64,000 bases of DNA, taken from positions 25,792,001-25,856,000 of the forward strand of contig OZ024745.1 of NCBI GenBank assembly GCA_964016885.1, given 5' to 3'. The notes beneath the pieces were generated by a model. It was not told where the DNA came from and searched no databases. It saw only the letters and a program-made list of their open reading frames with translations. This DNA comes from Eledone cirrhosa (taxonomy: Eukaryota). A program made the position numbers and the translations under genes. Each line of letters starts with the position of its first letter. Position 1 is the stretch's first letter. This document shows positions 1-64,000 of this stretch, piece after piece.

Positions 1-759
1 GTGGCATAATCAAAAACAATACATCATAGAGATATAGAGCTTTTGTGAGGTCTGCCGACTTATCAAGAGGATACCTCATTTTACTAGCTTCAAAGAGTAC
101 GTCTATAAGATGTGAGATAGAATCCCAAAAGGCGGAGGGGGAGTCAATCACGTGATACGACGGTCAAGAAACAGAGCTAAGCCCCTTATAACCCTGAAAA
201 AAATACCACGAAGGCGGAGGGGGTATTCATATCGAGGCTGTAGAAGAGGTGGTTAAGGAGACAAGAAGTATGAGAAATGGCAGCTTTCCAGCAGTCACTA
301 CACTTCAAGGATTACTCGACCAGGGGGAGTTATAAACAATATATTGAGAAACACACAGATACATGCGGACACATACATGAATATATCCACATCCATCCTT
401 AGTTAATGGTGCCAACCTTAACCGATGTTGCTCTATGAATAACTGGGACAAACCAATCCGAATGGATTAGACTGAACCAGTATCAGAGCTAAAAGTACAT
501 TATGAAGAGAGAAGAAACATTTAGATATAATTAGTAATAAGATGTATCATACCTAAACTGCTTCTAGATTCCTCGACTACGTAGTTTCGTGGCATAATCA
601 AAAACAATACATCATAGAGATATAGAGCTTTTGTGAGGTCTGCCGACTTATCAAGAAGATACCTCATTTTACTAGCTTCAAAGAGCACGTCTATAAGATG
701 TGAGATAGAATCCCAAAAGGCGGAGGGGGAGTCAATCACGTGATACGACGGTCAAGAAA
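1..759. repeat. Direct repeat of >=170 bp (1-171 and 589-759), period 588 bp, unclassified
   Basis: gtggcataatcaaaaac...gacggtcaagaaa occurs at 1 and 589 with about 2 substitutions. Confidence 0.9.
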
Positions 760-1254
760 TGGATGGATGTGGATATATTCATCTATATGTATGTGTCCGC
801 ATGTATCTGTGTGTTTCTCAATATATTGTGTATATGTATATATATATATATATGTGTATATATGCATATCTATATCTATCTATATATATATATATATATA
901 TATGTGTGTATATATATATATATGTGTGTGTGTAAATATGTATAGTATTACATCCGTCATCTAATGTCGTTTCTTTACTAAGATCACAGGATGTGATTTA
1001 AAGGAGACATTGGTTGCTATTTTTAGCAGCTGAAACAACCGTGTAGAGAGGGAGTGGGGTACTGTTTCAGTTGTTGAAGTGACACCAAATTTAACCCTGT
1101 GTTATGAGTACATATCTGTTGTTGTTGCTTTCACTCCCCCACTTTCCCTTTCTTTCTTTTGTATCTGGTCAAAACATGGAATTCTATAGTTGTCATTGCA
1201 TCATTTTGGAAGGAAGAGTTAGCTCCTATTTATCCTTCGGATGTTATATGTAAT

Positions 1255-1437
1255 AATTATTTCTACTTTTGACACAAGGCCAGCAAATACCGAGTGCATT
1301 ACTGGTACTTTATTTTATCGACCCCGTAAGGATGAAAGGCAAAGTTAACCTCGGCGGCATTTGAACTCAGAATGGCAAGGGTCGTAACTCTATGCATCAA
1401 AGCATGGCATCCGACCCTCTACCGATACTGCAAATCC
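1255..1437 (-). mobile_element. tRNA-derived SINE, family A (Meta-domain-like)
   Basis: Reverse complement of the 8516 copy: B box gagttcaaatgc; gcctttcatccttacggggtcgataaaataaagtaccag. Confidence 0.85.
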
Positions 1438-1815
1438 ACATAGGAAAAGCATGGTTGAATGTTTAAGGAGTTCATTTCACAGTCAATAGTTCGATCCTAC
1501 TACATGGAAGTTTAGGCAGATGTCATTTACCAGACCCTCAAGTCGACCCATGACTTGTCAATGTAATTGGGTAGTCGAAAATTACATGAAAGTCGTAGTG
1601 TGGGCTGTAACTGTAATTTAAAGAGCCAGGCTTGTCCCTGTCACACTGTAACACTGTCACTAAATATCCCTGAAAATTACATTAAATGTACATGTGCCTG
1701 GAATTTTCACCATCTTGCATGTTAATTTCACGAGTATGCTGTTTCCATTGGTCAGGCAACAAGAACACCAATCAGCAATTCGTTTCCATTCGATTTGTGA
1801 TAAGGTAAAACCATA

Positions 1816-2107
1816 AAAGACATAGGCTGTGTCTTTTCAGTAGAAATATGGTAAGGAAAGGGTTAAAGACATAGGCTGTGTCTTTTCAGTAGAAATATGG
1901 TAAGGAAGGGGTTAAAGACTTAGGCTGTGTCTTTTCAGTAGAAATATGGTAAGGAAAGGGTTAAAGACATAGGCTGTCTTTTCAGTAGAAATATGGTAAG
2001 GAAAGGGTTAAAGACATAGGCTGTGTCTTTTCAGTAGAAATATGGTAAGGAAAGGGTTAAAGACAAAGGCTGTGTCCTTTCAGTAGAAATATGGTAAGGA
2101 AAGGGTT
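1816..2107 (+). repeat. 49-bp tandem repeat x6 containing the terminus of a TTAA-type MITE
   Basis: Unit aaagacataggctgtgtcttttcagtagaaatatggtaaggaaagggtt; 4th unit is 47 bp. Confidence 0.95.
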
Positions 2108-2508
2108 AATCCTTTCGTTACCATGGTTCGAAAGAAACTAAAAGATATTTTGACGATTGCTTTTTTTTTCTTTTTGTATTTGTCCTTCATTTTGTAATGT
2201 GTCTTTTTGTTTGTATTGTTTTGTTTTTCACCTAATTAATGTAGCATCATCTATTTATCTGATGTGTGATTTAGTAAACAAAATCATAAGAATAAATGGA
2301 CAGTGTGTCGCCAATTCCTTATGATAACACACACTATCATCACAAGAAGGTGATGGGAGGGTGGGATGGGTGCAGTGGGAGTATTGTTTTGTTTGTTTTG
2401 GTTTTATTAGACGAAATTTTAAATATTGATAAACTTACTCAGATAGCTATGCTAAGCTAGCTAATATATTTTTGTTGGCATACATTTGCACACGCTGTTA
2501 CGCACACG

Positions 2509-2602
<94 letters not shown>

Positions 2603-2721
2603 ACACAACGTGAGAAACTGGTTGCGTGGGAGGATGAGTTTTGTTTGATGGAAGGTGGAGGGCGTTGGGTGACAAAGTTAGAATATCTGGGCGAAAAAAG
2701 GAAAACTGAAGTATGAAAAAG

Positions 2722-2779
2722 TACGAGGGTCGGCTGAAACGTTTATAGACTGACCAAGAGACTCTCATGGAATGACCAA
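2722..2779 (+). mobile_element. Tc1/mariner MITE fragment
   Basis: tacgagggtcggctgaaa TIR, homologous to 4536-4735. Confidence 0.75.
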
Positions 2780-2949
2780 TAGGGTTGGAGTCAGAAAGGG
2801 CATCTGGCTTTAAAGATTATTCGAAATCATCCCATGCCAGCCCGGAAAAGTAGAGGTAAAAACGATGACACACGCACACACACATATTTATATATATATA
2901 TATAGTGACGAAACATAAGTCAATTGCATGAACTCATAATCCTTTATTT

Positions 2950-3005
2950 ACTGCTATATATATTTCGATGATAGCCATTGAATGGCTATGACCTCATCAG
3001 GCAGT
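2950..3005 (-). ncRNA. Type I hammerhead ribozyme (Penelope-like), intact core
   Basis: actgc CTGATGA ggtc-atagccat-tca-atggctat-catc GAAA tatata TA gcagt, followed by AATAAA. Confidence 0.85.
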
Positions 3006-3071
3006 TAGTCAGTTCTTAGATATGCCAGCTCTGTGTTTATAGTGTCGATGGTATCAGAGCCTTGGGACATA

Positions 3072-3113
<42 letters not shown>

Positions 3114-3447
3114 CTTATATATGTGTGTGTATGTATAAATAAATAAATATATATATATATATACACATATATGTATATGTGTGTATGTATAAATATATGT
3201 ATATATATATATATTTATATAAGGATATATAGAGAGAGTGGGGTGGAGAAGCGTCTCGCCATAGTGATACATATCTACTGGTAGTAAATAACATATCCAA
3301 CAAGACAGCTAACAAGAATCAGTTATCTTGTTGTTGTTGTTGTTGTTGTAGCATTGTAATAAACAATAGACAGACAATGAGGACAGCAATAATAACAACA
3401 ACAGCAAACAAAGTCAATGTTATTAAGCTTATGACCGAGAGAATGAT

Positions 3448-3525
<78 letters not shown>

Positions 3526-3793
3526 GTATATATATATATGTATATATATATAGGATATTCAATTTGTTGGTAATTCAACAAATATAAATGTTTATAACTG
3601 ATTCAGAGCACTCGGCAGATTTTTCTGGAGTATAATATACAATGATATTAAATAAATTAAATCATTTGCATACTCATCTTAATAATTTGAAATATCTGAC
3701 TTCTCTTCTCTTATCCCTTCACTATCCAAGGAAAACTTGAATCGTTAAGGTATATTCTCCTTGGTTATGGCAAAATTTATAAAACACACTTCG

Positions 3794-4247
3794 TATTTTA
3801 TTTGATGATAGCGTACCAAAATTTTGGAACCCTTGAAATATATCTTTATATATATAAAAGCGAGGATTTGTGTGTGTCTGTGTACAACTTTGCATACGTA
3901 AGGCTTTTACAATTACCAACTGAATTTGACCAAATTGTCTGTGTACATTGCACAGGTCGCTAAGATTGTCACATCAGAAACATTTTTCAAATCGACCCAC
4001 GTTAAGCAATAAAAAATCGATATCAAAATTATCGGTAGCAAAATTGATGTAAGGGAGATAACCAACTTTATTGACAATCCTTAATAAAAAGGAAGATAAC
4101 CAACTTTATTGTCAATCCTTATAAAGAGACTGCTTATTTTGACAGGTTGGGGACAAATAATGTTCTTTTACTTCCTAGCTGTATATTCTTAGCATAATTT
4201 CAAACCCCGAGCAACGCCGAGTAAATCTGCTAGCATATAATAGAATA
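3794..4247 (+). ncRNA. Degenerate hammerhead (TTGATGA core) interrupted by a Helitron
   Basis: tattttat TTGATGA ... GAAA tata [Helitron] catata atagaata; homologous to 34404-34468. Confidence 0.65.
3843..4233 (+). mobile_element. Non-autonomous Helitron
   Basis: 5' A^TCTTTATATATATAAAAG; 3' GC-rich hairpin cccgagcaacgccgag followed by CTAG; no TSD. Confidence 0.75.
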
Positions 4248-4291
4248 AATATGGTTTTATAAATATAGTTTCCATTTATTTAATATCATTG

Positions 4292-4326
<35 letters not shown>

Positions 4327-4535
4327 AAGAAATATTGGGTATTTGGTCCAGTAATAGAATAGCTGAAACTTCTTGTTGTAGTAAGAGACATCAAAGAGAT
4401 CTGATCCAATGTTAATTCAGTGGCTACCACTTGTATAAACTTACCTATCCAGCTACCTACCTCTCTAATTTCTTACCTGCTACGTTCCTTAAGTACTTTA
4501 CCTACATTCGTTACCTAGCGAGCTACCTTCTTCAT

Positions 4536-4735
4536 TACGAGGGTCGATTGAGAAGTTCATAGGCTGACCAAGATACACTCATGGACTGACCAAATGAAGT
4601 TTATTTTTCAACATAGTCCCTGCAAAGAAACAATGCAGTTATTAATAAGAGTTGAAAATTATTGCATGCAAGATTTTACAGCCCTAGCATCACTCCTTCA
4701 TTGTCAGTCGATGAACTTTTCACCCGACCCTCGTA
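4536..4735 (+). mobile_element. Complete Tc1/mariner-type MITE with TA TSD
   Basis: TIRs tacgagggtcgattgagaagttcat / atgaacttttcacccgaccctcgta. Confidence 0.88.
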
Positions 4736-4975
4736 CATACATGAACACATACATATATACATACATACCTACACACACATACATACATACATACATACAT
4801 ACATACACACATACACACATACACACACGCATACATACATACCTACCTACCTACATACATACATACATTTATACATACATATATACATACATATATATAT
4901 ACCTACATACTTACCTACCTACATACCTACCTACATACATACATACGTACATACATATGTACATACATAAACACA

Positions 4976-5640
4976 TTAAAAGCTACAACAATGTGGAAGA
5001 CATCCATGTACATAATATAAAAGAGTACTGGTGGAATGTTCCAGTAAAAACCCCAATAAAATGCAGGCATAACAGACCAGATATTATGATATGGGACAGG
5101 GAGAAGAAAGCATGCACAGTAGTGGAAATTAGCTGCCCAGCAGATGCCAATATAATATCAAAGATTAGCGAAAAGGAGAATATTTACGCAGAACTGATGA
5201 GAAATCTGCAGATACTCCACCCTGATTACACCTTCAGATATATACCTGTGATTATTGGGGCACTGGGGTATGTTAGTAACTGCCTCAATACAAATCTTGA
5301 AGCTAGGCTTCACAGGAACAGAAAGAACACAACTAGTTAGGAAATTACAAGTACAATAAAGATATGAACAGTAAAAATATGTAAAATATTCCAAAAAATT
5401 TGCATCTAATAACTGCATATACACATGTACAGATACAAAGCATATATACATGCATACATACAACTCAAAACATACTCATCCACACATACAATAACATCCA
5501 TATCTACACATGCATGCATACATACATATCTACCTAGTTGATGTTGTGTACATTCTAATGAGAGAGTCTTGTGTCTATGTTAGAAACCGACTCTCTCTCT
5601 CTATTGGTAAAACTTTGTGAAATTAAAAAACCAGAAAAAC
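4976..5640 (+). mobile_element. 5'-truncated R4/Dong-like non-LTR retrotransposon (restriction-like endonuclease + 3' UTR)
   Basis: YWWNVPVKT..HNRPDIMIWD..VVEISCP..KISEKENIY..IPVIIGALG matches the RLE PD-(D/E)xK region; flanked by (TACA)n. Confidence 0.85.
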
Positions 5641-5649
5641 ATACATACA

Positions 5650-6024
5650 TTGTGGAGATCAGCTGCCCACTTGATGTAAACGTTGTCATAAAAATACAGG
5701 AGAAGGAGGAATTTTACGGACCATTGATGAGGAGTTTACAAATCCAGTATCCAAGATACACCTTTAGCTTCATACCCATCATTATTGGTGCTACGGGTTA
5801 TATACCAACCCGCTTGGACCAAAGTATGGCTGAACTTGGATTTGCGGACAAAGAGCGCAGCTCCCTAATTCATAGTCTACAAATGGCTGCGATAGCTGGC
5901 ACCTTCAAAATTTGCAAAATATATATTCTTGCGATTCAAGGGATGACAATTTCTTTTCTTTTACAACCTTGCCACCAGGAAGGTGGCTAGTCAAAAAAAT
6001 ATACTCGAAATTAAGAGAAAGAGA

Positions 6025-6025
<1 letters not shown>
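5650..6025 (+). mobile_element. Second, divergent R4/Dong-like 3' fragment
   Basis: IVEISCPLD..KIQEKEEFYGPL..IPIIIGATG; ends directly in (TACA)n. Confidence 0.8.
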
Positions 6026-6055
<30 letters not shown>

Positions 6056-7190
6056 CATACATACATACATACATACATACATACATGCATACAAGCCTAC
6101 ATACATACACACGCACACATACATACATACATATATTCATGCATGCATGCATACATACATACATACATACCAGTTACCTGCATGCATGTGCACCTCACGT
6201 ACATACCTACATATACACCTATCATCAATTTAAGTTACTAATCACATCTACCTATCAACTTTATCTACCTATCCACATAACTACCAATCTACCTACTGCA
6301 CTTACCTGCCTAACTACATACTTCATCTCCTTTCCACCCTTCCTTACCTACATACCTACCTACGTATCTACCTACCTACCTACCCACATACCTACCTACG
6401 TATCTACCTACGTATCTACCTACCTACCTACCCACATACCTACCTACGTATCTACCTACGTATCTACCTACGTATCTACCTACCTACCTACCCACATACC
6501 TACCTACGTATCTACCTACGTATCTACCTACGTATCTACCTACATACATATCTAACCTACATACCTACATTCCTATACTTATACATTCCAAACGTACCTA
6601 ACTACCCACCTTTCTACATACCAAACCTAACTATCTATGTACCAACCTACCCATATACCAACCTACCTACCTACCTACCTACCTACCTACCTACCTACCT
6701 ACCTACCTACCTACCTACCTACCTACCTACCTACCTACCTACCTACCAACTTACCTACCTACCTACCTACCTACAAACCAACCTACCAACCTACCTACCT
6801 ACCTACCTACCTACCTACCTACCTACCTACCTACCTACAAACCAACCTACCTACCTACCTACCTACCTACCTACCAACTTACCTACCTACCTACCTACCT
6901 ACAAACCAACCTACCAACCTACCTACCAACCTACCTACCTACCTACAAACCTACCTACCTACCTACAAACCAACCTACCTACTTACCTACCTACCTACCT
7001 ACCTACAAACCAACCTACCAACCTACCTACCAACCTACCTACAAACCAACCTACCTACCTACCTACCTACCTACAAACCAACCTACCAACCTACCTACCT
7101 ACCAACCTACCTACAAACCAACCTACCTACCTACCCACATACCTACCTACCTACCTACCTACCTATCTACCTACCCACATACCTACAAAC
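6026..7190 (+). repeat. (TACA)n grading into a (TACC)n tetranucleotide array
   Basis: Direct reading. Confidence 0.95.
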
Positions 7191-7214
7191 ATGTCTACCA
7201 CCATGCACGCCCAT

Positions 7215-7545
7215 CGAAGGGAGTCTTGTACTCTCAGTCGCTTCCCGCCAGAGAAACCAGCCTGATCAGCCTCTGGGCTCGAGACAGAATTAGACATAGT
7301 TGAGAGCAAAAGAGGATAGGAACAATTGACACAAGTTTGTAGAGGTCTTCACCAGGCAGTGGGCAGATAATGACTAAGAGGATGACAATTAAATTGATTG
7401 AAATTAAAAAAAATGGTAGGCTGCTGCATCTTACAAATTTTTTCAAATTTTTGTTTTCTCTCTGATAAAGGATTTATTTATCACTTCATTTTCCCAAGTT
7501 TTCCTATGCTATTATCAACAACTGATAACTTTAGACTTTTACCTT
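7215..7545 (+). mobile_element. 3' part of a long SINE or composite repeat
   Basis: 7290-7545 is the reverse complement of ~55780-56075; 7215-7295 resembles the 3' end of the 63590 SINE. Confidence 0.7.
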
Positions 7546-8515
7546 TATATGTATGATATACCAGACGTAGCGTCTATTAAAATGGTTAAAGAAGTTCGAT
7601 TCACAATCACGTGGCTTCAGCTTCGATTCCATTGCATTGCATTTTCATCAAATTTATTTTACTTTGAATCAACCCAAGTGAAATACCATCGCATAACCAA
7701 TTTATCGACTATACTTGTAATTCAAAAGGTCAGCTGTGTCATGCTGAATCTGCCGTAGAATGCCGAATACAAAGTCACTTACCCGTTAGTTTAATGAGTA
7801 GGCCGTTCTGTTGTTTGAACCGACGGAGGACCATTTATTTATTATTTTGTTTATATCTACCTCGCATATATTGGATGCATAGAGGGACGGAAAGCATTGT
7901 ATAGTTTTTAAATGACTCATTGTGTTAATTCCTGTAATTTCATTGATTAACTCTTGTTAGCTAGAACATTCTTCAGTAATTGAAATACATTACATAAGCA
8001 AACGATGTAATGCCAGTTTAAATCTTTTGAATAATATATAAGAATATAAATGAATTCAATAAATTCACAGAGCTCAGATATTTGACAATTGGTTACTTCC
8101 AGCCTCAGATCCTTAAATCGTCGCTCAATAAATCAGCCTTTGGGCAACAAGTGAGCATCTGTGTGGTCACTCGATCTGCTAGAAATAGCAACAAAATCTC
8201 CCTTAAATCACACCGTTAGATATTGTAGTCTTGGGTTCCTTGCATATAGGAAAAAGACGGAACAGTCACGACTGGAATGCCTTGATCATAGTTCTACTCA
8301 ATTAGGGATGACCTGTAACTAAACAAGTAGAGGTCAGTTTTCCCTATATTTTGAAGTGTTAATATTTTTTCAAAAACAGTTTAATATTGAAGAAGTTTAT
8401 TATTTCATTAAATACCCTCAAATTCTTTATTATTTTCAAAATGATTAGCAATGTCTTTCGTAAGAAATACGGTAATAAATGGGTTAATGTTTTTACGTAT
8501 TTATTGTCTCAGAGA

Positions 8516-8707
8516 AGGGCGGTGAATTGGCAGTATCGGTAGAGGGTTGGACGCCATGCTTTCCAGCATAGCTACGTCCCTTTACGGTCTGAGTTCAAAT
8601 CCCGTCGAGGTTAACTTTGCCTTTCATCCTTACGGGGTCGAAAAAATAAAGTAGCAGTAATGCATTGGGTAATTGCTGGCCTTGTGCCAAAAGTAGAAAC
8701 AGTTATT
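8516..8707 (+). mobile_element. tRNA-derived SINE, family A
   Basis: A box tggcagtatcgg, B box gagttcaaatcc, central gcctttcatccttacggggtcga. Confidence 0.88.
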
Positions 8708-9169
8708 GTCTCAGAGCAGAATTTCATCTTAAACATCTGTAAGGCACCAAACTACCAAACTACGATGCATCATTCTTTCAGCATTCTAACAACGAGTCCT
8801 TCTTTTCTACCCCCCCCCCTACCTTACTCTGTCTCGTTCACAAAATTTGCTTTTCATTCTCCACCCTATTCCCACCCACTTGTTCTCTCAGTTTTTTTTT
8901 GACCATGAGAGGGGGAGCATGGTGGTGGTGGTGTTGATAGTGTTGGGGTGGTGGCGGCGTTGATAGTGTTGGGGTGGTGGCGGAGTAAAGGAAATTGTAA
9001 TGCAAGAGTAGCTGAGTACCAGTGACAGGATATGAACTCTTCACTTGTAAGCTGAGTGCCTGGCTTGTTATATACTTCTGGATATTGTCACTGACTCTCT
9101 CTCGCTTCATTACTAACACTAATTCACTTATTGCCGCTGCTGCAACTAACAGATACACACATACGTATA

Positions 9170-9482
9170 TACATACATACATACATACATACATACATAC
9201 ATACATACATACATACATACATACATACATACATACATACATACATACATACATACATACATACATACATACATACATACATACATACATACATACATAC
9301 ATACATACATACATACATACATACATACATACATACATACATACATACATACATACATACATACATACATACATACATACATACATACATACATACATAC
9401 ATACATACATACATACATACATACATACATACATACATACATACATACATACATACATACATACATACATACATACATACAT
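9170..9482 (+). repeat. Perfect (TACA)n microsatellite, ~310 bp
   Basis: Direct reading. Confidence 0.97.
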
Positions 9483-9556
9483 GTTTCAGTGGTCTGGGTG
9501 CCTCGTAAATGTTTTCACACATATTGAAGAAGTCTCTGGAATTTCACACACGCACA

Positions 9557-9626
<70 letters not shown>

Positions 9627-9722
9627 ATTCTGTAGGCAGACGAATGAAGTTAAATCAACTTCAGAAAACTCTGAGTACCTAAGAAGGTATACGTCAGTTT
9701 GCCATGTATTTTACTCAACATA

Positions 9723-9767
<45 letters not shown>

Positions 9768-9816
9768 AATAAGATAGCAAGGACGATTGGTTACTCCTTC
9801 ATTACGTTTATTGGTT

Positions 9817-9901
9817 GGTGACACGCGTTTCGCCACTGATCAGCTCAAGGTTCGATCTGTATCGATTTGACTCGACTCTGTAATCCACCGCTCGTAAGAC
9901 C
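9817..9901 (-). ncRNA. Degenerate hammerhead with extended stem II
   Basis: ggt CTTACGA gc...gc GAAA cgcgtg TC acc, then AATAAA; core has one substitution. Confidence 0.45.
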
Positions 9902-9938
9902 TCTTGTAATGTTAATGTGTATATCTATATACATGTTA

Positions 9939-9982
<44 letters not shown>

Positions 9983-9984
<2 letters not shown>

Positions 9985-10022
9985 GCTAGGTTTGCTTGGG
10001 TTCGTGGCCGGCCTTCATTTAA

Positions 10023-10064
<42 letters not shown>

Positions 10065-10104
10065 TTAAATGAAGGCCGGCCACGAACCCAAGCAAACCTA
10101 GCCC
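9983..10104. repeat. Perfect 44-bp inverted repeat around (TA)17
   Basis: 9983-10026 is the reverse complement of 10061-10104. Confidence 0.95.
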
Positions 10105-10584
10105 ATATATCTACAAGAGACCTAAAACTATACCACTCAAGGATGAGGAGCTAAATCACGTTCATCCACCTAACTACGCCCCAACACCCTGGTAAACTAT
10201 CCAGCGACCCGCTCCAATCAAATGGTATGGGGATGACGGGTGCCATCAAGCTACAGCCGTTGTATTACGTAGTCTCTAATGTGTGTGTGTGTGTGTGTGC
10301 GCGTATTAAACTTAATACATGTACAGGCACGTGCTTGTAAATGAATTATTTAAGTTTTGCGTGTATTATAAACCAATCACACATACACACAAACGTGTGT
10401 GTGTGTTTCTGTGTGTGTGTCTCTCTCTCTCTATCTCTCTCTCTCTCTCTGTGTTTCTATGTGTGTGTAATTAAATGTTGCAATATATACAATCGCTTAT
10501 CTTAGTCCTAGTTCTCGTATGTATATTTAATTTAATATCTGTATGTAAAGAATTTCTTGTTTCCAGTTTATTCAGATGTTCAAC

Positions 10585-10666
<82 letters not shown>

Positions 10667-11113
10667 AATACATACATATGTGTGTTGCGACTAACCAGGG
10701 CAACCTCACCAAGTGGGATTGGCTCAGTGCAAAGCCTTTCCTCAAAAAAGCTTTAAGCACAGGCATCACTTGATATGTGACATTGGTTGCGTTGGATGGT
10801 ATTGCTGGCCATAGGCAAGTCCCTAGCACGACTTAATGTTGATCATATCTTCAGAATGAAGGAGGGATCAACATTGTGACCTAATTATGTATTTTCAGTA
10901 CATAGATTTTATGAAAGAACATGTTGTCACTTTCCTACAATTCCACCGATAGCACTGCTTTCTCTTCACTTTCAGACGAAGGGCCAAGGCCCGAAGAGTT
11001 AGATCCTAGAATTCTCAACAGCGCCTGTTTTACTCTCATATAAATTCTCCTATTAACTAATTAATGCTAACACAGGCCATAGCTAATGTTCTCGGTTTCA
11101 TGAGTTTAGTCTC

Positions 11114-14670
<3,557 letters not shown>

Positions 14671-14904
14671 ATGTAATAGACAATAACACGTCTCTCCTAC
14701 AGCCCCGCACTACCAACATTGTCCTATCGACCACTACAACCTATCTACCCAGCCTACCTCGCCCCATGGTTTCTCCACCATTCACCCCTAACGATTCTTC
14801 AGTTAACGGAACTTTCCGACGGATCCCAGGTACTTGAAAATGCCCTGTCAGGCTCACTAAACCCCGATCTTATCAACTAACAACCTTAAAGTGATATATA
14901 TATA

Positions 14905-14967
<63 letters not shown>

Positions 14968-15042
14968 CTATATATATATATTATATAGATAGATAGATAG
15001 ATAACTATACACGGGTGTGTACTGATCGTGTATAGAAGATCT

Positions 15043-15272
15043 ATATTAATAAAAGGAATTCGAATTTGTCTGATTTACTCGTTTTATTTACAATCATTTA
15101 AAATTATAATGGTATTAGAATGAAAATAGTCTGGTAGAATATTAAATGTTAAGTGTTAACACTTAACATTTAATATTCTACCATACTATTTCATTCTAAT
15201 ACCATTATAAATTTTAAAGGATTGTAAATAGAACGAGTAAATCAGACAAAGTTGGAACTCCTTTATCTAATA
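15043..15272. repeat. ~230-bp imperfect palindrome centred on GTTAAC
   Basis: Perfect core 15132-15183 with no spacer; outer arms carry scattered mismatches. Confidence 0.9.
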
Positions 15273-15521
15273 TATATTATATATATATATACAGTTCGAT
15301 CATCGAATACCACAAACTTGCATATTGCGCAAGTAGGATTTTTGATTTGGGATTCATAGAAACCAATCGGACGTATTACATAATATCGTTCGAGATGGTC
15401 CAGGTTTGTTGTCTAACCTGATTGGTTTTTTTCGTTGGTTTGGTATCTTATGACTGGCCTCACCTGCCGCAGTTTCAATTTGTCAAGCTATCTAACGTAT
15501 GTTATTACTCTAAGGTGAATT

Positions 15522-15716
15522 AAGGGCGGTGAATTGGCAGTATCGGTAGAGGGTCGGACACCATGCTTTGACGCATAGAGTTACGGCCCTTGCTATTCTG
15601 AGTTCAAATCCGGCCGAGGTTAACTTTGCCTTTCACCCTTACGGGGTCGATAAAATAAAGTACCAGTAATGTACTGGGTAATTGCTGGCCTTGTGCCAAT
15701 TGTAGAAACAGTTATT
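15522..15716 (+). mobile_element. tRNA-derived SINE, family A
   Basis: Homologous to 8516-8707. Confidence 0.88.
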
Positions 15717-15880
15717 ACTTTAAGGTGACACAACCCTATCGAGTGCTTTGCTGCACATTCCCAATTGTATATCGTTAGCTTGGCCACAGCCAAAACATCG
15801 ATTTCACTAAACTTCCGTTTGTATATATAAATATAATTGAAAATTTAGTTAAGTAAGTGACAGTATTAAATAAATAACTT

Positions 15881-16128
15881 TTAACCCTTTTGATACGAAA
15901 CCTCCTGAAACTACCCCGAGCTCTATGCTACAGAGCTGCTTATTTTAAAGTGTTTATATTAATCTAATAACCTTCTGTCAAAATCTTATGTCAAAACGTT
16001 TCATTGAGTTTTGTTTTCAAACACCAGTTTAATAATGAAAAAGTTAATTATATTTCTAAATTTCTGAAAATTATTTTCAAAATTATTTGCAAATCATAGG
16101 CAGGGAAGTATGGTAACGAAAGCGTTAA
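15881..16128. mobile_element. TTAA-flanked MITE (piggyBac-like termini)
   Basis: ttaacccttttgatac ... gtatggtaacgaaagcgttaa; related ends at 2090, 8466, 49318, 52935, 54433. Confidence 0.6.
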
Positions 16129-16639
16129 ACCTGTTTGATGCTGTTGATAATGTTTGAAAATCATAGGCAGGGAAGTATGGTAACGAAAGCGTTAAACCTG
16201 TTTGATGCTGTTGATAATATGTTCCAAAACTCAGGTTCAATGGCAAACAGATTTAAACGGAGAATTAGGTTTGGAAACTATTTTGAAAGTTTATTTTTAT
16301 CAGTTTAAACTTAGTTCAGAGAGACAGTAGTGCTAACTTTGTAGACTTTAGTGTTATGCGGACCTCAGACTGGAAACCGCTGACACCAGTATAATTATTT
16401 GATATATTTTGTGAAGACTAAACATTAAAGACTACATCTTTTACAACTAACTGAGCGACAGAGAAACTTGTAGTGCGAATTAAGAATTCCTAAAATACTT
16501 TGTGTGAAATGTCTTCGCTAAAGTTTAATCTATGAATGGTAAATAAAATCAAAGAACCAATGCTTGCTAGCATCATCATCATCATCACCACCTTTATCAT
16601 CATCATTATGTTGTAACTTGTCTTTGTAATGGCTCCTTT

Positions 16640-16850
16640 GTCCAATGCCTTTGTGGGAAATAAGAGAAATGATTGTGGCACAGAGCTACGGCCCTTTACG
16701 CTCTGAGTTTGAATCCCGTCTAGGTTAGGTTTGTCTTTCATGCTTACGGGGCTAATAAAATAAAGTACCAGTAAGGCACTGGGGTCGATTTAATCGACTT
16801 TCCCCTCCCCCAAAATTGCTGGCCTTGTGCCTAAATCAGAAACGATTATT
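16640..16850 (+). mobile_element. tRNA-derived SINE, family A (long-tail variant)
   Basis: B box, central domain, tail ggggtcgatttaatcgacttttcccctccccc. Confidence 0.8.
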
Positions 16851-17124
16851 CAAGCCAACCTTCCAAATTCTGATTCTTTCATTTTCAATATTTCATCTCA
16901 CCCCCTACCTATATCACCACCACCACTACCACCAGCCCCACCAACACCACCTCATCTTTGTATCTGATTCTTCTTTTTTTTCTTCTCTCCCCACCAACCC
17001 CAACCTTCTCCTCACTTCACCTCTTCTCCCCCCCCCCCCCAACCCCAACCTTCTCCTCACTTCACCTCTTCTCTTCTCTCCTCACCGTAAATGTCTGTGA
17101 CATGATGTGATTGATATAAGCCAA

Positions 17125-17324
17125 NNNNNNNNNNNNNNNNNNNNNNNNNNNNNNNNNNNNNNNNNNNNNNNNNNNNNNNNNNNNNNNNNNNNNNNNNNNN
17201 NNNNNNNNNNNNNNNNNNNNNNNNNNNNNNNNNNNNNNNNNNNNNNNNNNNNNNNNNNNNNNNNNNNNNNNNNNNNNNNNNNNNNNNNNNNNNNNNNNNN
17301 NNNNNNNNNNNNNNNNNNNNNNNN
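17125..17324. other. Assembly gap (200 N)
   Basis: Run of N adjoining a TA array. Confidence 1.
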
Positions 17325-17374
17325 TATATGTATATATATATATGTATATATATATATGTATATATATATATATG

Positions 17375-17405
<31 letters not shown>

Positions 17406-17450
17406 GTATATATATATGTATATATATATATGTATATATATGTGTATATG

Positions 17451-17481
<31 letters not shown>

Positions 17482-17488
17482 GTATATG

Positions 17489-17535
<47 letters not shown>

Positions 17536-17550
17536 GTATATGTATATATG

Positions 17551-17583
<33 letters not shown>

Positions 17584-17808
17584 GTATATATATATGTATA
17601 TATATATGTATATATGTATATATGTATATATGTATATATCTATATATGTATATATGTATATATGTATATATATATGTATATATATATGTATATGTATATA
17701 TATATGTATGTATGTATATATATATGTATATATATATATATATATGTATATATATGTATATATATGTATATATATATATGTATATATATGTATATATATA
17801 TATGTATA

Positions 17809-17855
<47 letters not shown>

Positions 17856-17902
17856 GTATATATATATATGTATATATATATATATGTATGTATATATGTA
17901 TG

Positions 17903-17933
<31 letters not shown>

Positions 17934-18010
17934 GTATGTATATATATATATATGTATGTATATATATATGTATGTATATATATATATATGTATGTATATA
18001 TATATGTATG

Positions 18011-18178
<168 letters not shown>

Positions 18179-18679
18179 TGTGTATATATATTTATATATA
18201 TACACACAGATAACTTAGTTGAACTGTATATCATCTCTGGTGGGTAAACATGATTATATCACAAAGAGTATTCAAAAGTACATCTTCCCTAGTAATATTA
18301 AGTTTTTTTTATTTTTTATCTTAATATAATATCATTTATGAGTTTTACTACAAATGTTATAACTAAGAGTTTAAAGCGCTGGACTTCAACCACGAAAACG
18401 TCTGTAGTTTGAAGCCAATGAAGGGAACCTCTACATAAACGCTTAACTCAATACAAATAGCAGCTAAGTGCCAGGTGGTCGTGTTAAAACTGGTGACATA
18501 TTAAGTTTATCAAACAAGTAAGCCACAGAGGAATTTAAACTAAACAATTCTAATATTTCCGTCAATTGGTATTTTATTTTATCGGCCTCAGAAGGGTGAA
18601 AGGCTAAGTTGACCGACGCCTTACCAATTTAATCCCAAAGAGAAGAAACCGAAACATTATTCTCTGAATGTTCCTTAAA

Positions 18680-18716
18680 CTCTGAAGATGGGAATTTTAA
18701 GTCCCGAAATATTAGG
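18680..18716 (+). ncRNA. Minimal hammerhead motif
   Basis: CTGAAGA t ggga attttaag tccc GAAA tat TA; stem I weak. Confidence 0.55.
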
Positions 18717-19135
18717 ACTGAAGAAAGAACAGCAACAACAAAAAACAAAACAAAGATTACATGGTAACTTACTTTTTCGTTACCTCATCTTACAATCCAT
18801 TTTGCATTGTTGAGCCTTATACCTCTTTCCACATTATGTGTGTTTGTATGTATATATATGTGTGTGTGTGACAGTGTATTTAGGAGCTCTAGCCCTAGTG
18901 CTGTTAAAAATACTCTCCGTGAATCTTTTCAATAATACCTTACCGGCGCCACTCGAGTAAGGTAATTATTTAACTCATAAATGGGGCTCTAACATAAATG
19001 GGGCTCTACTGTTCCAGGCCAGGGCAGACCTGGGAGTGATAACAACTAAGAGGTAACTCCACATTCCCCCACAGTTCCTGAACTCCTGAACTGGAGCCTT
19101 GTCACTGGATGCAGTATGATGTCACATCCAGACCA

Positions 19136-19188
<53 letters not shown>

Positions 19189-19299
19189 ATATATATATAT
19201 ATATAACATGGCCGGAGATCTTTGAAATAACATCAGTGACTTTCGCAAACCGTGTGTTTATAAATATATATATATAAATATAGCGTGCCCCCAAAACTG

Positions 19300-19363
19300 C
19301 ATTCTAATAAATATTGCCTGTACAGGTAATCAAAGTGTGCATAAATTTGTTTGGGACACTCTC
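19300..19363 (-). mobile_element. Tc1-like MITE end
   Basis: Reverse complement of 38529-38595 (cagggtgttctcaaaaaatgtatacacactttgattacctgtacaggcaata). Confidence 0.6.
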
Positions 19364-19745
19364 GATATATATGTGTATAATATCCATTTTACATGAATTT
19401 ATTGGGTTGTGAGAGCGTATGGTGTCGTGAGTTGGATTCTTGGAACAGGAACGGGCGGCGCGTTATGTCCTTCAACATAATAGTTTATTTCACGTTTCTT
19501 TGGTTAAGAAAGTTGGCAAAAAGTGAGCATGTAGTTTTGATGATTGAATCAACTGGAACTTTCGTCGTCGGAAACGACGGAGGTCCAACAATATTATTGG
19601 GTCACATATAATATAGTTTCTGGCTTGGTGTGGTTTGTCTGCTGCTGCTGTACAGAAGCTGAGGATGGTAAAATGGTGGAGAAACGGAGAGCAATTACTT
19701 ATTCAACGACCAGTTGACTACATCCTGTTCAAATTCCTCAGTCTG

Positions 19746-19874
19746 TCAAGCGGGGGTGGAATTAATAAGGGGTGTTCGTGGTTGTATTAGTGGTGGTGGT
19801 GTTGGTAGTGTTGGTGGTAGTGTTTCAAAGACTTCAAATTGTTCTACCCAAAATACTTTCCGTATGACTCTAAT
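19746..19874 (-). CDS. Candidate terminal coding exon of an unidentified gene
   Basis: Acceptor ccacatAG, then IRVIRKVFWVEQFEVFETLPPTLPTPPPLIQPRTPLINSTPA*; the other two frames stop early. Confidence 0.35.
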   Translation of the reverse strand: MRVIRKVFWVEQFEVFETLPPTLPTPPPLIQPRTPLINSTPA

Positions 19875-19894
19875 CTATGTGGTTGGAGGGTGGA

Positions 19895-19992
<98 letters not shown>

Positions 19993-20104
19993 TGTGTATG
20001 TATGTAAGCATATGTATGTGCGTATGTATGCATATATATATATATACACATATATATATATATATTAGTGTGTATGTATGTAAGCATATGTATGTGCGTA
20101 TGTA

Positions 20105-20142
<38 letters not shown>

Positions 20143-20529
20143 CGCACATACATATTCTTAAATACATACACACTCATATATATATATACATGAGTGTATG
20201 TATATCATATGTATATGTATATATATATACATGCACATATATATGCTTATGATATACATACACTCAATTAAAAAGAAAAACAAGGAAAATGTAACATAGC
20301 GATGACAACGCTGATAATGAAGATGATGATGATGATGATAGTGCTGATGATTATGATGATGATAATGATGATAGTGAAGATGATGATGATGATGATGATG
20401 ATTCTTGGAAAAAAATTACCCTAAGAATTTTTTTTTATTTTTAATATTTATATATATTTTTATATATATAAATAATTGGTTACTGAACTGTTAAAGCATA
20501 AAAAATAGTCCTGAGTGGGTAATATATAC

Positions 20530-20599
<70 letters not shown>

Positions 20600-20744
20600 A
20601 TATGTATGTATAATGTATATGTATGTATATATGTATGTATATATGTATATGTATGTATATATGTATGTATATATGTATATGTATGTATATATGTATGTAT
20701 ATATGTATATGTATGTATATATGTATGTATATATGTATATATAT

Positions 20745-20786
<42 letters not shown>

Positions 20787-20870
20787 TACATATACATATA
20801 CATATATAAATATATATATATATAACTTTGAATAACTTTGAAATGTTTTGGCCAGTATTGGCCCAGGCCA

Positions 20871-21480
20871 TGTCAGGTCACCAGTTGGTGCTACTGGTAA
20901 CATGTATTCCAGTACAACCTGTCTCATGGTCGGGTCGTTGGCGACTAAACTGGCAACCCCACCAAGGTTTCTTGGTGAGGAGGGTGACTTTGGACATCCT
21001 GCAGGACTAAAAACAAAACCTGTCAAAGGGCAAAGGAGCTCTTAAGAGTCAATGGCCATCCAAAATCACCGGGAGAGATGACCCCTTAGCCTTTGTCAAG
21101 GCAGAATTCTAGGAGAAGGAAAACTCTGATATAACACCTGCGACTCTGATGGTATCCAATGATGTTGACTTGTTCTTCTTTTTGGTAAATATCATCTTGG
21201 TTAAGAGAGTGGGACTGGCTTTGTGCAGTGCCTTTGCTCACTATAAAAGCTTCACGGCACAGGCATTGCTTTATATCTGGAGATCTCTCTGCACTTGTCG
21301 TCACATGGTACCATGGCCCAGCACTATGTGTCAATAATTGTCACAAGTGTAGTGTTTGTTCCAGAGTTTTCAAGTCGTTGGCTGGACTAAAAAGTCACAC
21401 CCGTTCGGCGCATCGGTAGGGGTTCTCCTATATGGATATAGAGTAGTGGCCGTACTCGAAAACGAGTTGGCAGCCACCAT
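20871..21480 (+). mobile_element. Non-autonomous bipartite RTE-derived element, copy 1
   Basis: RTE-type 5' UTR motif ctaggagaaggaaaactctga; C-terminal zinc finger [22 protein letters not shown]; 3' stem-loop ctcgaaaacgag; (AT)n tail. Confidence 0.85.
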
Positions 21481-25391
<3,911 letters not shown>

Positions 25392-26002
25392 TGTCAGGTC
25401 ACCAGTTGGTGCTACTGGTAACATGTATTCCAGTACAACCTGTCTCATGGTCGGGTCGTTGGCGACTAAACTGGCAACCCCACCAAGGTTTCTTGGTGAG
25501 GAGGGTGACTTTGGACATCCCGCAGGACTAAAAACAAAACCTGTCAAAGGGCAAAGGAGCTCTTAAGAGTCAATGGCCATCCAAAATCACCGGGAGAGAT
25601 GACCCCTTAGCCTTTGTCAAGGCAGAATTCTAGGAGAAGGAAAACTCTGATATAACACCTGCGACTCTGATGGTATCCAATGATGTTGACTTGTTCTTCT
25701 TTTTGGTAAATATCATCTTGGTTAAGAGAGTGGGACTGTCTTTGTGCAGTGCCTTTGCTCACTATAAAAGCTTCACGGCACAGGCATTGCTTTATATCTG
25801 GAGATCTCTCTGCACTTGTCGTCACATGGTACCATGGGCCCAGCACTATGTGTCAATAATTGTCACAAGTGTAGTGTTTGTTCCAGCGTTTTCAAGTCGC
25901 TGGCTGGACTAAAAAGTCACACCCGTTCGGCGCATCGGTAGGGGTTCTCCTATATGGATATAAAGTAGTGGCCGTACTCGAAAACGAGTTGGCAGCCACC
26001 AT
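25392..26002 (+). mobile_element. Bipartite RTE-derived element, copy 2
   Basis: About 6 differences from copy 1. Confidence 0.85.
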
Positions 26003-28460
<2,458 letters not shown>

Positions 28461-28766
28461 TAAAATTGGTCGTTCTGGAAGCCTCAACAATGCAGTATCA
28501 GGTTGTGAAGAGAGAGATGTAAGAGGAAACGTATAATGAGATATATAGTGTGTAGAGGAACGTAGGAAAGAGTGTAAAAATAATAACACGAGATTCAATT
28601 ACCTTGGGAGTGATTTAATTGTCCCTATATTTCGGATTTCGCATCCATCAACTGGGGGTTTTTCCGAGGGGGAAAAGTTTTTAGTCGGAGAGGAACGGCA
28701 CGTGGCCACTGTTTATGTACGCCGTATATATACATTTATTATATATATATATATATATACATTTAT

Positions 28767-28797
<31 letters not shown>

Positions 28798-28807
28798 TAT
28801 ATATATT

Positions 28808-28859
<52 letters not shown>

Positions 28860-29006
28860 TATTTTCCGTTGTGTTGTAATATAAATATTACACACAGTAG
28901 ATTATCAGCTCACGTAGAGTTTGCTCGACGGTTCCAGTTGTAGTTCCAAAAGTAATCCGGAGAAAAATAGAAAGATTTGAATGGATACAGTTTAGTTGAA
29001 AGGAAT

Positions 29007-29126
29007 TTATTGACACGTGTTTCTATAACTGTTACATAACCTAAAACAGCTGCTATCTACAAACTTTTAGTTATGCAGACATTCAATATTTCAATGTTAT
29101 TATTTACTGTCATTTCATCAGAATAA
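29007..29126 (-). ncRNA. Hammerhead with intact core boxes and a 91-nt stem-II domain
   Basis: ttatt CTGATGA [91 nt] GAAA cacgtg TC aataa; partial second copy at 36349-36485. Confidence 0.6.
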
Positions 29127-29157
29127 TATTACTGAGGACCTATTTAGTTTTTATAGA

Positions 29158-29195
<38 letters not shown>

Positions 29196-29197
<2 letters not shown>

Positions 29198-29320
29198 TGA
29201 AGGCGTGTGGCTGAGTGGTTAGAGAATTGGATTCGCAATCGTAAGGTTGTGAGTTCGATTCCTGGACCAGGCGATGCGTTATGTCCTTGAGCAAGACACT
29301 TTATTTCACGTTGCTCCTTC
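29196..29320 (+). mobile_element. tRNA-derived SINE, family B (CORE-like box)
   Basis: A box tggctgagtgg, B box gagttcgattcc, tgtccttgagcaagacactt. Confidence 0.8.
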
Positions 29321-29966
29321 TACCTGGAGTTGCGACCGATAGATAGTATTAGCAATTGGAAAGACCAACGGAAACATTGTTCCCTCGGTCGGATTTGACG
29401 AAAGTCGATCGTTTAAGATATATATATATTTATATAATAAATGTATGTATGTATATATATATTTATATAATAAATGTATGTATGTATATATATATTTATA
29501 TAATAAATGTATGTATATGTATATATATATTTATGTAATAAATGTATGTATGTATATATATATTTATATAATAAATGTATGTATATATATATATATATTT
29601 ATATAATAAATGTATGTATATATATTTATATAATGAAATATGTATATATATATATTTATATAATAAATGCATGTATATATATATATATATATATATTTAT
29701 ATAATAAATGTATGTATATATATATATATATATATATATTATAAATGTATATATACATAAATATATTATAATTGTATATATACATAAATATATTATAAAT
29801 GTATATATACATATATATATTATAAATGTATATTTATTTATATATTATATATGTGTATATATAAAATAAGAAGACATTTGGTGAAGGTATGTGTGTGTGT
29901 GTGTGTGTGTGTGTCTGAGGGGGTGTGGAGATGACGGCGGGGATAATTTGGGAATGGTAAAAATAC

Positions 29967-29996
29967 TTCTTGTCCTACTATCAAATCGTGCAGAGA
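29967..29996 (-). CDS. Candidate 30-nt microexon (SLHDLIVGQE)
   Basis: T-rich tract + AAAG acceptor, GTATTT donor, phase 0/0. Confidence 0.22.
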
Positions 29997-30247
29997 CTTT
30001 TAATGAAAATAATGCAAAAAAAAAGTTATATGAAAAAAAAGACAAAGAAAAACAATAAGGAAAGCAAGTATAATAATAAGAACAATAAAAGTCACTTCCC
30101 CTCCCCTCCCGCCCTCCTCCACACAACTGGGCAATGGAGGGCCGCTTGCTTAAATAAATGTTATTTTAGAGTTTTTAGAGACATTCCTTAGGAGGCGTTA
30201 ATTACTATTAGCAATTTACGGCAAACTTGGAAACACATTTGTGTTAG

Positions 30248-30812
30248 CTGGTGGTGGTGGTGATGGTGATGGTGGAGTTGGTGGTGGTTAGGTGGTGGTG
30301 GTGGTGGTGGTTGGGTGGTGGTGATGGCAGTGGTGGTGGTGGTATGTAATAGTGTTTGTGGTGGATGTGATGGTCGTGGTGGTTGTATTGGGTGGTAGTG
30401 TTGGTGGTTGTATTCGGTGATGGTGGTGGTGTTGTGGTGGTGGTGTGGCAGTAACGGTGGTGGTGGGTGCGGTGGTGATGATGGAGTGGTGACAGTGATA
30501 ATGAGAGTGGTGATGATTGGGTGGGTGGTAGTAATGGTGGTGGTGGTGGTGGTGTGAAGGGGTGGTAGTACTGGTGGTGATGGGATGGTGGTTGTGGTGG
30601 TGCTGATGGGATGGCATTAACGGTGATGGTGGTGGAGGTGGTGACGATGGAATGGTGACAGTGATAATGAGAGTGATGGGGTGGTAGTGGTGGTGGTGGT
30701 GGTGGTAGCTGGTGAAGATGATGGAGTGGCGTTAGTGATAACGAGAGTGGTGGTGGAAGCAGTAATGGGGATAGTGATGGTGGTGGTGGTGGTAGTGGTG
30801 ATGGTGGTGATG
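30248..30812. repeat. Degenerate (GGT/GAT)n trinucleotide array
   Basis: Direct reading. Confidence 0.9.
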
Positions 30813-30916
30813 GGGAGAAAAAATTAATAACTAAAACTTAATGAAATATAAAATTTATATATTGATATAATAGTGTGGTGTGTTTAATATGGCTTCTTTT
30901 TGACGTGCAAACTACT

Positions 30917-30950
<34 letters not shown>

Positions 30951-30964
30951 CTATATATATATAA

Positions 30965-31052
30965 CATTTTACACGTTTTTATTGTATGTAAACTTCCCCC
31001 TTTGTATTTGTCCCCTTCTTTTGTGCTCCTGTGGCTAATAAAGAAATATATC
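30965..31052 (+). mobile_element. Extreme 3' end of a Tx1/L1-like element within (TATC)n
   Basis: gtgctcctgtggctaataaagaaatatatct resembles the 3' end at 54263-54296. Confidence 0.65.
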
Positions 31053-31068
31053 TATCTATATATATATA

Positions 31069-31674
31069 ATGGTGGCTGCCAACTCGTTTTCGAGTATGGC
31101 CACTACTTTATATCCATGTAGGAGAACCCCTACCGATGCGCTGAACGAGTGTGACTTTTTATTCCAGCCAGTGACTTGAACACTCTGGTACAAACACTAC
31201 ACTACATTGTGACAATTATTGACATATAGTGCTGGGCCCATGGTACCATGTGACAACAAGTGAGATCTCCAGATATAAAGCAATGCCTGTGCCGTGAAGC
31301 TTTTATAGTGAGCAAAGGCACTGCACAAAGCCAGTCCCACTCTCTTAACCAAGATGATATTTACCAAAAAGAAGAACAAGTCAACATCATTGGATACCAT
31401 CAGGGTTGCAGGTGTTATATCAGAGTTTTCCTTCTCCTAGAATTCTGCCTTGACAAAGGCTAAGGGGTCATCTCTCCCGGTGATTTTGGATGGCCATTGA
31501 CTCTTAAGAGCTCCTTTGCCCTTTGACAGGTTTTGTTTTTAGTCCTGCAGGATGTCCAAAGTCACCCACCTCACCAAGAAACCTTGGCGGGGTTGACAGT
31601 TTAGTCGCCAACGACCCGACCATGAGACAGGTTGTACTGGGATACATGTTACCAGTAGCACCAACTGGTGACCT

Positions 31675-31678
<4 letters not shown>
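31069..31678 (-). mobile_element. Bipartite RTE-derived element, copy 3 (inverted, more diverged)
   Basis: Reverse complement of copy 1 with small indels; same TGTCAGG start. Confidence 0.85.
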
Positions 31679-31716
<38 letters not shown>

Positions 31717-31763
31717 AATTTTCCATTATATATATATATATATATATATGTAATGTATGTATG

Positions 31764-31799
<36 letters not shown>

Positions 31800-31887
31800 T
31801 GTATATATATGTATGTATGTATATATGTATGTATATATATATATACATACATATATATATACATACATACATATATATATACATACA

Positions 31888-31937
<50 letters not shown>

Positions 31938-32024
31938 GGAAAATTTGAACAGGAACAAGACAGAGAGGCAGTACAACGAATGTTTATTAATTTCACGCTC
32001 TTGAGAGTGGGGTGGTGGTGGGGA

Positions 32025-32056
32025 ACGACGTTTCGGGCATAAGCCCTTCTTCAGGT
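32025..32056 (-). ncRNA. Minimal Penelope-type hammerhead
   Basis: ac CTGAAGA a gggc ttat gccc GAAA cg TC gt; AATAAA ~37 nt downstream. Confidence 0.75.
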
Positions 32057-32362
32057 GAAGAGTTCAAAGGGTGTGTAGGGGAGTGGTGGAGAGACATATA
32101 GCTAAAAGGGGGTGGGAGGAAACGGTGCAAGGGAAATTAAAAATAAAGCATGATCAAATTAAAATTAAAATGGGGTGAAACAGGTGGTGGAAGGGTGTGG
32201 GGCGTGTAGGGGTGGTGGCGGGTGGAGTGGGGAGAGGGAGACGGGGTGTCCGAGCGGGGAGGGCTGAATGTGGTGTGTGTGTGTAGGTGTACGTGTGTGT
32301 GTGTATGTGAAAGCAAGGGTTGGGAGAAGAACGGGGTTGCATGTTCAGGAAGAGGTGTATGT

Positions 32363-32408
<46 letters not shown>

Positions 32409-32410
32409 CA

Positions 32411-32446
<36 letters not shown>

Positions 32447-32647
32447 CATACATACATACACACACATACATGCATACATATATATATATACATACATACA
32501 TATATATATATATACATACATACATACACACACATACATGCATACATATATATATATATATACATACATATATATATACATATACATACATATATATATA
32601 TATATACATACATATATACATATACATACATATATATATATATATAT

Positions 32648-32678
<31 letters not shown>

Positions 32679-32702
32679 CATACATATATACATATACATA
32701 CA

Positions 32703-32735
<33 letters not shown>

Positions 32736-32835
32736 GTATACATACATATATATATATATATACATACATATATATATATACATATATATATACATACATA
32801 TATATATATACATACATATATATATATATACATAC

Positions 32836-32868
<33 letters not shown>

Positions 32869-32873
32869 CATAC

Positions 32874-32908
<35 letters not shown>

Positions 32909-32925
32909 CATACATATATATATAC

Positions 32926-32978
32926 ATGGTGGTGGCTGCCAACTCGTTTTCGAGTATGGCCACTACTTTATATCCATA
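32926..32978 (-). mobile_element. 3'-terminal fragment of the bipartite RTE element
   Basis: ggtggctgccaactcgttttcgagtatggccactac embedded in a TA/CATA array. Confidence 0.85.
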
Positions 32979-33037
32979 CATATATATATACATATACATA
33001 CATATATATATACATACATATATATATACATATATAC

Positions 33038-33070
<33 letters not shown>

Positions 33071-33585
33071 CATATATATATACATATATATATACATATA
33101 TACATACATATATATACATACATACATATATATATATATACATATATATATACATACATATATACATACATATATATATATACATACATATATACATACA
33201 TATATATATATACATACATATATATATACATACATATATATATATACATACATATATATATATATATACGAAGTTTAAGAATATACAAAACAACCACAGA
33301 GATGCAAACAGTACAAAATCTTAGGTTAACACATGGGAATAAAGATAAAGGAATTTGGACATAAGTTCTTCTTCAGGAAATACAAAAAAAATTGGAGAAA
33401 GAGAAGGCATGGGGGAGTGGGGGTGACGTGGAAAATCCAGGTGTGTCATGGATATTGTTATCTGTGTGAAGTGTGCATTTCGTGGATGTCAATTGTCTCT
33501 CTGCGTGTGTATGTTTGTGTGTGTATGCTTATGTGTGAGTGTGTCTGTGAATATTTTATGTACTTTTGTCTTGCCTGTGTGTACA

Positions 33586-33621
<36 letters not shown>

Positions 33622-33628
33622 TGTGTGC

Positions 33629-33672
<44 letters not shown>

Positions 33673-33838
33673 ATGCTTGTGTATGAGTATAAGTGTGTGG
33701 GCATGTAGATGTTTATATGTCTGGGTGAGTTTAAGCACCTATTAGTCAATACATGTAAGTGTGTTTATACGTGTGTGTGCATAAGCTTGTATGACTATAT
33801 CTGTGTGGTAGAATCCATGGCATGCACATGCACACGCA

Positions 33839-33921
<83 letters not shown>

Positions 33922-34053
33922 GTACACACACTTACAAACACACGTGTGTGTGTATATATATACATATATACACACACATATATATATATATATACACGTA
34001 CGCGTATACATATATGTATGTACACATATATATATATAAACATACACGTATGC

Positions 34054-34086
<33 letters not shown>

Positions 34087-34166
34087 AGAGAGAGAGAGAT
34101 GCATATATATGTGTGTGTGTGTGAGAATGTGTGTGTGAGTGTGTGTGTGAGAGTGCATATATAAAC

Positions 34167-34218
34167 CTCGGTCATGTATTTGTTTTGCAAAATTCTTGAT
34201 GTGAATGGAAGTGCCATG
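34167..34218 (-). CDS. Candidate 52-nt exon ([17 protein letters not shown])
   Basis: tttttattggcAG acceptor, gag|GTTTAT donor. Confidence 0.25.
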
Positions 34219-34403
34219 CTGCCAATAAAAACACACGTACCAATCAAGTCACTATCCCATTCATTGGTAGCTTTAGTAACTGATGAATGAATTAGTGATG
34301 ACATATATATATATATATCGGCTGGAAAGTCACTGGATAGTGAATTTCCAACCGATAAGGTACAATTTTCATGGGTACGTCTCTATTTATAAAACAAAAT
34401 TTG

Positions 34404-34468
34404 TATTTTATCTGATGAAAGCGCACCAATATTGTCTTGGTCGCCCTTGAAATATATATAATAAAATA
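34404..34468 (+). ncRNA. Type I hammerhead ribozyme, intact core, 8-bp stem I
   Basis: tattttat CTGATGA aagcgcaccaa tattgtc ttggtcgccctt GAAA tatata TA ataaaata. Confidence 0.85.
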
Positions 34469-34903
34469 GATATGGTTTTATAAATATATTTCCCTTTATT
34501 TAATATTATGGAATATTTACTCCAGTAATTTGTTGAGTGCTCTAAATCAGTTATAAACATTTATGTTTGTCGGATTTCCAACAAATTAAATACAACTTCC
34601 ACACACATACACACACACACACACATATATATATATTGAAAAGTGTGTAAGGTTCTATATAAACAAGAGCTTATACAAAAAAAATAGTACGAATGGAAAA
34701 CAACACGGAAGTATATTTTAAGAAACTTTTTTTAACCCGACAAAGTGTTATTGAAAAAAAAATGGCGAAAAACAATTTTTTACAAAAGAGGTTTTATAAA
34801 ATACATAAAAAAATTACCTGTTTCCATATAATCCATCTTATCAAATATTAAATATCGAAATTATGAATTAAAAATTAAGGGTTGAAGCAGGTCTATTCAC
34901 ATT

Positions 34904-34958
<55 letters not shown>

Positions 34959-35563
34959 TGTGTGTGTGTGGTGTGTGTGTGTGTGTGTATATATGTATGT
35001 GTGAGTGAGTGAGTCCCGGGTTCAATCGGGGATAACCACAGTTAGTAAGGTACTCAATACATTAGTGGAGTGTAAACATCATGTTTAATATAGAAATACC
35101 TTCTACAGGATTAGAACTGTTTCATTCAAAAAAACCATCTCGATTTGGAGGTATATAAGTTAGACGGACTAAAATATTTTATCTTTATATTTTATCATTT
35201 CATTGTCTAATTATTAGAGACAAATAAATTTCTACTATATATATACATATATATATATATATATAAACTTAAGAAAAGCAGCAAAGAAGCCTTAAAAAAT
35301 TATTTTTGAAAATTAAAAATACAAACGAAGGACAAAGAACTCCAGGGCCATCGGCTGTTGAAGTAGACTTTGGCATCTCGACCTTTACCAACGGCACTGC
35401 TGGTCTACCCGGGGTCACAGCCACTAATATAAGCCAAACCCTGTCCAGTGGAGTAAGAAGTGAGAGACAAAATATTAATTCATAGCAATTAAGATATAAC
35501 AAGAACACAGTATTTTATTTGACGCCAGGAAAAAAGTGTGGTGCCTCTTATAGCACGGGAGTC

Positions 35564-35627
<64 letters not shown>

Positions 35628-35894
35628 CGGTTGAATTCAGAAACATAGGGAATTTTGAAATATGTGTCCAAACGTATACGAACATAATGAAAGTGGCTCA
35701 CTAAAGAATAGTTGAGAAATTTGAGTAAACCACTATTAAGGTCACTTGCGTTGGGAACCACATATTTGAAATATATATATACACACACATATACATATAT
35801 ATATATATTACACTGCTAGCGTAAACCTCTTCAAATGAAGTTGAAGTTTATTACGGTATGTCGAATATATTTATCTATAAAACTGTTTATATTG

Positions 35895-35960
35895 TATTTT
35901 GTCTGATGAAGGCATAGCATATTGTTAATATGATATCCCCGAAATATATATAATGAAATA
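35895..35960 (+). ncRNA. Type I hammerhead, same element family, different stem II sequence
   Basis: tattttgt CTGATGA aggcatagcatatt gtt aatatgatatcccc GAAA tatata TA atgaaata. Confidence 0.8.
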
Positions 35961-36226
35961 AATATGGTTTTATAAATATAGTTTTCCATTTATTTAATAT
36001 TGCAAATATACTCCAAATACTTGTCGAGTGCTTTTATATCAGTTATAAATATTTACTAGTTGTAACCCAACAATTTTAAATATAACTTTACATATATATA
36101 TATATATATTTTTTTTTTTATTATATATTAATATATACATATATAATACCCTTAACATATGAGTTATATATATTTATATATATATATGAATGAATGAGGT
36201 ATAAAAGTATATGCATAAACATAAAT

Positions 36227-36265
<39 letters not shown>

Positions 36266-36547
36266 GAAAAATATATATATATATATAAACACACACATTC
36301 ATATCTCATTCATATATACGCATTCATTATATAAATATATATATAAATATAGAAAGATTTGAATGGATACAGTTTAGTTGAAAGGAATTTATTGACACGT
36401 GTTTCTATAACAGTTACATAACCTAAAACAGCTATCTACAAACTTTTAGTTATGCAGACATTCAATATTTCAATGTTATTGTTTAAATATATATATATAT
36501 AAATATATATATATATAAATATATATAGCATATCTGTATATATATAT

Positions 36548-36586
<39 letters not shown>

Positions 36587-37119
36587 CATGCGCTTGGTGT
36601 GAATCATGCATTTATAATGCGACACGCCCAGGGAGAGTGGGGGGAAGAGGAGGTAGAGAGGAGAAAGCTAGAAAGGAGACGGAGAGAGAGGAATAGAGAT
36701 AGTGGGAGGGATAAATATACAAGATAACAAACAAGCGATGGAGTTATGGTAGTGGAGAGAAAGGAGGAGGAGGTGGAGCAGGAGGAGGAGGTAAAATAAC
36801 TGAGTTGAGAAATAAAGAAGCATAGAGAGGAGGTGGTGAGAGGAATAGGAAGAGGAGGAAGAAGTGAAGTGGTGATGGAGTAGGAGGAGAAAGATAAACG
36901 TAATGGGGGGATGAAAAAGAAGGAAAAAATAGGGAGGAAGTGGAAGAAAGGAAACAGAATGAATAGAGGATGATGGCGACGGTGGGGGATGTTGACGAAA
37001 TAAGTGGAAGCGGCGGAGCAGGAAGAGGAAAGTTGTAATGAGAAGGTAAAAAAAATGTGCGTATATATATATATGTATGTTTTAGTATGTATATATAGTT
37101 TTATTTGTGTACGCTGTGC

Positions 37120-37156
<37 letters not shown>

Positions 37157-37251
37157 GAGAGAGAGAGATATGTATGCATTTATGTATGTGCGTATATATG
37201 TATGTTTTAGTATGTATATATAGTATTATTTGTATGTGTGTACGCCTGTGC

Positions 37252-37292
<41 letters not shown>

Positions 37293-37580
37293 AGCATTTA
37301 TGTATGTGCGTATATATGTATGTTTTAGTATGTATATATAGTTTTATTTGTGTGTACGTGTGTACGCCTGTGCATCTATCTATCTATCTATATATATGCA
37401 TTTATGTATGTGCGTATGAACATTTTAGTATATATGTATATATAGAATTATCTGTACGTATGTACGTACGCTTGTGTATATATATTTATATGTATTTAAA
37501 TATACATTTATATATGTATATATATGTATGCTTTAGAATGTGTATATAGAATTATTTGTATGTACGTATGTACTCTTGTG

Positions 37581-37619
<39 letters not shown>

Positions 37620-37624
37620 GTGTT

Positions 37625-37663
<39 letters not shown>

Positions 37664-37708
37664 GTGTTTATATATATATATATATAATGTGTGTGTGTGT
37701 GTTTGTAC

Positions 37709-37743
<35 letters not shown>

Positions 37744-38069
37744 CGTATGTGTATGGTATTTTTTAGTTTAGTATGTGTAGGTGGGTGACAATATATGTGG
37801 TGGTGGTGGTGGTGGAGGAGACGGAGGCGGAGGGAGGGAGGAGGAGAAGAAAGAGGAATAAGGAGAAGAAGAGGAGGCGGAGTGGGAGGAGGAGATGGAC
37901 GTGGTGGTGGAGCTGTAAGAGTATGAGTATGTATGTATCGGGAAAAGCTGCAGTTGAAGTTTGAGGAGTAGGAGTGGGAGGAATAAGAGAAGGCAAGCAA
38001 AAGGAGAAAGAAGCGGCAGTTGGCAGATAGACAGAAATTATAAGCAAAAGGCAAGAGACATATTTTTAC

Positions 38070-38099
38070 GTTTCATTCAAGCTAACATACACAAGATTT
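38070..38099 (-). CDS. Candidate 30-nt microexon (NLVYVSLNE)
   Basis: ctctgtcttctcAG acceptor, weak GTAAAA donor. Confidence 0.22.
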
Positions 38100-38464
38100 C
38101 TGAGAAGACAGAGTGTGGGGCAACTAAACTATATACAGTTTTGTTGGGCTACCATTATTTCAACTTTCTCTCCGCCTCTCTCTCTCTTTTTCTCTCTCTC
38201 TTTCTTTCTACCCAACCCCCCCCCCCCTTTTTTTCTACCTAACTCTCTCTCTCTCTCTCTCTTTCTCTACTTTTTCTCAATCTTTGTAAACTTTTAACAC
38301 ACCCGCACTATCACAAATTATAACACACACACACACACACGTAATATATGCATGTATGTTTTTACGTATGTATTTAGATATGTGTGTATGAATGCATACA
38401 TACATACACACACACATTATATATATATATATATATTGTATATATATATATATATTCAGAAACG

Positions 38465-38530
<66 letters not shown>

Positions 38531-38914
38531 AGGGTGTTCTCAAAAAATGTATACACACTTTGATTACCTGTACAGGCAATATTCATTAGAATGCTGTTGA
38601 AGTATGTACATATTATATATATTATATATATATATTATATATATATATTATATATATATATATAATCCATGTATGTATTATTGTATGTTCGTAGTATGTA
38701 CGTATGTATTCATGTATGTATGTATGCATGTATGTTTTTATGTATGTATGTAATGTATGCTGTATGTATATATTGACGTTGACTTATAAGATTATAAATA
38801 GTAACAAATATTTACTTATAGTCGTGTGGGTGGAGGTTACTGGTGGAAGAGTCGAATTTATATAAAATTTGACTGGGATTCGAAATATGCCACCGTAGAC
38901 GAAACTATCAGATG

Positions 38915-38953
<39 letters not shown>

Positions 38954-39153
38954 GTTTTATTAAGGTCGAGTCAGTAGCCTGTTACTACAATTCCACAATG
39001 TCACCAGACCTCTTGTTTGACCGTCAATATTGGACACACACACATTATACGTCTTTCTATCATTATCCTCTTTTAGTCTTACTTTGCACCCCCCCCCCCC
39101 TTGTATTTACTATTCATAATGATTATACCATTGGACATGATGATGTTGGTTGG

Positions 39154-39208
<55 letters not shown>

Positions 39209-39351
39209 CACACACATATATACGCGGCGCCAAGCGGTTTCGGTCGGGATTGTACCTCTCTCTCTCTATACCCACTCTACATCTCCACATGCGTTGAGTA
39301 CTCCCATTGTTTGTGTCTCCTCGGTCTCAGCACCGCAGACTCTCTCTCTCT

Positions 39352-39399
<48 letters not shown>

Positions 39400-39484
39400 C
39401 GAGGGTGTGTGTTCATTGCCGCTTCTCTCTCTCATATATATATACGCACACACACCGAGGCTGGGTGTGTGTGTTTATTGTCAC

Positions 39485-39617
<133 letters not shown>

Positions 39618-39647
39618 GACTGGGTGTGTGTGTTTGTCACTTCTCTG

Positions 39648-39713
<66 letters not shown>

Positions 39714-40449
39714 AAGGCTGGGTGTGTGTGTGTTTATTGTCACTCAGCCACACTCTCTCTGTCGCCGTCTTTCTCTGAATTATTTTCTTAACACGTAGTG
39801 TGTATATTTGTTTGAGGGGGTGTGTTGTGTGTCAACTATAAAACATCACGGAAACAGAATGAAACATTTTTTAATTTATCTCTCTATCTATCTTTTCATC
39901 CCTCCCTCCCCCTCTCTCTCTAGCTATCTATCCTTCTGTCTGTCTGTCTGTCTGTCTATCTATGATATTTTCATTTGTTGTTACTGTTGTTGCTATTCAA
40001 CTCTTTACTTCTGACCCCCCCCCCCCCCCCTGCCACTTCAACTTCTGCCCCTCTCTATTCCTCTTCTGACCCCCCACACTTCTACTCCTACCTCTCTATA
40101 TTCCTCTATACCCCCCCCATTTTATCTCCCACCTCTCTATATTCCTCTATATCCCCCTCCCCCGCTTCAACTCCTACCCCTCTCTATTCCTCTTCTGACC
40201 GCCCCCACTTCAACACCCACCCCTCTATTTTCCTCTATACCCACCCACCCGCTTCAACTCCTACCCCTCTATACCCCCCCCATCTCTAGTCCTCGTGACT
40301 ATGTGGGTGTGTACCCTGAGCCACTTTCAGACGCTCCACAACAAACCTACTTTCAGGCTGGCCTCCATTCCTTCTTTTCTTCTTCTTCTTCTTCTTCAAT
40401 TCATTGGATCTGACACAGGAAGTTATTTCCTTTCAGTTGTTCTTACATA

Positions 40450-41018
40450 ATCACCACCACCACCACCACCACCACCATCACTGCCGCCATCATCACCACC
40501 ACCATCACTGCCGCCATCACCACCACCACCACCACCACCACCACCACCACTGCCGCCATCACCACCACCACCACCACCATCACTGCCGCCATCATCACCA
40601 CCACCACCACCACCACCATCACTGCCGCCATCATCACCACCACCATCACTGCCGCCATCATCACCACCACCATCACTGTCGCCATCACCACCACCATCAT
40701 CACCACCATCATCATCATCCCCAACACCACCACCACCATCACCACCATCCCCATCGCCACCACCATCACCGCCGCTATCACTACCTCCATCATTATCACC
40801 ACCATCATCACTGCCGCCGCCACCACCACCACTGCCGCCATCAACACCATCATCATCACCATCCCCAACAACAAACACCACCACCGCCGCCATCGCCACC
40901 ACCGTCACCGCCGCCATCGCCACCACCGTCACCGCCGCCATCGCCACCACCGTCACCGCCGCCATCGCCACCACCATCACCGCCGCCATCGCCACCACCA
41001 TCACCTCCACCACCACCA
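40450..41018. repeat. (CAC/CAT/CGC)n trinucleotide array
   Basis: Direct reading; source of the poly-His and poly-Pro pseudo-ORFs. Confidence 0.95.
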
Positions 41019-41144
41019 TTATTTGTTTTGATGACTATTACAATTGCTATTGATATATGTACAGTTGTCCCCTTTCTTGTACTCGATGTTGTTGTTTTTG
41101 TTATTACATTGTCCCTAATGTCTGAGGGCAATAAAAAAAATTGT

Positions 41145-41530
41145 TGGATTGACAATCGGTAGAGCGTCGGGCAATGTGCTTAGCAGCACATAGTTACGGC
41201 TCTTTATGTTCTGAGTTCAAATCCTGCCGAGGTTAGCTTTACCTTTCATCCTTACGGGATCGATAAAATAAAGTACCAGTAATGGCGCTGGGTAATTGCT
41301 GACCTTGTGCCAAAAGTAGAAACAATTATTTCTTCCTCAGTATTGATAGAGCGTTGGACAACATGCTTTGCAGCATAGAATCACCTCCCTTTACGTTCTG
41401 AGTTCAAATCCCGCCGAGGTTAACTTTGCCTTTCATCCTTATTGGGTTGATAAAATAAAAGTACCAGTATTGACTTCCCCTCCCCCCAAACATTGTTGAC
41501 CTCGTGCGTAAATCAGAAACTATTATTTCT
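41145..41530 (+). mobile_element. Two tandem family-A SINEs
   Basis: Two B boxes (~41213, ~41400), each followed by the central domain. Confidence 0.85.
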
Positions 41531-41675
41531 TCCGTCTACTACTTCACATCAAATACCTGGAGTAGGTGGTGGAACAGAAGTGACAGAAAAGTATGCTGAT
41601 TACAGGTGACGGTTAAAGTTATCTAACTTTAAGTCAAGCTCTTTTTAATCTCTTCTTTTAATCACACATGCTATA

Positions 41676-41892
41676 CAGTCATACTGGGAGGGTGCTGAAC
41701 TCCGTCATACTGGGGAGGGGGTTAAACTCCCTGTCATGCTGTGGGTGTGTGTTGAATTCCCTGTCATACTGGGTGGAGCGGGGGTGTTGAACTCCCTGTC
41801 ATACTAGGGGTGTTGAATTCCTTGTCATACTGGGGTGGTGGGGTGAACTCCCTGTCATACTGGGGGGGGGGGGGTGTTGAACTCCCTGTCAT
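41676..41892 (+). repeat. ~28-bp G-rich minisatellite, about 7 units
   Basis: Unit ctccctgtcatactgg(g)ntgttgaa. Confidence 0.85.
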
Positions 41893-41967
41893 AATAACTG
41901 TTTCTGTTCAGATAAGAATGTATAATATAATTCAGCTGCTCCGAACACAATTCAATATACACACACA

Positions 41968-42142
41968 TACGAGGGCCGGCTGTAAATTTCATAGGCTGCC
42001 TATGAAGGAGTGATGCTAGAGCTGTGATATTCTTACATACATTAATTTCAACTCTTCTTATTAATAACTGCATTATTTCTTTCCAGACACTATGTTGAAA
42101 AATAAACCTCATTTGGTAATTCCATGAGAGTATCTTGGTCAG
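41968..42142 (-). mobile_element. Tc1/mariner MITE (family of 4536), truncated
   Basis: tacgagggccggctg TIR; interior is the reverse complement of 4560-4735. Confidence 0.8.
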
Positions 42143-42347
42143 GAATTCTTACTTGAACCTATAAGTAGTAATATTAAGATAACTGATATCTATTCTCAGG
42201 CAATGGGAATATACTATTCATAATAGACTCAGTGACAACACTTTATGCATTCACATGCACGAAGTATCTCAACATTCATTCATTACGAAAAAATATGAGT
42301 TCACGCCCATTTTTCCGAGCTATTGTTACAATAGATTAACACACGCA

Positions 42348-42652
<305 letters not shown>

Positions 42653-43080
42653 TAACTAAAAAGCTCTGTAGCCTACATAGAGCACTCTCTTTTCATTTAC
42701 CTTTCCTACGGAAATACTTCATTTATATATAGAGAGAGAGATGGCTTCTACATGACTAGATCTGTTTCAGAAGAAATCATCAGGAAAGGCTTTCCTGACG
42801 ATTTCTTTTGAATGAAGCAGTTCTAGTCCTGTAGAAGCCATTTCTATATTAAACATGATGTGTGTGTTTATTCACATTTTAAGAAACGGTAGTGCCATTA
42901 GAGCATAAGAAAAACATGTTTACGTCATTGTTCTAGCTCTCTGCTTTCTGAATAACTCCATCCGAAGTTAACTGGGCATTTCTCCTTTATGAGCCTTAAA
43001 GAAATGTATTACCAGTGAATGGAAGTGACCCTGCAGAACTAGTACAGCATTAGAAGAAATGCCTTGTGCTTTTCTCTCAC

Positions 43081-43184
43081 CTTTTTGCATCCCAAATACA
43101 ACCTATTGACATCTTTCATGACATGTAACCTCTTAGAGAATAGCTTCACCCCTCTCTATTTTCCCTCCAACCGTCTCGGAGGCC
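43081..43184 (-). CDS. Candidate exon with a possible start (MSIGCIWDAK from 43112)
   Basis: ttattttAG acceptor and strong aag|GTGAGA donor. Confidence 0.3.
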
Positions 43185-44768
43185 CTAAAATAATCATAGG
43201 CCCTTCCCATTCCTCCCTGATTGAACAGTACATATACAATAAACAATAGAAACACCTTGTAAGTATTTGTAATGCTAAATGCACAATTATAAAACATGCG
43301 GTGGTTTAGGCGAATGAGCAAATAGAAAATAAAAATAAATCATCAGTTCCGAGTAGATAAAATCAATAGCATGTATTGAGTTCTTTTTCTTCTGTTTGTA
43401 CACACAGAGACGTCTGATATATAGATATGTACATTCAAAACGTCTATAAGGTGGTGGGTTGGCAAGGTCGTTAGAACGTCGGAATGTATGTCCTCCAGTA
43501 TATGTTCTACTTCTCTCTGAGTTCGAATCCTGTCGAGGTTAACTTCACTTTTCATCCTTTCTGGGTCGATGAAGTATTAGTACTCGAGGTGATTCTTCTT
43601 CACCCGCTTTTTTACTCTTTCTCTCTTTTTAGGAGAAACGGGGGGTGGGGTGGGGGTGATCAAACCTTGAGAAAAATACCCTCTCCCATCAAATTAAATG
43701 CCCAAATCATGTCGCACATCACGATGGTCCTTCTATGATTCCATAAGTGTGAGTGTGTATATGTGTGTTTTCGAAGGGGTTGATGGCAAAATAGTTAGAC
43801 GTTCTACAAAATAACTTAGAGTACTATTTGTCCATTTTACATTCTAAATTCAAATTCCAAAGATCTTATATTCAGAGTTGGATTTAGACCTTGGTGGGGG
43901 ACTCCAGGTTTGGTGTGCCCCCCCCCCCCCCCCCCCGCCTTCATATACAAACAAATTAGAATATACAGTAAACGCCCCAATTTTATATATCAAAGTTAGC
44001 TTGGCGCAAGTAATTGGGAATGAAAAGTTATACATACAGGTATTAAATTCAAAAATTCTAACCATCCTAAAACTAAATTGCTAATGCCGTCGCTGGTGTT
44101 CCTTCTCCCACTGCAAGGAGCCCGGGGCAATTGGTCCCTATGCCCCCCCCCTCCATTAAATCCGGCCCTTCTTATATTCACATTTCTCCCGGCAGAAGAC
44201 AAAAAAGATGAACTAGTAACAAACCAGGTGCTTGAGTAGTTCTAAGTTCTTACAACCTCGTTCTGGCGACGTCTGCTACGACACGGGTGCCAACAAACTG
44301 TATCAACTCTTTCCTTTTCCTTAGACAACATTAGCAGAATTGTGGCCAGAGAAACACTGCATGGGTAATTGTTGATCTTCCAAACAATTTTATCAAACAA
44401 TCCTCTAAAGAGGACACTCTATATGACCTCTTTAGAGGATAAATATTAAAGCAATACTTTCCAGGTGCAGATCCATGGACGTCCGGGACATACGGATGAC
44501 AAACATCTGTTTAAGTGTGTGTGTGGGGGTGGGTGTGTGGGTGAATATATGTGTATTCGTTTCTGCATATGACCTCGCTTCACATTAGCACTACTTGTGT
44601 AGCTGTGTGAGTGTATGTGTGTGTATGTATGAGTATATGTGTACATAAATACAGGAGCTTCCCGCTGTAAAGCATTGCCTCAATAGACCCTGTCCAACCC
44701 ATGCCAGTATCGAAAACTTAACATAAAAAGGATGTTTGGCTACAAATATACTGTATCAATCTCCGAAA

Positions 44769-44925
44769 GTTGGCTGAAAAGTTCACAGGCTGACTAAGAT
44801 ACTCTCATGGAATGACCAAATGTGGTCAGTTATTAATATGAAGAGTTGAAATGAATGCATACAAGATTTCACAGTTCTAGCATCAATCATAACCAACCTA
44901 TGAACTTTTCAAGACGACCCTCGTA
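44769..44925 (+). mobile_element. Tc1/mariner MITE (family of 4536), internally deleted
   Basis: Ends with tgaacttttcaagacgaccctcgta. Confidence 0.8.
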
Positions 44926-46338
44926 TTATTACTATTAGAACAAGACTGACTCCTTCAAATCAAGATTAGGGACACTTAGGGATTACATTCCTTTAGGGAT
45001 CTTTCTTTGGTGCCGTATGTTTGGTCGTTCAAATTAAGTTTGACACCGTTTTCAGTAAGCTTTGCAATATTCTACTATTTAAGACTGTGATGTACTTTTT
45101 GTCTAAACACTTTTAATATATGTACATATATGTATATATACGTATGTATACATGTATGTTTTGTGTGGGGCCTTAGAAAACTCCTGCTTTATATCTGGTA
45201 TTTTCTTAGATTTAAGAGTGAGGCACCATTTAGCTTCCTTTAACTCTTAATATCCTGTACCACACCAAACTGCATTAGCAACCCATTCTTGTGCAACTCT
45301 GACTGTATCATATTAAAAATTAAAGTCCGTGCTTTAGTTTACTGCAAATTATCACAATGATCTGTCTACTAGTAAAGATACTATAAACATTTGAATTAAC
45401 ATCTTTTTAGTTATTTTCTGCCAAATAATTACAGTATATTAAGAGTTAAAACTTGGTTCTAAGAGAAGTTTAATCTGATACAAGGTTAATTGTGGAGAAA
45501 ATGAGCTGGGGGTATTTTAGGTATCTTCAGCACCGGCTGATGATAATGATGCTGCTGCCACACTTATTGTTCTTAGATAGATATCTTGCCTTGTTTTGTC
45601 TCTGCTTCTTGACAGCCCTCATGTGGTGAGGATCTATCAAATATTATGTAAGCCTTAATTTTATAACTCTGTATAAACATTGATCAATCTTCCTTCAGCC
45701 TGTTAGACACAAATGGATAGCTATTACACACGCACACTCATAGTTGCTGTGAGTCACGGGTTCAATCGGGGATAACCAGAGTAAGGTACTCAATACATTA
45801 GTAGAGTGCATACAGCAAATGAAACAGTTCTAGTCTTGTAGAAGCCACTTCTATTTTAAAGTTGTTATATATATATATATATATATGAATGATCGTTGGC
45901 TGAAGAAATGTCACGAAGTCTCAGTGGAAGGAAGTTGCAGCAGAGAGTTTGAGGATGACCCGGGTGGAAGATGAGAGAACTGATCTCAAGTCACTGAAGC
46001 TCATAGAGGAGATGATAAATGATAACGACTGCAGGGATACAGTAGGGGAAAGGATCCGTCCAACCCACGCAAGCATGAAAAAGCAGTTGTAAAAGTATGT
46101 ACAAGTGTCTTTCGGGTTAACCAGTGCCTCGAAGGTGTAAATTTAGTAGACGGAAACTGTGCGGCCAGTTGGCTGTATGTGCACAAGTATAGATGTGTGG
46201 GAGTGTGTACAAGTCTGTTGATTAAGTCCTGTAACTAGCGGTTCGACAAAAAGTGAACGATAAAATAAGTACCAGACCTTGTGTCAGTAGGATCGACTAA
46301 ATACGTTGTGTGTGTGTGTCTCTCTCTCTCTCTTTCTC

Positions 46339-46407
<69 letters not shown>

Positions 46408-46549
46408 TGGTTGCAGCCATATCAGAACACCGCCTTAAGTGGATTTGGTCGATATAATAAAAAAATTATTTTAATGGAATTAAGTTATTCCTGTAGCTCG
46501 TAAATAAATATTACTAATGCTTGTGGTTTATATATGGTGTGAACGTATT

Positions 46550-47056
46550 TACTTAATTAACCATGTTGATATGTAATCATCATCATCATCATTATTATAC
46601 GAACTTTTCTGGTCCCGAGCGTTTGAACTGTTTGTATGCAGAGCGTCGTCATAGTTTTGTCAATTCCATTTTAGTAGCCTGCCGAATAAACGGAACGATG
46701 AGAATTATTTCCCTTGAGTTCTAATTTTATCTTCGTTTGCCTCCCCTGCATCATCCACGCGCTGGTCGGTCACGGGACTGCAGCAAACTCGCCCACATCA
46801 CAATGCCGTTTGTAACTAAAGAGTCGACTGAAATTCCTTTTCTTCCAATCAAATTTCACATATTTCATGCTCCAACGCAAATATCAACATAGCTTATCCA
46901 TATATACTCGTTTTCACTGACTGGACATATTATAGGACTATTGAAAACAACGTAAAACAATATGCTCGTTGTTTTCTGTTTAGTTAGAACTATGACAAAC
47001 TGTTGAGGGCGGTGACGGCGATGACAGAAGCACGAGCTATTCAATGACAGGTAATG
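46550..47056. promoter_or_regulatory. CpG-rich unique island, candidate bidirectional promoter / first exons
   Basis: Many CpGs, no recognisable repeat; + donor cag|GTAATG at 47051, weaker - donor near 46552. Confidence 0.45.
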
Positions 47057-47407
47057 ACATTTCAGCTTTCATAGTTTCTCTTCAGTATTATTTTACGCAT
47101 TTGTCTTTACTATAAATTGATAAACATTTCTGATATTTGCATGTGTGTATGTATGTTTATATGTATATAAGTGTGTTTATATATATATATGTGTGTTTAT
47201 ATATATGTGGGTGTGTATGTATAATATATATATATATACGTATATGTATAATATATATACGTATATGTATATATGTATATGTGTATATGTATATATGTAT
47301 ATGTATTTGTATATATGTATATGTATTTGTATATATGTATATGTATTTGTATATATGTATATGTATTTGTATATATGTATATGTATATATGTATATATAT
47401 ATGTATT

Positions 47408-47449
<42 letters not shown>

Positions 47450-47906
47450 AGGTATATGTATATGTTCTATTCTTTATCTTTCAATCTGTTATAGCTGTTA
47501 TATTATTGTGCAATTAGAAAATAAATGAGAAAAGAAGTAAGAAAATAAGGCCTTTAGAAATACACCAGTGGTGGTGGTGGTGGTGGTGGTGGTGGCGGCG
47601 GCGGCGATGGTGGTGATGATGGTTGTGGTGATGATTGGGATGAAACTAAACAATAAGAAAATAACAAAAACATACCAAAAACAAAGAAAACGTAAGAAAG
47701 TGTGTGAAAAGAGTTAAGCCCCTTATGTTTAGAGTTTCCTGTTAGCCCAAACGTCACGTCGAAAAAGTTAGAGCCCCAATACAAGTTGGTCATGAATTTC
47801 AACTGGCCTCTTATCACCACAGTAAGATTGGATCGACACTGATCAGAATATTAATGAAAGAAAATGCTTCGTTAGAGTTATGTATATTTAAAATGGTTGC
47901 CATTTT

Positions 47907-47953
<47 letters not shown>

Positions 47954-47964
47954 TTATTGTAACT

Positions 47965-48095
47965 ATTATAATTTTCTACTTTTGGCACAATGCCAGCAAT
48001 TATCTCAGTGTATTACTGGTACTTTATTTTATCGACGTAAGGATGAAAGGCAAAATTAACCTTGGCGGGATTTGAACTCAGACCATAAAGGGCCA
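47965..48095 (-). mobile_element. tRNA-derived SINE, family A
   Basis: ctggtactttattttatcga..ggatgaaaggcaaa..tttgaactcag. Confidence 0.8.
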
Positions 48096-48451
48096 ATGCT
48101 ACCTAACAATTTATATAAATATCCACCCGCTACGTACGAAATGACGTTTCATATAAATAAATAAATAATCAACTATGTTCATATTTGATTATCTAGTCGT
48201 ACATATATTATTATTTTTTTTTAGCTATGCACTCAACTCGTATGACAGATTCTTAATCAATATCATTAGTTAACCACTTGAGATCTGAAGGTCATAAGCC
48301 ACATAAATATAGTAGTATTCATGTCCTACTTGAATTTGATCTTTTATATTTCCTCCAGTATAGTTATTTTCTGACCTATGACTAAAGATTTTATTTTATA
48401 GTTCCTGCTCGGGTAGTTTTCAATTTGTGTTTCGATTTTCTTTACTTACAG

Positions 48452-48496
48452 ATGGTCCGAGTTGTATTGAATGGACATAAATTATTTCTCGTTCAG
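48452..48496 (+). other. Candidate 45-nt internal exon (UTR or MVRVVLNGHKLFLVQ)
   Basis: tttctttacttacAG acceptor and consensus cag|GTGAGT donor. Confidence 0.45.
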
Positions 48497-51242
48497 GTGA
48501 GTATTTTTTATATTTAAAAAAAAATTCCTTTTGTTTTGAAGTTTTGTAGCATGTGGTGCTTTGAGCAATTAAAGCATTTAAATGGGTGTTAAAATTCCAA
48601 CAAGGCAAATATGATGGTGATCTTAACAATTGATGTGATGGTCTTAAGATTAGATTTCATTTCCATTTTAAACAACTGAAACATTAAGAAAATTTTACGT
48701 ATTTCATTGATTAAATGTGTATTTTCAAGTATATAGCTTTATATTAGCTACTATGTTAACAAGGACCTATATAACTGTAATATCAGAGCTTCCATAACAG
48801 TTTTGGGTTGGGTTGGCTTTCGTTTATATACTATCCATGTGTATTATTATTATTAGCTCACGTTTTTTCATCACCAATATGAGACCTAGAAAAAAATTAA
48901 AAACCTGATCATACTAATACTTACATATTTAGAGTCAATAGAAAATCAGTTTAGTAAAAACCAAGATCATTTAACAAGTTTCTACAATATTGGAGGAGAT
49001 TAAGCCCCTTAGCGCTGGAAGGCTTTAATATAATCACATTTTGAAAGATTAAATAAGTTTTAAATATTTGGCATCATTTAAAATAAATACATTTATTTCC
49101 TTGATCTGAACTTAGTCACTCAAGATGTTCTCTTTAGAACAATCTTAAAGTTGCCTGAAAATATTCTCCAAAGATGTAACTTGAGTAAATTACTTTTAGT
49201 CTATGGTAATTTCAATGAATTTGTATCTTCAAAGATGAAAATTTTACCTTTTATCATAACCAGTATTATTTCACAATATTGTAATAATAATTCAAAATAG
49301 CTGAGTCTTTTACTCTGTAACCCTTTCATTAGCATATCTCTAATGAAATATACTACCTATATGTTCCAAGTTCCAATTAATTTTAAAAATAAACAAACAT
49401 TTGAAGGAATTAAAAGAAATATAAATAGCTGATGTTTAGAATAGTTCTCAACGAAAATATCTAAAATGAATTTATGATGAAAGGATTTGATATAAGTATA
49501 AATATTTTTAAATGAGCAATTTAGTCTCATAAATCCAGAGTAGTTTCAGGTTGGTTAGAATCAAAAGCTGGTTGGTTAGTATCAAAAGCTGGTTGGTTAG
49601 TATCATTACAATTAATCGCCATGTTGTATAAATTTCTTCTTAAAATTTTTCTTTCACAAGGTCACCTAGTAAATCCACACTGTTCATATGGTGACTATGA
49701 CCTCTGGTAAAATTATTTAATCATAGAATGCTTTTATCTTTTTACTTTGTAATTGTCACATAACATTTCAACCATATTAAAATGTCACTCACAAATCAGC
49801 CTTCCAATATATATATCATTGGAGCAGTATGAAACCAAGGCTTGTAGCTTGTTTAACTGAGTGATTATTTAACTATATAGTCAGGAGATACTACAGATGG
49901 TATTTTAACTTTGCAAAGTAGCTGTGACTCTTAATTTTATAGTACAGGAAAATAATCTTTAGATGGGTTGATAATTTGCCTAGCTCTACTCAGCTGTGAC
50001 CAAGTAGATTAATAATAGCATAGAATCCAATCAAGATATATATATTGTACAAAACAGGTTTCTTATGCTGGGCTCATAAAACATATATGTTACTACACAG
50101 ATTAGATTAAGCCATGCTGTTTATATTGAGTTTAGTTGTTGAAAGGTTTGTGAATTTGAAACCATATATTTGACCTTAACACTCACTATAATAAGATATT
50201 TATAGTGAAACTATACATTTACCATCTACTTGCAAATAATATTCAGAATTGCCTAGCATTTATTCCTTAGGTAACTCATATTTGGACCTTAAAATGTATG
50301 TGGACAAGACAGGAATTTCTGTGGGTTGAATTTCTTGTGCTTATGGTGAGGCCACAGAAGGAATGAATGAAAAAGATATGAGCAAATTTTGATGACATAA
50401 AGAAGCTGCTTTAAAGATATGGGAGCTATGGAAATAGGATTAGAAGAGAATGTATATAGTGCATCAATAGGCTATTGTTTGTAGGGAATTTAGTATTTTA
50501 AACCTGTAGCATTTACATTACTCTATACTTGCTATTGTATTTTCACGGTAAGAGCTTTATCTCACATAAATATCCCACACAATATCGAATCTATGAGATT
50601 TTGATATTATTTATTTTGAGAACAATAACTTAACATAAGTACGAGCAGTCAATTAAGGCAGGTTTGAACAGAAAAAATGTAAGAGAATTCTGGCTGGATA
50701 CTACTGGTTTAAATGCTAAAAGGTTAAAACTTGTACCTCACTCATTCTTGTTATATTTCAATCCTGTGGTTATATGATCAGTTTTTGAAAAAGTTCACTT
50801 GAAGTAGAAGTAAACATTTTGTCTTAAGGTTTTGTTTCAGATTAATTTTAATTCAGGATTTATGTAATTTTTTATTTTTAGAAAAACGGGCTTAGGCATT
50901 TAAGAGCATAATTGATTACTGTTTATAACAAAAGTATTTTCTTCACTTCAAACAATCCAGATGTACTAGCTAATATCTTAAATCCATTATATTGCATTTT
51001 TTAGAAGTTTGCAGCCACATAGTTTTGAATTCAATTCTATTTACATAGCATTTTAGCTTCTGTTATAACCATGAGTTGACCAATAGTGATGGTAATGATG
51101 GTACTGGTGTTTACTTGTAGCTTCACACATTTAACACTATTTAAGCAAGAATTTGTTTATGCCCAGTATAAACAATATGCTTTGTCACTTAGTGATCCAG
51201 TGAAAATTAGTGGTATATACCAAATTTAAAGATAAGTACAAG

Positions 51243-51820
51243 TTGGTGTCAGGAAGGGTATCCAGCCATAAAATATTACCTTAAAATTCTCTCATCCAAC
51301 ACGTTAACATGGGAAAGCAGACATAAATATAATGATAATGATGATGATGATGGATTTGGTAATGTGGTTAGCATTAGGAAGGGAATCCAACTAAAGAAAC
51401 CGAGCCAGACACAGCTTTGTATGTGCAAGACACAGTCACCTGACCTGACTTGTCTCAAATAGGACAACTCATCTAACCCATGTTAACATGGCAAACTGGA
51501 CATTAAATGAGGATAATGATGTTTACTGACGATATAAGAAAGGAATCTGTACAGCAGTTGCTGACATGAGAAACAAAAAAAAAAACAAAAAACTTTTATA
51601 TTGAGAACTTTTATCAAAATTTACCTTGGCAAATGATTATAAAAGTTGTTACATTACACACTGCAAAGAGGTTGATGGAAGGTCATCCAACTGTAGAAAC
51701 CATGGAATCTACTGAGTGAGACATGGTCCACTCACCTGTTTTGGTGGACAGTAACTCTCACCAACTGCTGATTTCATTCAACCCATGCCAGGGTGGGAAA
51801 ATAAATGGAAAAAGGATAAT
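51243..51820 (+). mobile_element. Cluster of three old RTE-tail-related SINE relics
   Basis: ggaagggcatccagc...acccatgc(c/t)agcatgg...atgatgatg motif, also at 2785, 61665 and 63165(-). Confidence 0.65.
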
Positions 51821-52542
51821 GATAAAGGTTTCTTGATCTTGGCTTGCTCTGTAGTGTACTATGGACTTGAAGGAACATAAAATAGATTTTTATCCTTAGC
51901 TTGAATGATTAGGCCATGAGTTAAAATCTTACTATGTATGTATGGACCCATAACTTCTGATGGAATCATTTGGTGCCATAGTGATATACAGCATATCTTG
52001 AGCATTTAAAGTCTGAACACAGCTGATTTATTCCAGAGAAGGAGAGAGTGAGAAAGAGATTTAGGGGAAGAATTGACCCCAGTATTGGACTGGTTCTCTT
52101 TTTCAATTGATCCTGAAAGGATTAAAGGCAAAGTTGACCTCAGTAGGTTTTAAACTCAATGACTGTAGAGAGCCAGAATGAATATTGTAAAGCATTCTAT
52201 CTCATATTCTAACAACTCTACCAATTTGTTGCCTTACTACTAACATTTTATCATGCCCAACAATAATTTGTAATAATTGTCAGTTGACAATTATTATTTA
52301 TGATATTATTATGATATTATTTATCCTATTGATATTGGTTTATGTTTGTTTCAATTGAAAGGGAGTCAAATAATCTTTTTCAAATACTTGCATTTGTAGA
52401 ATATAACCACAGCTAACAAAAGGGAAACTCTATAAAGTTGTTTGTGATTGGAAAGGCATTCAGTTGTAGAAAGCTTGTCAAACAAAGGTTTTGAAGGACT
52501 CTTTGGTTATGTGAAATGCATAACAACCTCCTTAGCATTGGT

Positions 52543-52646
52543 GATCTAGTGTTGGCCCATCTAAGTAGATCTAGTGTTGGCCCATCTAAGAGATCTAGTG
52601 TTGGCCCATCTAAGTAGATCTAGTTTTGGCCCATCTAAGTAGATCT
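52543..52646 (+). repeat. ~25-bp tandem repeat x4
   Basis: gatctagtgttggcccatctaagta. Confidence 0.9.
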
Positions 52647-53381
52647 ACTGCTAGTGGAAAAGACATGTTAAATGATGATGTATGTAAGATATATTAACTA
52701 TTTCCATTTTTTCCACTATATTTATCTTATCAGCATTAGTTTATAGATTCTATTATATGTAGTGAGTAGTCACTCCACCTGATAGAAATAGCAGCCAAAT
52801 ATTTCTTAAATTATACCCTACCATTTTAACCTTTTTTGTTACCATTATTTCTAATAGAAGACATGTTCTTAGATATAATTATGATGGAATGTGTTAAGAT
52901 AAATATAAATATAAATACTTTAGGACTGCTTTCAGGGTTGGTATCAAAAGGGTTAAAAGAAAAAAAATAGGGATGATCTTTGGTGGTACACTTTTCATTA
53001 TATATCTCCTCAATCAGGGATGACTTGTTTTTAAACAACAAAAACATCAATGCTGCAGGTGAATGTTTCTGATAAGTAGTTAGAATAAGAAAGGGACAGA
53101 AGGTGCTTTCAAACTGAAGACTTGTGTGCAAATAAACTGGACTCCATTAAAATTTGTCCAAAGGCTAGATTAATTTAACACAATGGGATTTGAACTAGAA
53201 CAAATCCTGACACTAACAATTCCACTGATATCATGGGCTGGTACTTTATTTGATTATCTCTGAAAGGATGAAAAACAAAGTTGACCACAGTAGTATTTGA
53301 AGCTAGGGTTACAAGATCCAGAACAAATACAAGGCATTTTGTTATGTTTTAATGATTGCTAACTTGCCAGCTATCTGTTAG

Positions 53382-54291
53382 CACATTGAATGTGCTCAGG
53401 CGCTCACAGTCCTCTTTCAAGTGGGCACAGCAATCAGTGGAGACTCCACTTCGACGTTCTATAGAGGGTTAGTACGTTGCAAGTGCGACGACATGCTCGG
53501 AGAGGCTCTGGGCATCGAAGACGATGAGCTCTCCAGTCTGTTCGGTAGGACTTTCCGCCCAGGACCCATGGACAACTTCCAGAGGTCCCTGGCCTGGCAG
53601 TGCTACAAAGGAGCTCTACCAGTTCGAGACAAGATCTACAGGCACGGACGCCCCGACAGGGATCCTTCCAAGAGGACGTGTCCAAGATGCGAGCAGGACA
53701 TTGAAACCATCTTGCACGCAATTGTACACTGCCCAGGCATAACCGACCTGTGGAACTACGCAGAACAACTGCTGTCGCGTATGGGACAAATCCAGTTGAC
53801 TGCCAAGTCCATAGTAAGGATCAAACCGCCAACTTCTTTCAAAAACGAAAGAGAGGCGGTTTTCCTCTGTATAGTGGCTATGGTAAAAGAGATTATATGG
53901 TGGACGAGATTGAGAGGACTGAGGACAGATGCCTTTCTCTCCGGACAACAACTCATTCCCTTCTTTAGGTACCACTTTAGAAGGAGAATCAGAGTGGAGA
54001 GAGAAGCACTGCACCCCAGTAAATTTACTGAAAGGTGGGTGAATGTAGCAAAAATGGCCCAAGTGATTGGGCCTACTCTGTATATAAACGTGTAGGTTGA
54101 AGAAGAGAGCAAAAGGAAGGAGCACTTGCACAACACACTCCTGAAGTTGAGGGCTGTTCTATCGACGGGGTATTGAACAACCCATTTGTAATGCCCCCCC
54201 CCCCCCCTATTGGGGATTTCGATTGTTAAATTTGTTTGTTGATAATATTTTTTTACAGCGATTGTGCGCCCTTGTGGCAAATAAAGAAATA
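53382..54291 (+). mobile_element. 5'-truncated Tx1/L1-clade LINE (ORF2 C-terminal zinc finger + 3' UTR)
   Basis: CPRCEQDIETILHAIVHC (CCHC, zf-RVT type); AATAAA; 10-bp TSD tatctgttag at 53372-53381 and 54292-54301. Confidence 0.88.
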
Positions 54292-54432
54292 TATCTGTTA
54301 GTAACAAATAGTTTCTCTCTCTCTGTGAGAGGGCAGATATCAGGCAACCTATATAAGTAAAATGTAATGATACACAACAGTAAGATATGAACATTGCTTC
54401 ATAGGGATCTACAGCAGTTGAAGAGAAATGGG

Positions 54433-55108
54433 TTAACACTTTCATTACCATATTTCAAATGAAATATAATTTACCTGTACTAATTAATGAAGAATTTGGA
54501 GTGATTTATTAAAGTTATTAATTATTTCCTTGCTAAGATATTTGTAATATAACTTAACAAAAGGTTCTTATCAAATTATTTTGAAAGATTTAAATTTATA
54601 TAGGAAGTGAGAAATTTATATAGGTAGTGAGACATGGGCAGCAACTGCAGAGGATATGTGACGGCTGGAGAGAAATGAGGCAAGCCTGCTCCGTTGGATG
54701 TGCAATGTCAATGTGCGTGAACGACCCAGCATGAATTTGTTGAGAGAGAAACTGTCTGAGAGGGATAAAATGTAGTGTGCGAGAGTGGCATGGACATGTG
54801 ATGCGCACGGTGGATGACCGATGGGTGAAGAAGTGCCAGGAAATGCCATTTGAAGGAAGACGGGGTAGAGGTAGACCACGAAAAACATGGGCGGAGGTGG
54901 TGAGAACAGACCTCAGATCGCTGAAGCTCACGGTGGAGATGACGAAGGACCGTGTCAAGTGGAGAGATGCTGTGCTGAATAAGACCCATCCCACCCTTGC
55001 AAGCAGGGAAAAGCAGACGTAAAATGATGTTAGGAACTCTTTAAAATTAATGGTTTTGTTTCATAGAACCAGTGGTATTTTTAGGTTGGTTGGTATCAAA
55101 AGGGTTCA
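54433..55108. mobile_element. TTAA-type MITE interrupted by an RTE fragment
   Basis: ttaacactttcattaccatattt ... ggttggtatcaaaagggttca. Confidence 0.55.
54615..55030 (+). mobile_element. RTE-clade LINE 3' fragment
   Basis: WHGHVMR..DRWVKKC..EGRRGRGRPRKTWAEVVRTDL..DRVKWR. Confidence 0.9.
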
Positions 55109-55779
55109 CTATAATCTATTGAATTAGCAATGTTAACTTCAATAAAGGAACTCAGAGAGTAAAACTTACAGCAAATGAACCTCTGTTGGGTTTTTTTTAA
55201 GTGTATTTCAAATGTTCTTATTAAATTTACATGTTATTTACTGAGCATTCGACAGACATTTGTATCCTTAACATCCTTCTCAGGGAGATTCAGCTTTACA
55301 TAGTATATTGAACCAGGAACCTCAGTTTGTAATCAATTGGAAGAGAGTGTTATGGATTTCTATTGATTTATTTTACTGCGAGTGTTCCAGTTGTTTGATC
55401 AATACACCAACTTGCTCATGAAATTAACAAGCAAATAGCTGAGTATTCTATAGACACACCTGCTGTTAATATAATTATTAAGGAGATTCAATGTGACAGT
55501 GTGTGTGACAAAACTGGTACAATCAATCTGATAGGCTTCTGAACAATTTTTCTCCAGCCGCTTTCTCTCAAAAAGCTTGGGTTGACCAAAAGCTATGGGA
55601 ATGCAACTTCTCCAAGATGCCATGATGTAGGATAGCACCTGGAATCTCATGATTGTGAAATGAACTTCTTAAACATTCGTCAATGCTGCATTTATAATTG
55701 GAGAGAATGGTTGGGCATTGTTGATCTAATAAGAAGAGATGATTGTTGATGATTGTGGACAAGTAATGTAAGAGTGCAA

Positions 55780-56345
55780 AGTTATCAGTTGTTAATAATA
55801 GCGTAGGAAAACTTGGTATAAAGAAGTGATAAACAAATCCTTTATCAGAGAGAGAACATAGCTTTTGAAAATAATTGGTTTTAGCTTAGAGTTAACTGAT
55901 ATTACCCTTGTACAGAATTTCATTTGTAAGATGCTGCAGCCTACCATTTTTGAATTTTACCCATTTAATTACCATCCTCTTAGTCATTATCTGCCCACTT
56001 AAAGGTGAAGACCTCTATAAACTAGTGTCAATTGTTCCTATCCCCTTCTGCTCTCAACTATCTCTAAAGTCTGTCTTGAGCCTGGAGTTTTATCAGGCCA
56101 GTGTTTATCCTGGGTTGTGTCGCGTGAAGCGATTGAGAGTACAAAACTGCCCCCCTAGGCAGGATGCCACTCCGTTGCAGGGTTAAATCCCCAGCTTTTG
56201 CTGGTACTCATTTTCAGCTGAGTATATTGGAGCAAAGTGAAATGAAGTGTTTTGGTCTAGAACACAACACACAACCCAGTCCAGGACTCGAACCCATGAC
56301 ATTATGATCATAAGTCCAACACCCTTACCACTAGGCCATGTACCT
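55780..56345 (-). mobile_element. Family-B tRNA-derived SINE with a long 3' extension
   Basis: B box ggttcgagtcc; tail shared with 7215-7545. Confidence 0.75.
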
Positions 56346-58653
56346 TCACTCCTCACCTATGTAGCACCAATAAAATCATTTATCTCTCCTTAAATTCTAT
56401 CTTTTTCAATAATGTAAAACTGCTCCAATTGGCCTCCATTCTTTATTACTAGTTAACTTCAATGACCTCATAGGGTTAAATAACTTTTAAAATCCTCCCT
56501 GCATTAAAGATGTTACCATTATTTAGTTATTTAGTCTCTAAATAATTCCCTTTTTCCTGAGCTAACCAATGTACAAATACTTCCATCACTACTTTTGCAT
56601 CAGATTGGGCTATATTTTGCTGATGAAGACAGAATAAAACTAAAACCTGTCTGGAGTTCTCTCCCATATTAACCAGAAAAAGGAATATTTTAGTCATTGT
56701 ATTTTGCCTCATAGTGTATATATTTCTTGTTAACATATTTAATGAAGAAAGCATTAACAAGTTAACATAAACCCAACTAGCCATCATCTGGTTTCAGTTT
56801 TGTGCTGTCTTAATCTTAAAAAAATGTATCAAAACCAGTGATATGAAGATGAGTCATCATCATCATCATTTAGCTACTGTTCTCCATGCTAACAAGAGTT
56901 GGGTGTGTTATCACAGACTTGTCACTACTTGAACAGAGACACAACTGAAGAGTAACTCTTAAAAATGTTCTACCATTTGATGCAGTCTAAGCATAAATTT
57001 CTAAATTTTCCATGAAAGAAATTTTCCATACTTTATCTATTAAATACCAGTGTTTTAAATATTTTCTCATTTATTTTTATTCAATTTCTATATTGCTGAA
57101 ATTTTGATCACGAGTCCTGCACCTTAACCAATAGGCCATATGCCTTCTCAGGCATATAGCTTAATGTTAAGGGTACTGTGGTTACAATGATTAGGTCATG
57201 GATTTGATTCTTGGGCTGAGTGACACATCATGCTCATAAGCAAGTCCATTCATCTGAAAAATGAGTACCAACAGCAGCTGAAGTACTGACCTTGCTATGG
57301 ACTGATGTTCTGTCTAGGCTTGAGAAAGAATTTTAATGAAACCTAACTTCCAAACAATATCTGATCCTATAAACCCTCCTCAACCCTCATACCAAATAAG
57401 CAATCATTCTGTTATTAATTAAGATAAGATATAGGGTGGTGGATTGATAGTATCGGTGGAGCATCAGACAACATGCTTTGTGGCATCAATTACAACCCTT
57501 AATGTACTGAGTTCAAATCTCAGTTTTGCCTGACATCCTTACCGGGTTGATAAAATACAGTACCAGTAATGGACTGGAGTTGATTTAATTCACAAAATTG
57601 TTGGCATTGTGTTTATATGAGAAAGGATTGTTAAGATAAATTAATCTAGTCTACAAAGAAGTTAGATCCTGGAAGGTTTGCATCAAACAAAGCTATAAAA
57701 AGATTTTTGGATGAAAAAGCAATCTATTAAGACACTACACTATACAAATTCTTCAAAACCAAAATGATCAGAAGATAGTTCACTGTCAAGGACATGATAA
57801 CCTCCCTAGGGCCATGGTACAGTACACTCTATAAAGTGGTTGGAACAAGGAAGGGAATCCTACTTAGAAACAATGCCAAAACTAAAATATAAGTGAGACA
57901 TAGCTTCTAGTCTATCTAGAAGGACAGTAGCTCTGATTAAGTACTAATTCGGTCTGTGGAGTCCTATACAATTCATGTCAGAATGGAAAAACTGATGTTA
58001 AATGGTGATGATGATAAATCTCAACAAGGAAAATCTAAACTTTATGACTTGATATAAGATGTCAATCTTCACTTCTATACAATATAATACTAATAATTTG
58101 ATTAAACACCACTGATTGATATCCATGTTATAATAAAGCCATATATAGATTGATATACAGGTGTCATGGATGAGTGGTTGTGAGGTGTACGTCACAACTA
58201 TGTGGCTTGTTATTTCACTGAATAACATTGAGCAAGTGTCTTCTATTTAGACTAGAACTGATCAATGCTTTGTAAGTGAATTTAGAAGATGGAAACTCCA
58301 TGGATGGGTGTCATATATATGTGTTTGTGTATATATGTTTATATATATGTGTGTGTGTGTCTGTGTGTATATGTGTGTATATATAAATACAAAGAGTGAC
58401 AATAAGAAGTCAGATTTGCAGTTTGTTATGAAACTTTATTGTATATTACAATTGTGTTGATATCAATCAGCTTGGGTTTGATCAGGTGATCAGATCCCAA
58501 TGCTTAATCGACACTTTTTCAGATATGCAAGTTTACATACTTTACAAGTTTACAAACTCATATAATAACATATATGTATATATGTATATATATATATATA
58601 TATATTATGAAAATAAACCAAAGAAGCCTTCAATACATCAAAAGTCTTTATTA

Positions 58654-58691
58654 GCCAACAATGTTTCATCCTATTAAGGACTCATCAGGGC
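58654..58691 (-). ncRNA. Type I hammerhead ribozyme, intact core
   Basis: gcc CTGATGA gtcct taat aggat GAAAC att GTT ggc, then t AATAAA. Confidence 0.8.
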
Positions 58692-58734
58692 AATTAAATC
58701 TATAAGAAGCACTATCGGCCAATAAAAGCCACAA

Positions 58735-59432
58735 TATATATATATATATGTGTGCATATATATATATATGTGTGTATATATATATGTATGTGTGTGTATA
58801 TATATATATATGTGTGTGTATATATATATATATGTGTGTGTATATATATATATATGTGTGTGTATATATATATATATATGTGTGTGTATATATATATATA
58901 TGTGTATATATATATATATATGTGTATATATATATATATATATGTGTATATATATATATATATGTGTATATATATATATATATGTGTGTGTATATATATA
59001 TATATGTGTGTATATATATATATATATATGTGTGTATATATATATATATGTGTATATATATATGTATGTGTGTGTATATATATATGTATGTGTGTGTATA
59101 TATATATGTATGTGTGTGTATATATATATATATGTATGTGTGTGTATATATATATATATGTATGTGTGTATATATATATATATATGTGTGTGTATATATA
59201 TATATGTGTGTGTATATATATATATATGTGTGTGTATATATATATATATGTGTGTGTATATATATATATATGTGTGTGTATATATATATATATGTGTGTG
59301 TATATATATATATATGTGTGTGTATATATATATATATGTGTGTGTATATATATATATATGTGTGTGTATATATATATATATGTGTGTGTATATATATATA
59401 TATGTGTGTGTATATATATATATATGTGTGTG

Positions 59433-59523
<91 letters not shown>

Positions 59524-60681
59524 ATATATATATATGTGTGTGTATATATATATATGTGTGTGTATATATATATATATGTGTGTATATATATATATATGTG
59601 TGTGTATATATATATATGTGTGTGTATATATATATGTGTGTGTATATATATATATGTGTGTATATATATATATATGTGTGTGTATATATATATATGTGTG
59701 TATATATATATATATGTGTGTATATATATATATATGTGTGTATATATATATATATGTGTGTATATATATATATATATGTGTGTATATATATATGTATGTG
59801 TGTGTATATATATATATGTGTGTGTATATATATATATGTGTGTGTATATATATATATGTGTGTATATATATATATATGTGTGTATATATATATATATATG
59901 TGTGTATATATATATGTGTGTATATATATATATATGTGTGTATATATATATATATGTGTGTATATATATATATATGTGTGTATATATATATATATATGTG
60001 TATATATATATATATATGTGTGTATATATATATATATATGTGTGTATATATATATATATATGTGTGTGTATATATATATATATATGTGTGTGTATATATA
60101 TATATATATGTGTGTGTATATATATATATATGTGTGTGTATATATATATATATATGTGTGTGTATATATATATATATATGTGTGTGTGTATATATATATA
60201 TGTGTGTGTATATATATATATATATGTGTGTGTATATATATATATATATGTGTGTATATATATATATGTGTGTGTATATATATATATGTGTGTGTATATA
60301 TATATATGTGTGTGTATATATATATATGTGTGTATATATATATATGTGTGTATATATATATGTGTGTGTATATATATATATATGTGTGTATATATATATA
60401 TGTGTGTGTATATATATATATGTGTGTGTATATATATATATGTGTGTGTATATATATATGTGTATATATATATATATGTGTGTGTGTATATATGTGTGTA
60501 TATATGTGTGTGTATATATATGTGTGTGTATATATATATGTGTGTGTATATATATATATGTGTGTGTATATATATATATGTGTGTGTATATATATGTGTG
60601 TGTATATATATGTGTGTATATATATATATGAGTGTATATATATATATGAGTGTATATATATATATGTGTGTATATATATAT
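58735..60681. repeat. ~1.95-kb compound (TA)n(TG)n array
   Basis: Direct reading. Confidence 0.95.
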
Positions 60682-61820
60682 GGAAAAAGATGAAAGAAAG
60701 GGTCTCAAAGTCAACCTGACAAAGACTAAGGTCCTTGTAAATAGACTAGAAAACAGAACCCAGATCCCCTCAGGCAAATGGCCTTGCTCAGTATGTAGGA
60801 AAGGTGTAGGTAGGAACTCCATTCTCTGCCCCAAATGCAAACAATGGGTACACAAGAGATGTAGCGGGATCTCAGGAAGCTTAATTAAGAATGTAGGCTT
60901 CACATGTAGCAGCTGTGCTGGGGCAGCAAACAGCCACAGGAAACAAGTACCACCAATCTCTAGGAGGGCTCTGTAGAAACAGTAGACAGCTTCTGCTACC
61001 TAGGTGACCGAATTAGCAGCGGAGGTTGGTGTTCAGAAAGTACAATAACTAGGGTAAGAACGGGATGGAAGACATTCAGGGAACTACTGCCACTGCTAGC
61101 TGCAAAAGGCTTTTCCCTCAAAATGAAAGGCAGACTGTATGATGCGTGTATATGAACAGCAATGTTACATGGTAGTAAGACCTAGGCGCTGAAGGTGGAA
61201 GACTTACGTAGATTAGAAACAAACGAAGCCTGCATGCTCTGATGGATGTGTAATAGTAATATACGCGAACGGCAAAGCATAAATGAATTGAGAGAGAGAC
61301 TGAGCATAAGAGGAATCAAATGCTGTGTGCAGGAGTGGCGGTTGCGTTGGTATGGACATGTGATGCGTCTGAAGGATGACAGCTGCATAAAAAGGTGCAG
61401 AGCACTAGAAGTCATTGGAAACCGCGGAGTGAGGAGACCCAAGAAGACCTGGGATGAGGTGATAAAAGCCGACCATACCCAATTACAGCTCTCAAAGGCG
61501 ATGACACACGACCGTGACCTCTGGCGTCATGCAGTAATACAGAGTACCCGACCTCCCATGGGTACAAGCTGAAGCATATCGACAATATGCCCCCCACACC
61601 CTCCCACTGTAAAATGGACGTGGAGGTGCCACGGCAAAAAAGCACCCAGCACTCACTGTAAATGAGGTTGGTGTTAGGAAGGGCATCCAGCTGTAGAAAT
61701 CAAGCCAAAATCAGTTCCTGTGTGAGCAAGGCATGGTCAGCTGATCAGACACTGCCCACAATAGGACAACCCGTCTAACCCATGCTAGCATGGAAGAACG
61801 GACGTAAAATGGTGATGATG
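60682..61820 (+). mobile_element. Decayed RTE(-X)-like LINE 3' part with PHD-like Cys cluster
   Basis: [58 protein letters not shown]; stops and frameshifts. Confidence 0.9.
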
Positions 61821-62061
61821 ATATACATCTATATATTTAGACTTAAGGCATATTTACATATATGCTTACTAGCATAAATACACACATGTATTATATAACT
61901 CTTACATACATATGCACGCATAGAAAAGCAGATGTAAAAACGATAATGATGACATAATATATATACACAAACTTGCATATATTAACATGTACATATATAA
62001 CACTTGTATATATTGGCATATACATATATACACATTTTCTCTCTCTCTCTCTCTTTCTCTC

Positions 62062-62099
<38 letters not shown>

Positions 62100-62178
62100 C
62101 ACACACGCATGTCTCCATATTTATATATATAACTCTATAGACATTTGCATATACACATGTGGAGATATGTAGATATGT

Positions 62179-62237
<59 letters not shown>

Positions 62238-62299
62238 GCATTAGTTTTGATGAACAGTATTGCAGTTGCTCAATCTACGGAACTAGCAGCATTATATGT

Positions 62300-62640
62300 A
62301 GGGCAGTGGATTGGCAGTGTATTGGTAGAGAGTCGGACGCCATGCTTTTCAGCAAAGAGTTACGGCCCTTTATCGTTCAAATCTTGCCGGGGTTAACTTT
62401 GCCTTTCCTCCTTACGGGATCGATAAAATAAAGTACCAGTAATACACTGGGATAAGTGGACTGGCACTATCGGTCAAGCATCAGTCACCCTGCTTCGCAG
62501 CATAGATTTACAGCCCTATGTGTTCTGAGTTCAAATCCTGTTGAGGTTAGCTTTGCCTTTCATCCTTACACTGGGATCGATTTAATCGACTTTCCTCTCC
62601 TCAAAAATTGCAGGCCTTGTGCCTAAATCTAAAACCATTA
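62300..62640 (+). mobile_element. Two tandem family-A SINEs
   Basis: Homology to the 8516 and 16640 copies. Confidence 0.8.
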
Positions 62641-63589
62641 TATGTAATGTAATGTTAGCTTCTAGCAGAATCAATGTGACATATTATATATAAGCAGCTG
62701 GCCCTTTGAATTACAGGAATAGTCTGTATGACAGGTTCGACATAGTGCCTGCCTAGCCAATTTCAATCCAAATGATTGCTCTGTGCTGAAGCTATGGTTG
62801 AGGACTCTTGTTCAAATTCCATCTCGGTATGATCAAACCTGGGGCATCATGATGAGATTGAACATTTTAACCATGCACCCATTCTTACATACACATAATT
62901 TTATTTACATATATATGGCATTATACAGAGGAGCTGGTAATAAAATATTGCCTTGAAAAAGTCTTGTCAAACCCATGTCAGCTTGGGAAATGGGTGACAA
63001 AACAACGATGGTAATGATCATACAGGTTTAAAGGTATACAGAGTTATTGACATTAAACTTATATTTTTACAAGCTCATCATGAGTGACAGTGGATTCATG
63101 CTGGAAGTCTGTAATATTAACCTCTATGAGATTCTTTCATCAAATAGATCTTCCTCCTCCTCCTCATCATCATTTAACGTCCATTTTTCATGCTAGCCTG
63201 GGTTGTACCATTGTAAGTCAACTCAGATGACTGTGTCTTGTTCATACAGAACCATTTCTGGCTTGGGTTCGACAGCTGGAGGCCCTTCCTAATGCCAACA
63301 GATATGAACAAATTTTTGGAAAGACTGGGATATGACCAAATATTTAGACCATCAACCTCTTCATGGAATCTTTGACCTGACCCCTCATCGACCTATACTA
63401 AAATCAATAAGCAAATAAATCAATCAGTGAACACTATATAAAATAAATATGCAGTAGAGGTTAATTATATATAAATCAGAAACCTGTATAAACAAGTTGT
63501 ATTTTATTGTATTAATTTATGTATTGTTCCATTGACCCTCTGTTGTCCTATCAGATGGTAGCACTAATGCTGACAACATTACAGACCTC

Positions 63590-63870
63590 TACACTAGTGG
63601 TAACAGTGTTGGGCTTAGGATCATAATGTTGTAGGTTCAATTCCTGGACAAGGCTGTGTGTTGTGTTATTAAGCAAAACACTTCATTTCGTGTTGCTCCA
63701 GTATACCCAGCTGAAAATGAGTACCAGCAGCAACAGCTGGGGGTTTAATCCTGTGATGGACTGGTGTCCTGTCCAGAGGGGAGTCTTGTACTCTCAGTCA
63801 CTTCATGCCATGAAAACCAGGATGAGCACTAACCTGATGAACCTCAAGGCTTGAGGCAGACTTTAGACAC
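63590..63870 (+). mobile_element. Family-B tRNA-derived SINE
   Basis: B box ggttcaattcc; cagctgaaaatgagtaccag central region. Confidence 0.8.
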
Positions 63871-64000
63871 TAAGACATGGAGATTAGTGGAAGCTGCAAA
63901 TTAGGCTCATATAGTCATGGAAGGTTACACTTTATTGGCTTTGATAATTTTTAATTTTACTGTTTAGTTATGAAATGAAGAAGGATTGTTTGAATGTTGG

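What the first reader, a model, noticed from the sequence alone, without database searches (positions are those of the whole stretch)
34318..36090. A ~300-bp hammerhead element family with conserved fold but replaced stem II
Seen: copies at ~34318-34600, ~35830-36090 and ~3740-4290 share flanks (aatatggttttataaatata..; in the first two also gagtgc..atcagttataaa). Stem II differs in sequence (accaa/ttggt, catatt/aatatg, ccaaa/tttgg) yet always pairs, and stem I (tattttat/ataaaata) is kept with G-U wobbles. In the 34404 copy the poly(A) signal overlaps the cleavage site and the 3' strand of stem I. Inference: selection on RNA structure; cleavage and polyadenylation could compete.
Basis: partly seen in the sequence, partly recalled or inferred. 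Interest (0 to 1): 0.75.

Follow-up and report, generated by a model that had tools for sequence, protein, structure and literature searches.

The report
Hydra-Penelope retrotransposon ends with hammerheads
The three hammerhead-bearing repeats are the cut-short ends of three related protein-coding Penelope-like jumping genes, a known kind of element; their predicted self-cutting RNA fold is conserved between families rather than in individual copies, and a poly(A)-type signal that sits just past the predicted cut site likely helps decide how the RNA is ended (untested).

Summary
Observation largely confirmed, interpretation redirected. Copies A (34318-34600), B (35811-36093) and C (3552-4291) are 5'-truncated ends (pLTRs) of three families of Hydra-clade Penelope-like retrotransposons. 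B is about 99% identical to both pLTRs of a full element, and an intact 737-aa reverse-transcriptase ORF with Hydra motifs exists. The hammerhead pattern occurs 27,416 times against 38 control. Stems covary across families: 12 of 14 pairs show double changes, 0/500 shuffles. Private mutations in copies hit the core as often as flanks, so selection likely acted on master elements, not on these copies. Copy C is dead: C3U plus a Helitron-like insert. New details: a C.C mismatch in stem II (88% of matches); an AWTAAA hexamer 0-13 nt past the cut in 9 of 9 lineages at shifting offsets; and 5' ends clustered at an initiator-like motif about 140 nt above the cut. Only 3 of 100 B arms start at the cut. 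No RNA data, so cleavage and poly(A) use are untested. The scan found this same kind of element before, in this and other genomes.

The parts
34318..34342 (-). Copy A: short inverted 5' stub (fold-back of the element's own start region)
   Evidence: the same junction recurs in many family-A loci
34339..34600 (+). Copy A: truncated pLTR with tail, family A; followed by (CA)n/(TA)n
   Evidence: 93% identical to the pLTR downstream of a same-strand Hydra ORF in L206; 4.2% from its family majority
34404..34468 (+). Type I hammerhead motif A (core 34412-18 and 34449-52; C.C mismatch in stem II; palindromic helix III; predicted cut after 34460)
34460..34465 (+). AATAAA over the predicted cut; the family's second hexamer at +5 is mutated in this copy
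35811..36093 (+). Copy B: solo pLTR from the initiator-like motif (35811-14) to the far 3' end, between (TA)n tracts; young family
   Evidence: 98.9% to both pLTRs of L111; 97.5-97.9% to pLTRs around the intact ORF of L246
35895..35960 (+). Type I hammerhead motif B (A.C at the base of stem II; predicted cut after 35952)
35957..35962 (+). AATAAA 5 nt past the predicted cut
   Evidence: 14 of 16 B-cluster copies
36003..36093 (+). ~90-nt optional tail between the two recurrent 3' ends (+50 and +141 from the cut); inferred reverse-transcription start sites
   Evidence: 16 of 30 arms end at about +50 and 14 of 30 at +141/142; by analogy with PMC11167929
3552..3661 (-). Copy C: inverted, tail-bearing arm
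3662..4291 (+). Copy C: forward tail-less arm, family C; hammerhead disabled (U3 at 3802, helix III interrupted)
   Evidence: family C pLTR lies downstream of Hydra ORF pieces in L113
3843..4233 (+). 391-bp independent repeat, TC...CTAG ends, Helitron-like (label recalled), inserted in helix III of copy C
   Evidence: 40 of 40 scored hits at 88-100%; ends
2897..3072 (-).
   Evidence: 66.7 bits

Best explanation
The three repeats are truncated terminal repeats (pLTRs) of three related Hydra-clade Penelope-like retrotransposon families, inserted in TA microsatellites and likely copied by the elements' own reverse transcriptase from RNA that the hammerhead had not cut. Shown: the link to a 737-aa ORF, two recurrent 3' ends (+50, +141), inverted arms, clustered 5' ends, between-family covariation and neutral-looking decay of copies. 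Inferred: transcription starts at an initiator-like YYCACT about 130-140 nt above the cut. The enzyme primes inside the RNA at either 3' end and runs off at the RNA's 5' end, which gives the common ~190 and ~280 bp copies. The hammerhead, with a 2-bp palindromic helix III, is predicted to cut weakly and only as a dimer or with protein help. It matters in master elements (pLTR-ORF-pLTR) and not in these solo copies. The hexamer just past the cut is likely the element's poly(A) signal.
For: Full element pLTR-ORF-pLTR with an inverted truncated copy (L111). Intact ORF in L246 with RWR, DKT, YRDD, CxCX5C, CxxC and CxH, matching PMC8557442 section 11. Model pLDDT 88; the top five fold matches are telomerase RTs. 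A and C pLTRs also lie downstream of such ORFs (A vs B proteins 66%). TA repeats follow 29 of 30 B arms. 5' ends: 17 of 30 B arms start 134-146 nt above the cut; 34 of 46 A arms start at -1..+13 of the motif (set biased by the query). 2,470 of 2,679 exact post-cut matches continue through the cut; 3 of the first 100 start at or within about 9 nt of it. Covariation. Internal priming and uncut templates are shown in vitro for an anole PLE (PMC11167929).
Against: No RNA was available, so start site, cleavage and poly(A) use are unmeasured. Pfam gives no hit for the ORF, and GIY-YIG hits only 2 of 49 aligned proteins weakly. No tree with published Hydra sequences was built. The hammerhead fold is not the minimum-energy fold (A -5.3 vs -10.3; B -1.7 vs -8.5 kcal/mol), and free co-folding gave other dimers. 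The base pair of stem II is often non-canonical. The 5' hotspot also lies at small palindromes, so fold-back alone could cause it. The neutrality test rests on 11 core events.
Confidence: 0.85

Rival explanations
1. The ~280-bp units are a self-sustaining non-autonomous family (SINE-like or retrozyme-like): solo copies carry the internal promoter and both priming sites and are themselves re-copied.
For: 26 of 30 B arms are under about 290 nt above the cut; fixed 5' and 3' ends; solo copy B holds the whole unit. A preprint derives animal retrozymes from pLTRs (10.64898/2026.07.22.740005).
Against: Short copies are about 98-99% identical to pLTRs of coding elements. No tandem arrays: in the first 100 matches no same-strand neighbours lie closer than 2.2 kb (by eye). 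Copies do not start at the cut.
Confidence: 0.2
2. Individual copies are host-selected RNA switches in which self-cleavage competes with polyadenylation of host transcripts.
For: Intact cores in A and B; hexamer at or near the cut. Precedent: the Clec2 3'UTR hammerhead (PMC6765202 passage).
Against: Private mutations are not depleted in the core. Copy C is destroyed. No host exon was identified near 34-36 kb among 59 ORFs scanned (small exons would be missed).
Confidence: 0.05
3. The fold is a catalytically silent relic or protein-binding structure, and the hexamer is a by-product of A-rich sequence.
For: Non-canonical 10.1-11.1 pairs even in the youngest family; weak predicted stability; templates are uncut. 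In the anole PLE, hammerhead mutants still insert in vitro. Only 3 of 23 published Hydra families show AWTAAA there (by eye).
Against: Full core, cleavage triplet and self-complementary helix III are kept with covarying stems in 9 lineages. Hexamer offsets shift between lineages; it is in 84 of 95 copies at 0-19 vs 0 of 95 at 20-39.
Confidence: 0.15

Closest known systems
Hydra clade of C-terminal EN+ Penelope-like elements, incl. Hydra-1_Obim (Craig et al. 2021, PMC8557442; passages, section 11 and supplement tables seen)
   Same: Single RT-endonuclease ORF; RWK-like, DKT, CxCX5C, CxxC and CxH motifs; (TA)n targets; pLTR hammerhead; inverted 5'-truncated arms; tail on one arm.
   Different: A different family: the published Hydra-1_oBim hammerhead has another core variant and helix III. 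Unit about 4.1-4.2 kb with a long 3'UTR vs generally <3 kb; tail about 90 nt vs 30-40; very high copy number.
Minimal and palindromic-helix-III PLE hammerheads (Cervera and de la Pena 2014, PMC4209133; parts 1-2 of 4 read)
   Same: Type I, long helix II, short palindromic helix III, predicted dimer; many variable families with compensatory changes in one genome; mostly solo truncated copies.
   Different: G10.1-C11.1 is not conserved here (A-U, A.C, U.U, G-U, G-C); fixed C.C mismatch at the fourth stem II position; invariant (AU)4 helix III word equal to the target microsatellite; helix I up to 8 bp.
Poseidon element PAc of Anolis (Frangieh et al. 2024, PMC11167929; main text read)
   Same: Two 3' ends defining a tail; uncut RNA as the dominant template.
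   Different: In PAc the ORF starts inside the hammerhead; here the ATG lies about 187 nt past the cut, beyond both ends.
Non-LTR retrozymes (Cervera and de la Pena 2020, PMC7229834, passages)
   Same: About 300 bp, AT-rich, type I hammerhead.
   Different: Not tandem; tied to coding elements; copies do not begin at the cut.

Membership tests
Type I hammerhead ribozyme | CUGANGA and GAAA core with NUH site | tested here: met
   Met for A and B (triplet AUA); not met for copy C (U3, insert)
Type I hammerhead ribozyme | Helices I and II supported by covariation | tested here: met
   87.5% of cells paired vs 72.0 shuffled and 35-57 slid; 42/45 and 43/45 in 9 lineages. Relatedness inflates both tests; R-scape not available
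Type I hammerhead ribozyme | Self-cleavage | not testable with these tools
   No assay; no RNA reads
PLE minimal hammerhead (Cervera 2014) | Short palindromic helix III | tested here: met
   8-nt self-complementary word
PLE minimal hammerhead (Cervera 2014) | Conserved G10.1-C11.1 pair | tested here: not met
   G-C in 20 of 95 copies
Hydra-clade PLE | Telomerase-like RT with C-terminal GIY-YIG domain in one ORF | tested here: met
   for RT; the endonuclease rests on the YVG motif and weak Pfam hits in 2 of 49 homologues
Hydra-clade PLE | RWK, DKT, CxCX5C linker, CxxC and CxH | tested here: met
   (RWR variant at 37, DKT 118, CxCX5C 596, CxxC 694, CxH 721)
Hydra-clade PLE | CCHH motif absent | tested here: inconclusive
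   Not seen by eye; no alignment to canonical PLE endonucleases made
Hydra-clade PLE | (TA)n targets, pLTRs, inverted arms, tail | tested here: met
Hydra-clade PLE | Generally under 3 kb (descriptive, not defining) | tested here: not met
   pLTR to pLTR 4.1 kb (L246) and 4.2 kb (L111)
Hydra-clade PLE | Placement in a tree with published Hydra RTs | not tested
   Published proteins compared by eye only
Non-LTR retrozyme | Tandem 150-450 bp units, each with a hammerhead | tested here: not met
   listing (first 100 of 27,416, one chromosome end)

The most novel reading that the evidence does not exclude
In this Hydra subclade the pLTR is a three-way RNA switch. A poly(A) signal kept directly behind the hammerhead cut ends mRNAs at the 3' pLTR, before its priming sites, so such mRNAs can be primed only in the 5' pLTR and yield the mass of ~190/280-bp mini-copies. 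Full-length copies need read-through or hammerhead-made circles, and stem I folding or cleavage removes the signal. That would give PLE hammerheads, whose role is an open question, a concrete job, testable in a young family with an intact ORF.
Probability: 0.25. Interest if true: 0.65.

Novelty: new member of a known kind. Interest (0 to 1): 0.35.

Why it matters
Mostly a correction: these are ordinary ends of a known retroelement clade, not a new ribozyme family. The useful residue is a natural variant library of at least 27,000 hammerhead motifs that Rfam missed in the stretch tested, with a conserved C.C mismatch and a conserved downstream hexamer, plus a very young family with an intact ORF. 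These make the unsolved role of PLE hammerheads testable.

Tried and rejected
Rfam: no hammerhead among the 150 of 461 matches listed for the window or the 19 for 34300-36100. Pfam found nothing for ORF pieces or the whole ORF. The single-sequence structure model failed (pLDDT 31). PDB sequence search gave only a weak retron RT hit (E 0.016). Sequencing runs: no RNA holder listed. Contigs of 4 runs of unknown kind showed no splice-like joint and say nothing on expression. Intron around the hammerhead: a donor-like GTAYGT lies about 39-45 nt past the inferred start in A, B and D but not C or E, resembling Penelope's intron at +46 (PMC2377424 passage); left open. Poly(A)-ended genomic copies: 6 places with A>=9 within about 40 nt of the hexamer vs 1 T-run control; 3 end the element in A15-21 at 12, 31 and 38 nt, while 1 is a duplication, 1 is not the element and 1 follows a TA-rich break; scattered, so weak. 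Shared hairpin before the first 3' end (lead from earlier notes): inconsistent minimum-energy folds across 19 representatives, -0.7 to -11.6 kcal/mol; inconclusive. Cleavage-defined 5' ends: rejected as the main route. Literature: five searches; none surfaced the C.C mismatch (0 papers) or a PLE hammerhead-linked poly(A) signal (1 review, about Clec2). Subscription papers are not covered; Lunse et al. 2016 on dimeric PLE hammerheads was seen only as a title in a reference list and may bear on both points.

Full report
Observation. The sequence shows hammerhead cores at 34412 and 35903 and a damaged one at 3802. A and B align at 77% over 205 nt, and C matches in three pieces, one of them inverted. 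Rfam does not recognise them. In the 3.0-Gb genome the pattern CTGATGA-N16-44-GAAATATATATH occurs 27,416 times against 38 for the reversed control; arms of inverted pairs count separately. The host is likely an octopod; this is inferred from the nearest named protein (Argonauta hians, 39%) and from earlier AI notes.

Three families. The 39 best other hits were 90-95% identical for A, 99-100% for B and 94-97% for C. Many carry an inverted, tail-less arm directly upstream and abut (TA)n. Walking upstream from long A copies reached a same-strand ORF about 1.3 kb away. For B, locus L111 shows an inverted truncated copy, a pLTR, an ORF (broken by a 65-nt duplication), a long 3'UTR and an identical pLTR. 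L246 holds an intact 737-aa ORF. Its motifs match the Hydra clade as defined in PMC8557442 section 11. A model from a 49-sequence alignment (49 = the query plus 48 of 136 homologues found) has pLDDT 88, and its five best matches are telomerase RTs. Family C pLTRs also lie downstream of such ORF pieces, and A and B proteins are 66% identical. The published Hydra-1_Obim is a different family by eye. Copy C is interrupted in helix III by an independent 391-bp repeat with TC and CTAG ends.

Structure. I extracted 95 distinct motifs from loci covering the first 100 pattern matches, all near one end of contig C1. For 20 hand-picked representatives, 87.5% of cells pair, 12 of 14 pairs change on both sides, and 0 of 500 shuffles reach this; slid controls give 35-57%. 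At the level of 9 hand-grouped lineages (87 of the 95 copies), stem I pairs 42 of 45 (shuffled 32.5) and stem II 43 of 45 (31.9). The pattern imposed the core but not the pairing; relatedness still inflates both tests. The fourth stem II position is C.C in 89 of 95 copies and in 24,127 of 27,416 genome matches. The basal pair varies and is G-C in only 20 of 95. Stem II of B links to the A/C type through intermediate subfamilies, so replacement was likely stepwise. Helix III is a self-complementary 8-mer, and the hammerhead fold is 5-7 kcal/mol above the minimum-energy fold. This fits the low-activity dimer type described in PMC4209133.

Where selection acts. In 50 A and 29 C copies (best hit per locus), private non-CpG changes were 11/1024 in the core and 134/13,508 in flanks (p=0.74). 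This excludes strong, but not weak, selection on copies. Conservation therefore likely reflects master elements.

Ends. In 30 B arms chosen by a post-cut pattern, 3' ends fall at about +50 (16) or +141/142 (14), 29 are followed by TA repeats and none by poly(A). Seventeen start 134-146 nt above the cut, at a YYCACT motif that looks like an initiator (consensus recalled); 4 extend 600 nt or more. Family A shows the same clustering, 34 of 46 arms, in a set biased by its query. Exact counts show 2,470 of 2,679 post-cut matches continuing through the cut. Of the 6 exceptions in the first 100, 3 start at or next to the cut, where TA microhomology blurs the junction, and 3 are mutations. Templates were thus mostly uncut, as for the anole element in vitro (PMC11167929). 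Penelope has an internal promoter in its repeat (PMC2377424 passages). I infer priming at two internal sites and run-off at the transcription start.

Poly(A) idea. AATAAA lies within 20 nt past the cut in 7 of 9 lineage representatives, against 0.34 expected from shuffles; the other two have ATTAAA. Offsets are 0, 5, 7, 12 and 13. It is in 84 of 95 copies, against 0 at +20..39 and 0-1 upstream. A further lineage seen later (L243) has it at +6 and also has C.C. Against: the window was chosen after looking, lineages are related, only 3 of 23 published Hydra families show it (by eye), and poly(A)-ended genomic copies are rare and scattered. No RNA run was listed. Use as a poly(A) signal is therefore inferred and competition with cleavage is untested.

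Other papers seen: 10.64898/2026.07.22.740005 part 1 of 5; passages of PMC13282606 (no mention of hammerheads in its main text), PMC6765202 and PMC7229834. Earlier scan notes reached the same Hydra-PLE reading on other DNA; my reading was recorded before. Look-ups by sequence, place and the poly(A) words returned nothing.

Verdict. Real hammerhead motifs with real between-family covariation, belonging to new families of a known retroelement clade. Interest 0.35; the novel case (a poly(A)/hammerhead switch) has probability 0.25 and would rate 0.65.

Noticed in passing
window 2897-3072 (-): Intact hammerhead copy of related family E with a short inverted arm; 16 of the 95 sampled motifs cluster with it.
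   Followed up: partly
window ~58640-58700 (-), ~32020-32065 (-), ~29080-29130 (-), ~18670-18730 (+): Further hammerhead-like cores in other repeat families; the one at 58688 also has AATAAA a few bases past its predicted cut.
   Followed up: partly
window 9982-10105: Near-perfect palindrome with (TA)n at its centre; top Rfam score is only a generic hairpin match.
   Followed up: no
window 35011-35245: Another dispersed repeat between copies A and B, present in 19 fetched loci and at 42803-42861 and 45751-45860.
   Followed up: partly
window 21189-21416 (+), 60650-60973 (+), 53382-54092 (+): ORF pieces with a C2H2 finger, a PHD finger and a zf-RVT hit; host gene or transposon status not resolved.
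   Followed up: no
L111:7634-7847 (-) and 8445-8620 (+): An inverted pair of a related family sits in the (TA)n right behind the full B element; these elements nest in each other's TA flanks.
   Followed up: partly
L259:1330-1533: Inverted insertion in which one arm stops 12 nt after AATAAA with A15 before (TA)n: the best single candidate for a copy of a polyadenylated RNA.
   Followed up: partly
L118:6041-9898 (just downstream of the window): Long 39-bp-unit tandem array with open frames over 1,000 codons.
   Followed up: no
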